Below, one piece after another: positions 1 to 64,000 of a stretch of 64,000 nt of DNA; the first letter of the stretch is position 1; every line of letters begins with the position of its first letter. The notes below the pieces were generated by a model. The model was not told where the DNA came from and ran no database searches. It saw only the letters and a program-made list of their open reading frames with translations. The translations under genes were made by a program, and so were the position numbers. This DNA comes from an uncultured cyanobacterium (GTDB lineage Bacteria > Cyanobacteriota > Cyanobacteriia > Cyanobacteriales > Nostocaceae). The DNA is taken from assembly GCA_963706595.1 (NCBI GenBank), contig OY970166.1, positions 1,664,001-1,728,000 on the forward strand, read 5' to 3'.

Positions 1-738
1 CCTGATTGGGTAAGTCAAATTACCGCCAAGTATCCTTTAGATAAATTATGTCATTCCGATAAAGTAGATTTACGCAAGGTATCATTGGCTGGTGAAAGAA
101 TATTAATTGTCGGTGGTGGTTTGACCAGTGGACACTTGGCAATTGGGGCTTTAGCTCGTGGTGCTAAAGTACGCTTAATATTTCGGCGAGAGTTGCAAGC
201 GAAGTTATTTGATGCTGAACCGGGTTGGTTGGGACCAAAGTATCTCAAAGCATTTTTTGCTGAGTCTGATTACCAAAAGCGCTGGGAAATGATTCAGCAA
301 GCCCGGAATGGTGGTTCGATGACTCAGGCGATCGCCATGCAGTTGCGTCGAGCAGTGCGTCATGGTAATCTAATCATGGATGAATATTGCCAAATTCAAA
401 CAGCCCAATGGTTAGAGGATCATTGGCTAGTTCAATGTAATAACGCCAGTGAGTCTGAATGTGAACGGATATGGCTATGTACTGGCAATAAATTTGATGT
501 CACTGCTGAACCATTATTAACCGAAATCTTAGAAACTTACCCGATTTGTATAGTCAATGGCTTACCAATTTTGGATACTTATCTGCGTTGGCCTGGTTGT
601 GAATTATTCATCATGGGTGGGTTAGCAGCTTTGCAAGTGGGACCGACAGCGCGGAATTTATCAGGCGCAAGAATGGCTAGTGAGAAAATTGTTCAGGCGA
701 TCGTTAAGTCAAGAATGGCTTCTGCAAGTTCCCGCTAG
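1..738 (+). CDS. FAD/NAD(P)-binding oxidoreductase (N-hydroxylase-like family), 5' end outside window
   Basis: Frame is open from base 1 (PDWVSQ...). Rossmann motif ILIVGGGLTSGHL, LCTG motif and C-terminal GPTARNLSGARMA. Confidence 0.75.
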   Translation, partial: PDWVSQITAKYPLDKLCHSDKVDLRKVSLAGERILIVGGGLTSGHLAIGALARGAKVRLIFRRELQAKLFDAEPGWLGPKYLKAFFAESDYQKRWEMIQQARNGGSMTQAIAMQLRRAVRHGNLIMDEYCQIQTAQWLEDHWLVQCNNASESECERIWLCTGNKFDVTAEPLLTEILETYPICIVNGLPILDTYLRWPGCELFIMGGLAALQVGPTARNLSGARMASEKIVQAIVKSRMASASSR

Positions 739-763
739 TTTCTCAAATACTATCCTAGATTTT

Positions 764-864
764 CGGTGCGTTGCGCTACGCGACAACACACCCTACTGGA
801 CTAATAAAAATCAAATATGCGTTTTCTAGAACCCTTGTAGAAACTTTTGATGAAACGTCTCTAC
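764..864. repeat. REP-like palindromes (GGTGCGTT...ACACCCTAC and GTAGA.ACG...CGTCTCTAC types)
   Basis: Same motif families recur at about 17470-17550, 18040, 22680, 41192-41271, 42964-43183 and 44011-44091. Confidence 0.6.
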
Positions 865-870
865 ATTCTT

Positions 871-1866
871 TCATTGAGCAGATTTTGGGGCAAATATTAG
901 GTAAGTTCCGCCCAAACCTTCGACAATTGTCCGTGTATTAGCAATCATCATTTTCTGATAGGTATCGGCTTCGCTTCCTGGTTCACTCAGTCCATTTGTA
1001 TATAGTGGCCTTCTTGATACTCTCACGTTGGCTTCTGTAGCCACAGTTTGCATCAATTGGGGGTTAATTGTGGTGTCTGTAAAAATTGTTGGTACTTGTG
1101 CTTGCTGAATATTTCTCGCCCAATTTTTGACTTGTGCATCTGTGATATTTGCCCCACTACCAATACCGTTTAGCCCGACTACCAAAGGAATTTTGTAGGC
1201 TGTGGTGTAATAATTGAGGATATTACTAGTTGTGACTAATTTGCGTTGATTATTAGGAATAGTATCTATTCTTGACTTTATCCAATTATCAAGTTGAGTT
1301 AGTTCATTTTTAATTACTGTGGCATTATTACTATATAATGTGGCATTGTCAGGTTGTAATTTCCCTAAATTGTTACTAATTACCGCTACCATCCTGATAG
1401 TATTTTGAGGATTGTGCCAAATATGAGGATTAGTTAAATTTCGACCAGATACCTGAAATTGCTGTGGTTGAGTCACCGCTAGTTGACTTACGGCTATTTT
1501 GGGCGCAGGATTTTGACTTTCTGCAACTATTTTGCTCAATTCTGGTTTTAAATTGTAGCCACTATACAGAATTATATTAGCTTGTGCGATCGCTTCCCGG
1601 TCTTCCGGTCTGGGTTGATAGATGTAGGAGTCGTTACCAGGAGAAGCCAAGCAAATCAGGTTAATTGTATTTTCTGCTACCTGTCTAGTTAAGTCACAAA
1701 GTACACTTGTAGTGGCAACAACACGGGGAAGATTCTCATCTATCCTAGTGGTTGTTTGAGTGAATGAAGTGCTGTCAGCTTGATTTCTACAGCCAATAAA
1801 TCCAATTGTGAAGACTGCTAATATAGCTCGTAAGTAATTATTGGATAGTATTTTTTTTAGCATCAT
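871..1866 (-). CDS. Metal ABC transporter substrate-binding lipoprotein (ZnuA/MntC/TroA fold) with degenerate metal site
   Basis: Lipobox-like FIGC, VVATTSVLCDL, NPHIW and C-terminal TYQKMMIANTRTIVEGLG typical of cluster A-I binding proteins. Confidence 0.8.
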   Translation of the reverse strand: MMLKKILSNNYLRAILAVFTIGFIGCRNQADSTSFTQTTTRIDENLPRVVATTSVLCDLTRQVAENTINLICLASPGNDSYIYQPRPEDREAIAQANIILYSGYNLKPELSKIVAESQNPAPKIAVSQLAVTQPQQFQVSGRNLTNPHIWHNPQNTIRMVAVISNNLGKLQPDNATLYSNNATVIKNELTQLDNWIKSRIDTIPNNQRKLVTTSNILNYYTTAYKIPLVVGLNGIGSGANITDAQVKNWARNIQQAQVPTIFTDTTINPQLMQTVATEANVRVSRRPLYTNGLSEPGSEADTYQKMMIANTRTIVEGLGGTYLIFAPKSAQ

Positions 1867-2110
1867 TAACTCCTAATTGATGTATAAAAAACATAGGCAT
1901 TTAAAAATAGTAGATGTGCTGATTATGGTGGTTATTGCTCATAAAAATGAATCTAAAGCAATTGTAGCCCTAAGTTGAAAAAGTTTGGATACACTATGAA
2001 CAAAAATATCCCCAACTTTTTGAGAAAATCGGGGAAATGATTCTAGTGATTCTATTGATATTAGTTGAACAGTTTATGTCTCTTAACTGATAGCTGATAA
2101 CTGTTAACTG

Positions 2111-2380
2111 TTAACTGTTAACTGGTAATTGGCCTTGCAGCATTTGAAATTTAGACTGAAAACAAGTAGCACAATTGCAACCAAGTTGATCCATAATTGG
2201 ATTAGATGCTCTGGTGGCATGAAGTGTGGCTAATTCTCCAATAGATTGGGTAGATGCTACAGAAATCATTTGTGTAGCAAATACAGGTTTAAGACTAGAT
2301 GCCTGTGCAGGATTTGCTACCAGCAGTATGGAGGTAAGAAATACAGGACAGGCAAGCAGAATCATTTTGGCTATGTTCAT
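2111..2380 (-). CDS. Small exported protein with CxCxxC motif
   Basis: Signal-peptide-like N-terminus ending AQA; GCNCATC near the C-terminus. Confidence 0.65.
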   Translation of the reverse strand: MNIAKMILLACPVFLTSILLVANPAQASSLKPVFATQMISVASTQSIGELATLHATRASNPIMDQLGCNCATCFQSKFQMLQGQLPVNS

Positions 2381-2390
2381 AATTCACAGA

Positions 2391-2495
2391 TATAGCTGGG
2401 GAGTAGGGAGTGGGGAGTGGGGAGTGGGTTAAAACCCGAATGGTGTCTAAGTTTGATTATCCATTTATGTCTTAACCTCCTTGGCGGTTGCTATA
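2391..2495. mobile_element. MITE-like element with TATAGC...GCTATA ends containing a GGGGAGT heptamer run
   Basis: Terminal inverted TATAGC/GCTATA and internal (GGGGAGT)n. Confidence 0.5.
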
Positions 2496-2560
2496 AATAG
2501 TATTTCTGATACAGCATAGCCAATTAATTGACTACCTTCAACCTGCATGGTTATGTATTT

Positions 2561-3622
2561 TTAACTACGTCCGAATCCTTGCCCTCGTAGCACTTTCGAC
2601 CAAACCAGTAATTCGCCTTTGTCACCACCTGCGGCGAGGAATTTACCTTGAGAATGCCAAGCTAGGCTGGAAAATCCGCCGGAAACCCCTGTCAGCACTT
2701 GGGTGACTTGTTTAGCTTTGTTCCACAAACACAGCCAGCCATCACTAGCGGCGGAAGCAAGTAGAAAGCTGTTAGGCGCAAAGGCGATCGCGGTGATAAT
2801 ATCGACGTGATTAGTTAAAATTCTGGCTTCCCAACCCAAGGATTCGTCTTCTAGTTTTTCCCAAACTACGATCCCTTCCACGCTGGAAGATGCCAAAATC
2901 GGCGCACCCAGTTTAGTAGTAGCTTCTGACCATGCTAACTCACGGATTTTACCAGGAAAGCCCCGCATTACCCAAGGATCGGGATTTTCCCATTCTAAAA
3001 CGGTGATACTGCGATCCATATTACCAGAAGCGAGAAATTTGCCATCAGGAGACCAAGCCATTGCTATACTCACACTAGGCATATCTAAAATATAGGGTTC
3101 TTGATCCCAGTTTTGGCTGTCCCAAATTTTAACTCCCTTATAGCCACCAATGCCTAAATACTGCCCATCGCTACGCCAATCAAGCCCCAATACTGAGGAG
3201 TTATCAAAATTGAGGGTAACGACAACTTCCTGAGTATCGGCATCCCAGACTTGGACGTAACGCCCTAAACTAAAAGCTAGTTGGTTATTAGCGGGACTCC
3301 AAGCTAGCTTATCTACCCATGCGGGGGCGTTTTCCAGCGTAGCAATTAATTGAGTATCTTGCCAAATTTTTACCTGTCCATCTTGTCCACCAACGGCGAA
3401 AAATTTGCCATCTGGGGAAAAAGCTACACAGTCTACTGATGTACCGTTACCAGTCTGTAAGGTTGTCAGGTTGCCATCATTCCACAGTACCACTTCACCG
3501 GCTGCGGTGGTAGCTACGAAAATTTTATCATGGGGCGACCAGGCGATCGCGGTTACATAATCTGAAAGCGTCGTGGAAAAGTGTTCTTCAAATTCCTTAT
3601 TTTTGCTAACTGTGGGATTCAT
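2561..3622 (-). CDS. WD40 repeat protein
   Basis: Repeated AWSP/AFSP...LA.GG.DG.VKIWD units. Start moved to the ATG at 3622 because the upstream extension is translated heptamer repeat. Confidence 0.9.
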   Translation of the reverse strand: MNPTVSKNKEFEEHFSTTLSDYVTAIAWSPHDKIFVATTAAGEVVLWNDGNLTTLQTGNGTSVDCVAFSPDGKFFAVGGQDGQVKIWQDTQLIATLENAPAWVDKLAWSPANNQLAFSLGRYVQVWDADTQEVVVTLNFDNSSVLGLDWRSDGQYLGIGGYKGVKIWDSQNWDQEPYILDMPSVSIAMAWSPDGKFLASGNMDRSITVLEWENPDPWVMRGFPGKIRELAWSEATTKLGAPILASSSVEGIVVWEKLEDESLGWEARILTNHVDIITAIAFAPNSFLLASAASDGWLCLWNKAKQVTQVLTGVSGGFSSLAWHSQGKFLAAGGDKGELLVWSKVLRGQGFGRS

Positions 3623-3630
3623 AAGTAAGA

Positions 3631-3781
3631 GGGGAGTGGGGAGTGGGGAGTGGGGAGTGGGGAATGGGGAATGGGGAATGGGGAATGGGGAAATTTCCCT
3701 TGTAGAGACGCGATTCATCGCGTCTTCTTATCGATTCTTACAGATTCATCGCGTCTTCTTGAAGATTCATCGCGTCTTCTT
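3631..3781. repeat. STRR heptamers (GGGGAGT/GGGGAAT)n followed by three copies of GATTCATCGCGTCTTCT
   Basis: Directly visible tandem units between the COG0523 and WD40 genes. Confidence 0.85.
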
Positions 3782-3786
3782 TATCT

Positions 3787-4758
3787 TCATGCGAAACAAG
3801 CCAGAAACTCTTGCTTCAATTGGGCTTCATCAAGATTACGACCAATGAAAACTAATTCATTCTTCCGAGTTTCATTTGCTTTCCAAGGGCGGTCAGGTCT
3901 ACCATCTAAGATCATGTGTACACCTTGGAAAACATATCGATTATCTTCCCCAGCAATATTTAAAATACCTTTCATGCGGAAAATATCTTGTCCTTGGGTA
4001 CGCAATAATTCCGAAAGCCAAGCGTTGAGTTTTTGTCCATCTAGTTCGCCACTTTCTACCAAAGCTACAGAATAAACTTTTTCATCATGTTGGTGTGCAT
4101 CTTCACCTAAGAAATCAGGATCAATTTCCAAGGCGCGGGCTAAGTCAAAGGCTTTCACACCCAATAACGCATCCATTCCTAGTTGCGCGTTTTCGGTAGG
4201 GTAAATTTTAGCGATCGCATTCATACTGCGAATCCGCTTTTCTAACTCCTCCAACTGTTCTGGCGTTACCAAATCAGTTTTATTCAGGAGAATGACATCA
4301 GCAAAAGCAATTTGTTCTTGTGCTTCATCAGCATCCCAATGTTGCCAAATATGCTTCGCATCCACAACAGTTACTACTGCATCTAAAGACAGTAGACTTT
4401 GCATATCTTCATCAACAAAAAATGTTTGAATGACTGGGGCTGGGTCAGCTAAACCAGTAGTTTCAATTACTAAATGGTCAAACTTATCTCGCCGCTTCAT
4501 TAAATTACCAACAATGCGAATTAAATCACCGCGCACTGTACAGCAAATGCAGCCATTGTTCATCTCAAAAATTTCTTCATCTGCATCAATAATCAGTTGA
4601 TTATCAATACCAACTTCCCCAAATTCATTCACAATTACAGCAACTTTTTTGCCGTGTTCGTAGGTAAGGATGTGGTTTAGTAGAGTGGTTTTACCTGCAC
4701 CCAGGTAGCCTGTTAATACAGTTACAGGGACTGTATTCGTGATTTCTTCAGTCAACAT
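3787..4758 (-). CDS. COG0523/CobW-family P-loop GTPase (metallochaperone)
   Basis: GYLGAGKTT, VNEFGE, GCICC, IETTGLADP, LNKTD and CobW_C motif FRMKG. Confidence 0.95.
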   Translation of the reverse strand: MLTEEITNTVPVTVLTGYLGAGKTTLLNHILTYEHGKKVAVIVNEFGEVGIDNQLIIDADEEIFEMNNGCICCTVRGDLIRIVGNLMKRRDKFDHLVIETTGLADPAPVIQTFFVDEDMQSLLSLDAVVTVVDAKHIWQHWDADEAQEQIAFADVILLNKTDLVTPEQLEELEKRIRSMNAIAKIYPTENAQLGMDALLGVKAFDLARALEIDPDFLGEDAHQHDEKVYSVALVESGELDGQKLNAWLSELLRTQGQDIFRMKGILNIAGEDNRYVFQGVHMILDGRPDRPWKANETRKNELVFIGRNLDEAQLKQEFLACFA

Positions 4759-4785
4759 GGTGTCAATACCTTTTTTTGATAGTTT

Positions 4786-4800
4786 AGATAATCATTACCA
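4786..4800. promoter_or_regulatory. Probable Zur box
   Basis: AGATAATCATTACCA matches the 7-1-7 TGATAATNATTATCA cyanobacterial Zur consensus with 2 mismatches, about 28 bp upstream of the COG0523 start. Confidence 0.7.
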
Positions 4801-5046
4801 CCCATAATAATTCTTTTTATTTGTTTGTGGTGAATTTACTGGAATTAGTTTTGAGGAGGTAATTCCACGGCTTTAGTAAAAGCCTGTTTTGTACTGACAC
4901 ATCTGTAATAAGTCGTAAATATTAAGGGCGTTGAGTTAGGGGTGACAGCAATTTTTAACAATTCTTGAAAGAATAATCGAACGCAGATGCACACGGATGT
5001 AGACGCGTTAGCGGCTTCTCGCAGAGTACACAGATGAATATAGAGT

Positions 5047-5955
5047 TTATGCAGATAATAAGAAATTTTGCACTGCTGTGAATACAAGTTCTGGATATTC
5101 TTCATGTAGTCCCAGGGAACCGGGAACTATGACGCTTGTTACTTCTGGTAATGCGGCTAAGGCGTTCATTTCTTGTCTCGATTTGGGCGGACTGGATTCG
5201 CCAATTACTACCATTAGGGGTATGGACAAGGATTGCACAAGTGTGAGAAAATCAGATTGTTTTCGTACAGCATCAAGATTACCTGTTACAAAAGCCGCAG
5301 ATGCAAATCTAGCTCCTGGTTTTTGCGTGGTTTGCCATTTTTTCTCGATGAAGCTGGGTGTGAGTTTAGCGTCATCTGTAAATACGTGACGGCGATACAT
5401 CCACGTTAAGAAGGATGGTGTGGTGTTGAGTTTGTACAGGGCTTGTCCTATGATAGGCGATCGCACTAAACCCTTGACAACATCCGCTATCTGTGTACTT
5501 GCTCCCATAGTTGGTAAGGGACCGCGCCAAGTGGGTGCTATTAACAAAATTCGCTTGAACACATCAGGCTGTTTAACAGCGAGTTTTAATACGTAAGTAG
5601 AAGCATGACCAGCAGCGACTACAGTAATGGGAGTATTGAAGACAGTTTTGACAAAATCTTCTAAAAATTGCTGGTATATTTCTGGGCGATAATTTAAACT
5701 CGGACGGGAAGATTGTCCAAACCCCGGCCAGTCTACCACTGTAACTTGAAAGTGGGGAGCTAGTAATTTAGCTAATTCTCCCATTTCCCCGCGTGTGGAA
5801 ACGCTACTAAAAGTTGGTAGTATTAGAAGGGGTGAACCTGTCCCGATGGTTTCGTAAATCACCCTTAATGGTTGGTTTTCCCAACTCCAGGTATATTCGT
5901 GAACTGTTCCACCAAATCCCAGAGGATCATAGGTTGATAGTAAATTCGTTGACAT
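5047..5955 (-). CDS. Alpha/beta fold hydrolase
   Basis: VDWPGFGQS motif, GSLGLHEEYP. The nucleophile elbow reads AAGHAS (no canonical Ser). Confidence 0.8.
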   Translation of the reverse strand: MSTNLLSTYDPLGFGGTVHEYTWSWENQPLRVIYETIGTGSPLLILPTFSSVSTRGEMGELAKLLAPHFQVTVVDWPGFGQSSRPSLNYRPEIYQQFLEDFVKTVFNTPITVVAAGHASTYVLKLAVKQPDVFKRILLIAPTWRGPLPTMGASTQIADVVKGLVRSPIIGQALYKLNTTPSFLTWMYRRHVFTDDAKLTPSFIEKKWQTTQKPGARFASAAFVTGNLDAVRKQSDFLTLVQSLSIPLMVVIGESSPPKSRQEMNALAALPEVTSVIVPGSLGLHEEYPELVFTAVQNFLLSA

Positions 5956-6078
5956 AAGGCTCAATTTTAGTTTGTATAAAAATTATCAAATTAAAGAACC
6001 CCACCCCCAGCCCCTCCCCGCAAGCGAGGAGGGGAGAAGGAAGGTAAGATTCAAGCAAATTGCTCATCGTTAATTGAT

Positions 6079-6519
6079 TTAGCTGGGTAAATCTAACTTA
6101 CAGTCAAGTGCTTTTTTTTGCATGGTTTTAAAAATGTTAAAAAATCCATTCGCACGGGAAGGTGTCAGACTGACATTTAAACCTGTTTCTTGAATAAAAT
6201 CTGGGGTGAGTTGCACAATTTCCGTAGGAGTTAGTCCATTTAAGCCCTCAACTAGAAGCCCTACTAATCCTTTTGTCAACTGGGAATCAGAATCGCCTTG
6301 GTATACAACTTTACCATCATCCAGGGCTGCGGTAATATAAACCTGAGATACACAGCCAGGAACTTTGTTTTCTGGGACTTTGCCAGTTTCTGGGAAGTCC
6401 TTCAACTTCTGAGCATACCAGATTAATTGTTCGTAGCGCCGCTTCGGTTCTGTAGCACGTTGGAAGCGCTGGACGATTTTAGCGAGAGCAGGTGGCAAAG
6501 AATCGATAATTGAGGACAT
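6079..6519 (-). CDS. sufE: SufE-family Fe-S sulfur acceptor
   Basis: KVPGCVSQV, GDSDS, LTPSRANGF. Confidence 0.95.
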   Translation of the reverse strand: MSSIIDSLPPALAKIVQRFQRATEPKRRYEQLIWYAQKLKDFPETGKVPENKVPGCVSQVYITAALDDGKVVYQGDSDSQLTKGLVGLLVEGLNGLTPTEIVQLTPDFIQETGLNVSLTPSRANGFFNIFKTMQKKALDCKLDLPS

Positions 6520-6620
6520 AACAGAAGCTGCAAATAATCAGTCTTACTTTGAGTGTAGTTGATTTTGAGAGCAATGGATCTGGTAATGGTTGCGATCGCC
6601 GGAAATGGATATACAAGCTT

Positions 6621-7553
6621 TTATCCTGGCTGTTGTCTAGATAAGGCTTGTTTTAGCTGCTGAGTGGCTTTTTCTATCGCATCTATACTACCAGCATTTA
6701 CTAGTCCGTAATAATCAAATACATATACTTGGTTGTTTTTTGCAGCTTGCAAATTTTGCCAAAAACTTTCTTTTTTGAAGGAATCTAAAAGTGCGGTTTG
6801 TGAACCCCCTTGGGGAGGACTAATTAAAATAATCACTTCGGGATTTGCTTCTAAAATTTTCTCGGCTGAAAGTGTGATGTAACCACGGATAGGACTGGTA
6901 CTTTGTAATTCTGCTGCTAGGTTCTTGACCTTGAATTGTGTTAATAAATCTCCCGCCCAACTGTTTTTATTTGGTGTTAATATTGGTTGACGACTTACCA
7001 GCACTAAAGTAGAATCACTTGGTTGGATATCCTTGGATAAAAAAGTTTCGTAGCGGTTTAATAATGGCGTGGGATCTGCATCGATAAAACCAGCTAAGGT
7101 TTTAGTAAGTTCTTTGAGAGAGTCCCAACTATTTACTTTGGTAGAAAAGGTCGCAATTCCCAGTTTTTTCAGTTGTTGCAATGTTTGATCAGAGAAGCCT
7201 TCTGCACCGATGACTAAATCAGGTTTAAGGGCGATAATTTTCTCTAAATTAGGGGGAGTTTGACCTTGGGAGACGCGCTGAAGATCCTGAAAGCGTGGGT
7301 CTTTATTTAGTAAGCTGCTACCTGTAATTCCTACCAGTTTACTTTGGTCAAGTTGTTGAATTATGTCAGCAGATAATGATGTGAGAGCAACGATTCTTTG
7401 AGCAGATACTTGGGGTTTTTGCTGATTATTATTGGTTGATTGTATTGAAGTTGCAGGTGTGCTTTGTGGCTGTTGGACTGTGGGATTATTGCAAGCGGTT
7501 AAGAATAAACTTAATAAGAGTGCTAAACTCAAAAGAATTTTTTTTTGATACAT
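6621..7553 (-). CDS. Iron-siderophore/heme/cobalamin ABC substrate-binding lipoprotein
   Basis: Lipobox LTAC, RIVALTS, PNLEKIIALKPDLVI, SAEKILEANPEVII. Start at ATG 7553. Confidence 0.85.
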   Translation of the reverse strand: MYQKKILLSLALLLSLFLTACNNPTVQQPQSTPATSIQSTNNNQQKPQVSAQRIVALTSLSADIIQQLDQSKLVGITGSSLLNKDPRFQDLQRVSQGQTPPNLEKIIALKPDLVIGAEGFSDQTLQQLKKLGIATFSTKVNSWDSLKELTKTLAGFIDADPTPLLNRYETFLSKDIQPSDSTLVLVSRQPILTPNKNSWAGDLLTQFKVKNLAAELQSTSPIRGYITLSAEKILEANPEVIILISPPQGGSQTALLDSFKKESFWQNLQAAKNNQVYVFDYYGLVNAGSIDAIEKATQQLKQALSRQQPG

Positions 7554-7663
7554 AAGATTGATTTGTAGTTCGGTTGAATAAACGATCATGGTTTGTAGTT
7601 GCGCTTTAGCGCTAAAGCGCAACTACATACAAGCGAATTATACCTTTTTTGCCAGTTATTCTC

Positions 7664-9985
7664 CTAAAAGCGTACACTTAAACTGGCTGAAAAGTTAATT
7701 CCTGTTTGGGTATATAAGTCTAAGAATGCGTTATCGTTATTCACTCCTCTCACGGTAGACCATTCTGTATATCGCTGATTAAACAAATTGAAAATACCCA
7801 GGTTCAAAGTAGTATTTTCATTAAAGTTGTAAAAACCTCGTAAATCAACTGTTGTATAACCTTGGGGTTTAAAGAAGTTTTCATTACTAACTCTATCTTT
7901 AGCTGCTACCAAAGTGGTAGTTAATTCTGCACCCCAAATTTCTGCGGCTGAACGATAACGTAACCCTACAATGGCTTTGAAGGGGTCTACTGAATCTAAG
8001 GGTTGGTCTGTTTCTAAGTTGTCTCCTACAGCATAAGCTAAGGTTCCAAATAAGCTCAAACCACCAGGAGATTCTTGAAAGCGATATTCTCCTCCGGCTT
8101 CTAAACCATAAATTTTGGCTCCTTTAATGTTTTGGGATTGGAATTGCAAAAGTCCTCTATTATCAGGGCCAATTCCGACATTTTCAATAAAGTTGTCGTA
8201 GCGATTATAAAACCCTGTGAGACTCAGACTACCTTGGGGATAGTTGGCTCTGATACCGAGTTCATAACTATCTACTGTTTCAGGTTTTAAATCAGCGTTT
8301 GGTAAAACAGTATAACCGAAAAGGAAGTTAGTAAATGCGATCGCCGCATCATCATAAGGTGGACTTCTGAAACCACGGGCGTATTGTCCATATAGTGATA
8401 TTTCTGGGGTGATTTTGGCAATTATACCTAATTTGGGTGAAAAGGCGGAAGCAGAAAAGCCTTCTACTTGGTAATTTTCTGTATTTATGTTATTAAAAGC
8501 AACGTCGTTTGAGTAAGGAGTTAGTTGATAATAGTCGTAACGAATTCCAGGTATTAAAGTAACACGACCATCGGCAAATTCGATTTCATCCTGAATATAA
8601 ATCCCACCTCTGAAGGTATCGGTATCAGGAAAAGTTTTATTGGGAAAAAGTTCGCTGTTCACAACTTTTGTACTGGTTCCCAAGGTTTCGTTAAATGATG
8701 TGGAATCTCTGGGACGACTGGTGGAAGTGTTAAACAAATCAAAACCGTAAACTAGGCGATGGCTGACATCTCCTGTGAAAAATTTGCTGGTAAATTGCAC
8801 ATCACCACCGATAACATCTTGGTTAAAACCAGTTTCTAGTATGCGGCGTAAATTTTGATTTGCTCTGTTAATTGTTCGGGTTTCGACATTTTCTGTGGTT
8901 TCAGCAGTTTGGTAATAAATCTGTGATTTGACTGACTGCAAAAATGAACTTAAGTTAGGATTGGTATACTCATGACTTAAACTAATGCGTCCTCGACTGG
9001 TAAAATCTGACGCAGTTTGACTGAGGGTTGTGGCTGTTTGTGCGGTTCTAACTTTAGTGTTGACGCTACGATCAAATAATTCTCCTGTGAGGCGGAAAAT
9101 ATGATTATCGTTTGGTTCTAAAACTACTTTACTAAAGAAGTTGTTACTGCCAAAATCTTGAGGGTTGGGATCTAATCCGCCGAAGTTTTGAGTTTCACTT
9201 CCATCACGGCGTGTATACTGCACTAAACCTGATAAGTTGCCGCTTTTTCCTGCTAATGTGACTGATGGAGAAAAACTAGAGTCAGGGGTATTATAGCTGA
9301 GTTTTCCACTGATATAAAATGGACGACCAAAAACGCTTAAATAATCTTCTGGATCTTTGGTTGTGAAGGAAACTACACCGCCAATAGCATCGCTACCGTA
9401 AAGAGTGGAAGCGGGTCCACGAATAATTTCTACTCTTTGAATTGAGTCAAATCCGACTAAATCTCGACCAGTATTAAAGTAAATATCTGGAACTCTCACA
9501 CCATCAACTTGAATTAAGACACGGTTCCCTTCAATACCTCGAATATTAATACTAGAGTTACCTTCACGCAAGGGGCGATCGCGCACAGATATTCCTGGTT
9601 CATAACGGACTAAATCTTTGATATCCTGGATAAAATCTCGTTCAATTTTTTGATCATCAATGACGCTAATTGTTCCCACTGAATCAATAATTGCTCTGGG
9701 GGTGCGAGTTCCTGTAACTGTAATTTCTATCCCGGAATCATTAGTTTGAATTTCATTTTCGTTTTCTGCTTCATCGCAATCATCAAATTCTCGGTCTTCA
9801 TCTGGGTTATCGGGGTCAAAATCTGGGGGACAAGTTTCTTTTTCTTCTGACTCTGCTTGTTGATCTACGGGAATATTTACAGGTTCTTGACTCAGTAATT
9901 TGATATTATTTACTTGGGCGAAAGCTGTGGGTATGACAAATAGGTTCAGCAGAGCTATGCTGAAAAAGATGGGATATTGTTTCAC
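7664..9985 (-). CDS. TonB-dependent outer-membrane receptor (heme/hemoglobin-receptor-like)
   Basis: TonB box EITVTGTR, plug motifs NIRG/RVEIIRGPASTLYGSDAIGGVV, FRSP...NADLKPE, C-terminal Phe. Confidence 0.9.
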   Translation of the reverse strand: MKQYPIFFSIALLNLFVIPTAFAQVNNIKLLSQEPVNIPVDQQAESEEKETCPPDFDPDNPDEDREFDDCDEAENENEIQTNDSGIEITVTGTRTPRAIIDSVGTISVIDDQKIERDFIQDIKDLVRYEPGISVRDRPLREGNSSINIRGIEGNRVLIQVDGVRVPDIYFNTGRDLVGFDSIQRVEIIRGPASTLYGSDAIGGVVSFTTKDPEDYLSVFGRPFYISGKLSYNTPDSSFSPSVTLAGKSGNLSGLVQYTRRDGSETQNFGGLDPNPQDFGSNNFFSKVVLEPNDNHIFRLTGELFDRSVNTKVRTAQTATTLSQTASDFTSRGRISLSHEYTNPNLSSFLQSVKSQIYYQTAETTENVETRTINRANQNLRRILETGFNQDVIGGDVQFTSKFFTGDVSHRLVYGFDLFNTSTSRPRDSTSFNETLGTSTKVVNSELFPNKTFPDTDTFRGGIYIQDEIEFADGRVTLIPGIRYDYYQLTPYSNDVAFNNINTENYQVEGFSASAFSPKLGIIAKITPEISLYGQYARGFRSPPYDDAAIAFTNFLFGYTVLPNADLKPETVDSYELGIRANYPQGSLSLTGFYNRYDNFIENVGIGPDNRGLLQFQSQNIKGAKIYGLEAGGEYRFQESPGGLSLFGTLAYAVGDNLETDQPLDSVDPFKAIVGLRYRSAAEIWGAELTTTLVAAKDRVSNENFFKPQGYTTVDLRGFYNFNENTTLNLGIFNLFNQRYTEWSTVRGVNNDNAFLDLYTQTGINFSASLSVRF

Positions 9986-10039
9986 TGGTTTTTACCTAAA
10001 AATTGTGATTATTAAATAAAAGCTTCGCTACCAGATTTA

Positions 10040-11116
10040 TTAAATTCCTGATTGGCGCTTATATAGTAAATAGATAAATAGCGGCGAACCCAATAAGGCG
10101 GTGACAGCACCTACAGGAAGTTCTACAGCACCGAGGCGTGAAAGTAAGTCTGCGAAGCTGAGAACTAACGCCCCACCAATTGCACTGAGTGGTAAAACTG
10201 CACGGTAATCTGTACCCACCATTAAGCGGATTCCGTGGGGAACGATTAAACCGACGAAACCGATTAAACCACCTATACTGACGGCTCCTGCTGCTAATAG
10301 TGTAGCTGTACCACCAATCAAAATGCGCGATCGCAAAACGGAAACACCCAGTCCTATGGCTAATTCGTCACCCAAGTTCAACAAGTTGACAGCACGGGCT
10401 AACAAGCATCCAAATAACAAGGCGACGCTAATATAAGCACCTGAGATGGTTAAGTCACTCCAACCGCGCCCATTTAAACTCCCAATTAACCAATTCAAAG
10501 CTGTTTGGATTTGACCATCTTCAGCCATTAATAACAGCACAGATTGAATCGCACCAAATAGAGAACTAATTGCAACTCCACCTAAAATCAATCGTTCCAC
10601 TGAAATTCCCTGATTAGTTCGGGCTAACAGGTAAACAATAATAGTTGTCAATAAGCCCCCAGCCCAAGCCCCTAAAGGAACCCAAGTCTGCAATACACCT
10701 AAACTCAGCATGGCGACAGCCGCTAAACCAGCACCTGCGGAAATACCGAGTAAAAACGGGCTGGCTAGTCCGTTTCGCAGCATTCCCTGTAATAATGAGC
10801 CTGACATTCCCAAGGCTGCACCCACAAGCAATGCGGCCAAGGTGCGAGGTAGGCGCAAGTCCCAGAGAATTGTTTGATGGAGTTGATCACCTTGGCGAAT
10901 AACTGCTAGCCATAACTGATTGGGAGTCATGGCTACTGCACCAAATGACAGGGAAATTCCTGTAACTAACAGCAGCGCTACACATAGAAAAAATGTTCCT
11001 AATATGAGGCGATCGCCTAGTATCCGTAAGCGCAATTCGCCGATGAAAGCTTTTGGCGATCGCGAAGCGCTGCTGCAAGCAGATCGCACTGGAAACCACA
11101 ACTTAAAAACTCCCAT
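10040..11116 (-). CDS. FecCD-family iron ABC transporter permease
   Basis: LRLPR, LRNGLASP, LGDELAIGLGV, IGFVGLIVPH, ELPVG motifs. Confidence 0.92.
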   Translation of the reverse strand: MGVFKLWFPVRSACSSASRSPKAFIGELRLRILGDRLILGTFFLCVALLLVTGISLSFGAVAMTPNQLWLAVIRQGDQLHQTILWDLRLPRTLAALLVGAALGMSGSLLQGMLRNGLASPFLLGISAGAGLAAVAMLSLGVLQTWVPLGAWAGGLLTTIIVYLLARTNQGISVERLILGGVAISSLFGAIQSVLLLMAEDGQIQTALNWLIGSLNGRGWSDLTISGAYISVALLFGCLLARAVNLLNLGDELAIGLGVSVLRSRILIGGTATLLAAGAVSIGGLIGFVGLIVPHGIRLMVGTDYRAVLPLSAIGGALVLSFADLLSRLGAVELPVGAVTALLGSPLFIYLLYKRQSGI

Positions 11117-11424
11117 TTCGATTATTACTTTTCTCCATACGCCTAATATTTATTTGAGCATTAATACAAACTATTGTCAATAAGTTTATACAAGTAAGCC
11201 GCAAATCGTGGTCTAGCTGCAATTCTGAGCGAGAAATTTGGGTGTAGAGGTATAACAGAATCATTACCAAAAATTACCTGCTTGATACTAACAGCACTAT
11301 TGATATATGAAGGATTAAGAATAACTGTTAAATAATGATGCAAAATCCAGATTTTTATTGAAATTACTGCGGAAATATTTAGATTATGTTTCTAACCCTT
11401 TAAATATTTTCAGGAGCTAATCAG

Positions 11425-11685
11425 GTGTTTCCTTCAACCTTACTCGCTGCTGTAACCACACCTCTGGAATGGAGTCCTACTGTTGGTGTGATTATGATTC
11501 TAGCCAACATCGTTGCCATTGCCTTTGGCAAATTTACCATCAAGTACCCTAGCGTTGAACCAGCCCTACCTTCAGCCAATTTCTTTGGCGGTTTTGGTTT
11601 ACCTGCGGTACTAGCAACTAGTGCCTTTGGTCATATCTTAGGTGCTGGTGTAATTTTAGGACTGCACAACATCGGCAAAATTTAG
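11425..11685 (+). CDS. psaK: Photosystem I subunit PsaK
   Basis: WSPTVGVIM...LATSAFGHILGAGVILGL; GGAG ribosome-binding site. Confidence 0.93.
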   Translation: MFPSTLLAAVTTPLEWSPTVGVIMILANIVAIAFGKFTIKYPSVEPALPSANFFGGFGLPAVLATSAFGHILGAGVILGLHNIGKI

Positions 11686-11834
11686 GTAAAAATTTTAGGC
11701 ATTTGTAATGCGTGGCTGATTTACGCCAATTTGATTAATTGTTTTTTGCCTATAATTGATCAGCTAGAGCTATCCTAAGTTGACAATTAAATAGACATAC
11801 TTATACACTTATAGACAAAGCTATAAGTGTATTT

Positions 11835-12485
11835 ATGTTTAAACCACATGAATTTGCCGAAAAAATGGGAGTTTCTGTGAAAACGTTGCAGAGATGGGAC
11901 AATTCTGGGAAATTACCTGCCAAAAGAACACCATCGGGACATCGATTTTATACTGAAAACGACTTATTGATTGCTCAGGGATTAAAACCTACAGAACAAA
12001 ATCGCAAAAACATCGTTTATTGTCGCGTTTCTTCTAATGGACAGAAACCAGAGTTGAAGAATCAAATCACCGCTATGGAGACATTTTGTTTAAACAGGGG
12101 TTTAGCTGTTGACGAATGGGTATCGGAGATTGGCGGAGGCTTAAACTTTAAAAGAAAGAAGTTCTTATCAATTATGATGTCTATGCTTCAAGGCGAAATC
12201 GCAATTATTGTAATAGCTCATAAAGATAGAATGTGTCGTTTTGCTTTTGAATTTATACAGGAGTTATCCAACTCTGTTGGTTGCGAAATAATTGTAGCTA
12301 ATCAAGAATCATTATCGCCTCAACAAGAATTAGTGGAAGATTTAATGGCTATCATTCATGGCTTTTCTTGTAGATTGTATGGGTTAAGAAATTACTCTAA
12401 AGAAATTAAAAACAATCTCAAAAATGCTATTGACAAGCCAGTACATGACCTAGCAGAATTGGACAACCAAGAAATACAGTGTTGA
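11835..12485 (+). CDS. tnpA: IS607 transposase TnpA (MerR-like HTH plus serine recombinase)
   Basis: GVSVKTLQRWD, RTPSGHRFY, YCRVSS, HKDRMCRF, ELVEDLMAIIHGFSCRLYGLR. Confidence 0.95.
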   Translation: MFKPHEFAEKMGVSVKTLQRWDNSGKLPAKRTPSGHRFYTENDLLIAQGLKPTEQNRKNIVYCRVSSNGQKPELKNQITAMETFCLNRGLAVDEWVSEIGGGLNFKRKKFLSIMMSMLQGEIAIIVIAHKDRMCRFAFEFIQELSNSVGCEIIVANQESLSPQQELVEDLMAIIHGFSCRLYGLRNYSKEIKNNLKNAIDKPVHDLAELDNQEIQC

Positions 12486-12495
12486 AGGTCGAACA

Positions 12496-12893
12496 ATGCT
12501 TTTATCCATTAAAACAAAGTTGAAACTAACCAAGAATCAAGAGACAATCATGAGTAAACACGCAGGAATAGCGAAGTTTACTTACAATTGGGGTCTTGCT
12601 ACTTGGAAACAACTTTACAAAGATGGATTTAAGCCCAATAAATACATATTAAAAAAGTTCTTTAATAACCATGTAAAACCAGAGTTTGATTGGATTAAAG
12701 AAAAAGGTAAAAGTTTGGTTGTGAAATAATTATTGCTGACCGTTGGTTTCCATCAACTAAAACCTGTTCTAATTGTGGGCATATTCAAGATATGCCGCTT
12801 TCAGAAAGAGTTTACAATTGCCACAATTGTGGGCATTCGATGGACAGAGATTTAAACGCAGCAATAGTTTTATCAAGGTTGGCTAAACCTTGA
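12496..12893 (+). pseudogene. tnpB: tnpB with large internal deletion and frameshift
   Basis: N-terminal HAGIAKFTYNWGL segment joined at about 12708 to an out-of-frame C-terminus ADRWFPSTKTCSNCG...CHNCGHSMDRDLNAA. Confidence 0.9.
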
Positions 12894-13203
12894 AAGCTTG
12901 CTGAGGGATAACCGCTCCCATGCTCCCTTTGACGCAAGAAGTAAATGTCTAGCTTTGTCTAACATTTATATAGCAGAAGTGACTCTCTAGCTTTTTTTAA
13001 TTGTTCGCGCCTCAGATCAGCAAAAGATAAAAATCCCGCCATTGTTGAAGCTTTTTTCGCAGATTTCCTTCTAATGGTACAAGACAAAGCCATAAAAATC
13101 ATGTGATCATCTAAAAGTAGAGGAATATTAATCATTGATGCTAATTTCAATAACATCAACTCTACTTTTCAATTTGATATTTTAAAGCAGGAAATAGAAT
13201 ATA

Positions 13204-13437
13204 ATGGCACAGGAAAAAACTGCCCAACTTTTGCAAGCTGTTAAAGAAGACCAAGCATTACAAGCAAGACTCAAAGCCTCAGATCATCCAGAAGCCTTCA
13301 TCAAGATTGCTAGAGAGAGTGGCTATGACTTTACAATTGAAGAACTAGAACATGAAATTAGTCAATTGTCGGACGAAGATTTGGCAGCTATTGTCAATCC
13401 CGGCTGGGGTAATAGACGGCACATTCATCCTAGATAA
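13204..13437 (+). CDS. Nif11-like leader peptide family protein (possible RiPP precursor)
   Basis: VKEDQALQARLKA...IARESGYDFTIEEL...LSDEDLAAI. Confidence 0.8.
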   Translation: MAQEKTAQLLQAVKEDQALQARLKASDHPEAFIKIARESGYDFTIEELEHEISQLSDEDLAAIVNPGWGNRRHIHPR

Positions 13438-13759
13438 TTCTTGAATTATTCTCCGGACTTTTTGTTGTGCATAATCGGGCAAAGGTAGAGTTAGCTTTTG
13501 CCTGATTCTCTGGTTTAAGGATTAATTAGGTGGATATTAAGAAGATATTTGTAAAGTATCTCTATTCAAACCAATCTTGACCTCCTGGTAATTCGGCTAA
13601 ATAATGATCAATAATATCTGGTAATTCTTTAGCCTGATATTTATAAGTTAAATGTAAAAGCTTGCTAGCAAAATTAATTAATATCTCTTGATTCAGTCTT
13701 TTAATTCTTGTGTCATATATTTGGGGAAATGGGGGAAGACAACAAATAAAATTCATCAT

Positions 13760-13866
13760 TATCGCGGTTCTCGGTTGAGTGAGATACAATAACCCCACCC
13801 CCAACCCCCTCCGGTGCAAGCGAGGAGGGGGCTATCATGTACTTCATCTAAGTGCATACCGCTATA
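13760..13866. mobile_element. About 100-bp MITE family A (TATAGCGG...CCGCTATA with CCCCTCCCC-GCAA-GCGAGGAGGGG hairpin)
   Basis: Homologous copies at 28937-29022 and 48902-49006; core only at about 5996-6035. Confidence 0.75.
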
Positions 13867-14078
13867 TTGAGGACAAAAACCAGAAAATTACAGCAATCTG
13901 AGAATTTACATAACTATCGTTTAAAAGTTCTTTCAGGCTGCTGACCATTATTTTCTGTCTCCTAGTAAGGCTTTGCTGGTTTTCTGCGGTCATGCCTTTT
14001 GCTGGTTAATTTTAATTATAATTTTAATTTCCCGGATGACTGCGACTTCTATTCACCAGGGCTTTTATTGAAAAATTG

Positions 14079-14441
14079 GGTTGAAAATCCCGTCATTCTA
14101 AAACAGCTTTTGGTACAATAGGAGATGTGGAGGGGTAATTAACCACTTAAAAAACCCTATTGCTACCTAACACGTAGACGCTGCACCTTGACAACTGAAT
14201 CTAGGGGATTCTACTTCGTAGTTCTAGTATTACCTGGAAGTAGGTAAAAGATTCATAGGTACTAGACGAACAGCACTAAACTTCAATCAAACAAATATTG
14301 CAACAATGCAACTATGGTCGGGCAGACCAAAAGTTAACGCTTGGGGAGAGAACCACCTCTGGTCTAGATACCGCAAGGAGTCTAGGCTAAGTGGACTCGT
14401 TGAACCAAGAATCCTCATGCCTTGAGGCTGAGGAGTGTCAA
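14079..14441 (+). mobile_element. Non-coding IS200/IS605-derived element retaining a TnpB omega-RNA-like right end
   Basis: 3' part ...GGTCGGGCAGACC...ACGCTTGGGGAGAG...GAACCAAGAATCCTCA...TGAGGAGTGTCAA has the layout of IS605 right ends; a hairpin sits at the left end; no ORF. Confidence 0.7.
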
Positions 14442-14496
14442 AATATTGTTATTCTCGTAACGAGAGACACAAAACGCCCCTGAAAGATTCATCGCC

Positions 14497-16662
14497 ATGC
14501 TTCAGTACCCGAATCTCGAACAAGCGCTAAAACATAACTTTGGTTACGACCAATTCCGCCCCGGACAACGGCAAATTATTGAAGATGCGCTGCAAAATCG
14601 GGATTTGCTGGTGGTGATGCCGACTGGTGGGGGGAAATCTCTGTGTTTTCAGTTACCAGCTTTGATAAAATCAGGTTTAACGGTAGTGGTTTCACCGTTA
14701 ATCGCTTTGATGCAAGACCAAGTGGAATCACTGCGAAATAATAATATTTCGGCAACTTTTCTCAATAGCAGTCTGAATCCTCATAAGGTGCGATCGCGCG
14801 AAGAAGCCATCCGCAATGGTAAGGTGAGATTACTCTACGTCGCCCCAGAACGCCTTTTAAGTGAAAGATTTCTGCCCTTTTTAGATTTAGTACATCACCA
14901 AATCGGTATTTCTACCTTCGCCATTGACGAAGCCCATTGTGTTTCTGAATGGGGACACGATTTTCGTCCAGAATACCGCCAGTTGAAATCCCTGCGAAGG
15001 CGTTACCCAGATGTTCCCACTATTGCCCTCACCGCTACAGCTACAGATCGCGTCCGTGGTGATATCATTCAACAATTAGGGTTAAAGCAACCTATCGTTC
15101 ACCTCGCCAGCTTTAATCGGCAAAATCTTTATTACGAAGTTCGTCCTAAATCGAAGTCTGCTTACGCGGAAATATTAGAACTAATTCGAGAAACTGATGG
15201 TTCGACAATTATCTATTGCTTAACTCGGAAAAAAGTCGATGAACTCACATTTAAACTGCAAAATGATAAAGTTGTGGCTTTGTCTTATCATGCTGGTTTA
15301 AGTGATGAAGAACGTTCCAAAAATCAAACTCGATTTATTCGCGATGATGTCCGGGTAATGGTAGCCACAATTGCTTTTGGAATGGGAATAAATAAGCCAG
15401 ATGTGCGGTTAGTTGTTCACTTTGATTTACCCCGAAATTTAGAAAGTTATTATCAAGAATCGGGTAGGGCGGGAAGGGATAGCGAACCCTCCCGGTGTAC
15501 CATGTTTTTTAGTTTTAGTGATATTAAAACTATTGAATGGAGTATTAACCAAAAAACTGATCCTCAAGAACAATTAATTGCTAAACAACAGCTACGTCAA
15601 GTTATAGATTATGCTGAAGGTACAGATTGCCGGCGGACAATTCAATTAGGTTATTTTGGGGAACGGTTTCCAGGTAATTGCGGTAACTGTGATAATTGTC
15701 GTTATCCTAAACCTGTACAAGATTGGACAATTGAAGCCATGAAGTTTTTATCTTGTGTGGCGCGTTGTCAGGAAAGATATGGGATGCTACACATTATTGA
15801 GGTGTTGCGGGGATCTAAAAGTCAAAAAGTTATCCAAAATAAACACGATAAACTTTCTACTTACGGTATAGGTAAAGATAAAACTTTGGATGAATGGCGA
15901 ATGTTGGGGCGTTCTTTGTTACATCAAGGCTTGTTAGAACAAACCAATGATGGTTACTCGGTTTTAAAACTTAATCCTTTGAGTTGGGAAGTCATGAAGC
16001 GACAGCGCACTGTTTCTCTTGCTGTTCCCATCGCCCAAAAGTTGAGTTTAGTCGGAGAGAGTGACAAAGCTGTTGAGGCAGAATTATTATTACAGAGATT
16101 GCGATCGCTCCGCAAAGAATTGGCTGATGAACAGTCTGTACCGCCCTATGTTGTCTTTCAGGATTCTACCCTGAAGTTAATGGCACAAGCCCAACCCCAA
16201 TCTTTAGCCGACTTTGCCAAACTTTCTGGAGTAGGTAGTCACAAATTAGCTCAGTATGGGAAAAAATTCTTGGCAGAAATTACAGCCTACCGTCAAGAAA
16301 GAGGTGAACCAGCACAAAAAAGTTATTCTCTAGGTTCCATAGCTGAGAATAATTCACCTAATGATAGTGAATTGGTGACATTAAGGCTGCATCAAGAAGG
16401 TTTGAGTATTCCCGAAATTGCCAACAAACGCAATCTTAGCCCTTCGACAATTCTCACTCATCTTTCTAAGTTAATGGCAAAAAATCAGCCTGTAGATTTA
16501 AATCAGTTAGTCCCTCTAGAACATCAACAAAAAATTTGGCAAGTTTTAGAAATTTTGGGTGATATTTCCCTAACTCCAGTTAAAGAACAATTGGGTGAAA
16601 ACTATACTTTTGATGAAATTCGCTTAGTTAGGGAAAAGTGGCGCAGAGAAAGCCGTAAATAA
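14497..16662 (+). CDS. recQ: ATP-dependent DNA helicase RecQ
   Basis: [36 protein letters not shown], Zn-binding [10 protein letters not shown] and HRDC domains. Confidence 0.97.
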
Positions 16663-16781
16663 TGGCGATCGCTTATAGTAAAGTTTTCCTAAGAATGAGT
16701 AAATTTTTGGATATTTCTGCTCATGCTAGCAGATAGTGATCTGCACCTCTACTAAGCGATCGCCGCCTTGGAAGTCCCTAA

Positions 16782-16955
16782 TCAAGCTGCATCCATAACA
16801 CCGGGAATTTCGCTGCTAGAGTCTGGCGATTGGATTGCAGGCGTTGATGGTGCTGGATTTTCGCCTTTGGCAGTTATCACAGATAGCACCTTGGGGAATA
16901 TAATACAGACAACAGTGTTGAACAGTGTCAGCAATAGACCATCCATCAAATTCAT
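16782..16955 (-). CDS. 57-aa single-TM small protein (not in ORF track)
   Basis: Own translation MNLMDGLLLTLFNTVVCIIFPKVLSVITAKGENPAPSTPAIQSPDSSSEIPGVMDAA; AGAGGA RBS; paralogous to 18112-18348. Confidence 0.7.
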   Translation of the reverse strand: MNLMDGLLLTLFNTVVCIIFPKVLSVITAKGENPAPSTPAIQSPDSSSEIPGVMDAA

Positions 16956-17360
16956 ATATTATCCTCTTGCTTGTTAAAAATTATTTTTTACTACTTCTTA
17001 GTTTGACGCATAATTGAATCATCATTTATATATATAATTTTGTTGATCTTCTAAACTGTATAAGTCAGATAAATATACAGCACTTTTATTTTCAAAGTAC
17101 CACACCTAAATATCTAAAAGGTTTATGGGACAAGGGTTATAGGATTTCATTTTGTACCAAACCGTTACACAAAGTGCTGTATTTATTGACTCATATATAG
17201 CAGGTTGCAGGTATATGAGGTACAAAAGCAATAGTGAAAATATTGTGGGGGAGGGCAAAGATGCCCGCCCTAGTGTACCTCAAAAAAATGAAATGTGTTG
17301 TATATCGTAACCATCAATTTATCTATAGGAATCCGATTTGATTATTGAACAGACACGTAG

Positions 17361-17464
17361 TGGCGTGGCAAGGCTAAAATGTTGCAATAGATTTTTGAGA
17401 AAATTGGGATAAATCAATGTTTTCTGCTTTTTTCCTAATGCACTATTTTAAGCTTGTCACACCA
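17361..17464. mobile_element. About 104-bp MITE family B with GTAG target duplication
   Basis: TIR TGGCGTGGCAAG/CTTGTCACACCA, GTAG on both flanks; inverted copy at 41089-41191. Confidence 0.8.
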
Positions 17465-17742
17465 GTAGTGGCGTGTTAGCGGTAGCGTAACGCACCAAAG
17501 TCTTAATAATGGTGCGTGCGTTACGGATTTCATCCTAACGCACCCTACAATACTTAAATTTTTTCCTAAATCAAATATGAGTCCTATATAAGCTGAATAG
17601 TATCATAAACTTGATGTGTTTATGCATCTAACTTTAGTAATAAAATAATTTCTATAATCTGGAGGATTAGCTATTTATTTCCTGTCGGCTAATCTACCAC
17701 TGCTGGAATATCTAGGAAATCTTCAATGCACTGAAAAAGCAG

Positions 17743-17898
17743 GGCGTTGCTGATTTCAAAGATGAATTAGTCGGGCTACGCTAACAAGCAAAGGTGCTAT
17801 GGCGCTTTTTTTTGAAACCTAAGCGAAGACGATCTCCAAGAGTAGGAAGATCAAAAGAAAGGTAATTTTGGCGTTTCATACTTTAGTTCAGCAACCCC
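17743..17898. mobile_element. 156-bp MITE with 8-bp target duplication
   Basis: TIR GGCGTTGCTGA/TCAGCAACCCC; AAAAGCAG duplicated at 17735-17742 and 17899-17906. Confidence 0.8.
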
Positions 17899-18017
17899 AA
17901 AAGCAGCACAACTATTTGAGTTTTGTGCTGCTTAGTTTGGAAATGATGGTAATGAATGTATTCTAATTGAAAATTGGTACGAATTACGCAACAGCTTAGT
18001 ACCTGGAAACAGTACAT

Positions 18018-18111
18018 TAGACATCTGGTGACAAACATTGTAGAGACGTGATATGTCACCTCTCTACAACGGTTCTGTGATCACGCATATTTTATTTTCA
18101 CCAGATATCTA
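18018..18111. mobile_element. MITE-like element enclosing a GTAGAGACG REP palindrome
   Basis: TIR TAGACATCTGGTGA/TCACCAGATATCTA. Confidence 0.65.
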
Positions 18112-18348
18112 TTAGTCTGGAGAACACTTAGAACAGAATTGAGGTCTGAATTTACAGAATTCTCTACCTGTCAATAGGTAAGTTGTGCAGTAGGGAAAAC
18201 TAGTAATTTCTATTTTGGCTTTTAGAGACGTTGAACCCTGTTTCAATGGTTGAGAAATTTGGAATTTACGATCCTGAATTGTCGAGAGTAATTTGGGCAA
18301 TGCTAAACAGGCGGCAGCATTGATGAAAGTTAGCAATAAAGCATCCAT
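18112..18348 (-). CDS. Small single-TM protein with Cys-rich tail
   Basis: MDALLLTFINAAACLALPKLLS; C-terminal C-x10-C-x6-C-x2-C; hairpin terminator AAGCAGCACAA...TTGTGCTGCTT downstream. Confidence 0.6.
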   Translation of the reverse strand: MDALLLTFINAAACLALPKLLSTIQDRKFQISQPLKQGSTSLKAKIEITSFPYCTTYLLTGREFCKFRPQFCSKCSPD

Positions 18349-18612
18349 GAAGTTGATAGGTAATCACCCCCGTTGACAAATAGGTGGTCTGATGTTTTTT
18401 GTCGCCGAGACAACTAAAGCAAGTGAATATCAAAATCATCCATTGCTTTTACTTTATATAAATTAACTTTAACATACATATTTATCAATACAACCGTTAA
18501 AGTTGTGAAGTATCTTACGCAGTAAGCTATGTACTTATTGAACAGAAGTAATATAGCTTAATAGCAGAATCATCTGGAACAAACAAGTTTACTAAATTTA
18601 TGGAGATGTGTG

Positions 18613-20590
18613 ATGACGAACATTCAAGCTGCGCCTGCTTATTTATCTAAGATTACCAAGCGAGAAAGCCAAGAATTACAGCGTATGGCTGACTATACCA
18701 ATGTAGTCTTACTACCAGAAATTTGGCCATTGGCAGCCAAAAAATTTGGTGATATCGTTGCCCTACATAATCCCAATAGTCAACCAGAAGTAAAAATTAC
18801 ATATACCCAGCTAGCAGATCAAATTCAACAATTTGCCGCCGGGTTGCAAGCGTCAGGAGTTAAAGCAGGCGATCGCATTTCTCTAATAGCCGATAATAGT
18901 CCCCGGTGGTTCATTGCCGATCAGGGGATGATGACGGCTGGTGCAGTTAATGCAGTGCGGAGTTCCCAAGCCGAACGGGAAGAACTCCTCTTTATTATCG
19001 CTAATAGTGGCAGCACAACCTTAGTAGTCCAAGATTTAAACACACTAGACAAACTCGGCGACAGGCTCAATGATCTACCCATTCAACTAATCATCTTACT
19101 TTCAGATGAAACGCCACCAGCAGCAGCTACTCCCACAGTGCTGAACTTTTCCCAATTACTAGAAATTGGTAGCAATCATACCCTGAAGCGGGTTCAGCAA
19201 CCAGGTGACACCCTAGCCACGCTGATTTATACTTCTGGGACTACAGGTAAACCCAAAGGTGTAATGCTCTCCCATAACAATTTATTACACCAAGTCAAAA
19301 TCCTGGGTACAGTAGTACAACCACAGCCAGGAGATATCGTTCTCAGTATCCTGCCCTCTTGGCACAGTTATGAACGCAGTGGCGAGTATTTCTTACTTTC
19401 TCAAGGTTGTACGCAAATTTATACTAACTTGCGTTCTGTCAAACAGGATTTGAAGAAATTTAAACCTCATTACATGATCGCAGTTCCGCGCCTGTGGGAA
19501 TCCATTCATGAAGGAGTGCTAAAGCAGTTTCGCGAACAACCAGCCAACAAGCAACGCTTGATTAACTTTTTGCTGGGAATGAGTGAAACTTATATCCAAA
19601 AACAACGCATTGCCCAAGGATTGAGTTTAAATCATCTTCATGCCTCAAGCTTGGAGAAATTCACTGCGAAAATAGTAGCATTGTCCTTGTCGCCCTTTCA
19701 TGCCCTGGGAGAACGCCTAGTTTATGCCAAAGTCCGCGAAGCCGTAGGTGGACGCATGAAGCACGTCATTACCGGTGGTGGGGCATTACCGAGGCACATA
19801 GATAACTTTTTTGAAATTATTGGTGTGGAGATTTTGCAGGGTTACGGTTTAACAGAAACTTCTCCTGTCGCTAACGCCCGTCGTCCTTGGCATAATGTCC
19901 GGGGTTCATCCGGACAGCCAATCGCCGGCACAGAAGTAAAAATTGTAGATCCTGAAACCAAAGTGCCTTTACCTGTGGGTCAACGAGGTTTGGTGCTATT
20001 GAAAGGACCAGCAAGTTATGCAAGGCTATTATCAAAACCCGGAAGCAACGGCTAAGGTAATTGATGCCGAGGGATGGTTTAATAGCGGCGACTTGGGTTG
20101 GGTGACACCAGAAAACGACTTGGTGCTGACTGGTAGGGCAAAAGATACAATTGTCTTGACCAATGGGGAAAATATCGAACCGCAACCAATTGAAGATGCT
20201 TGTTTGCGATCGCCCTACGTGGATCAAATTATGCTAGTAGGACAAGATCAGCGCAGCATCGGGGCTTTGATTGTCCCCAACACCGAAGCCCTAGAAAAAT
20301 GGGCAGCCAGTCAAAATCTACAACTGCCGCTATCAGAAGAAAACTCTTCAGAACTCAGCAAATCTATTGATCTGGAGAGTAAAATGATCCAGGACTTGTT
20401 TCGACAAGAATTGAATCGGGAAGTGCAGAACCGTCCTGGTTATCGACCAGATGATCGTATTGGTCCGTTCAGGCTGATTCTCGAACCCTTTTCTCAGGAA
20501 AATGGCTTGATGACCCAAACCCTGAAAGTTCGGCGGCACGTAGTCGCGGAACGCTATCGCGATATTATTGACGGAATGTATACCCGATAA
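18613..20590 (+). pseudogene. aas: Acyl-ACP synthetase/long-chain fatty acid ligase, split by a +1 frameshift near 20010
   Basis: IYTSGTTGKPKG and GYGLTE in the first frame; MQGYY, GWFNSGDLG and GRAKD in the second. The junction GGACCAGCAAGTTATG has one extra base relative to G-P-Q-V-M. Confidence 0.85.
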
Positions 20591-20627
20591 ACATTCCACC
20601 TGCTAACTATAGAGTGAACGTGAATTT

Positions 20628-21077
20628 ATGGATGTCTCCAACCCTAACTTGCTGCTGAAGCGCGTTGTTAATGTCAAAGTCATAGTTACTCCCCTGTGGA
20701 AAGAGGAAGTACAACAGCAACTGCAAGCACAAATCAATCAAAATGACCAGCAACTGCAACAGCTCGATGTCGAAGGACAAAGAGCAATTGCAGCCATTCA
20801 AAAGCAGAGTCTACAACCACCAGGACCTCAAACCCTCCAACAAATTGACGGTATCCAAGGCCAAGTCAATCAAAAGAAAACTGAACTGCTAGAGCAAAAA
20901 AATCAATTGCTGCAAAATCTCCAGCAAGTACAGTTTCTAGAATTGGATCAAGAAGTCAATCAATTTCAAATGGAAGGCTTTTTCCGGGTCGAAAAAGGTG
21001 ATAACTTGATTAGTAAAATGCAGGTAGAAATCCTGTTGCGCGATGGCGTTGTCGAAGATATTCGCGGCGACGTTTAA
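20628..21077 (+). CDS. YlqD family protein
   Basis: LKRVVNVKVIVTP, Gln-rich coiled coil, EILLRDGVV; typical position after aas. Confidence 0.85.
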   Translation: MDVSNPNLLLKRVVNVKVIVTPLWKEEVQQQLQAQINQNDQQLQQLDVEGQRAIAAIQKQSLQPPGPQTLQQIDGIQGQVNQKKTELLEQKNQLLQNLQQVQFLELDQEVNQFQMEGFFRVEKGDNLISKMQVEILLRDGVVEDIRGDV

Positions 21078-21310
21078 CAGTTATCAGTTATCAGTTATCA
21101 GTTATCAGTCAAGAGACATAATTGGGTTTAAGTCCTCTACCTCATGTCTTGTTCACTGATAAATGTTCACTGTATTAGTGGTAGGCGTTGGTGGCGGGTC
21201 TAAATCTCCCACCATCCGCCTTGATCACTGATAACTGTTCACTGTTGACTGATTGAAATCTCCCACCATCCGCCTTGATCACTGATAACTGCTCACTGTT
21301 CACTGATTGA
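21078..21310. repeat. (TTATCAG)n heptamers and a duplicated unit AAATCTCCCACCATCCGCCTTGATCACTGATAACTG
   Basis: Directly visible; two copies at about 21202 and 21256. Confidence 0.8.
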
Positions 21311-21387
21311 CAACTCCTCAGCCAAGATACAATTTAATTTAGCAAAAGCTGTTAAAGTCCATAAACCATTGAATCTGATACCACTTT

Positions 21388-22665
21388 ATGAGCATTCACG
21401 AAGTATTTATGCCGGCGCTGAGTTCCACCATGACCGAAGGAAAAATCGTTTCCTGGGTGAAATCGCCGGGCGATAAAGTGGAAAAAGGCGAAACCGTGGT
21501 GGTGGTGGAGTCAGATAAGGCAGATATGGATGTGGAAACCTTCTATGAAGGATATCTTGCCCATATCATAGTCCAAGCTGGTGATAGCGCACCTGTAGGA
21601 TCGGCGATCGCCTACGTAGTCGAAACAGAAGCCGAAATCGCCACCGCCAAGAATTTGGCTAACTCCGGGTCAGCTGCAACCACCCCAACCTCCACCCCCG
21701 AACCAGTTGCAGCCACAGCCTCAGTGGGAACACCTGCCTTGGCTACTCAAAACGGAAACAACCACCGAGAAGGAAGAGTTGTAGTTTCACCCCGCGCCCG
21801 CAAATTGGCTAAAGAACTCAAAGTTGATTTAACTACCCTCCAAGGTAGTGGCCCCTATGGTCGCATCGTCGCCGAAGATGTCGAATCATCTGTGAATAAA
21901 AGCCAGCCCGCCGCCGCCGCACCAAAACCCACCTACACCCCAGCACCTGCACCCGCACCTGCACCCGCACCCGCACCCGTACCAGTGGTTCCTGGTCAAA
22001 CAGTGCCTCTAACTACCTTCCAAAATGCTGTAGTGCGGAACATGGTAGCTAGTCTATCTGTGCCAGAGTTCCGTGTAAGTTACACAATTAGCACCGATGG
22101 CTTAGATAAACTTTACAAACAAATTAAATCCAAAGGCGTAACCATGACAGCGCTATTGGCCAAAGCCGTAGCGGTGACATTACAAAAACATCCATTATTA
22201 AATGCCAGCTATTCAGACCAGGGAATTGTTTATCATTCTGGTATCAATATTGCCGTAGCCGTAGCAATGGATGATGGCGGATTAATCACACCAGTGTTGC
22301 AAAAAGCAGACTTGGTAGATATTTATTCACTTTCCCGCACCTGGAAATCTTTGGTAGAGAAAGCTAAAGCCAAACAACTACAACCCGAAGAATACAACAG
22401 TGGGACATTTACCCTGTCTAACTTGGGAATGTTTGGCGTAGACACATTTGATGCCATATTACCCCCCGGTCAAGGCTCAATTTTAGCCATTGGTGCATCC
22501 CGTCCCCAAGTGGTAGCCACAGGCGACGGTTTATTTGGAGTCCGTCAACAAATGCAAGTCAACATCACTTGTGACCACCGAATTATTTACGGTGCTGACG
22601 CTGCGGCCTTCCTCAAAGACCTAGCACAACTGATTTCAAGCAACCCTCAATCCCTAACCATGTAG
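21388..22665 (+). CDS. pdhC: Pyruvate dehydrogenase E2 (dihydrolipoamide acetyltransferase)
   Basis: Lipoyl motif VESDKADM, E3-binding SPRARKLA, PA-rich linker, catalytic DHRIIYGA. Confidence 0.97.
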   Translation: MSIHEVFMPALSSTMTEGKIVSWVKSPGDKVEKGETVVVVESDKADMDVETFYEGYLAHIIVQAGDSAPVGSAIAYVVETEAEIATAKNLANSGSAATTPTSTPEPVAATASVGTPALATQNGNNHREGRVVVSPRARKLAKELKVDLTTLQGSGPYGRIVAEDVESSVNKSQPAAAAPKPTYTPAPAPAPAPAPAPVPVVPGQTVPLTTFQNAVVRNMVASLSVPEFRVSYTISTDGLDKLYKQIKSKGVTMTALLAKAVAVTLQKHPLLNASYSDQGIVYHSGINIAVAVAMDDGGLITPVLQKADLVDIYSLSRTWKSLVEKAKAKQLQPEEYNSGTFTLSNLGMFGVDTFDAILPPGQGSILAIGASRPQVVATGDGLFGVRQQMQVNITCDHRIIYGADAAAFLKDLAQLISSNPQSLTM

Positions 22666-22764
22666 AGACGTTCCCAAAAATGTAGAGACGTGACATATCA
22701 CGTCTCTACAAAGGTTATATATTTCTCAGCGTACCTTTGCGCTAACCTCCGCGCACCTCTGCGT

Positions 22765-23946
22765 TTAACCCTTCACACAAACAACCTGTTTCAAAGTAGC
22801 GACAACCTCCACCAAATCAGCTTGATTAGCCATCACCTGATCTATGGATTTATAAGCCCCAGGAATTTCATCCAAAACGCCAGTATCCTTGCGGCATTCT
22901 ACACCCTTTGTTTGCTCAATCAAATCATCAAGCGTATAGGTATTTTTGGCCTTACTTCTAGACATTAACCGCCCTGCCCCATGAGCGCAAGAACAAAAAC
23001 TGTGAGCATTACCTTTACCCTTAATAATAAAAGATTTTGCTCCCATTGAACCAGGGATAATACCATAATCTTCAGTTTGGGCGCGAACTGCACCCTTGCG
23101 AGTCACATATACATCCTCGTCAAAATGCACCTCTTTTTCAGCGTAATTGTGATGACAATTCACCTGTAATAAAGGTTTGGTCGCCTTTCCGCCGGCTAGA
23201 TACTTCTCAATAATGTGCTTAAAACGCGCCATCATCACATCACGGTTAAAACGTGCGTAGTCTTGCGCCCACTGTAAATCGTGCCAGTATGCTTGAAATT
23301 CTGGCGTACCAGCGATGAAGTAGGATAAATCAGGGTCAGGTAATTTATTCCCCGCCATTTTCATTAATTCTTTGGCTGTACTAATATGGCACTGTGCTAG
23401 CTGATTTCCAATGTTACGTGAACCAGAATGCAACATTAACCAAACTTGGTTTTCTGTATCGAGGCAAACTTCGATAAAATGATTACCTCCCCCCAGAGAA
23501 CCCATTTGTTTCATCGCTTTGCTTTCCAGGTCTTGTACACCTGGATGTAAGTCGGAGAAATCACGCCACCGTTGCCAATTAGCCGCAGATTTTTCTACAT
23601 CTTTATTAGCATTAAACCCTGTAGGAATTGCTGCTTCAATATCTAAGCGAATTTTCTTGAGTTTGCCTTCGAGTTGATCAGCAGTAAATGGCATTTTAAT
23701 AGCGCTCATCCCGCAACCCAGGTCCACGCCCACAGCCGCCGGAATAATTGCTTCTTTGGTGGCGATAACAGAACCTACTAAAGCACCTTTTCCTAAGTGA
23801 ACATCTGGCATCAAAGCTACGTGCTTAAACACAAATGGTAGGGATGCCACATTTTTTGCCATCTTGGTTTCATCAGACCCTAAAGGATGATTTGCCCAAG
23901 ATAAAACAGGGGATGGTGTAGTAATTTCTAATTTTTCGTAAGGCAT
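22765..23946 (-). CDS. rtcB: RtcB-family RNA ligase
   Basis: MPDVHLG, VGVDLGCG, GGGNHF, HSGSR, CHHNY, IPGSMG, HGAGR, DEIPGAYK. Confidence 0.93.
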   Translation of the reverse strand: MPYEKLEITTPSPVLSWANHPLGSDETKMAKNVASLPFVFKHVALMPDVHLGKGALVGSVIATKEAIIPAAVGVDLGCGMSAIKMPFTADQLEGKLKKIRLDIEAAIPTGFNANKDVEKSAANWQRWRDFSDLHPGVQDLESKAMKQMGSLGGGNHFIEVCLDTENQVWLMLHSGSRNIGNQLAQCHISTAKELMKMAGNKLPDPDLSYFIAGTPEFQAYWHDLQWAQDYARFNRDVMMARFKHIIEKYLAGGKATKPLLQVNCHHNYAEKEVHFDEDVYVTRKGAVRAQTEDYGIIPGSMGAKSFIIKGKGNAHSFCSCAHGAGRLMSRSKAKNTYTLDDLIEQTKGVECRKDTGVLDEIPGAYKSIDQVMANQADLVEVVATLKQVVCVKG

Positions 23947-24031
23947 AATTTTATTTAATTTGATATATCGCTGGGTTCAGAATCCCCGACTTCTTTGAGA
24001 AGTCGGGGATTCTATACTTTGAAATAACTTA

Positions 24032-24069
24032 TGTATTATTAATGTAATACAATGTAATTTAGATGTCAA
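24032..24069 (-). promoter_or_regulatory. Sigma70-type promoter of rtcB with overlapping palindrome
   Basis: Minus-strand TTGACA-17 bp-TACATT; TGTATTA-N6-TAATACA at 24032-24051. Confidence 0.55.
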
Positions 24070-24164
24070 TAAAATCGCCTAAAAAACAAAAGCAGCACGT
24101 CTCAGCCAAAGTTAGTTAAAATTTGTGAAGAATTAAACTAACCCATCAAATCTGGTTAAATCCT

Positions 24165-25082
24165 ATGGCTACGCGTCAAGATACCATCTGGGAAAAATTT
24201 CTCTCCCCTGTAGTGCGGACGTTTATTGATGAAGAGGCTTTGCGCCGTTACTCTGATAGTATTGACTGGGAGCAAGAGAGCGATCGCCTGCGACAAACGG
24301 ATGTGATAATGCCCTCATACTACAGCCAGCAAAACTTTCATGGCATTGAAGGCGGATATCTCAACTCCAGTGCAGCAGTTTCCTATGATCCTATTACTCA
24401 ATACGTTTTACCACCCAACGAAACCGTAGTTCGTCAAGCCTTAATCGATGGGATTAAAGTCAAACCGCGACGGATACTGGATTTAGGCTGCGGTACAGGT
24501 TCCACAACCTTGAAGTTAAAACAGGCTTTTCCTCAAGCTGAAGTTATCGGTTTAGATTTATCTCCTTATATGCTGGTGAGGGCAGAAGATAAAGCCAGAA
24601 ATGCCGGGTTAGAGATACACTGGCGACATGGTAATGCGGAAACTACCAATTTTCCAGAGGCGCATTTTGATTTAGTAACAGCATCCTTGTTATTTCATGA
24701 AACACCAAGTCTAGTCTGTCAAGCCATACTGCGGGAAAGCTTCCGGTTGTTGGTAACTGGTGGGCAAGTATTAATCCTCGATGGTAATCAGAATACCTTA
24801 CGTCAGTTACATTGGCTGAATGATGTTTTTGAAGAGCCATATATTCGTGAGTATGCGGCTGATAATTTAGACGCACGCATGGGCGCTGCTGGGTTTGAAG
24901 CGGTGCGAACTCAGGATGTGTGGTGGATAAATCAGGTAACAAGCGGGATTAAACCGATTTCTGTCACAGATGCAAATATGCAAAATCAAACCCGTCAGCA
25001 CATATCCACACCAACAGACACCACAATGGATAATAATGATTTGCAGGACTTTGGATCTCCAGTGTTTGGCATAACAACATGA
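24165..25082 (+). CDS. Class I SAM-dependent methyltransferase
   Basis: ILDLGCGTG, GLDLSP, FDLVTASLLFHE. Confidence 0.9.
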   Translation: MATRQDTIWEKFLSPVVRTFIDEEALRRYSDSIDWEQESDRLRQTDVIMPSYYSQQNFHGIEGGYLNSSAAVSYDPITQYVLPPNETVVRQALIDGIKVKPRRILDLGCGTGSTTLKLKQAFPQAEVIGLDLSPYMLVRAEDKARNAGLEIHWRHGNAETTNFPEAHFDLVTASLLFHETPSLVCQAILRESFRLLVTGGQVLILDGNQNTLRQLHWLNDVFEEPYIREYAADNLDARMGAAGFEAVRTQDVWWINQVTSGIKPISVTDANMQNQTRQHISTPTDTTMDNNDLQDFGSPVFGITT

Positions 25083-25831
25083 GTTTAAAGGCAGTTTTAT
25101 TTGATTTTAATGGTGTGATTATTAACGATGAGCGCATCCATTTACAATTAATAGACGAGATTCTGATTTCAGAAAATCTGCAACCTCAAAAGGTGAGTGA
25201 GCGTCAGGCTTCTCTGGGACGTAGCGATCGCGCTTGTTTGCAAGAGTTGCTCAAAAATCGTGGTAGAGTGGACAATGAAGAATATGTGACTAAACTACTG
25301 CACCGCAAAGCTCAAGCTTATGTGCAGCAACTAGATAAAATTGCAAAACTGCCATTGTATCCAGGTGTAGAAGACTTAATATATCAGGTGCGATCGCGCA
25401 ATGTGTCCCCAGATGATCCGCGTAGTCTAAAACTAGGGTTAGTGAGTGGCGCGATTCGCCCAGAAATAAAACTGGTACTGGAACGCGCTAAACTGGCAGA
25501 ATATTTTGCAGTCATTGTTGCGGGGGATGACATTGCTACCAGTAAACCTCAACCCGATGGTTATCTACTGGCTGTAGAACGTCTCAACCAAGAATATCCT
25601 GATTTGGATTTAAAACCCCAAGAATGTCTAGCCATTGAAGATACTCCAGCCGGGATTGCCGCAGCGAGACAAGCGCAAATGCAGGTAGTTGGTGTAGCTA
25701 ATACCTACCCATTTCATATGCTTCAGCGCTGCTGTAACTGGACTGTGGATTATCTCAATGAGTTAGAATTAGAACGAGTACAGGAAGTTTATTCACAAAA
25801 AGATGTGAAAATTACTGCGCCTGAGTGTTAA
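25079..25831 (+). CDS. HAD-family phosphatase
   Basis: LFDFNGV, SKPQPDGY, IEDTPAGI; overlaps the upstream stop (ATGA). Confidence 0.9.
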   Translation: MSLKAVLFDFNGVIINDERIHLQLIDEILISENLQPQKVSERQASLGRSDRACLQELLKNRGRVDNEEYVTKLLHRKAQAYVQQLDKIAKLPLYPGVEDLIYQVRSRNVSPDDPRSLKLGLVSGAIRPEIKLVLERAKLAEYFAVIVAGDDIATSKPQPDGYLLAVERLNQEYPDLDLKPQECLAIEDTPAGIAAARQAQMQVVGVANTYPFHMLQRCCNWTVDYLNELELERVQEVYSQKDVKITAPEC

Positions 25832-25873
25832 TATATGATATGTCTGTCAGAGTTATTGACTCTGCATTCATCC

Positions 25874-25946
25874 GGGGAATTAGCTCAGTTGGTAGAGTGC
25901 TGCGATCGCACCGCAGAGGTCAGGGGTTCGAGTCTCCTATTCTCCA
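25874..25946 (+). tRNA. trnA: tRNA-Ala(CGC)
   Basis: GGGGAAT/ATTCTCC acceptor stem with G3:U70, D arm, anticodon loop ATCGCAC, GGTTCGA T loop. Confidence 0.97.
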
Positions 25947-26019
25947 TTTGTTTTCATAGCTGGATACCCTTAAACTTGTCCTAGACTGTCCCAAGTGTGT
26001 CCTAACCTTAAGCCATTTA

Positions 26020-26181
26020 CTAGCTATGTGCAAGGGGTTCTGAAGTTATCCGAGTGACCACATATTCGTTAAAGCTAATCACTTTGCCTAGTAGCTGACA
26101 ATATTCCAGATGCTTCTGTTTAGCCAGTTCTAGGTCTTCAGGGCTTATCCTGACTGAGTATTGCTTAACCTTAGTCGTCAT
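26020..26181 (-). CDS. 53-aa ribbon-helix-helix-like protein (not in ORF track)
   Basis: Own translation MTTKVKQYSVRISPEDLELAKQKHLEYCQLLGKVISFNEYVVTRITSEPLAHS; alternating beta strand, helix, then SFNEYV helix. Confidence 0.55.
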   Translation of the reverse strand: MTTKVKQYSVRISPEDLELAKQKHLEYCQLLGKVISFNEYVVTRITSEPLAHS

Positions 26182-26495
26182 TGGATATGCTTGGCTGTCT
26201 GTACCTCTATAGTGTACCTCACTGTACCCTAGTATGCCTATCGTAGTCCTAAAGAATCTTTTGGTAGTCCAAAGCGTCAGTAGGGGTGGTTGGCAAGAAC
26301 ACCTGTCCCATCTGCTTTATCATTTCTCTATAAAAAGACAATAGCAGCCGGGACAGCCGGGGAAACCTTCAGGCGTACTAAGCAGCAAGTAACCCCCAGT
26401 TACCCTTGGTATCCCCAGATTGACTAAATCTTTATATAGCTATGTGGTTATAAAAAAACTTTTATCTCTGTGTGTTTTTTCGGTTGTAGTATTTG

Positions 26496-26524
26496 CCCGG
26501 TGGTTGGTTGCCACTGGGTTTTTT
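26496..26524 (+). terminator. Intrinsic terminator-like hairpin
   Basis: CCCGGTGG-loop-CCACTGGG followed by T6. Confidence 0.55.
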
Positions 26525-27169
26525 ATTGCCCTTGGGTGTACACCCAATGCAGCCCCCGTGTCTTACGGCTTTTATAGGACGACATCCTGAATGGCTGAAA
26601 TAGTTACCCAGGCTAGTTTGTACAAGCGTGAAGGGTGTAAAAAAAAGTCTGCTCGGTAGACATGGATGCGCGATTCAGTGCAGTTTATTTGTTAAAGGTG
26701 AACCTGAAAACGATGCTGAAAAAGGTTGTGAAAACCTAGCACAAATAAGTGTTGAAAAAGTAATATGAGGGGTCACAACCCCAAAACTATCTTGTTATAT
26801 TACTTAATATAAACATCTTTAAGCTATGTATTTTTTTATGCAGTTTTTAGGGTATATACAAGCTGGCATAAGGCTTTTAGTGAAAGTTGACATCATTGCC
26901 CTTTTTCATGATTTAGTGTAAAAGTATATACTAGCAAGAATAAACTTTAGTAACATTACGGTTTTGATATAGAAGAAGAATAGTTTACTATTACTAAATA
27001 ATAGGATAAAAGTATTTTCTTGACATTTAAATAAAAATCATATTAGGATGCTAATAACAAACCTCCGTTCTAGGTTGAACAGAGGTTTTTTGGCTGTCCT
27101 AAAAGCTGTCTGTTTTCCACGACCTACAACTTGAAGGGCTATTCATTTATAGAGGTTAAAAATAAACCG

Positions 27170-27430
27170 ATGTCGAACATCAGTTGGCTCCAGCTTATCA
27201 AAAAGTATGGAGCCTTTGCAACCGTAGCTGCACTAGTATTTTTTGCTTTTGAAGTAATCAATAGCGAGTGCGGCGGTGTGGTTCACGTTAAACTGTCTGA
27301 TTCTGTCAAAGAGGTTTTAATGGACAAGAGAAACTGCAAAGTCCCGACTGTTGCAGATACTCCAGGGAAACCATTAGCCCTTGATCACACCAACGATAGC
27401 ACAGAAAATGATCAGCCACAGGTTGACTAA
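27170..27430 (+). CDS. Small single-TM hypothetical protein
   Basis: ATG at 27170 after GAGG; hydrophobic AFATVAALVFFAF; terminator-like hairpin at 27477-27511. Confidence 0.6.
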   Translation: MSNISWLQLIKKYGAFATVAALVFFAFEVINSECGGVVHVKLSDSVKEVLMDKRNCKVPTVADTPGKPLALDHTNDSTENDQPQVD

Positions 27431-27606
27431 CTGTAGTCATAGGCAGTCCTCCTAGCTGCTGATTTAGCCAGAAGTAAATCCCCGGAGCCGTTGAGGTTCT
27501 AGGGGTTTTTTGTTGGAACCATCGGCGATAAAAACCCTCAGATGTGCTTAGTTGCCACTGGGGTTATACCATAACTATTAGTTATCAGCGTTAAATATCC
27601 TGTTTA

Positions 27607-28209
27607 TTATGAGCCTAAATTATTAATTAATTCTTCTAATGCTAAATTCTTTGTATCTTCAGGTAGATAATCAAAGACTTTCTTCAAAAGTTCTGGAGAA
27701 GCATTTTGAACAAACCAGTCTTCACTAGGATTATCTTGAATATTAAAAAAATACTTTAATCGTTTTTCTATAGCTTCTCTATCTGCTTTATCTAATTGTC
27801 CAATTCGATTTAACCAATTTTCTGATGAATCTTTAAAGCAATTAGCATCAACAGTACATATTTGATGAATTAAAGCATAAGAATTTTTATCAAGACTATT
27901 TCTACTTGTAGAGTTAATTGGATATGTGGTTGGTAAACCATTAAATGTTGTTTTTGAAGTCAGAGGAATCACAGAAAAAGTTGCTCTATATCCAAACTCA
28001 TCTTGAAATTGATCACTTGTCCAGATTATGTAAGGATGTTTTCCTCTAAAAACCCTGCTTGAATTAATATCTTCACTACAAGTTTGACATTCTACTTCAC
28101 CTGGCTCATCTAAATTATAAATATGAACATGACCCAGTTTACAACGAAGAGATACCCTATAGGGATTAATCCAATAAATCCAACCCTGTTTAGGTCTTTG
28201 TCCAGCCAC
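27607..28209 (-). CDS. PemK/MazF-like toxin with inserted Zn-ribbon-like segment
   Basis: PKQGWIYWI, KHPYII, VIPLTS, SYALIHQICTVD, RIGQLD...IEKRL; C-x2-GH...C-x2-C insert. Confidence 0.75.
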   Translation of the reverse strand: MAGQRPKQGWIYWINPYRVSLRCKLGHVHIYNLDEPGEVECQTCSEDINSSRVFRGKHPYIIWTSDQFQDEFGYRATFSVIPLTSKTTFNGLPTTYPINSTSRNSLDKNSYALIHQICTVDANCFKDSSENWLNRIGQLDKADREAIEKRLKYFFNIQDNPSEDWFVQNASPELLKKVFDYLPEDTKNLALEELINNLGS

Positions 28210-28210
28210 T

Positions 28211-28690
28211 TTACAACCCTAATTCACTAACTAATTTTTCTCTTTCTGCCTGTAAATTAAGTTTAACTTTTTCTTCTGGGCGATGGTTATTTTTTGCTTC
28301 TAGCATTGGAGCAGTGTTATATACATACTCTAATAACTGATTCAGTTTATCTGAACCAGCCCACTCTCTGCGAATATTATCCAGCACAAACTTAATACTG
28401 AGAGGTATGTCTAAATCATCTGCCTGAGCAGCTTGATTCACAGGTTTAATATATGTTGCATTATACTGAGATTCTTGAATAATCTCTTTCCCATTCATTT
28501 GATTTAAAGCAGCATCTATACTCTCATTCCAGGGTCCAAATTGATAATAACGCCAATCTAGATCAGTCAGTTGCTTTCCTGTCCACTTAACAGAGTAAAG
28601 ATCAGCTAAATACAAAAACTTAATCAGCTGTGTTTTTGTAATATACCCTTTTGTCGCGTAGACAAAATATTTTATGAGTTTATCCAACAT
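28211..28690 (-). CDS. Panacea (DUF4065/SocA-like) antitoxin
   Basis: KTQLIKFLYLAD...W.YYQFGPW motif; ends 1 bp before the toxin start. Confidence 0.75.
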   Translation of the reverse strand: MLDKLIKYFVYATKGYITKTQLIKFLYLADLYSVKWTGKQLTDLDWRYYQFGPWNESIDAALNQMNGKEIIQESQYNATYIKPVNQAAQADDLDIPLSIKFVLDNIRREWAGSDKLNQLLEYVYNTAPMLEAKNNHRPEEKVKLNLQAEREKLVSELGL

Positions 28691-28890
28691 AACCCTTCTC
28701 TCCTGTTTACCATAAGATGCTCTAAGTAATTTACTGTATAAATATAAATAATCATTCTTTGAAAAACCCTCAATAGAGTTTTTATCAGTTTAGATCGCTT
28801 AATTATAATTCTTTTTTATCCAATCCCTAACGCTTTTTGGACTATTTGCGCTGGCAAGTAGTTCTTATATACTAGAATAGCAATCTTATG

Positions 28891-29222
28891 CGTTACCTTC
28901 AACTGCCATTCAATCTTGTGACAAGGAGATTCAACATATAGCGGTTATCAATACAAGAACCCCACCCCCTCCCCGCAAGCGAGGAGGGGGCTATGATGTA
29001 CTTCATTGAAGTGCATACCGCTCCGCACACAACCGAATTGGTTCAAGGTTCATTCCCACCCCAGCAGGTCGTAACATTTATTGCAACGTATCAGCATCAA
29101 CTCCCACAACCTTAGCCAAAGCCTCCAACTGTTGGCGAGACGGTGGGGGATTAAATGAAACTTTTTCCATCTGGCGATCGCTCCGCCCGCCGTAGGCGAT
29201 CGCACCCCCAACCCCAGTAGCT
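28891..29222 (-). pseudogene. tniQ: tniQ fragment (type V-K CAST/Tn7-like), multiply disrupted
   Basis: Reassembled reading GVGGAIARWKKFH-NPPPSRQQLEALAKVVGVDADTLQ*MLRPAGVGMNLEPIRLCA-YVESPCHKIEWQLKVT, matching my recall of cyanobacterial CAST TniQ. Confidence 0.8.
28937..29022. mobile_element. MITE family A copy inserted in tniQ
   Basis: TATAGCGG...ACCGCT with the same GCAA hairpin core. Confidence 0.75.
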
Positions 29223-29316
29223 ATAATTGGCGAGAAATACTGTACCGACCAACAAAGAAAGCTAAAAGCATAGAAATTAGCGCAAAATAGATATGTAGAC
29301 TGTTGTTTGTTCAACC

Positions 29317-30684
29317 TTGAATCAATCTAACTTCGTGCGTAATCTCCAAGAAACTCACTTAAACCGCGCCCGTGCTAGTCTCAGACAAGCGCTGTCTTGG
29401 TATGGATATATTCGCAAGTCAGGAAAGTTGTCATCAAACCCAGAATTTGTAGGCTTGCTGAAACCGGAATTAGACGCGTTGAACTCGACACTCAACAAAC
29501 TAGACTCCAATGTAATTAGAATTGCGGCTTTTGGTTTGGTGAGTCGAGGAAAATCAGCAGTGTTAAATGCTTTGCTAGGAGACAAGATTCTCCAAACTGG
29601 TCCTTTAAATGGTGTCACCCAATGGCCGCGTTCCGTGCGTTGGCAACCAGGAGGTAAGGTATTAGTAGAGTTAATTGATACCCCTGGATTAGATGAAATT
29701 GAGGGCGAGACACGGGCAAAAATGGCGCGAGAAGTGACGCGTCAGGCGGATTTGATTTTGTTTGTGGTTTCAGGTGATATTACGCGGACTGAGTATCGGG
29801 CTTTGCTGGAATTACGAAAAGCACAAAAGCCACTGATTTTGGTATTTAATAAAATCGATTTATATCCAGAAACAGACCGTTCCGCAATTTATGAGAATTT
29901 GCAACAACTAGGCGCAGGACATCCCCAAGCCAAGCCTTTACTACCGGATGAAATTGTCATGGTGGCGGCGGAACCAGGACCTATGGAAGTGCGGGTGGAG
30001 TGGCCTGATGGTCGTGTCAGCTATGAATGGGAGACTCCACAGCCCCAAATAGAGGAACTTCAGCAGACAATTTTAAATATTCTCAATCGGGAAGGGCGAT
30101 CGCTTCTGGCTTTAAATGCACTAATTCAAGCACGGGATGCGGAAGAGGCGATCGCGCAAAAAACTATGGACTTCCGCGACAAAGAAGCTGAAGATATTAT
30201 TTGGAAATTTACTAAATTTAAAGCCTTGGCAGTAGGATTAAATCCTGTACCTGTTTTAGATGTCATCTGTGGTACGGTTGCCGACTTAGCTTTGATTCGT
30301 TCTCTTGCCCGGTTATATGGCTTACCTATGACTAGCTATGAAGCCAGCAAAATTTTAAAGACGATTTTCTTTAGTTCTGGTGGTTTGCTGTTAGGAGAAA
30401 TAGGTAGTAGTTTGATGCTAGGTTTAGGTAAAAGTACGGCAGCGATCGCCAGTGGTGAAAATCCTCTGAATATTACTGCTTACGCTGGGACTGCGATCGC
30501 GCAATCTGGGATTGCAGGTTATGGTGCATACACAGTCGGTAAAGCCGCCCAAGTATATTTAGAAAAAGGTTGTACTTGGGGACAATTAGGAGCTAGCACA
30601 GTCATTCAAGAGATTTTATCTCAAGTTGACCACAATACAATTCTGTATCGCTTGCAACAGGAATTAGGCGCAAAGTATCAATAA
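29317..30684 (+). CDS. Era-like GTP-binding protein with DUF697-type C-terminus
   Basis: GLVSRGKS, DTPG, NKID, LNPVPVLD. Confidence 0.85.
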   Translation: MNQSNFVRNLQETHLNRARASLRQALSWYGYIRKSGKLSSNPEFVGLLKPELDALNSTLNKLDSNVIRIAAFGLVSRGKSAVLNALLGDKILQTGPLNGVTQWPRSVRWQPGGKVLVELIDTPGLDEIEGETRAKMAREVTRQADLILFVVSGDITRTEYRALLELRKAQKPLILVFNKIDLYPETDRSAIYENLQQLGAGHPQAKPLLPDEIVMVAAEPGPMEVRVEWPDGRVSYEWETPQPQIEELQQTILNILNREGRSLLALNALIQARDAEEAIAQKTMDFRDKEAEDIIWKFTKFKALAVGLNPVPVLDVICGTVADLALIRSLARLYGLPMTSYEASKILKTIFFSSGGLLLGEIGSSLMLGLGKSTAAIASGENPLNITAYAGTAIAQSGIAGYGAYTVGKAAQVYLEKGCTWGQLGASTVIQEILSQVDHNTILYRLQQELGAKYQ

Positions 30685-30950
30685 TCGTGATCAAATCATT
30701 TTCCATCAAATTTTGATGACAACAGGTCTAAATTACCAAATTTAGATGCAAAATTAAGAAAATGAGGGAAAGAAAAATCAAGGCAAAAACTCCAAACAGA
30801 AATTTTATTTTTGGGGATTTTTTACCTTCATCTTACGGTGTTTACTACCAGACGCTTTTGATCAGCCTATCTACACTGGAAGTATAAGCTTTTGAGATCA
30901 TCTGAAGCTTACAGTCAATGTTCATCTCACTCAACACAGGTGAAAATATC

Positions 30951-31220
30951 ATGACAAAAACCCTAGAAGCCGTCCAATCTGCTGTTAACTCCGGGACTAC
31001 AACTCTTGATGAAGCTATCTTAGAATCTATTGTAGAAGCTCGTCAAACCTGCGACGTAGACGGAGACAATTCGGCTAACTGTGCTGTAGCTTGGGATATC
31101 GTCGAAGAATTACAAGCAGAAAAAGCGCACCAACAGCAAGCAAAACATCGCAAAACTGCTTTAGAAAGCTACTGTGAAACCCATCCAGAAGCCATAGAAT
31201 GCTTAATCTACGATGTTTAA
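30951..31220 (+). CDS. cp12: Calvin cycle regulatory protein CP12
   Basis: C-x9-C, AWDIVEEL, YC-x8-CLIYD. Confidence 0.9.
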   Translation: MTKTLEAVQSAVNSGTTTLDEAILESIVEARQTCDVDGDNSANCAVAWDIVEELQAEKAHQQQAKHRKTALESYCETHPEAIECLIYDV

Positions 31221-32035
31221 CTTGTTCGTAAATCAGCAATGGCTGATTGCGTCATTTGTTTAATCGCATCTAAATCAGGTGGTGGTGTATCACTTTCCAT
31301 TCCTAACCATAAAAGATACTCGATATTTCCAGCCGGGCCAGTAATCGGCGACCAAGTTAAACCTTTGTATTTCCATCCTAATTGACAAGCCACTTGCAAC
31401 ACTTGGAAAATAGCATCAGCTTGGTCATGAGGATCGCGAACAACGCCTTTTTTGCCAACACGGGATTTTCCCACTTCAAACTGTGGCTTAACTAGCAAGA
31501 CTGCATCCCTGGGAGATTTAGTTAATCGCCACAAAGCCGGCAAAATCTTAGTTAAGGAAATAAACGATACATCCACCACCGCCAAATCAGGTATCTCGTC
31601 ACCTTCACTATACAAATCTTCGGGTGTGAGATTACGTAAATTGGTACGTTCTCTTAAAATCACCCGTGGATCATTTCTTAAACCCCAGTCAACTTGTCCA
31701 TAACCGACATCAATGCCGTAAACTTGTTTTGCTCCCGCTTGTAGCAAGCAATCGGTAAAACCGCCTGTAGAAATTCCCCCATCTAAACAAATGCGTCCGG
31801 TGGTGGAGATAGGGAAAGCATCCAAAGCCTTTATCAGTTTCTCACCTCCGCGAGACACAAAGCGCGATCGCTCTTTCACCTTAATTTGAGCCGCAATATC
31901 AACTTCTGTCCCAGCCTTATCCACCACCTGTTGATTAACAGTCACTTCTCCCGCTTGAATTAAGCGTTGTGCTAAGGCGCGAGAAGTGCATAAATTTAAA
32001 TCTACTAATAATGTATCGAGTCGCTGCTTCACCAA
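31217..32035 (-). CDS. tlyA: TlyA-family rRNA 2'-O-methyltransferase
   Basis: S4 domain RLD, VSRGGEKL, DGGISTGGFTD, DVSFISL, KPQFE, GNIEY. Confidence 0.95.
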   Translation of the reverse strand: MVKQRLDTLLVDLNLCTSRALAQRLIQAGEVTVNQQVVDKAGTEVDIAAQIKVKERSRFVSRGGEKLIKALDAFPISTTGRICLDGGISTGGFTDCLLQAGAKQVYGIDVGYGQVDWGLRNDPRVILRERTNLRNLTPEDLYSEGDEIPDLAVVDVSFISLTKILPALWRLTKSPRDAVLLVKPQFEVGKSRVGKKGVVRDPHDQADAIFQVLQVACQLGWKYKGLTWSPITGPAGNIEYLLWLGMESDTPPPDLDAIKQMTQSAIADLRTS

Positions 32036-32058
32036 TTAACTTGATTCTCCTGGTAATA
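31778..32058. repeat. 281-bp direct repeat, copy 1 (tlyA 5' end plus last codons of the DUF29 gene)
   Basis: Aligns without gaps to 37280-37560 with about 15 mismatches by manual count. Confidence 0.95.
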
Positions 32059-32207
32059 AGCTGAACAAACCTGATTTTGCACAACATTTTAAATAAAACT
32101 CTTGTGGGATGGGCATACTATGGCTAACGCCACGCTACGCGAACGACAAGCTCAGTACAAGTCTTGCCCGTCCAAATTGTGCGGCATTTAGCTAATTAAT
32201 GCACAGT

Positions 32208-35200
32208 TTAAGATTCCCATGTAATTGTATAAGAATCTAACGAACCTTTACCCTTACCTTGTCGCCAACAATTATCTGCTTCCCATGCGCCGTTTTCTGT
32301 CTTGCGTTTGCGGCTGCGGACGGTGAGGGTGTTATTTTCCAACTTCATTAGGTGATATTGCCAAGGTTCGGCGGTAGTGAGTTCGTGGGTGGGTGCGCCG
32401 AATGTTCCCGCGCAGATGCGGAATAGTCCTCGTTCTGCGTCGTATTCATTAAAGCCTTTTTGGGCTTGGTGGACGTGTCCGTGGAGGAAGAAGCGGAAAC
32501 CTGCGACGGCTAACTGTTCCATGAAACTTTGGTCTTTGATGCGGTCATCCCAGGCGCTATCTAGGGGATGATGCCATACTGCTATTTTGATGCAGTTTGT
32601 ATATTCTTGCTGGCGGCGAATTTTTGTGAGGGCGTTGCTGAGTGTATTCATATTAATGCTGGCACGGGATTTGTAATGATGATCCAATTGCCAAGCGGAG
32701 TTTAACCCTAGAATGAGCAGGTTTTGGTCGGGGAAATGGTCGAGGGTGTATTGCTGGTCATAGTCTAGAGGATAGGGTTGGTTTTTGATAGTTTGGTAGA
32801 AGTTGCTGAAGTGTTCAAAGCGTTGATTGTATTTTTCTTCATCTCGCACACGAATGACACTGGCACTTTCTTCTATATATTCACCTTGCTTCAGTTCTCC
32901 CTCATAGTCGTCACGGTCAATTAATTGGTAAGCTTTTTTTGCTAGTGACCAATTGAGGTCATGATTACCGGGAACGATGATAATTTGCTCAGGTTGGAGG
33001 GCGAAATCTTGGCGGAGTTCATCAAAAAATTGTTTGGCTGCTTCGTATTCTGCGGGGGTTGATTTGTTGGCGATGTCGCCGGAGAGAATGAGGGCATCAA
33101 GTTGAGGAATTTCGAGTTCATTTCGCAAGTCGGTTGCTAGTTGGTTTGACCAAAGTTTAGCTTGGTCAGGTGTGCCAAAGTGCAGGTCTGAGAGGTGGAG
33201 AATGTGCATTATGGAAGTTTTAATAAGCTGGGGGTTTGGTTTAGTAATTGGTTGAGCAAGAGAGTTGTAGTATTTACAGTTTTCTTGTATCGCTTCAAGT
33301 GCTTGTAGTACATCACTCGCATTATCTATATTATTTTCATCTTCGAGCAATTGAATTAACCCAGGAATCGCTGCCTCTGATTTGATTTCTCCCAGGGCTG
33401 ATGCCGCCCTCCTACGCACATCGGAGTTTTCATCTTCGAGCCATTTAATTAACCCAGGAATCGCTGCCTCTGATTTGATTTTTCCCAGGGCTGATGCCGC
33501 AAAATAACGCACAGATAATTCTTCATCTTCGAGCAATTGAATTAACCCAGGAATCGCTGCCTCTGATTTGATTTCTCCCAGGGCTGATGCCGCACTAAAA
33601 CGCACAGATAATTCTTCATCTTCGAGCAATTGAATTAACCCAGGAATCGCTGCCTCTGATTTGATTTTTCCCAGGGCTGATGCCGCACTAAAACGCACAT
33701 CGGAGTTTTCATCTTCAAGCAATTGAATTAACCCAGGAATCGCTGCCTCTGATTTGATTCCTCCCAGGGCTGATGCCGCACTAAAACGCACAGATAAGTC
33801 TTCATGTTCGAGCAATTGAATTAACCCAGGAATCGCTGCCTCTGATTTGATTTTTCCCAGGGCTGATGCCGCACTAGAACGCACATCGGAGTTTTCATGT
33901 TCGAGCAATTGAATTAACCCAGGAATCGCTGCCTCTGATTTGATGTCTCCCAGGGCTGATGCCGCACTAGAACGCACAGAGGAGTTTTCATCTTCGAGCA
34001 ATTGAATTAACCCAGGAATCGCTGCCTCTGATTTGATGTCTCCCAGGGCTGATGCCGCACTAGAACGCACAGAGGAGTTTTCATCTTCGAGCAATTGAAT
34101 TAACTCAGGAATCGCTGCCTCTGATTTGATGTCTCCCAGGGCTGATGCCGCCCTAGAACGCACAGGGGAGTTTTCATCTTCGAGGAATTGAATTAACCCA
34201 GGAATCGCTGCCTCTGATTTGATTTTTCCCAGGGCTGATGCCGCATAATAACGCACATCGGAGTTTTCATGTTCGAGCAATTGAATTAACCCAGGAATCG
34301 CTGCCTCTGATTTGATTTCTCCCAGGGCTAATGCCGCCCTAAAACGCACATCGGAGTTTTCATCTTCAAGCAATTGAATTAACCCAGGAATCGCTGCCTC
34401 TGATTTGATTCCTCCCAGGGCTGATGCCGCACTAGAACGCACATCGGAGTTTTCATCTTCAAGCAATTGAATTAACCCAGGAATCGCTGCCTCTGATTTG
34501 ATGTCTCTCAGGGCTGATGCCGCATAATAATGCACAGAGGAGTTTTCATGTTCGAGCAATTGAATTAACCCAGGAATCGCTGCCTCTGATTTGATGTCTC
34601 CCAGGGCTGATGCCGCCCTCATACGCACATCGGAGTTTTCATCTTCAAGCAATTGAATTAACCCAGGAACCGCTGCCTCTAATTTGATGTCTCCCAGGGC
34701 TGATGCCGCCCTCATACGCACATCGGAGTTTTCATCTTCAAGCAATTGAATTAACCCAGGAATCGCTGCCTCTGATTTGATTTTTACCAGGGCATCTGCC
34801 GCACTCCTACGCACATCGGAGACTTGATGTTCGAGTAATTTAATTAACCCAGGAATCGCTTTGTTAGATTTTGTTAAACCTAAAAGCGTAATTTTAAATA
34901 ATAGAGGAATTTCTAACCCAGCAACTAAATCAACTGTTTGCTGTTGGAATTCTGGCTTTACAGCACCTGCTAACCTTGCGCCTAACTGCCAATCTACCTC
35001 TAAGGCTAAGTTCACCACTTGCACCGCCTGCGCCCCATCATCCACCAATTCCAGCATCAATTTCAGGGGTTCAGTCCATTTTAAATAATTTAAATACTCT
35101 CGCTGGAGACGTTTATCACCGAGGTTTGGTAATTGCTTGAGCAAACATTCGGCGGTGTAATAGTCCTGAATTAGTTGGTGGCGAAATTCAATTTGGTCAT

Positions 35201-36347
35201 TTGCCCCAACTTGAATTAAGTGATGGTTGAGTAAGTCTTGCAGCCAGTTTAAAGCTCTGTCACGGGGTCTATCAAATTTCTCAGATTGCAAAAACTGGGT
35301 TAAAACTTCCTCGGCTTTTGACCTGGATATGGCAACATTTAATTCTGTCAGCTTATCCCCTGTGGTCATGTAGAATGCCAGATGTTCTAATAATCGAGTC
35401 CACCACCGCCGAGACTCATCTGTAACTGGGATATCTTGGCGATATTGACGCTCATAGGTTTGGGTAAACTGGCGAAAAACTAAACCCAAGTTCGGCGGGA
35501 TGTCTCCTGTGGCTTGAAACAATGAACACAGCATCAACAGTAGCAACGGCGTTTCTCCAAACTCCCGCAACCTGTCGCCTAAGTTCTGCAACATCTGCTC
35601 ACCCTGTTCTGGCAAATAGGCGCGGACAAACTGCTGCATCTGTTCTGCTGTCAGGGGTTGCATTTCCAGCTTCTTGGTAATACCCAAATCGCCCCCCACG
35701 CCTAAATCCCGCGTGGTGAATATCATCGGCGTGGTTTTTTCGTAGTCTTGCCGGAATTTATATAAATTTTGTCGGGCTTTTTCTGAGGGTAATTCGTTGA
35801 TACCATCTACCAACAGGAGGAATTGCCCGTCAAATAACAGTTTTTCTATGGTTGTAGTCTCCAACAGTAGGCGATGGCGCATTAAGAAATCCCGAATTAA
35901 ATCTAGGACTGAGGTTTGGTAATAGCGCAACTCTACTAGCACGGGGATTTGACCTAACCCCCCAACCCCCTTCCCTGCGAGGGAAGGGGGAGAATTAACT
36001 CCCCTCTCCGTTTCGGGGAGGGGTTGGGGGAGGGGTTTCTCCGCTTCCTCTAACAACAACCGCACCAACGCCGTTGATTTCCCCGAACCTGGCCGCCCTA
36101 CCAGTAAGACGTGTTCTTGAGCATATTTCCGCAACCCTGCCAATACATCTAAACGCTCAGTTTTCTCCTGGGTTTCGCTCCGTTCCTCTTTGGTGGGCAA
36201 TACCGTCTCCACCATAAAATTTAGCATTAGGGGCGATCGCTTATGCTCAACTCGCTGCTGTCCCACTACATCCGTCAGCGTGTAAGCATTCCACCATTGG
36301 GCATAATCATTGCTGAGTGATTCGAGATAGTCATTCCAGATGCTCAT
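32208..36347 (-). CDS. NACHT NTPase-HEAT repeat-metallophosphoesterase fusion (NLR/STAND-like)
   Basis: Walker A GRPGSGKST, Walker B LLLVDGINE, IFTTR, TPLLL, FRHQLIQDYY; 16 HEAT repeats; HLSDLH, GDIA, PGNHD, HH and HGHVH motifs. Confidence 0.92.
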   Translation of the reverse strand: MSIWNDYLESLSNDYAQWWNAYTLTDVVGQQRVEHKRSPLMLNFMVETVLPTKEERSETQEKTERLDVLAGLRKYAQEHVLLVGRPGSGKSTALVRLLLEEAEKPLPQPLPETERGVNSPPSLAGKGVGGLGQIPVLVELRYYQTSVLDLIRDFLMRHRLLLETTTIEKLLFDGQFLLLVDGINELPSEKARQNLYKFRQDYEKTTPMIFTTRDLGVGGDLGITKKLEMQPLTAEQMQQFVRAYLPEQGEQMLQNLGDRLREFGETPLLLLMLCSLFQATGDIPPNLGLVFRQFTQTYERQYRQDIPVTDESRRWWTRLLEHLAFYMTTGDKLTELNVAISRSKAEEVLTQFLQSEKFDRPRDRALNWLQDLLNHHLIQVGANDQIEFRHQLIQDYYTAECLLKQLPNLGDKRLQREYLNYLKWTEPLKLMLELVDDGAQAVQVVNLALEVDWQLGARLAGAVKPEFQQQTVDLVAGLEIPLLFKITLLGLTKSNKAIPGLIKLLEHQVSDVRRSAADALVKIKSEAAIPGLIQLLEDENSDVRMRAASALGDIKLEAAVPGLIQLLEDENSDVRMRAASALGDIKSEAAIPGLIQLLEHENSSVHYYAASALRDIKSEAAIPGLIQLLEDENSDVRSSAASALGGIKSEAAIPGLIQLLEDENSDVRFRAALALGEIKSEAAIPGLIQLLEHENSDVRYYAASALGKIKSEAAIPGLIQFLEDENSPVRSRAASALGDIKSEAAIPELIQLLEDENSSVRSSAASALGDIKSEAAIPGLIQLLEDENSSVRSSAASALGDIKSEAAIPGLIQLLEHENSDVRSSAASALGKIKSEAAIPGLIQLLEHEDLSVRFSAASALGGIKSEAAIPGLIQLLEDENSDVRFSAASALGKIKSEAAIPGLIQLLEDEELSVRFSAASALGEIKSEAAIPGLIQLLEDEELSVRYFAASALGKIKSEAAIPGLIKWLEDENSDVRRRAASALGEIKSEAAIPGLIQLLEDENNIDNASDVLQALEAIQENCKYYNSLAQPITKPNPQLIKTSIMHILHLSDLHFGTPDQAKLWSNQLATDLRNELEIPQLDALILSGDIANKSTPAEYEAAKQFFDELRQDFALQPEQIIIVPGNHDLNWSLAKKAYQLIDRDDYEGELKQGEYIEESASVIRVRDEEKYNQRFEHFSNFYQTIKNQPYPLDYDQQYTLDHFPDQNLLILGLNSAWQLDHHYKSRASINMNTLSNALTKIRRQQEYTNCIKIAVWHHPLDSAWDDRIKDQSFMEQLAVAGFRFFLHGHVHQAQKGFNEYDAERGLFRICAGTFGAPTHELTTAEPWQYHLMKLENNTLTVRSRKRKTENGAWEADNCWRQGKGKGSLDSYTITWES
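33334..34860 (-). repeat. Tandem array of 93-bp coding repeats (31-aa HEAT/PBS-like)
   Basis: 16 full units plus a partial one, nearly identical in DNA. Confidence 0.97.
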
Positions 36348-36549
36348 GGTGTGTGGAATAGTGAGATGTTGGCGTTAGGGAAAGATTAAATGTTGCTTGC
36401 CTAACCCCTGGTAACGGTGTATTTTTGACAAGGTTTAACTTACTGAGTGAAATTGTAACTTATTATCTGAGTTTAGATTTTATTAAATAAGAATCAGCAC
36501 TTTAGAGAGGCTCAGACCCTCGATTTTTTTGAGAAGTCGGGGATCTTTT

Positions 36550-36695
36550 CTGACTTTTCACGTCATGTGGAAAAGCTAACGCGAAACCTAACCCCCCAAC
36601 CCCCTTCCCTACCAGGGAATGGGGAGAATTCAAAGCCTCTCTCCTTGCAGGAGAGAGGTTTGGAGAGAGGTTTTCTAGATACCGTGAAAAGTTAG
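36550..36695. mobile_element. 146-bp MITE with 10-bp target duplication
   Basis: TIR CTGACTTTTCACG/CGTGAAAAGTTAG; GGGATCTTTT at 36540-36549 and 36696-36705. Confidence 0.8.
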
Positions 36696-36761
36696 GGGAT
36701 CTTTTTTGTTCTCGAACTACGAATTATGCTAATTTCATCTCAGTGAACTTTGCTATCACCA

Positions 36762-37262
36762 ATGTCTAACCTATTACCAACTGAATCCCAGCCTAAATCT
36801 CTCGATGATTTTGAATTAGACTTGCTCAAACAGGAATATTTTTTTCTGCAAAATACGATTGAAGACTATAACAAGCAGATTTGGGTGATAAAAGCCCTGG
36901 GAATTACTGGGACTGGGGGAGTCTTAGCATTGATGTTACAGCAAAAACCCATCGCCAGTGCGATCGCCTTAATAGGTTGCTCTATTCCCTTATTTTTCTG
37001 GATTCTCGAAAGTCAATGGAAACACTTTCAGCGCGGTTTCTATCCCCGTGTTGCCGAAATTGAGTATATTCTCGCCAATACATACAACTTGAAAAGCCCT
37101 GGTATCTATGGCAGTTGGTCGAAAACCCACAAGCGTCAGCACATTTCTAAACGTCAAGGCTACCTCTGGGATGGTCTGCTCAATCGTAGTGTTTTCATGA
37201 GCTACATCCTAGAGATTATCTTTCTGTTGATCATAGCGGCGATCGCACCTAATATTTTGTAA
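36762..37262 (+). CDS. Hypothetical membrane protein (about 3 TM)
   Basis: Amphipathic N-terminal helix followed by hydrophobic segments; ATG at 36762. Confidence 0.75.
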   Translation: MSNLLPTESQPKSLDDFELDLLKQEYFFLQNTIEDYNKQIWVIKALGITGTGGVLALMLQQKPIASAIALIGCSIPLFFWILESQWKHFQRGFYPRVAEIEYILANTYNLKSPGIYGSWSKTHKRQHISKRQGYLWDGLLNRSVFMSYILEIIFLLIIAAIAPNIL

Positions 37263-37279
37263 TAATTACTCTCGGTGCG

Positions 37280-37537
37280 CCCATCTAAACAAATGCGTCC
37301 GGTTGTGGAGATAGGGAACACATCCAAAGCCTTTACCAGTTTCTCACCTCCGCGAGACACAAAGCGCGATCGCTCTTTAATCTTAATTTGAGCCGCAACA
37401 TCAACTTCCGTCCCAGCCTTATCCACCACCTGCTGATTAACAGTCACCTCTCCCGCTTGAATTAAGCGCTGTGCTAAAGCGCGAGAAGGACATAAATTTA
37501 AATCTACTAATAATGTATCGAGTCGCTGCTTCACCAA
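37280..37537 (-). pseudogene. tlyA: Truncated 5' copy of tlyA (direct repeat copy 2, which extends to 37560)
   Basis: First 86 codons nearly identical to tlyA; homology stops at ICLDG. Confidence 0.9.
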
Positions 37538-37972
37538 TTAACTTGACTCTCCTGGTAATATCAAATCTAAAGCAAAATGAATAATTTCTTCCCGATTTAC
37601 CAACTTCTCTAATTCTTCTGGCTGATAACGACCTTCTTCCACTTCCAAAGAAGCCTGATCAATAGCATTTAAATAAGCTTCTTCTAAAGTTTCCCATAAT
37701 TCCGAGCGTGTGAGGTAATAACCTCCAGCTTTACGGCGCTTATTTTCTCGCTGAATTTCCCGAACAGAATTGCGAATAGACACTTCCCAAGAGCGAGTGC
37801 TGCGATGTTCCGCTTTTTGTTTAATTAAATGTAATAAAAGAATCACCGCGTAACTACGAATCGTTTTAATAATGTCATTTCGGCTCATTTCTGCCAATTC
37901 TTCCACGATAACCAACGCCCCTGTAACATCGCCTTTAATGAGTAAGTCTTTCAGAGTTAGTAATTCTTCCAT
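37538..37972 (-). CDS. DUF29-family protein
   Basis: IVEELAEMSRND, ILLLHLIK, RSWEVSIRNS, EAYLNA. Confidence 0.8.
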   Translation of the reverse strand: MEELLTLKDLLIKGDVTGALVIVEELAEMSRNDIIKTIRSYAVILLLHLIKQKAEHRSTRSWEVSIRNSVREIQRENKRRKAGGYYLTRSELWETLEEAYLNAIDQASLEVEEGRYQPEELEKLVNREEIIHFALDLILPGESS

Positions 37973-38165
37973 AGTTTAGCGCCTGAAACATCGGTAACTG
38001 CTATTGTCATCTGAAAGCACAGAAAACTTGTTTAAAGCCTACCTGCTTTTATTATTAAAAAAAGTAAACGCACCTTGTCAAAAAAGCCAAAGTGCGATTG
38101 TTATATTACCCGTCATTACAGACTAGGTTTGCTATCCTGCGATTTCCCATCACCAGGGCTAGATG

Positions 38166-38675
38166 CTAAATATCCTTCTCGCTCAACTCACGAGTCATAT
38201 AATCAAAAGGTTCATCCACAAAAGCAGTATCAGCGACACCTGCGGCTGCAACTTGTTCCTTCACCATATCCTTGAGAATCTGGATACCAGAAACCGTCGG
38301 GCTAATAGGTACACCCAAAGAATTGTAAGTTTCCCGCAACCCTTGAAGTACACGCTCATCCAACACATTCATATTACCCGCCACCAAAGCATAAGTAGCA
38401 TAGCGGAGGTAGTAATCCATATCCCGCAGACAAGCCGCATAACGACGAGTTGTGTAGGCATTTCCGCCAGGACGAATCAACTCAGGCTGTTCTTCAAATA
38501 ACTTAACACTGGCCTGTTTGACCAGCGAGGCTGCATTCGAGTTAATCGCCGCCGCCGCTTTTACCCGTGCTGTGCCACTTTCAAAATAAATTTTCAGGCT
38601 GTCAATCGCATTCCGGTCAAAATAACGTCCAGCAACGTCATAATTCTTAATCAAGCTTGTAACTGCATCGCGCAT
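38166..38675 (-). CDS. apcF: Allophycocyanin beta-18 subunit
   Basis: MRDAVTSLIKNYD, PGGNAYTTRRYAACLRD, ETYNSLGVP; divergent from glnA. Confidence 0.95.
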   Translation of the reverse strand: MRDAVTSLIKNYDVAGRYFDRNAIDSLKIYFESGTARVKAAAAINSNAASLVKQASVKLFEEQPELIRPGGNAYTTRRYAACLRDMDYYLRYATYALVAGNMNVLDERVLQGLRETYNSLGVPISPTVSGIQILKDMVKEQVAAAGVADTAFVDEPFDYMTRELSEKDI

Positions 38676-38901
38676 TCTTTTTTCTCCCAATCAATGCTAT
38701 CTATGGTTTGATATTAATTTGGTTGCAATTATGCACCAGTAAATTTTTGTGCCATGTATTTTATTTAAAATATGATACGACACAAAAACAATTCATCCGC
38801 TATCTAAGGATTCTATGCCAAAGTTGACCCTATCAGATGAACTTTACGTTTTGTGCAGATGTGAGACAAAAGGTTAATATAAGCTGTAATCCAGATAAGC
38901 T

Positions 38902-38944
38902 GTAACAAAAACTACAAAATCTTCTAATGTCCAGGATTTATGAT
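38902..38944 (+). promoter_or_regulatory. NtcA-activated glnA promoter
   Basis: GTA-ACAAAAAC-TAC at 38902-38915 followed 23 bp later by -10 TATGAT. Confidence 0.9.
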
Positions 38945-39045
38945 ATTTCAGGTGTGTCATCTACAACTTAGTTCAAATCATCTGGGTTAGGATGCTTTGG
39001 AAGATTTTGGCTTGATTTTAGGAAATAGGTAGAGAAGGAGTAACA

Positions 39046-40461
39046 ATGACAACCGCAAAAGAAGTCTTGAAATTGATTCAAGACCAAAAAATTCAGATGA
39101 TTGATCTGAAATTCATCGATACACCAGGAACTTGGCAACATCTGACGTTGTACCAAGACCAAATCGATGAAAGTTCCTTCTCTGATGGTGTTCCTTTCGA
39201 CGGTTCCAGCATTCGTGGTTGGAAAAACATCAACGAATCGGACATGATGATGGTACTCGATCCCAACACTGCTTGGATCGACCCCTTCATGAAAGAGCCA
39301 ACGTTAAGTATAATTTGTAGTATTAAAGAACCCCGCACAGGTGAATGGTACAACCGTTGTCCTCGTGTTATTGCCCAACGCGCAATAGATTACCTAGTTT
39401 CTAGTGGTCTCGGTGATACAGCGTTCTTTGGTCCTGAAGCAGAATTCTTTATCTTTGATGATGTTCGCTATGACCAAAATGCCCATGAAGGCTACTACCA
39501 TGTAGATTCTGTAGAAGGTGGTTGGAATTCTGGGAGAAAAGAAAGCCCCAACTTGGGTTACAAAACACGCTTCAAAGAAGGCTACTTCCCAGTATCGCCG
39601 GCGGATAGCTTCCAAGATATCCGTACCGAAATGCTGCTGACAATGAAAGATTGCGGCGTACCAATTGAGAAACAACACCACGAAGTTGCTACTGGTGGTC
39701 AGTGCGAACTGGGTTTCCGCTTTGGTAAATTGATTGAAGCTGCTGACTGGCTGATGACTTACAAATATGTCATCAAGAATGTTGCCAAAAAATACGGCAA
39801 AACTGTAACCTTTATGCCAAAACCAATTTTTGGCGATAACGGTTCAGGTATGCACTGTCACCAGTCCATCTGGAGAGATGGCAAACCTTTATTTGCTGGT
39901 GATAAGTATGCTGGAATGAGTGAAATGGGATTGTACTACATTGGTGGTATCCTCAAGCACGCACCAGCACTTTTAGCCATCACCAACCCCACCACTAACT
40001 CTTACAAACGCCTAGTACCTGGTTACGAAGCACCTGTGAATTTGGCTTACTCCCAAGGGAACCGTTCTGCTTCTGTGCGGATTCCTTTATCTGGCGATAA
40101 CCCCAAAGCCAAGCGCTTAGAGTTCCGTTGTCCTGATGCGACTGCTAACCCCTACCTAGCATTTGCAGCCATGCTGTGTGCTGGTATTGATGGTATTAAG
40201 AACAAAATCCATCCAGGTGAACCCCTAGATAAAAATATCTATGAACTCTCTCCAGAAGAACTGGCGAAGGTTCCTTCAACTCCGGGTTCTCTAGAATTGG
40301 CTTTGGAAGCACTAGAAAATGATCATGCTTTCTTAACAGAATCAGGCGTGTTCAGCGAAGACTTCATCCAAAACTGGATTGACTACAAGCTGGCTAACGA
40401 CGTGAAGCAGATGCAGATGCGTCCTCACCCTTATGAGTTTTACCTCTATTACGATTGCTAA
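39046..40461 (+). CDS. glnA: Glutamine synthetase type I
   Basis: [35 protein letters not shown]. Confidence 0.99.
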
Positions 40462-40483
40462 TTGCGATTAGTAATGAAATTTT

Positions 40484-40509
40484 AGCCACCCTATGAGGGT
40501 GGCTTTTTT
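40484..40509 (+). terminator. glnA intrinsic terminator
   Basis: AGCCACCCT-ATG-AGGGTGGCT then a T run. Confidence 0.85.
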
Positions 40510-40662
40510 CTGACTTATCACGATTAAAAACTCGGTTTATTGCCATTTTAAAGCCAGGAACCTAGACTTTTAGTCTATTTTGGAAATCAATGAAAAGCCT
40601 ATAAAATCAGCTTTTTGACTTTTGACTTTTGACTTTTGACTTCCGCGTAGCGGTAAGCGGTA

Positions 40663-40863
40663 CTAGCTCATTGAAGCGTGGCTACTTTCATAAATCGTCC
40701 GAGTGGTTGGATCAATTTTCCCTTGAAGAGGACTCCAGTATTCAGCTAATTCTTCAGGAAGACCGAGTTCCTGTGCTGCACGCATCAGCATTGATTGTTG
40801 ACGATTCTTCACTTGCTGATATTGGCGCATTGCTAACGCACGACTTCTATCTTGAATAGACAT
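40663..40863 (-). CDS. gifA: Glutamine synthetase inactivating factor IF7
   Basis: RALAMRQYQQVKNRQQSMLMRAAQELG; convergent with glnA. Confidence 0.9.
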   Translation of the reverse strand: MSIQDRSRALAMRQYQQVKNRQQSMLMRAAQELGLPEELAEYWSPLQGKIDPTTRTIYESSHASMS

Positions 40864-40924
40864 GACCACAGTCCTCCTTATGGTTTTAGTTATAAATGAT
40901 GAGGTATTTATTCCATTGATTTAT

Positions 40925-40955
40925 ATCATAGCGAGATTTCTGTAGCTAAAGTTAC
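40925..40955 (-). promoter_or_regulatory. gifA promoter with repressing NtcA site
   Basis: GTA-GCTAAAGT-TAC at 40942-40955, only 11 bp from a minus-strand -10 TATGAT (40925-40930). Confidence 0.8.
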
Positions 40956-41088
40956 AAAATTGCGTTTTTGTAACAAAAGTTTATATTTGAGTGGCTAGTG
41001 ATTGCTATTTTCTACTCAAAAGTCTTGCCAAAACTTTTTACAGGCGGATTTATTGAACCTCGCATGACTAGAAGCTTGAACCTCGTAG

Positions 41089-41191
41089 TGGCGTGACAAG
41101 CTTAAAATAGTGCATTAGGAAAAATCAGAAAACATTGATTTATCAAAATTTTCTCAAAAATCTATTGCAACATTTTAGCCTTGCCACGCCA
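41089..41191. mobile_element. MITE family B copy (inverted relative to 17361-17464)
   Basis: Reverse complement of the first copy; GTAG duplicated on both flanks. Confidence 0.8.
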
Positions 41192-41444
41192 GTAGGGTGC
41201 GTTATGGACGCTAGTCCTAACGCACCGAGAATTGAAGATGGTGCGTTGCGCTACGCAACAACACACCCTACTAACAGTCTTCGTTTGTGCCTAATCCCCT
41301 GCTCCCCTGCTTCTTTTTCAAAGGCGGGGTGTGGTAAAAAAGCAGATTGGGATGTTAATTAATTCAGATTCTGAAGATAGATGATTTTTTCGTTACATTT
41401 TTTTACATATAATTAGTAAAAGTGATAAATACTTCAATATTTTT

Positions 41445-42503
41445 ATGTCTGACACTTTAAGCAAGCTGACTTATCAGACCTTTCAACAAGGCAAAAGTTA
41501 CTTTGGTTTGGCTCATAAAACTTTAAGTTCACGGCTGATGAATCTGATTCATCCCACTCTAGGACAAAAGGGCAAACCCATTCCTAGCGAGGTTTTGTTC
41601 AAATTTCAACAAAAAATGAATCAGCTGCTAGAAACAGACTGGGAGGATGCGGAAAAAGGGGTATATCCCGAAAGCCTACTGTTTGATAACCCTTGGTCAG
41701 ATTTTTTCCGCTATTATCCCCTGCTATGCTTAGACGCACCTCAAATCTGGGAACGGGCTGAACAAAAGAAATATCAAGAATTTTCGCCGGAAATAGAGAC
41801 AGATGGTTATCCCAGTTATTATGTGCAGAATTTCCATCACCAAAGTAACGGCTATTTAAGCGACGATTCAGCTAATTTATATGATTTACAGGTAGAAATT
41901 CTCTTTAATGGAACTGCCGATCCGATGCGGCGGCGGATTCTTGCGCCTCTGAAGGAAGGGCTGAAGGCTTTTGATGCTGTTGCGCCACGACAAGTGCGTG
42001 TTTTAGATATTGCTTGTGGGACAGGGCGAACACTGAAGATGATTCGGGCAGCTTTACCTCAAGCATCTCTGTATGGTATGGATTTATCACCAACTTATTT
42101 GCGTAAGGCAAATCAACAACTATCCGAAATTCCCGGAGAATTACCGCAACTGTTGCAAGCCAATGCGGAAGAGTTACCTTATTTAAATGACTATTTCCAT
42201 GCTGTAACTTCTGTGTTTCTCTTCCATGAGTTACCAGCACAAGTCCGGCAAACAGTGATTGAACAATGTTTCCGAGTCACAAAACCAGGGGGCGTATTTG
42301 TCATTTGTGATTCTATTCAACAGAATGATTTACCTGAATTTGCTGTGATCATGGATTCTTTTCCCGAAGTTTATCATGAACCCTACTATCGGGATTACAC
42401 TCATGATGACTTAGTAGAACGTTTAGAAAAAGCTGGTTTTGACAAGATTGAGATCCAAGTTCACTTTGCAAGTAAGTATTTTATTGCTCATAAGCCAGCT
42501 TAA
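41445..42503 (+). CDS. Class I SAM-dependent methyltransferase
   Basis: YYVQNFHHQSNGYLS, VLDIACGTG, FLFHELP. Confidence 0.9.
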   Translation: MSDTLSKLTYQTFQQGKSYFGLAHKTLSSRLMNLIHPTLGQKGKPIPSEVLFKFQQKMNQLLETDWEDAEKGVYPESLLFDNPWSDFFRYYPLLCLDAPQIWERAEQKKYQEFSPEIETDGYPSYYVQNFHHQSNGYLSDDSANLYDLQVEILFNGTADPMRRRILAPLKEGLKAFDAVAPRQVRVLDIACGTGRTLKMIRAALPQASLYGMDLSPTYLRKANQQLSEIPGELPQLLQANAEELPYLNDYFHAVTSVFLFHELPAQVRQTVIEQCFRVTKPGGVFVICDSIQQNDLPEFAVIMDSFPEVYHEPYYRDYTHDDLVERLEKAGFDKIEIQVHFASKYFIAHKPA

Positions 42504-42661
42504 CTTGGATTACACATTGAGTATTTTCGCTCACCCTACAAGAAAAAATAAATTCAGTAAAATGTCAGGTTTTGTTGGCATTTGTGGTTACACTGAACAT
42601 CTAGTATCATGCAAGCTGTTTAACCTATTAGTAGGGTGGCTTACACGCGGAGGATGGAAGA

Positions 42662-42940
42662 ATGAAGGTTTGGCTGGCTTGTTTTTTAGTGTTGTTCGCT
42701 TTGGCAGAACTTTTTGACTGGTTAAAAGCATTTAATCTGCCTTTGCCTATTTATATTTTGGGTGGGGCATTTTTAGCCGTTGCTTCTAACTATGACAAGA
42801 TTATTGGCTCTTACTTCAGTGATGCAATTATTGAAACGTCACCCGAACAACCCCAGTTAAATTCGCCTAGCCAATCGCTTGATGCTATTTCTTTCGTTCA
42901 TCCTGTTGAACAGGTACAACCATCGGAAACCCAATTTTAA
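42662..42940 (+). CDS. Hypothetical 2-TM protein
   Basis: Hydrophobic N-terminus, LPIYILGGAFLAVASN; GGAGG RBS. Confidence 0.75.
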   Translation: MKVWLACFLVLFALAELFDWLKAFNLPLPIYILGGAFLAVASNYDKIIGSYFSDAIIETSPEQPQLNSPSQSLDAISFVHPVEQVQPSETQF

Positions 42941-42972
42941 ATATTCCTGTGTTAAGCTTTGGCGGTGCGTTA

Positions 42973-43155
42973 GAGGTTGTTTGAAAAGTCTAATTTATTA
43001 CAGCCCTGGCGACTAGAAGTCGCGGCTATACAAACTAAACCCGCCTGCGCGGGTTGAAAATCCCATTTTTTCATTAGACTTTGCCTGTGTAGTAGCGTAT
43101 CGCTAACGCGAAGCGTAGCCATATTATATTCGCCCAAAACTTTTCAAACATCCTC
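42973..43155. mobile_element. 183-bp MITE with TTA target duplication inside a REP palindrome
   Basis: TIR GAGGTTGTTTGAAAAGT/ACTTTTCAAACATCCTC; TTA on both flanks. Confidence 0.8.
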
Positions 43156-43293
43156 TTAGGCTTAACGCCGTGACGCACCCTACTGCTACTACTAATGGTT
43201 AGTTTCTACACTGGAATGATGTATCCAATGATAGATATAAAAAATAAATATTTAGTGATACTCTATCCTAGAGTTGATCATTAAAGGATAAAT

Positions 43294-43476
43294 ATGAGTA
43301 TTGAAAAAAGAGTAGAAGCCACTGCCAAAAATATTGAAGGCAAGATACAAGAGGCAGTTGGTGAAGTAACGGGCAACCCAGAAGATAAAACCGAAGGACA
43401 AGCTAAACAGGCTGAATCCCAAGTTATTCACACCATAGAAAATATCAAAGATGAAGTAAAAAAAATTATAGACTAG
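43294..43476 (+). CDS. CsbD-family stress protein
   Basis: GKIQEAVGEVTGN...EGQAKQAE. Confidence 0.9.
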   Translation: MSIEKRVEATAKNIEGKIQEAVGEVTGNPEDKTEGQAKQAESQVIHTIENIKDEVKKIID

Positions 43477-43619
43477 CTTAATTCTCTAGTCCATAAGTTT
43501 GGTTGAATTTATAAAGTTATCTAATATTTATTGCTGACTCCACCTTTTTTGTTAAACGTGGAGTATTTAACGTTTGCTCCTAATAACTTGGCTTTCACCA
43601 TAACTATCCTTTAATCCTA

Positions 43620-43892
43620 CTAATGACTAGTACGATCAGTTAGCAAACCCCATAAAAAGATGGCAATTATTGCACCAATGATCGCGACAATGAGACCAGG
43701 AATGCTGAGAGTTGCCGCAGTCAGTTGTAATCTGCCTGTTTCTAAGATACTAACAATAGTTCCCCCGATTAAAGCACCGATAATACCCAAAAGCATGGTT
43801 GCAATGATTCCGCCGCCCTGACGACCAGGGTAAATAGCTTTAGCAATAGCTCCGGCAATTAAACCCAGAATTATCCAAGCAATAATGTTCAT
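43620..43892 (-). CDS. GlsB/YeaQ/YmgE-family membrane protein
   Basis: WIILGLIAGAIAK, LGIIGALIGG, VAIIGAII. Confidence 0.9.
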   Translation of the reverse strand: MNIIAWIILGLIAGAIAKAIYPGRQGGGIIATMLLGIIGALIGGTIVSILETGRLQLTAATLSIPGLIVAIIGAIIAIFLWGLLTDRTSH

Positions 43893-44605
43893 AGTTAAAA
43901 TTGTTAACAGGGTTTATAAATAATTTATTAATTAGTATCTACTTTTCCTTCTACCAGAAGAGATAGCTATTAAGTTTTAACTGGAGACATGAAAAAAATC
44001 TAAGTATATGTAGTGGCGTGTTATGGCTTTAGCCTAACGCACCGTCTTCTGTGGTCTTGGTGCCGTACTCTCCTGGATAACACACCCTACGTGTGTTTGA
44101 TAAATCAAATATGAGTCCTATAGTTAGATTTATTTTTACTGCTTTAGTGAAAGTTTATATGGCGCTCCTATTCTATTTATAGTTATTTGTAGAAATTGCC
44201 AGAGTTCAAAACTTCAGTTTCTGGAAAAAATCGGAGTTATGCTCAAAAAAAATTAGCTTTTCAGTGTTGTCAGGAAAATTTAAGCTGAATTTTTACAATT
44301 TTGCTCAAGGTAAATTGACCCGATTATGGTTTTTTTGTAAAGCTGTGCCAAACTCTCTTTAACCGCTATTATTCATTGAGATAGCCCTTTAAGTCGCTTT
44401 TGATTAATTTTTAGCATTAGGTAATATATATTTTTTGAAAATGAAATCCTGGATACTTTTTTATTCATAAGTGAGGATTTATCATTTACCACTAGCCATT
44501 AAATAATTAATATTTTATTTTGCTAGATTTTTCCAAATCATGCTTGTTAGTATATAATACTAACAAAATCATGACATTTTTTTAAACAATCCGGGCATAC
44601 GTATT

Positions 44606-44932
44606 ATGAATCAACAAGTCAAAGTCGTGAAACTCAGTGGAATTGTCAAGACTACAAATTCACAAGAACTCCGAGAACATATTACTCACCTTTTAGAAAG
44701 TGGTGAAAAAATAATCTTAGTTGATTGTGAAGATGTGTCGTTTATGGATAGTTCTGCCTTGGGGGCTTTGGTATTAGCTTTCAAAACTTTACGGACGGCA
44801 GATATAAGGCTAGTTCTCTGTTCTATTAATGAACAGGTCAGGATATTATTTGAATTAACGGGTATGGATAAAGTTTTTGAGATATTTTTAAATCAAGATG
44901 AGTTTCATCAAGTTTTACTTTCTAAAAAATGA
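44606..44932 (+). CDS. STAS-domain anti-sigma factor antagonist
   Basis: VSFMDSSALGALV, LFELTGMD. Confidence 0.92.
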   Translation: MNQQVKVVKLSGIVKTTNSQELREHITHLLESGEKIILVDCEDVSFMDSSALGALVLAFKTLRTADIRLVLCSINEQVRILFELTGMDKVFEIFLNQDEFHQVLLSKK

Positions 44933-46069
44933 TTAATCAAAATTAATTTGTAGGATTGATAAATCATCATCGAAAGCCTCTTTGGAGTTCAAAGCAATGA
45001 GATAATTCAATACCTGATCGAGTTGGCGGTCAATAGTGTGTTGTAAGCTAACAAGTATTTGAATGAAAGCATCTAAACTCCAAAGTGTGCCATCTAATTT
45101 CGTGATTTCATAAGCACCATCACTGAAAATATAGAGGCTACTAGATTTATCAATATTGCAATAGGCATCAACATATTTAGATTCTGGAAACATCCCCACT
45201 GGCATTCCCGGAGTTCTTAGTAGTTGAATTTCAGTATTTTTGGAAGTTGTACCTGATAGTAATATTGCTGGTGGATGACCAGCACTTGCATAAATTAATT
45301 GCCGACTAACTCGGTTATAAACTCCATACCAAATAGTAAAATATTTATCATTTTGGTAATTCATCTGGAAGGTTTGGTTTAAGGCTTTTAGGACATCACT
45401 CGGTTGATAATAATTCAACCCTTTTAAGGCCCGGGAACGTAATAGATTTAGCACGGAAATTGAGGGGAGGGCAGCTTTGAGTCCATGTCCGGCTGTATCT
45501 AGCAGGTAGATGGCGAGATAGTCGGAGTCTAGCCAGTAGTAATCGAAACAATCGCCGCCGAGTTGTCGGGAAGGAATGAATCGAGAATTGATGCTGAAGG
45601 GTTCGGTGGCGGGTAAAGGGAGAAGCGATCGCATATATTCTGCTGCTTCTGCTAATTCGGTTTCTAATAGTAGCTTTTGGGTATGTAAATCCTGACTTAA
45701 CTGATGCAGGCGCAATCCGGCTCTGACTCTGGCTTTTAATTCATTTTGTTCTATGGGTTTGGAGATAAAATCATCAGCGCCAGCATCTAGTCCTTTGACA
45801 CGATCAGCGATTGAATCCAAAGAGGTGAGAAAAATAAAGAATGTGGTGGATAAATTAGGGTCTGTTTTCATGCGCTTACAGACTTCTAGTCCATTCAATC
45901 CTGGCATAATCCAATCACAAATAACTAGTGCTGGCTGGTAGGCGATCGCCAGAGCAATTCCTTCCTCTCCATTACTAGCAGCAACTACTTCATAGCCCTG
46001 TTTTGCTAACATCCTCTTCAGGAGTGTTTGGATAGAAATATCATCATCAATTATCAGGATTTGAAACAT
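44933..46069 (-). CDS. Response regulator receiver-PP2C (SpoIIE/RsbU) phosphatase
   Basis: IIDDD, DWIMP, SKP; GGDCFD, DTAGHG, SAGHPP, SDG, DDLS. Confidence 0.93.
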   Translation of the reverse strand: MFQILIIDDDISIQTLLKRMLAKQGYEVVAASNGEEGIALAIAYQPALVICDWIMPGLNGLEVCKRMKTDPNLSTTFFIFLTSLDSIADRVKGLDAGADDFISKPIEQNELKARVRAGLRLHQLSQDLHTQKLLLETELAEAAEYMRSLLPLPATEPFSINSRFIPSRQLGGDCFDYYWLDSDYLAIYLLDTAGHGLKAALPSISVLNLLRSRALKGLNYYQPSDVLKALNQTFQMNYQNDKYFTIWYGVYNRVSRQLIYASAGHPPAILLSGTTSKNTEIQLLRTPGMPVGMFPESKYVDAYCNIDKSSSLYIFSDGAYEITKLDGTLWSLDAFIQILVSLQHTIDRQLDQVLNYLIALNSKEAFDDDLSILQINFD

Positions 46070-46194
46070 ATAGAATGCTAAATTAAAAATTAATTAAAAA
46101 TAAAATTATGCTAGATTTTACGGCTAATTATAGATACTGCTCACCCAGAATAAACCGCTAATCAACATTTCTGCTTGTTCATGATCAGCAAATA

Positions 46195-46962
46195 TTATGG
46201 AGGTGACAACGGATTTATCCATAAAAGAATGGCGCGTTTTAGTTGGTTTAAATCGCGGTAAACTTCTTGTCTAAACCATTGTCCTAAAGCGTCTAAGGGA
46301 GTGAATGATGCTCCTGGTTGCCATTTGATATCTTGACCTAAAGGTGTAGTGTGAGTACCGGGTAAGGTTTGTGTGGTGACCATTTCTGAAAAGCGGGCTT
46401 GTAAGATTTTGGTTAAAGGTGTTGATTGATCAATGGTATCGTTACTAAATTTTATTAATAAATTGCGGCGGATATTATAACTTTCCTGGATCATTCGGTT
46501 GGTTTCCAGGGGCGAGGGAGTAAACTCAACCCGGAACGTAGAATTTAGCTGTTCGACTAAAGGTATAGCCTCCTTGGCGGCGTAGTTGTTGAAGGAAATT
46601 AAAATATTCCCGGCACGTTCTACAGGTAGCAGACTGCCGATGAGTAAGTGCAGTTTACAACCCATACTATGCCCTAGTCCATAAGTAGGGAGATAGAGTT
46701 GGCGTAATGACCCAGAGTCGTGTAATCTTTCGATGGTGCGTTCAAAGTTCAGCAGTGCAGTTTTGGCGATCGCAATATGATCCAATGTATTCACAAATGG
46801 TGTAGCAATAATCACATACCCTTTATTGGCCAGTTGTTCCAGTAACCAGCGATAAGTGAGATGGGGCGCAGTAGCCACAAATGCACCACCGAGAAAATGA
46901 ATCATCCCGATGGGTTTTGGGGGAATCAGTACCCAGTTACCTCTAATTTCTTTCCAGTCCAT
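46195..46962 (-). CDS. DUF1350-family alpha/beta hydrolase-like protein
   Basis: HFLGGAF, GHSMGCKLH, GTHTTP. Confidence 0.85.
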   Translation of the reverse strand: MDWKEIRGNWVLIPPKPIGMIHFLGGAFVATAPHLTYRWLLEQLANKGYVIIATPFVNTLDHIAIAKTALLNFERTIERLHDSGSLRQLYLPTYGLGHSMGCKLHLLIGSLLPVERAGNILISFNNYAAKEAIPLVEQLNSTFRVEFTPSPLETNRMIQESYNIRRNLLIKFSNDTIDQSTPLTKILQARFSEMVTTQTLPGTHTTPLGQDIKWQPGASFTPLDALGQWFRQEVYRDLNQLKRAILLWINPLSPP

Positions 46963-47066
46963 ATTGATAGGCGATCGCTAAATTCACACCTCTTTATGTT
47001 AGACTCTCCGTTGCAGTCGTGGGAAGCTTCACAGAAAAAGCCATGAGTTGCAAGGATGAATCAGTT

Positions 47067-47804
47067 TTAGCTTTGGGTTTGCAGCCTTTTCATTTCCAGT
47101 TGCACATCTAAGGCAATTTGCAAAGCTTCATTGAGTAACCTACCATGCTCGGTAGCTTCCTCTGTAACTTGCATTGCTGTTAAAGTGGCTAAATTATTCG
47201 CAAATAACTCTGTATTCCTGAGAATAAAATTCTTGTTTTCTCTTAAAATTCTTTCTGTCTTCAAAGCCCGAATTAAATCAGTTCTGGTGAGTTCCAAAGC
47301 AGCAATGACTTTTTCTCTTTCTTGAATAACTACTCCTGGATTACCAGCAGCTTCTATTTGGTCATTGATATCTATAGCTTTAATCACAGAATTATACCTA
47401 TCAACATCATTTAAAAGTATCTCTAAAGAATTTGTCATATTCTGATTAAGTATTTTCATTTTTTTCCACCATAATAAATACAAAACAATTTGTGCGACAC
47501 CACCACCCCACAAACTTAAAATTATTAACAACAACCAAGATGGAATTGTAATCCAGGTAGCAAACAGCCTAATAATGATGTCAAAAAGCAAATAACTAAA
47601 GACAAAAATAGAACAACTAATAAAAACTACAGTCGCCCCCTCAGAACCCTTGAGCTTATCTATAATCCTTTGAGCCATCTTTTTTAAAGGACTGCTAATA
47701 ATAATTAATTCATCTTTAACAGGTAAATTAGTCAACTTTCGCAATTCTTTATGACTAATATCTAAGCCATGTAAATCATTACGCACAGCTTTCCCCATCC
47801 TCAC
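47067..47804 (-). CDS. Hypothetical 2-TM coiled-coil protein
   Basis: Two hydrophobic segments followed by LIRALKTERILREN. Confidence 0.75.
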   Translation of the reverse strand: MRMGKAVRNDLHGLDISHKELRKLTNLPVKDELIIISSPLKKMAQRIIDKLKGSEGATVVFISCSIFVFSYLLFDIIIRLFATWITIPSWLLLIILSLWGGGVAQIVLYLLWWKKMKILNQNMTNSLEILLNDVDRYNSVIKAIDINDQIEAAGNPGVVIQEREKVIAALELTRTDLIRALKTERILRENKNFILRNTELFANNLATLTAMQVTEEATEHGRLLNEALQIALDVQLEMKRLQTQS

Positions 47805-48095
47805 CAGAATACTTATTTAGTACAATATAGCAATCAAATTTATTCATGGCTCGTTAAATTGTAATTTTCGCCATTTTTTTTTAATAGAACTAATTGCTCC
47901 TGAAAACATTGGGTACAATATGATACTTTTATAAATTGATCATTAGTTATATTCTCAGATTGGATATGGTTCGTAAATGATTACATATAGCATTTTTATT
48001 TTTTAGCACAGCGAGGAATACTTTCTAAATGCTACACCCAGATTTATTTGTGGGTCTAACCAAAATCTCAAATCTAAAATTGCTTGACATTTTAG

Positions 48096-48869
48096 TTAAG
48101 GTATAGGCTTGTCGAACATCAACACAGAGAGAAAAAAGTCCGTCATAAAAATTAATACCCAAGTAGTGACAACTGCCGTTGTTGCTGATTCTCCAACTTC
48201 TTTTGCACCCCCTTTAGTAGTGAGTCCCCAACTACAGCCATTGATACTAACTATAGCTCCAAAAATCAGACCTTTTACTAAAACCATAAGTAAGTCTGAT
48301 GGTTCCAAAAAAGTTCTCACAGACTCCAAAAAAGCCTCAGAATCAATATTGTAAAATTGGGCTGCGGCAAAAACTCCGCCAGCGATACCCGTAACTAAAG
48401 CAAAAACCATCATAATTGGCATCATTAAAATGCAAGCAATTACTCTAGGAAGCACTAAGTAATCAATGGGATTTGTTCTGAGCATATAAAGTGCATCAAT
48501 TTGCTCTGTAACTCGCATAGCACCTATTTCTGCTGCAAAAGCCGAACCTACTTGACCCGCAATAATACTAGCTGTCAAAATTGGCGCTAATTCTCGGCAA
48601 AAAGCCAAAGCAAAAGCCCCCCCGACCGCATCTAGCGCCCCAAATCTGGCTAATTCTCTAGCAGTTTGAATAGTAAAAATCATCCCCGCAAACCCACTGA
48701 CCAGGATAACCGGAAACACCGAAGATGGTCCGGCTGTTACCATGTGTTGCAAAATTTTTCGGTAGTAAGTTTTTCCTTGGAGTAAATGCAGCAGTACTTG
48801 ACCAAAGAGTAGCAAGGCGGCAAAACAGCGTACAATCCATAATTGGTCTAATTTTTTTTTCGTTTGCAT
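48096..48869 (-). CDS. mlaE: MlaE-family lipid ABC transporter permease
   Basis: RELAP, AEIGAMRVTEQIDAL, LVLPR, GGAKEVGESATTAVV. Start moved to ATG 48869 because the upstream extension is MITE sequence. Confidence 0.9.
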   Translation of the reverse strand: MQTKKKLDQLWIVRCFAALLLFGQVLLHLLQGKTYYRKILQHMVTAGPSSVFPVILVSGFAGMIFTIQTARELARFGALDAVGGAFALAFCRELAPILTASIIAGQVGSAFAAEIGAMRVTEQIDALYMLRTNPIDYLVLPRVIACILMMPIMMVFALVTGIAGGVFAAAQFYNIDSEAFLESVRTFLEPSDLLMVLVKGLIFGAIVSINGCSWGLTTKGGAKEVGESATTAVVTTWVLIFMTDFFLSVLMFDKPIP

Positions 48870-48901
48870 TACCGCCCTTAAAACTGATTTTTTTGTCCCT
48901 A

Positions 48902-49006
48902 TATAGCGTTTCTCAGTTGAGTAGGTACTTGAACCCCACCCCCAACCCCCTCCCCGCAAGCGAGGAGGGGACTATGATATACCTCATGTGATTAGGAACG
49001 GCTATA
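48902..49006. mobile_element. MITE family A copy upstream of mlaE
   Basis: TATAGC...GCTATA ends with the same core hairpin. Confidence 0.75.
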
Positions 49007-49536
49007 TCAGGATGTGAGACAAATTGGAACGCATTTAGTGATTGTTTGCAGAGTCCAATAAGTATAAACTGAGTCTCGTCATTAGCTTACCGGAAATTGT
49101 GTCTAGTATCAAAATATTTTGCCCCTATATCAGTCAGTATTTTGTATACTTGATAACATAAAAAACCTGACCAGATTAAATTAGTATATAGCAAATATAA
49201 ATTATTCATGAAAACCAATATCCTGGTTGATTCAATAAACATGGTTTGGGAAATTTTGTCGCCTTTATTAATTAAGAGGAGGGCAGGGTGCAGGGGAGAA
49301 GAGGAAAAGTTGTTAAGTAAGGAAGTTTAAAGTAATTTCTAACTTCCCCTTGCTCCCTGCTCCCCTACCTCTTTTGGTCAACTATCTAGAGGAAGAGAAG
49401 AAAAATAACAGTTTGACCTTAAGCTAGTTGTGTAATTGAGTCGAATCTGAGATTATTTACGGTATCTTTAGGGAAAATCTTTTTTTTCATCCTATTTTGA
49501 TTCCATACTGGATGAGTTTTTTTGGAGGATATTTTC

Positions 49537-51183
49537 ATGATTAGTTTCTGCCGTTGGTCATCAGTAAGTACAACTTTATTGGCGTTGGGAGTGACTGTTT
49601 GCACAATCAATCCGATGATAGTTTCTGCTCAAACTAGAGGAGTTCAAACTACTCCCTCGCCTGGTGTAGGCGCTAACTTGTCTGATATTAGTTCAGATTA
49701 TTGGGCTAGTCCATTTATTCAGACTTTAGCTGCAAGAAATATTATATCTGGCTTTCCTGATGGCACTTTTAGACCAAATCAACCTGTGAGTCGGGCGGAA
49801 TTTGCGGCCATGATTCAAAAAGCTTTTAATCAACAACCTGTTCGGCAAATAAGTCCAAAAGGTTTTACAGATGTTAGTCCTGGTTTCTGGGCGAGTTCGG
49901 CAATTCAGGAAGCCTACGAAGCTGGATTTATGTCAGGTTATCCGGGAAACGTATTTCTGCCAAATCAGCAAATTCGCAAAGTTGAGGCCATAGTTGCTAT
50001 AACAACTGGTTTGGGTTTGCAAACGGGCGAAAATCCCTTGGGTGTAGTGAATACTTACTACACAGATGCTGCCGCAATTCCAAACTATGCATTAAATAAT
50101 GTCGCAGCGGCCACAGAAGCCAATATGGTGGTTAATTATCCCAATGTTAACCAACTCAACCCGCTAGATCCGTTAACTCGTGCGGAAGCATCGGCTATTT
50201 TGTATCAAGCTTTAGTTAGACAGGGACAAATGCAAGCCCTGACTCCCAATGTTGCGGCGAGTAAATATATAGTTGGGGCTGCTAAACAGACTCAAACTGC
50301 TCAAGATATTGTTTCTATTGCGGCATCGAGTGAATCTTTTAGAAGTTTGACTTCTTTATTGCAGATAGCAAGTTTAGCAGGTATTCTGCAACAACCAGGC
50401 CCTTATACAGTTTTTGCTCCCACGGATGCAGCTTTTGCGGCTTTACCTGCGGGGACTCTAGAGGACTTACAGCAACCGGAGAACAGAGAATTATTGATTC
50501 AGATTTTGAGATATCATGTTGTTCCTGGGGAGGTAACTGCGAATCAACTCTCAGACGGAGAATTGAAAACTTTTGAGGATGTACCTGTAAATATTAAGCT
50601 GGATAGAGCTACAAATCAAATTGCGGTCAATAATGCGAATGTGATTCAGCCGAACATTGAAGCCAGCAATGGTGTCATCCATGCAATTAACGAAGTCCTC
50701 ATTCCACCTAACCTGGGAGTAACTCAGCAGCCACCAGCAGAAACTACTCCTGATATCACCCCAGGTGCAACTACTCGTGGTGGTGCTAGTTATGTGGGAG
50801 TTGCTGGTAATATTGGCATCAGTGGCAATTCTACCCTTAGTGAAAGTAATTATGCCCTAATCAGTAAAATTGGGCTAACAAATACTATTTCGGTGCGCCC
50901 ATCGGTGATCTTTGGGGGTGATACGCTGTTTTTAGTGCCGGTAACTTTAGATTTTTCTCCGCGTTCAGTAGATCCTTTGGGTGAACAACAGTTATCCATC
51001 TCTCCTTTTTTAGGAGGTGGTGTTGCTATTAATACTGGAGGGGATTCTGAGTTTGGTTTCTTGTTAACTGGGGGTGTGGATTTACCTTTAGGCGATCGCT
51101 TTACCGCCACTGGTACTGTGAATGCCGCATTTTTGGATCGCACTGATGTTGGTTTGTTCCTGGGAATCGGCTACAATTTTTAA
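49537..51183 (+). CDS. SLH-fasciclin-C-terminal beta-barrel surface protein
   Basis: Signal peptide, SLH motifs (GFPDGTFRPNQPVSRAE), fasciclin YTVFAPTDAAF...NGVIHAI, amphipathic strands ending GIGYNF. Confidence 0.85.
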   Translation: MISFCRWSSVSTTLLALGVTVCTINPMIVSAQTRGVQTTPSPGVGANLSDISSDYWASPFIQTLAARNIISGFPDGTFRPNQPVSRAEFAAMIQKAFNQQPVRQISPKGFTDVSPGFWASSAIQEAYEAGFMSGYPGNVFLPNQQIRKVEAIVAITTGLGLQTGENPLGVVNTYYTDAAAIPNYALNNVAAATEANMVVNYPNVNQLNPLDPLTRAEASAILYQALVRQGQMQALTPNVAASKYIVGAAKQTQTAQDIVSIAASSESFRSLTSLLQIASLAGILQQPGPYTVFAPTDAAFAALPAGTLEDLQQPENRELLIQILRYHVVPGEVTANQLSDGELKTFEDVPVNIKLDRATNQIAVNNANVIQPNIEASNGVIHAINEVLIPPNLGVTQQPPAETTPDITPGATTRGGASYVGVAGNIGISGNSTLSESNYALISKIGLTNTISVRPSVIFGGDTLFLVPVTLDFSPRSVDPLGEQQLSISPFLGGGVAINTGGDSEFGFLLTGGVDLPLGDRFTATGTVNAAFLDRTDVGLFLGIGYNF

Positions 51184-51213
51184 TGGGAAACTCGGCTAGA
51201 AGGGGAGTTTGAG

Positions 51214-51429
51214 TTAGCTATTAATGAGGATGAACAGGGAATAGCCGCAGATAGAAAAAACGAAGGCGATCGCTACAGAAAAAATAACAACATCCCTGAC
51301 AATAAATAAAATCCAATCTTTTCTGAGTTCCTGTCTAAACTTGAGTTCCCGCAGCTTGCGTTCCAGTTCCGCGTCTGCTTGTGATTGTAAATTGACTGTT
51401 GATATAACTGCTTTTTTATCTGCGTCCAT
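51214..51429 (-). CDS. Small hypothetical membrane protein
   Basis: GGAGA RBS before ATG 51429; charged helix followed by a C-terminal TM segment. Confidence 0.55.
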   Translation of the reverse strand: MDADKKAVISTVNLQSQADAELERKLRELKFRQELRKDWILFIVRDVVIFSVAIAFVFSICGYSLFILINS

Positions 51430-51742
51430 ATTTCTCCAAAAGCAAATTTGATTTAATATTTTCACCCCTTAAGTCAGGACTAAAGTCCTGACTACAAACC
51501 TTTAATTATTTACGCCGACTTACTTCATCAAACCTGTCGGCTAAACTCTATTTTTAAGGTAATGCAAATGCATTGTCTTATCAAAAATCGCTCATGCGAT
51601 CGCATAGCGGTTTCTTTGGAAGAATTTGGTGATTATACAGCCCTTTTCCGTAAAACCGCCTTTTCTTTTGTCGGGTAGCTTTTCGAGCGCTGATAATTCG
51701 TATCTTTTCTTCTCGATTAGTATGTACAGACCCCGTTCGATT

Positions 51743-52525
51743 CTACAACTCCTCAAAGAGATTGTCATTGTATCTTCTCCAATCGGGTATTTGGTTGAGA
51801 TTATCATCAGATCCTTGATCTGATACGACGGAAATTACAAGCAAAAATTGAGGCGCTCCTATTTCCCTGTTATATCCTTTTGCTATGTTGAGAGATTCTT
51901 GTTGAAAATCTAAATCTAAGCCACGAAAATATCTAGTTAAAATTTGGTGAGATAGAGGGTGTGAGAATCTATAAAGTTTTCTATTTTTCAATCCAGAACC
52001 AATTGCTATATTCATAGGTAAAGTTACAACGTGCAAAGATCCGCTCGATTTTACCCCACGAAGTTTTTGTAAATTGTAGTCAGCACTATTATGAATACTC
52101 TCGTAATCGTAAAGTAATACATAAGAATGTGGTGCATTTTTGTAAATTCTATTTAGCTGCTCATCTTTAATAGCATCAAAAATGTTGCTTTTTTCCTTCC
52201 GTTTCTTTGCCTCTAGAAAGGCTACACCTTCCAATGCTTGATCTGGATATTGAATTCTAACAAGAATTGCAACGTCACCAAATTTTTGCTCGGCTGACAG
52301 TTTTTTCCTTAACTTATAGGCGTTTGAAGCTATCCTTATTGTCTTTTTACCCATTCCTACTTCAATATTACGGAACCGTTGACGATACTCACGCAATAAG
52401 TCCTGAGTAACGTAGTCTTCATCCCAGTTGTATAAATTGTCGCCTACTATTCTTTGAATGACTGAATTAATTGCACCTTCTAAATCTACTCGAAATTGCT
52501 CACAATCTACATACCTCATATCCAT
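51743..52525 (-). CDS. Hypothetical PD-(D/E)XK nuclease-like protein
   Basis: E helix (WDEDYVT), EQKFGDVAILV...FLEAKK. Confidence 0.6.
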   Translation of the reverse strand: MDMRYVDCEQFRVDLEGAINSVIQRIVGDNLYNWDEDYVTQDLLREYRQRFRNIEVGMGKKTIRIASNAYKLRKKLSAEQKFGDVAILVRIQYPDQALEGVAFLEAKKRKEKSNIFDAIKDEQLNRIYKNAPHSYVLLYDYESIHNSADYNLQKLRGVKSSGSLHVVTLPMNIAIGSGLKNRKLYRFSHPLSHQILTRYFRGLDLDFQQESLNIAKGYNREIGAPQFLLVISVVSDQGSDDNLNQIPDWRRYNDNLFEEL

Positions 52526-52712
52526 AACTCTTTATACACCCCAGAGAAAATCAAGCCCATTATTACACGCTTTTTGGCTCATCTCATCTAATTCTAGTAA
52601 ATCAGCCATGCTCCTTCGGATTTGCTACGCGATCGCCCAGCTAAAAAAAATCAGAGCCATACCATAATACTTGGTATCGACTCTGATAATTATTTATGAA
52701 ATTAACTGTAAA

Positions 52713-55700
52713 TTAGCCAACAGTCAAATTAACACGGACAATCATATCGTTGTAGTCTTTGTCACTACCACGTTGTAAATCTTCAAAGCCAAAGACGTTA
52801 TTTCCTAACATGGTAATGTGGTCTACTTGTGTAGGATTAGCGCCTAAGAATGGGAAATAAATCGGCTGGTCATTCACGTTTTCTGGTCTGCCATCAGCAA
52901 TAATAAATGGTGCTAACAGTGAACCAGCCTCTAAAGTAGCTGTGTAAGTGCTTGTCCGGCGGTTATTGGTTGTCAGGTCAATACCTGGAACACGGGCATT
53001 TACAGCAGCTTGACCATAACCAGCTTCTCCGGGGAGAATGTCTGCGTTGCCATCGCCGTTGATATCGATGCCGCCATTGTCATCAGTGACTTGATAGAAG
53101 CTGACATAATTGTTCAAGGCTGCATCTCTGTTGACGATAAATTCCGCTTGTACCGATTCTGTAATCCCTCGTAAATCAATCAACTCAGATTGTAATCCCG
53201 CTTGCAACCCTGTACCTAAAGGTAATGGTTGCTCAGTCGCCTGAATCTTCACCTCAAAATCTTGGTAATTGTTGCTTCTTAAAGGTCTTACCTTCCAAGC
53301 TAAAGAAAATTCATCATTGCCCAAATTGGTAATTCTTTGGGTAGAAGCATTAGAAAATAATACATCTGTGATGGGGATAAATCCAGCCTGGACTTCATCG
53401 GTTGTTCCGTTCGGCACTGCATAGAATCTCAGATTATCGCCTGAGTTAAATTCTAATAAGCGGGTAATGTTGTCTCGACTAAAGCCAGTAGGCAATCTAT
53501 GCACAGCAGAGAAAATTGCTTGCGCCCGTTCTAATGCGGCTTCGGCATAACCTGCGTTTCCTGGGGCAATACCGTTAACACTGCCTATTGCATCATCCAC
53601 TGTAAATACACCCAGTTCATGCAACTGATTTGGTCTGGTTCGTGTCAGTGTCACTTGGAGTTGTGTAGTTTCACTCTGACCGCGAATCGTAAAAGTATCG
53701 CTGCCAGGATTATTTACTAGTGACACATCGTTGTCGGCAATTGTCACAGTGGCACTGTTGGATATATCTAAAACGTATTCAGCTTGATCAACTAAGTTGA
53801 GGATAACAGTTTCATCACCCTCCACGAAATCATCATCTGCTGGTGTAACTGTAACATCCACGAAGGTTTGACCGGCGGCGATAGTCGCAACCCCAGTGAG
53901 GTTGTTGTAATCAACATTATTGGTAGCAGTACCTTCAACGGTGTAGTTAACTGCCAGAGATTTACTGGTATTACCAACACGAGAAATGCGGAAAACGCCT
54001 GGTTGATTACCTGTTTCTGCGGCATCGATCACAAGGGACTCAATGCTGACTACAGAAGTAGCCAAATTAAGCGGCTTATCTAAGCCTAAGAGAATGATTT
54101 CGTTGTTGTCAATCTCAGGTGGTCTGCCGACTGAGAAAGGATAGTTGTTATCGTTAGCCAGCAGGAGTGTGTTTTTATCAATTACCACCACAGATTCAAT
54201 CGTGACAAAGGGAAAGGTAAACAGAGTGTCACCGTCTCCATTTAAATCATTGGGGTCTTGAATCTTCAACAGGTCAACGACTTCCTCTTTAGATACAAAG
54301 CCGTTGGCATCTTTTTGAGACAAATCAATCTTGAATATCTTCTTAAACTGGGCAGATGCACCTTGACGACCATCCCGTTCAATTACCAGAAATTCATTTT
54401 CATTCACCACGGTTAATGCACCGATGGCGTGATTGGGTTGTTCCATGCGGTAGTAGCCAGCTAAACCCTGATACTGCTTGGATTCCGCATCAAATTCATA
54501 GATGCGTAAGGAATTGGCAGGATCACCAATTACAGTACCTTCCAACATGGGATAGATGGTTTTCTTATCCAGGCTGATAGCCATGCCTTCAAATCCGCGA
54601 GAACTCGCCAGATTTGAGTAAACTGGATCGCCTAGTAATTGGTCAACCACTAAGCTACCTGTACCTGGGAAGTCAGAGAAGAAACCATCAATGCCTAACT
54701 CAATAAACTGTTGATATTCTAGTTTGGGATCGCCGTTGTACTCTGCTGCGAGGAAGATGTCTTCGTTGCGGAAGGTGTAGGGATGTAACAGTAAACCGAC
54801 TGCATGGGCATCTTGTACCAGGGTTGTTGGTGCTTGGAGGACACCACCTACAGAAGGCACAATTAAGCGCTTGTTGGGTCCAATACCTGCTGCGTATGTG
54901 GCAATGTTAGCTAGTTCTGTGGGATTGGTAAGGTCGCCGTAGGTGCGGGAGTCACCACTCACTACAAAGTCATAAGGTTTACCATTAGCACCGCCCAGCA
55001 GTTGAACTAGGGGAATATCAATGCCGGCGGCTGGCATGATTACCTGTTTCAGTTCCTGGAGATTGCCTACCTCGAAGGATTGAATAAATACCCGTTCGGG
55101 GTCGGTGAAGTCTTGGGCAACTAAGGTGTTAACTAGAACCTCACCCAGGTTAATGTTGATGTCGGAACCATTTAAAAGTTTGCCTTCACTCGCAAAGAAG
55201 GTGGGGTGTTTGGTTTCCGGATAAATGCCGATTTTGCGTCCTGTTTCGGCTTCTACTTGTTTTACCAAAGCAATGATTTCTTCGAGACTGGGAACTTTTA
55301 GCCCATCACCATCAAAGTTGGTTCCTCGTAAATCTGGCAGACGTTCAATAGAATTGAGAGTTTTGATTTCTGCTAGGGTGAAATCTTCTGTAAACCAACC
55401 TCTGATAGTGCGACCATCAATAACTTTGGTGGTGAAACGGTCAGCAAACTCTGGACGTTCGTTAACATCTGTGCTGGTGTCAGTTCTGTTGACTGAATCA
55501 TCATCATTGAGAATGGCTAAGGCGTTTTCGTGACGCGCCACTAAATAACCATCTTTAGTAGCGACTAAATCAGGTTCAATGAAATTCGCACCATCTGCGA
55601 TCGCTAACTTGTATGCTTCTAAAGTATGTTCTGGTCGTGAACCACTAGCCCCCCGGTGTCCAATTACCAAAGGTGCAGAACCATCTAAGGTAGCAAACTC

Positions 55701-58700
55701 AGGGGGAATTAAAGCCGGATTATCAGGAGAAATCACAAACTCGCCAGTCAATTGATCACGCACGCGATCGCCTGTACCTGGAAAATCTGTAAAATAGCCA
55801 TCAACACCTAAGTTAATGAAATCGATGAATTCCGCTTCTGGGTTGCCATTGTAGTCGGCAGCGAGAAAACGTCCTTCATTACGGAAGGTGTAAGGATGGA
55901 TCAGCAAGCCAGCATCATGGGCATCTTTCACCAAAGAAGTGGGAGGAGTCAGAGTTTTATCGGCATCATTAACTACACCATCGCCGTTGACATCATCCGC
56001 TTGACCATCATTATTGGCATCAACACCTTGCACGGATCTAATCATCCGTTTCCAAGGACCAACACCAGATGCGTAAGTCGCAATTTCTTGTAAACCCTCT
56101 GGTGTCCGCAAGTCAGCATAGGTGCGGTCATCGCCACTGACTACGAAATCATAGGGTTGAGTCTCAATCAGGGAACCATCAAGATTGACATCAATAGCAT
56201 CGAATAACTGAACTAGGGGAATATCAGTAACTTGACTTAATTCTTTGAGATTGCTGACTTCAAAGGATTGGATATAAATCCGACTGGGGTCAGTGAAACC
56301 AGTTTGTTCTAGGGTTGCTAACAGGGGTTCTTCCAGGGACAAACCCAAATCATCGTGGAAAGTGGGATGCTTGGTTTCTGGGTAAATCCCGATTTTCTTA
56401 CCTGTATCAGCTTCGATTTGCTGAACTAACTCAATAATTTCCTCAAAAGTAGGAATTTCGTACAGACCGTTAAACACTTGGGTACGGAAACCTTGAGGCA
56501 TAATCGCCCGTAGGGTCTTGATTTCCGCCAAAGTGAAGTCAGAAGCAAAGAAACCTTCTTCGGCAACGCCATCGACCATTTTAGTGGTCAGGCGATCGCT
56601 AAATTCTGGACGAGAGGCGACATCAGTGGTAGCAATTAAATTAGGTTCGTGACGAGCAATTAATACGCCATCTTGCGTAATAACCAAATCAGGTTCAATG
56701 AAATCTGCACCGCGTTCAATTGCCAGTTTATAAGCGCCTAAAGTATGTTCTGGTAGTTCCCCGCTTGCGCCCCGATGTCCAATCACAATCGGTGCTTCAC
56801 CATTCAGAGTATTTAAACTCACGTAATTAGGTGTATCAATGGGAGCTTCTATCAGCTTACCAGTGGCATCGAAATGTAACAGATAAGGACCAAATTCTTC
56901 ACCAATCCAGAAACTACCATCTTTTGCAACTACCAGAGATTCCAGGTCAAAATCTGAACCGGTTAATAAACGGTCAGGAGTATTCTCATTGATAATCTCG
57001 AAAGGAACTTTCTTGTCAGGGTCGGATAGTTGCACAAAATCCAACACATTCACACTACCATCACCCCCAACTTCTGCACCTTGGAAACTGGGGTCAACGC
57101 GATAAATCCGCAGTAAATAATCAGGACTATTCGCCTTGCTACCAAACCCATTGTCAGACAAGAACCAGAAGGAACTGTCATCGGCAACTTGCACAGCACT
57201 AAATCCTTGAATTGGCTGTGAGGCAAAGGGTACATTCCGTCCGTTGGTATTACCTGTAATGGCATTACCGGATGGTGGCCCTTCAGCGAAGGTGTCAGCA
57301 GGGAGGGAGGCAAAACCTACAAGTGTTACGTCTGGGGTAATGGGTTGATTATTCGGTTGTGGCACAGGATTACGGGGGTCGTAGCCAGTTGTGTCAATAT
57401 TTAGGGGATTAGGGAAAGCATCAGCAATATTTTCCCAAGGCACAAACTTAAAGTTGCTATTGACGTTTTCTAGTTCGCCGTCATCTTCAACTAATTTGGC
57501 TGGGTCGTTATTACCATCCTGGGTAACAAATAGACCGTAGGGGAAGTTAGCACCCAAGGGGACGTTTATTACATCTGCGCCGTCTGACTCTTGCACGCTG
57601 TCAATTGCGCCATTGCTGCCAACGGCAAAGCTTCCTAAGTATTCGTTATTACCTTGGCGGTTATAGATAGCAAAGGTGTTATCGCCTTGACTGGATGCTA
57701 GTAGATAGCCTGTACCGTTAGCACCGTAGTAAATCGTCAGTCCTTCGACATCGGGGGTAAGATTGCTACCACCCAGTTCTTTAACTTGATCGATCAGTGT
57801 GCCGGTTTTACCACCGTTGGGTTCGGCTTGGAATTTCCAGATCCCGACATTTTCTTGACCGATGTAAAGGAAACCTGTTTCTTGGTCTGCCACCATTCCC
57901 TCAGTTTGGGGGTCAAATCCGGCTTTGGTGGGTACGGTGAATTCTCTAACTCGTTCTACCCCAATTTTGCCATTACCTTGGTCGATTAGTTTGTACTGGG
58001 CGACATCTCCAGTGTCGGCACGATTAGCGAAGACATAGTAATCGTTGGTGACGGGACTACGGTACATCGCTACGCCGTAAGCGCTGATGTCGTCTGCTGA
58101 GTAAGGTGGGCTAAAGGGTGCGGCTTGGAAGAGAGTGCCAATATTGCTAGCGGTGATGTCTTCTAGATACTCACCGTCAGCGTTACCATTGGGATTTATT
58201 TTGAAGAATACCAGTGTATCGTTTTCGCGATCGCTTGCCACGGCAATATCAACAGATTCACCACCTAAATTAAAGCCGTATTGCAAATCAACATTGTTGT
58301 AGCGAATACCACCAGGATTAACTGTCTGCAATAAATTACCAGACAAGTCATAAACCCGGATTCCAGCATTTTTCACGGCTGTGAGTACCAAGCTATCGGC
58401 AGAGTTGGTAGCATTCACATAAATAGCTGGGTCATCGGCATCAGCATTTTGATCAACAACAGCCTGGGCGGGATCTTCATCGTCAAACAAATCAGGACGG
58501 GTTTCTACACTTGGCGTGACAGTCGGTACTAAGTCTGCGCCGCTATTCAAATTTAACCCAATAATCACTGGGTCATGGTCGGAAGAACGGAAGGCATCAG
58601 GACTATATAAACTTTCTACCTGTCCGGCTGATTTGAAGTTGGTGTTGTAGTCTAAAACATTGGGTTCATCGGCGTTGATGTGCCATTTGGCAGCACCGGT

Positions 58701-61700
58701 AACTTGCGTTGCTAAACTACCATTAGCTAAGGCATGATCCAGGGAACCCCATTGGCCACTAAAGACAAAGGAGTAACTGCTATTGGATACCAAGTTTTCA
58801 TATCCAGCCGTTTCCAAAGTTGTGATTGGGTCTTCTTTGGCGTAGGCGTTGATGTCGCCCATGATTAAGTAATCAGGGTCAGTGATACCTGTAGGATTAG
58901 TGGCTAACCATGCGGCTAAATCTTGGGAAGCACGAGTCCGAGTCCCATTGGAAGCACCTTGACCATCGCCAATATCTGTATCACCCACACCACCAGCACT
59001 AGAACCTTTGGATTTAAAGTGATTCACCACTGCGGTAAATTCTTCACCACTGGAGTTTTCTTGGAATGTCTGCGCTAGGGGTTTACGGTTGTTATCGTCG
59101 AATGCCCCTTGACCAAAGCCATCGGGGACTGTGGCAGCTATACCAACAGGGGTGACATTACTGGGTTTGTAGATAAAGCCTACAGCAATGTCATCCGTAC
59201 CCAATTGAGCAAGACCTGGATTAATTAAAGCATAAGTACCAGCGCCAGCCACAGCATTCAAGCCGTTAACTAAATCTTGAATTGCACTATTAGCACCATA
59301 GCCATCGTTCTCTATCTCGATTAATCCCAGGACATCTGCGTTGATATCCAAGATGGCTTGAATAACTTTATTCCGTTGGCGATCAAACTCAACTGAATCG
59401 TCGGCTCCCCGTTGTTCTGGGCTGTCGAAACCTTCACCCTGACCATCGCCGTTAAAGTAGTTAAGGACGTTGAAGCTGGCAACTTTCAATCTACCACCGA
59501 CATCTGGCGCTGTTTCTGGACGCACATTAGCGGGTGTAAAGTTTGCCGGATCTACTGGCTGAATCCGATAGTCGCCAAAGCGAGCATCTAAAATACCAGA
59601 CAATCCCATCACTGTGTCACCACCGCGCAGGGTATTATCACCATTTAAAGGTTGACCACCCCGACCGTGAATAATCGGATCAGGATTTTGAATACTTTGG
59701 CCATCGTCTAAAATAATCCGACGCTTGGCAATTTCTGCTTGGTAAGCAGCGTTACCACTAATACTAGGGGCATTAAATTGAGTGTATTGTTCTAATCTGC
59801 CATCGGTTCCAGGCTGGTTAGTGTCACCATCGGAGGATAAAACAACTTGTCCAAATCGCCCTAATTGGAAATGCTCAGTTACTGTGAGGGTTTGGGGAAT
59901 AGTGACGCGCATTCCCTCAAAGGCTTCTAAGTCATCAATACTCAGGATGGGGAAACTCAACGCTGAGGCTGTGGGTAGGGGGTTATCCTCACTGACTATA
60001 GTGACGTTAGTTAGATTTCTCAGTTGAGTGAGGCTGCTACCACTACTGGCAAATTCGCTGACTTCACCTGTGAGTCGCACTTTGTCGCCAACTTTTACAT
60101 TTACTCCGAAGTTGTCATCAAAGACAAAGATACCTTCTGAAGTTGAAGCATCGCCATCTATATCAGTATCTTCTTCTTGGACGTAGAAACCACGCAGATT
60201 CTGCACACCGCCAGCCGCTTGGAAATCGCCAACGACAATGCCTTCAATGGTTTGAAAGGTTCCGAGGAAATTCGCGATCGCTCCACTACCCTGAACTTCA
60301 TGAATTTTGCTGATTTCTACTACCTCGTCATTGTCTGTAATTGTGGCAGTGATTTCGGCAATATTCAGCCCGTTGTAATTCACATCACTGCTAGTTACAG
60401 CATGACTAATATTACTCAAGTGCGTACCTTCAACTACATCATCATCTGCGGCAATTATTGTAACTATCTGTGGTGTATCCCAGTTATCTGGAGTAAATAT
60501 CAGATTTGCTGGGGTAGTGGTAGATTGAGAATCAGTATTAATCGTAACTGTGACATTGGCTGTAGGTTGGGTATTCAGTACCAAAGTATAGGTATCTGTT
60601 GCACCTGCCTCTGTGACATTGGTACTACCATCAGATTCAATCAAGCTAAAGCCTGGTAATGCGGCGGTGGAAACCTGTAAATTATCGATCGCCAACCCAT
60701 GATCGCTACCAGATTCGTTAATATCTGTCCAACGCAACCAAATTTCTTCACCAGGTGCTAAAGAAAACCCTGTGAGGGTGTCCGCAACACTGGCTCTGTT
60801 GTCGCTGTTATTACCATCTAAAGCACCGCCTGAACTGGTAGCAATTGGCGCTAAAAAGTCCAGTCTATCAAAATCAACCCAAGTCCCAGAAGTTAAATCT
60901 GTGGCTCCAATTTGGTAAGCAAAGTTGAGTTGATGTTGAGTTGTATTCCCACCATTACGCCATTGTTCACCGATGTAACTAATTGAGAGTGTGGAGATGG
61001 TGGCATCAGTATCGTTAAAGAAACGCGCTCCGTAGTGAATAGTGTTAGTACCATTAGAAGCAACTGAGCCTAATGCTCTGTCGGTGTCTTCTGTTGTCCC
61101 AAAGCTGTAGAGACTACCACTATTACTACTGCCAGTACCAGCATTGATTGTCTCACGAGTTGCATACCAACCAGGGATAGTTTCAGCATTTACCCAAGAT
61201 TGATTAGTACCGGAACTAATCAGGCTATCGAAGCTTTGGGAGTAAGGGGTACTCAGAGAAATTGCCTCTGGTGGGATAGTAGTCAATTCTGAACCCAAAG
61301 TGATGATATCGCTGCGGAATTTCTGGAAGTTGTCTTGTGCTAAATCTTTAGAATTTGTGCCGTTGTCGTACCAGACAAAATCACCGTTATCTATCAATAC
61401 CTGAATTTCGCTACTACTAGTGAGTTCATCAGGGACTTCTACAATCGTCTCAAAACTTCCCCCTACATTTAATGCTGTCAAATTTGCTGTCCGTAGTACA
61501 GGCGCATCGGCGGCATTACCATTCCAGGTGTAGAGGCGGAAGTCATTGGGAGCAGTACCTGTTGCCCCACCTGCTGGCCCAGCAATAATCAGATATTGGT
61601 TATTAGAATTACGTTCAATACTGCGGATACTACGACCACCTAAATCTAGCAGAATGGGAGCGCCAAAGGTTGCAGAGCCAGATGTGCCACCTGTGTTATC

Positions 61701-64000
61701 CAGAATATCAGTAAAATTAGTTACTGGAATAATCAGCGCTTTGTTACGTTCTGGTGTGGGGAGATTAGGCGCACGGAAGGCAACGTAAGCGGCATCACTA
61801 TCGGGGGCAACTGTCAAGCCTTCAATGCTAAAACCGTTGGCAACTTCGGGAGATATGCCATCTGCGGCACTAGCAGCTAATCCGAGATAATCAGCACCCA
61901 AGCCGTGACCGTTGCTGCTATCCCAAGCAATCAGGTCATCTTCGAGAAACTGGTAGTATCCCTGAAAAGTCAGGGTAGCATTAGATTCTGTGCCAGTAAT
62001 TTCTGTAGCAAAAATCCGTTCGCGGTTGGGTCTGTCTTGGCTACTGCTATTGTTGCTGTGGGAACCCATCCAGTAAATTGTGTCACCAATTCTGGTAGAG
62101 GCTTCAATATCTACTTCACTGGAACCAGATAAGCCTAACATTGAGGTGAAGTCAAAACTGGCTAATGGTAAACCGGAGTTATTGCGATCGTATAGCCGAA
62201 TTGTTTGGTCTTCGTCGTCGGCAACGAACATATAATTGGCATCAATAGCGATCGCACTAGAAGCGTCACTTGTACCTGTCAAGAAGCGGGTGGTGGGAGT
62301 TCCAGACCCGGCAGAAGCGGCGTAGTTAATAATGTAAGAGTTGCTGAGTGTACCGTCACTCACCGTAACTGTGATATTTGCCAGACCAACACCAGTCGGA
62401 TTAATCTTGAGATTGCGTTCTGCACCGCTACCAGAAAGGGTGAGGTTGGCATCAGGGACAACTGCTTGATTACTGCTGGTGACTGTAACTGTCAGATCGC
62501 CAAGTGCTGTATCGGAGTCACTCAGGGTGAAATCAATTCCTAGTGTTTTAGCAGGGTCGGTAGGATCGTTAATTACACCACTGATTGCACCAGCACCTGT
62601 AATTGCTAGGGGAACTGGTAAGTTCTCTCCATCAAGAAAATCTGTTGTAGTGGGATTAATTTCAATTTTTGGTGTGCCAACAATGGATACAGGATTGGGA
62701 ATATAAGTACCTGGGTTGGCGACATCACCACCAGTAGATAAACGCGAATTCTGACCATCATTGACGGTGGAAAGTTGCCAATCAGGAGTAATCTCAAAAG
62801 CATCTAGATTTGCTGCTTCTGTCCAGCCACTAGCGTTCTGAGTGCGAATTGTCCCGACAATTCCTTCATCGTTATAAGTCAGGCGATCAATTAATTGCCC
62901 ATTTTCATCGTACAGATTAATCTCATCGTTCCGTCCTAAACCTTGGTTGGAGTTGCCGATGATTTTCACTGATTCAGATAATCCCCAGGCTGTACGGAAT
63001 GTTTCGGCTGGTTCTTCGGTTAAAATAACTGATTCTCCAGGCTGGACAATCCCATAACCACTGACCCCGAAGGAACCAGGAGTGCGGGTGTTATCGTCAA
63101 AACTCCAACCAGTAAAATCTACGGCTGTAAGGCCGAGGTTGGTAAATTCGACGAATTCTCCATCAGCACCAGAATACATATACTCGGTGATTTGGATGTC
63201 AACGTTAGTATTGGGAACTGCATCGTTGTCGGTAATATTTACCGTAACGTTAGCGATCGCAATTCCATTGTAGTTAGCATCACTACTGCTGACACTATGG
63301 GTAATTGTCCCTGTGTGTGTACCCTCAACGACATCATCATCGACAGCCATGACTGTCACTGTTTGGTCTACATTCCAGTTGTCGGGAGTGAAAATCAACG
63401 TTGGCGAACTGGTTGTCACTTGTTCATCCACAGTGATGTCGATAGTCACATTTGCTGTGGGCTGAGTTTTCAGTGCTATGGTGTAGCTATCTGTAGCCCC
63501 ACCTTCACTGACATCGGTGCGATCGCTAGATTGAGTGATAACTACGCCAGGGACGGGTATGATATTGACGTTATAGAACCCTGGGTTGCCAATATCGCCA
63601 GCAGTAGAAGCTAAGGAATTCTGGGCATCACCGACAGTAGACAATACCCAATCAGGATTAATATTGACAGCATCTAGATTAGCTGGATCAGTCCAGCCAC
63701 TGGCGTTCTGAGTACGAATTGTCCCTGGAAATGCTTGATCTCCATAGGTGAGGCGGTCTATCAGTTCACCGTTATTATCGTACAAATTAATTTCATCAGC
63801 GCGCCCGATATTTCGTGTCAATCCGCCAATTACCTTGACGGAAGCCGATAATCCCCATGCTAAACGGAAATCCTCTTCAGTCGTTTCTGTGAGGATAACT
63901 GATTCTTCAGGCTGCACAATCCCGAAAGCGCTCAAATCCACAGTCCCAGGTGTGCGACCACTATCATCGTAACTCCAGCCAGTGAAGTCTACTGCGGTAG
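52713..64000 (-). CDS. Giant secreted multidomain phosphohydrolase (LTD x2, DUF3616-like propeller, ExeM/NucH nuclease, phytase, phytase-like domain with two GDPD domains, Calx-beta, DUF4114); 5' end outside window
   Basis: Frame open to the window edge. Motifs: ITEYMY...[51 protein letters not shown]; two GHRGASG..PEHTL...FTDFP; GFEDL...DYND. Confidence 0.92.

Follow-up and report, generated by a model that had tools for sequence, protein, structure and literature searches.

A candidate NLR-like system with a C-terminal calcineurin-like phosphoesterase and a conserved membrane-protein neighbour at a cyanobacterial recombination hotspot

The window analysed here (the whole stretch of 64,000 nt, to which all coordinates refer) encodes a 1379-aa protein that joins a NACHT NTPase, an array of HEAT repeats and a calcineurin-like metallophosphoesterase (MPE) domain, head-to-head with a small conserved membrane protein (TM). 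Taking together the domain anatomy, the intact motifs, the variability of the repeats, the polymorphism of the hotspot and the asymmetric linkage of the two genes, we hold with moderate confidence that the locus encodes a conflict system of the NLR-like, bacterial NACHT type in a single chain, most probably directed against phage, with a nucleotide-hydrolysing output. What appears to be new, from the loci compared, is that the TM family tracks one MPE clade through at least six architectures. Nucleotide-degrading outputs of NLR-like proteins draw much current interest in bacterial immunity, and this locus is a compact two-gene case whose natural controls lie in the same genus: strains with the empty site, one copy in decay, and differing numbers of repeats.

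Results

The 1379-aa protein combines a NACHT NTPase, a homogenised HEAT array and a C-terminal phosphoesterase

The two genes and the parts of the larger one are as follows.

32208 to 36347, minus strand: NLR-like protein, 1379 aa (ORF translation and Pfam), laid out as a short conserved N-terminal region, NACHT NTPase, HEAT array and C-terminal metallophosphoesterase
35607 to 36113, minus strand: NACHT NTPase core, about aa 79-247 (Pfam NACHT and orthologue alignment)
35949 to 36036, unstranded: small dispersed palindromic repeat, in frame inside the NACHT ORF, where it encodes about aa 105-133, immediately C-terminal to the Walker A helix
33279 to 34859, minus strand: 17 HEAT repeats of 31 aa, aa 497-1023, strongly homogenised with few hypervariable positions
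32328 to 33230, minus strand: calcineurin-like metallophosphoesterase domain, aa 1040-1340, with five metal/catalytic motifs intact (Pfam, alignment and AF2)
36762 to 37262, plus strand: conserved membrane protein TM, 166 aa from ATG, with three hydrophobic helices (homologue starts and AF2 model)

STAND/NACHT NTPases are defined by a Walker A motif (GxxxxGKS/T), a Walker B motif (hhhhDG.[DN]E) and a TxR sensor motif that follows. Read directly from the sequence, Walker A is GRPGSGKST (aa 84-92) and Walker B is LLLVDGINE (aa 177-185), and both are conserved, together with FTTRD, across 15 aligned orthologues. The Pfam NACHT model scored 28.1 bits against the whole protein and 31.8 bits against the N-terminal 480 aa alone (gathering cut-off 26.7), with coverage limited to profile positions 59-166 because the Walker A helix is followed by a 29-aa in-frame insert; in orthologues that lack it, the match covered profile positions 3-166 at 35.1-46.5 bits (L032: 46.5; L065: 35.6; L068: 35.1). 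The length at this insert site varies from 0 to ~70 aa among the 15 orthologues, whose alignment spans total lengths of 1050-1681 aa. The insert comes from the palindromic repeat, which has 24 BLAST matches in its own genome and a 45-nt core that recurs at 36586-36630, and it might impair this particular copy.

Beyond the NTPase, in the C-terminal sensor position of an NLR-like architecture, the protein carries 17 near-identical HEAT repeats of 31 aa, the first at aa 497 (Pfam HEAT_2: 709.7 bits; HEAT_PBS: 316.7 bits), encoded by a tandem DNA repeat at 33334-34860 (16.4 copies of 93 nt, 91% matches). Variation between repeats clusters at repeat positions 11, 13-15, 18, 19 and 26. Pairwise comparison of the 17 repeats revealed 0 synonymous vs. 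115, 104, 89, 85 and 60 nonsynonymous differences at codons 18, 26, 19, 15 and 11, respectively, and 103 synonymous vs. 953 nonsynonymous over all repeat codons (unnormalised counts). With nonsynonymous variation focused on a few repeat positions, the array looks like a sensor, in agreement with an earlier sequence-only reading of this DNA that had given it this role. NCBIfam models of CpcE (245.7 bits; cut-off 330), NblB (179.1 bits; cut-off 300) and CpcF (partial match) also matched the repeats, and since the scores against phycobilin-lyase and NblB models are good, a host ligand is conceivable.

At the C-terminus, Pfam Metallophos matched aa 1047-1294 (46.3 bits; cut-off 21.5), and the DxH, GD, GNHD, HH and GHxH motifs are invariant in all 36 aligned relatives; the five motifs, and a fold that agrees by Foldseek, place the domain in the calcineurin-like metallophosphoesterase superfamily. 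These scores and intact motifs match what the sequence-only reading had described, a NACHT, a HEAT array and a complete C-terminal phosphoesterase within 1379 aa, and the anatomy bears out its proposal of an NLR-like sensor/NTPase/effector order with the effector at the C-terminus. That reading had also taken an internal Met at MHILHLSDLH as the mark of a recent fusion. We reject a recent fusion because the same NACHT-HEAT-MPE architecture is common to several cyanobacterial orders (loci titled Nostoc, Anabaena, Calothrix, Fischerella, Moorena, Microcoleus and Coleofasciculaceae); moreover, the Met before ILHLSDLH is not conserved among orthologues.

The phosphoesterase resembles nucleotide phosphodiesterases and domains of named or candidate anti-phage proteins

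When the AF2 model of the MPE (pLDDT 89.4) was searched with Foldseek, the top match was YydB in the YydD-YydB integrative model (E 1.2e-15), next came Rv0805, GpdQ and Lmo2642 (E 2e-10 to 3e-9), and Mre11 and SbcD were weaker (E ~4e-7 to 2e-6). As modelled, the MPE fold is nearer to nucleotide phosphodiesterases than to Mre11/SbcD. The best match, Bacillus YydB (PDB 9a6c chain B, an integrative model and not an experimental structure; TM-score 0.69, query-normalised; 18% identity), is without a STAND NTPase fusion, unlike the MPE here. At the sequence level, full-length similarity to Mre11/SbcD was not found with NCBIfam, in which two SbcD models scored 34.1 and 21.9 bits (cut-offs 77.65 and 450) and covered residues 1047-1135 only. 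Searched against PDB sequences with phmmer, the MPE domain had weak matches only (best E 8.9e-4). SbcD is among the MPE matches in both the sequence and the fold search, and Mre11 is likewise listed.

Among defence models, PADLOC returned PDC-S60 (1.6e-26) and PDLC00736, described as 'Effector, Endonuclease' (2.1e-21; 74.5 bits), and NCBIfam returned the DS9_1 anti-phage phosphoesterase (2.4e-27; 95.9 bits, far under its cut-off of 420) and DS8 (3.8e-25; 87.8 bits, far under its cut-off of 790), both of these NCBIfam matches being at domain level only. The effector role that the sequence-only reading had given the MPE gains from its resemblance to domains of named or candidate anti-phage proteins (PDC-S60, DS9_1 and DS8), at NCBIfam scores far below cut-off. 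DNA is also a conceivable target because one PADLOC model carries the label 'Endonuclease'. The MPE clade occurs mostly in records titled cyanobacteria and Myxococcota.

The two genes form one alternative content of a recombination hotspot

The following features surround the two genes.

31217 to 32035, minus strand: intact gene for a TlyA-like S4 + FtsJ methyltransferase, hotspot flank
31778 to 32058, unstranded: direct-repeat copy A, spanning the first 258 nt of the intact tlyA-like gene and 23 nt ahead of it
32059 to 32212, unstranded: junction filler built of small dispersed repeats
36348 to 36761, unstranded: divergent intergenic region that holds small dispersed repeats and, at ~36550-36695, an inverted repeat of 40 nt
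37202 to 37537, minus strand: truncated tlyA ORF
37280 to 37560, unstranded: direct-repeat copy B, an orphan tlyA 5' fragment

As the sequence-only reading had it, the 1379-aa ORF (minus strand) and the TM ORF (plus strand) stand head-to-head, with a 402-nt spacer, and they are the sole genes of an inserted cassette. A duplicated tlyA 5' end flanks this cassette as a 281-nt direct repeat (31778-32058 and 37280-37560; 95% identical), only two non-nested ORFs of at least 60 aa lie within it, and in two same-genus genomes the site is empty. The intact tlyA-like gene now follows the NLR gene immediately, in the same orientation, and in G002-type relatives the place of the junction filler is taken by 51 nt of native sequence from upstream of tlyA.

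Comparison of 11 same-genus genomes revealed four different contents of the hotspot between tlyA and apc/glnA: the cassette at the same site in six (G000, G001, G002, G006, G009 and G010), an empty site in two (G003 and G008), a CHASE2-cyclase block in two (G004 and G005), and a Z1-domain protein in one (G007; PADLOC Helicase_II match 1e-96). By this comparison the cassette is one of the alternative contents of a recombination hotspot, and its presence and absence upheld the earlier view of an accessory insertion rather than core synteny. In G001 the cassette copy is decayed, with the NLR gene broken into ORFs of 617 aa and 113 aa; gene decay is common in dispensable genes.

Repeat copy A is closest to cassette-bearing G002 (9 mismatches in 281 nt) and copy B to empty-site G003 (12 mismatches in 281 nt), and at the 15 sites where the copies differ, A agrees with G002 at 12 and B with G003 at 10. 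The long direct repeat is explained by this difference in ancestry. Judged from these 15 variable sites, the cassette seems to have entered this genome from a cassette-bearing relative through one homologous and one illegitimate join, which would have duplicated the tlyA 5' end. A self-mobile island was considered and rejected, since the two repeat copies differ in ancestry and there is no recombinase: neither cassette ORF has a recombinase domain in Pfam, and no integrase or transposase with att-type ends was found. In a related strain with the G002-type junction, RNA-run contigs (X3, X9 and X10, from two studies) join tlyA to the MPE-coding 3' end; these contigs leave out the HEAT, NACHT and TM parts, and their presence is no proof of transcription.

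The membrane protein follows one phosphoesterase clade, with asymmetric linkage

The longest TM ORF (36750 to 37262, plus strand) gives 170 aa from TTG, and homologues start at an ATG four codons in, at 36762. Three helices were recognised by manual reading of the hydrophobic stretches and from the helices of the AF2 model. The protein is without a Pfam family; across 37 family members, matches at E ≤ 10 were sub-threshold noise only (DUF2516 in 6, 8xMP in 4, S_4TM in 1), and the papers listed in a literature search on 8xMP were unrelated to TM. Foldseek of the TM model against the PDB gave nothing at E ≤ 0.001, a wide VIA-align search gave generic helical hairpins or bundles only (best Z 10.0, under the chance level of ~13 for helical models), and relatives in the protein atlas were unnamed clusters of 153-162 aa only. 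Invariant motifs of the family are E..Y/EDYN and ESQWKHFQRGFY. Identity among TM proteins is 52-97% across orders, and ~65% where the partner MPE domains drop to 24-27%. Such conservation is unusually high for a defence gene. A search from a single remote family member returned one locus. Prediction of a complex between the MPE domain and TM scored 0.00 in both runs, which is evidence neither way.

An MPE-HMM match was present in 53 of 80 TM loci. Of the 48 with full context, meaning 6 kb or more on each side, 40 had such a match; the MPE ORF was no more than 1.5 kb from TM in 30 of the 48, and in 8 no MPE was found. By comparison, the complete 5.57-Mb genome that carries the locus has four MPE-HMM matches and one TM match. 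From the other side, the TM gene was present in 12 of 80 MPE loci, with no TM match in 68, and at least seven full NACHT-HEAT-MPE orthologues with adequate flanks are without it (no TM was found within the fetched flanks of L107, L108, L111, L117, L119, L121 and L122). The partners of TM comprise at least six architectures: NACHT-HEAT-MPE, MPE-NACHT-LRR, MPE-nSTAND5, MPE-SIR2, stand-alone MPE and WD40-Roc-MPE. Since an MPE is near TM in most full-context TM loci while TM is present in few MPE loci, TM appears to be an accessory dependent on this MPE clade and not an obligate partner; the linkage claimed in the sequence-only reading holds from the TM side but not from the MPE side.

Relation to known systems

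In the available text of the bacterial NACHT (bNACHT) study (10.1101/2022.07.19.500537), effectors include calcineurin-like phosphoesterases, some effectors stand at the extreme C-terminus after repeats, and bNACHT paralogues are abundant in cyanobacteria; by the literature, the architecture pointed out in the sequence-only reading is nothing exceptional. Like the bNACHT proteins, the protein here has its NACHT NTPase in the centre, superstructure-forming repeats as a C-terminal sensor (HEAT is among those named) and an enzyme fused on as effector. Unlike them, as far as that text goes, it has a calcineurin-type output and an architecture described for none of the tested bNACHTs, and the gene beside it encodes a conserved membrane protein.

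According to the accessible part of its description (10.64898/2026.01.15.699771), a Calcineurin-CE domain acts in an abortive-infection system by converting dNDP to dNMP and splitting NAD+ into NMN and AMP. As in that PUA-Cal-HAD system, a calcineurin-like phosphoesterase occupies the effector position here; the sensor, though, is NACHT-HEAT and not PUA, and the neighbour is a membrane protein, with no HAD partner. The comparison with the Calcineurin-CE clade draws on this effector-position context and on the DS9_1 and DS8 matches, both far below cut-off. From its length and layout, we infer that NCBIfam DS9_1 is the PUA-Cal protein; our literature search found no paper on the DS-9 anti-phage phosphoesterase.

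For TM, the nearest relation in PADLOC is gene A of PDC-M50: TM (P0002; 18.4 bits, E 4.9e-4) and its cyanobacterial relatives (up to 26 bits, down to 2.1e-6) match PDC-M50A models weakly over nearly the full profile, as do 25 of 30 remote TM representatives at E ≤ 1e-3; PADLOC supplies no cut-off for these models. A remote TM relative adjoins a DUF3800 / PDC-S51 protein, not an MPE, and no paper naming PDC-M50 was found in the literature search. SLATT effectors, with two membrane helices, adjoin calcineurin-type phosphodiesterases in GTPase-centric conflict systems and were proposed to form a nucleotide-responsive pore (PMC7159879, in the portion available). The locus here likewise has a small membrane protein beside a calcineurin-superfamily phosphoesterase effector, but with three hydrophobic helices, not two, and the 37 TM family members gave no SLATT Pfam match at E ≤ 10, the only related match being S_4TM (0.082) in one member; a remote homology beyond the sensitivity of HMMs is conceivable.

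Discussion

Activation by oligomerisation is established for STAND/NLR proteins. We propose that the HEAT solenoid recognises a protein of the invader at its hypervariable positions and that, by analogy with those proteins, the NACHT NTPase would then be free to oligomerise and thereby cluster, and activate, the C-terminal phosphoesterase domains. The active MPE would then hydrolyse free nucleotides or cofactors (dNDP/dNTP, NAD+ or cyclic nucleotides), not DNA, and the infected cell would arrest, which would make this an abortive-infection system; a nucleotide substrate is suggested by the fold, which lies near nucleotide phosphodiesterases, and by the published activity of a Calcineurin-CE effector. 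Our best guess for TM is that it adds a further output or relay at the membrane, with a small molecule and not a partner-specific contact providing the coupling.

The same NLR-like logic would apply if the MPE were an Mre11/SbcD-type nuclease that degrades phage or host DNA once activated, a reading we think unlikely but worth serious attention. The 'Endonuclease' description of PDLC00736, the weak N-terminal SbcD matches in NCBIfam and the presence of SbcD and Mre11 in both the sequence and the fold match lists agree with it, but the SbcD matches span the first 85-90 residues only, Foldseek ranks Rv0805, GpdQ and Lmo2642 over Mre11/SbcD, and the same MPE clade is also fused to SIR2, which fits nucleotide/NAD chemistry. 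The related Calcineurin-CE effector, too, works on nucleotides in the part of the report available (10.64898/2026.01.15.699771). Much less credible is that TM serves as an immunity- or antitoxin-like inhibitor of leaky phosphoesterase activity. An obligatory inhibitor would be expected beside its enzyme, yet most MPE loci (68 of 80) have no TM match, and a TM family that keeps ~65% identity while MPE partners reach 24-27% is at odds with a co-evolving inhibitor interface; what speaks for such an inhibitor is how closely the MPE ORF adjoins TM in 30 of the 48 TM loci with full context.

Two further readings place the trigger elsewhere than in phage, and we regard both as improbable. In one, the locus has no part in immunity: the PBS-lyase-type HEAT array would sense phycobiliprotein or bilin state, the MPE would tune a cyclic-nucleotide or related signal and TM would belong to the signalling. 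The HEAT_PBS score, the partial CpcE, NblB and CpcF matches, an adjoining allophycocyanin-like gene and the high conservation of TM are consistent with this, as are cyanobacterial NACHT proteins with GUN4 photosynthesis-status sensors in the available text of 10.1101/2022.07.19.500537. However, members of one genus differ in having the cassette, its G001 copy is decayed, the repeat variation is almost wholly nonsynonymous, and the same MPE and TM pair is also combined with sensors of LRR, WD40 and TPR type and with SIR2. The adjacency to apc is positional, since the same hotspot holds alternative contents that include the restriction-like Z1 protein. Fungal NLR repeat domains are highly homogenised with few hypervariable positions, and the HEAT array is reminiscent of them; the protein could be an allorecognition or programmed-cell-death NLR of the multicellular filament, like fungal het-type systems, triggered by a non-self or damaged-self protein. 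The concentration of the MPE clade in records titled cyanobacteria and Myxococcota goes the same way, and such systems are tied to a multicellular habit in the available portion of PMC7159879. Against this, no sign of a polymorphic partner locus was seen, the matches at domain level point to anti-phage families or candidates, and the tested bacterial NACHT proteins protect against phage, as reported in the text available (10.1101/2022.07.19.500537).

The more useful lead is TM, a short, very conserved family without an assigned fold. Because it follows one phosphoesterase clade through at least six sensor/effector architectures, a single test would be interpretable for many systems. More speculatively, and rather doubtfully, TM may be an unrecognised, widely reused output module of calcineurin-type nucleotide-degrading effectors, a membrane channel or relay gated by the MPE product or by a depletion signature. 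If true, membrane collapse or cell-to-cell signalling would be added to nucleotide depletion. An output module would explain why TM needs an MPE while the MPE does without TM, why TM stays ~65% identical while its partners diverge to ~25%, and why distant PDC-M50A-like relatives sit beside other enzymes, e.g., DUF3800/PDC-S51. Nicastro et al. 2023 (NAR) is reportedly the defining paper of the Calcineurin-CE family; if it already describes the TM partnership, the finding shrinks to an ordinary further example.

A NACHT-HEAT-phosphoesterase protein encoded head-to-head with a membrane protein

The sequence-only reading had described a large NACHT-HEAT-metallophosphoesterase protein encoded head-to-head with a three-helix membrane protein (TM), and our ORF reading, Pfam matches and motifs confirm this arrangement. 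The starts of the two ORFs face each other across a spacer of ~400 nt:

32208..36347, minus strand, NLR-like ORF, 1379 aa
36750..37262, plus strand, TM ORF, 170 aa (actual start, the ATG at 36762)

Pfam divides the large protein into three parts, namely a NACHT domain, a HEAT array and a Metallophos domain. The NACHT match is low (28.1 bits; cut-off 26.7) because a 29-aa insert (~aa 105-133) lies right behind the Walker A helix. The DNA coding for this insert is a small, palindromic dispersed repeat that is in frame within the ORF (35949-36036) and whose 45-nt core has 24 matches in the genome. In orthologues this codon position holds differing inserts of 0 to ~70 aa, and those orthologues that are insert-free match the entire NACHT profile (35.1-46.5 bits). 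The Walker A (GRPGSGKST), Walker B (LLLVDGINE) and TTRD motifs are conserved among the orthologues, which range from 1050 to 1681 aa. A second copy of the repeat sits in the intergenic, divergent promoter region (36586-36630), and small palindromic dispersed repeats also occupy the cassette junction (32059-32212).

By analogy, the large protein is a new member of an already described NACHT class with calcineurin-like effectors, since a bacterial NACHT preprint (10.1101/2022.07.19.500537) lists calcineurin-like phosphoesterases among effectors, HEAT among sensors, and effectors also at the extreme C-terminus. The earlier view of the cassette as an NLR-like defence system appears reasonable from its sequence, whereas its mechanism, in which ligand binding by the HEAT array would oligomerise the NTPase and activate the C-terminal effector, is one that we infer. 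The recent fusion proposed at an internal Met was wrong.

The HEAT array resembles a sensor

The HEAT array gives very strong Pfam matches (HEAT_2, 709.7 bits; HEAT_PBS, 316.7 bits) and consists of 17 31-aa repeats; in the DNA these appear as a tandem array of 16.4 copies of a 93-nt unit, with 91% matches between copies. Comparison of the 17 repeats revealed that variation clusters at repeat positions 11, 13-15, 18, 19 and 26, and that the differences are nearly all nonsynonymous (103 synonymous vs 953 nonsynonymous pairwise differences, not site-normalised; codon 18: 0 vs 115), with one divergent end repeat adding 16 to many columns of these counts. A binding surface under diversifying pressure would produce such a pattern, in which otherwise homogenised repeats differ at a few positions, and to judge from it the array looks like a sensor.

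The phosphoesterase may act on nucleotides

The C-terminal calcineurin-like metallophosphoesterase domain (MPE; aa 1047-1294) scores 46.3 bits (cut-off 21.5), and its DxH, GD, GNHD, HH and GHxH motifs are invariant in 36/36 aligned relatives. By sequence it is only weakly alike to solved proteins (best E 8.9e-4). The top fold match of its AF2 model (pLDDT 89.4) was an integrative model of Bacillus YydB (E 1.2e-15), followed by the phosphodiesterases Rv0805, GpdQ and Lmo2642 (E 2e-10 to 3e-9), with Mre11 and SbcD (~4e-7 to 2e-6) well behind these three. Matches that are domain-level only place the MPE beside candidate or named anti-phage phosphoesterases, i.e., the PADLOC models PDC-S60 and "Effector, Endonuclease" and the NCBIfam models DS9_1 and DS8. 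In an abortive-infection system studied in a 2026 preprint (10.64898/2026.01.15.699771), a Calcineurin-CE effector was shown to turn dNDP into dNMP and to cleave NAD+. Taken together, the ranking of the fold matches and this activity favour nucleotides rather than DNA as the putative MPE substrate.

TM depends on the phosphoesterase, but not the reverse

The TM model is all-helical (mean pLDDT 82.9), and three hydrophobic helices are read from its hydrophobic stretches and the model. Pfam searches of TM and its relatives returned no family, and fold searches with the model found nothing specific. At E<=1e-3, the family comprises 266 matches, the named ones all cyanobacterial (52-97% identity), and its invariant motifs sit on segments flanking hydrophobic helices 1 and 2. 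A profile search extended this to 523 clusters of remote relatives at the same threshold; among 30 scanned, 25 matched the PADLOC model PDC-M50A and none a meaningful Pfam family (a single borderline DUF2270, 26.4 bits; cut-off 25). In one locus titled as a Bacteroidetes MAG (L103, 6001-7733), a 183-aa remote relative (PDC-M50A, 1.9e-9) overlaps the start of a DUF3800 protein matching PADLOC PDC-S51 (9.4e-112), which a second DUF3800 gene adjoins.

When 80 TM loci were scanned with an HMM of this MPE clade, 53 contained a match. Flanks of >=6 kb on either side of TM were available for 48 of the 80; 40 of these 48 had a match, and 30 of the 48 had the MPE ORF <=1.5 kb from the TM gene. The whole genome here holds four MPE-HMM matches and one TM gene. 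Partner architectures were diverse (NACHT-HEAT-MPE, MPE-NACHT-LRR, MPE-nSTAND5(-TPR), MPE-SIR2, stand-alone MPE and WD40-Roc-MPE, as well as operons of MPE-SIR2 / nSTAND1-WD40 / ... / TM), and TM identity stays at ~65% where the partner MPE falls to 24-27%. Conversely, among 80 MPE loci, whose titles include cyanobacteria, Myxococcota, Desulfobacterales, Acidobacteria, Clostridium and Dehalococcoidia, TM was clearly present in only 12, with a weak match in one more. Even full NACHT-HEAT-MPE orthologues with adequate flanks occur both with TM (n = 9; L104, L105, L106, L109, L113, L115, L120, L131, L166) and without it (at least 7; L107, L108, L111, L117, L119, L121, L122). Since MPE is common in TM loci and TM is rare in MPE loci, the dependence is one-way, of TM on MPE. 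The membrane partner of the earlier reading is therefore linked from its own side, but is an accessory.

Calcineurin-type phosphodiesterase effectors have been noted to occur in some cases with a 2TM SLATT gene (PMC7159879); TM has no match to SLATT profiles. A conserved TM accessory with one-way linkage was not found in the literature compared here, i.e., the two preprints cited above and PMC7159879.

Several loci showed other arrangements. The multi-gene variants lie on one strand (L040, 1-8554; also L038, L047, L078, L090), and in L038, L040 and L047 a tRNA_edit + cyclodipeptide-synthase-like protein is encoded between the nSTAND1-WD40 protein and TM. Records titled Myxococcota and Desulfobacterales carry the same MPE clade (35-54% identity) in large proteins without a TM gene (L128, L132 (titled Sorangium), L129, L140-L146, L149, L154-L161 and others). 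Two TM loci (L042, 5842-6813; L049, 2136-3203) instead have a divergently oriented gene for an iSTAND (inactive STAND) protein beside TM, and the retrieved sequence around them contained no MPE match.

The cassette occupies a variable site beside tlyA

An inserted cassette had been proposed, and this is borne out by a 281-nt direct repeat (31778-32058 and 37280-37560; 95% identical) and by empty sites in two same-genus genomes (G003, G008). The repeat comprises the first 258 nt of a TlyA-like S4+FtsJ methyltransferase gene and 23 nt upstream; one copy is part of the intact gene and its upstream sequence, and the other is an orphan fragment.

Contents of the site between tlyA and apc/glnA in 11 same-genus genomes (G000-G010)
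NACHT-HEAT-MPE + TM cassette: G000, G001, G002, G006, G009, G010
DUF29 gene alone (empty site): G003, G008
CHASE2 adenylate cyclase + FecR-like + small gene: G004 (L020, 3234-6507), G005 (L019, 5688-8854)
Z1-domain protein (PADLOC Helicase_II, 1e-96) + 154-aa ORF: G007 (L021, 4352-7018)

Among the four contents, cassette and DUF29 side occur together, with the duplication, only in G000. The repeat copies differ at 15 sites. A self-mobile element was rejected, as no recombinase was found in the cassette and the copies are nearest to different genomes. The copy of the intact gene is nearest to G002, which bears the cassette (9 of 281 positions mismatched), and the orphan copy to G003, where the site is empty (12 mismatched). 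The sequences point instead to allele replacement via inter-strain recombination, with one illegitimate join here. The G001 cassette is decayed (L015, 4500-7452), with an internal deletion of ~2 kb that splits the NLR gene into a 617-aa and a 113-aa ORF; its TM ORF is shortened to 125 aa.

Within 31217-32207, the intact tlyA-like gene immediately follows the NLR gene in the same orientation, and its native upstream region is now 5.5 kb off, behind the orphan fragment. Contigs from RNA libraries of a related strain connect tlyA with the MPE-coding end, so that read-through from the NLR gene into tlyA is possible.

On the minus strand at 27607-28690, a SocA/Panacea antitoxin ORF (159 aa; 37.9 bits) is directly followed by a PemK/MazF-like toxin ORF (200 aa; 42.6 bits, Pfam), in a stretch of ~33-36% GC (vs ~42-46% around). 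By sequence the two ORFs probably form a toxin-antitoxin pair, and their small island lies ~4 kb away from the cassette.
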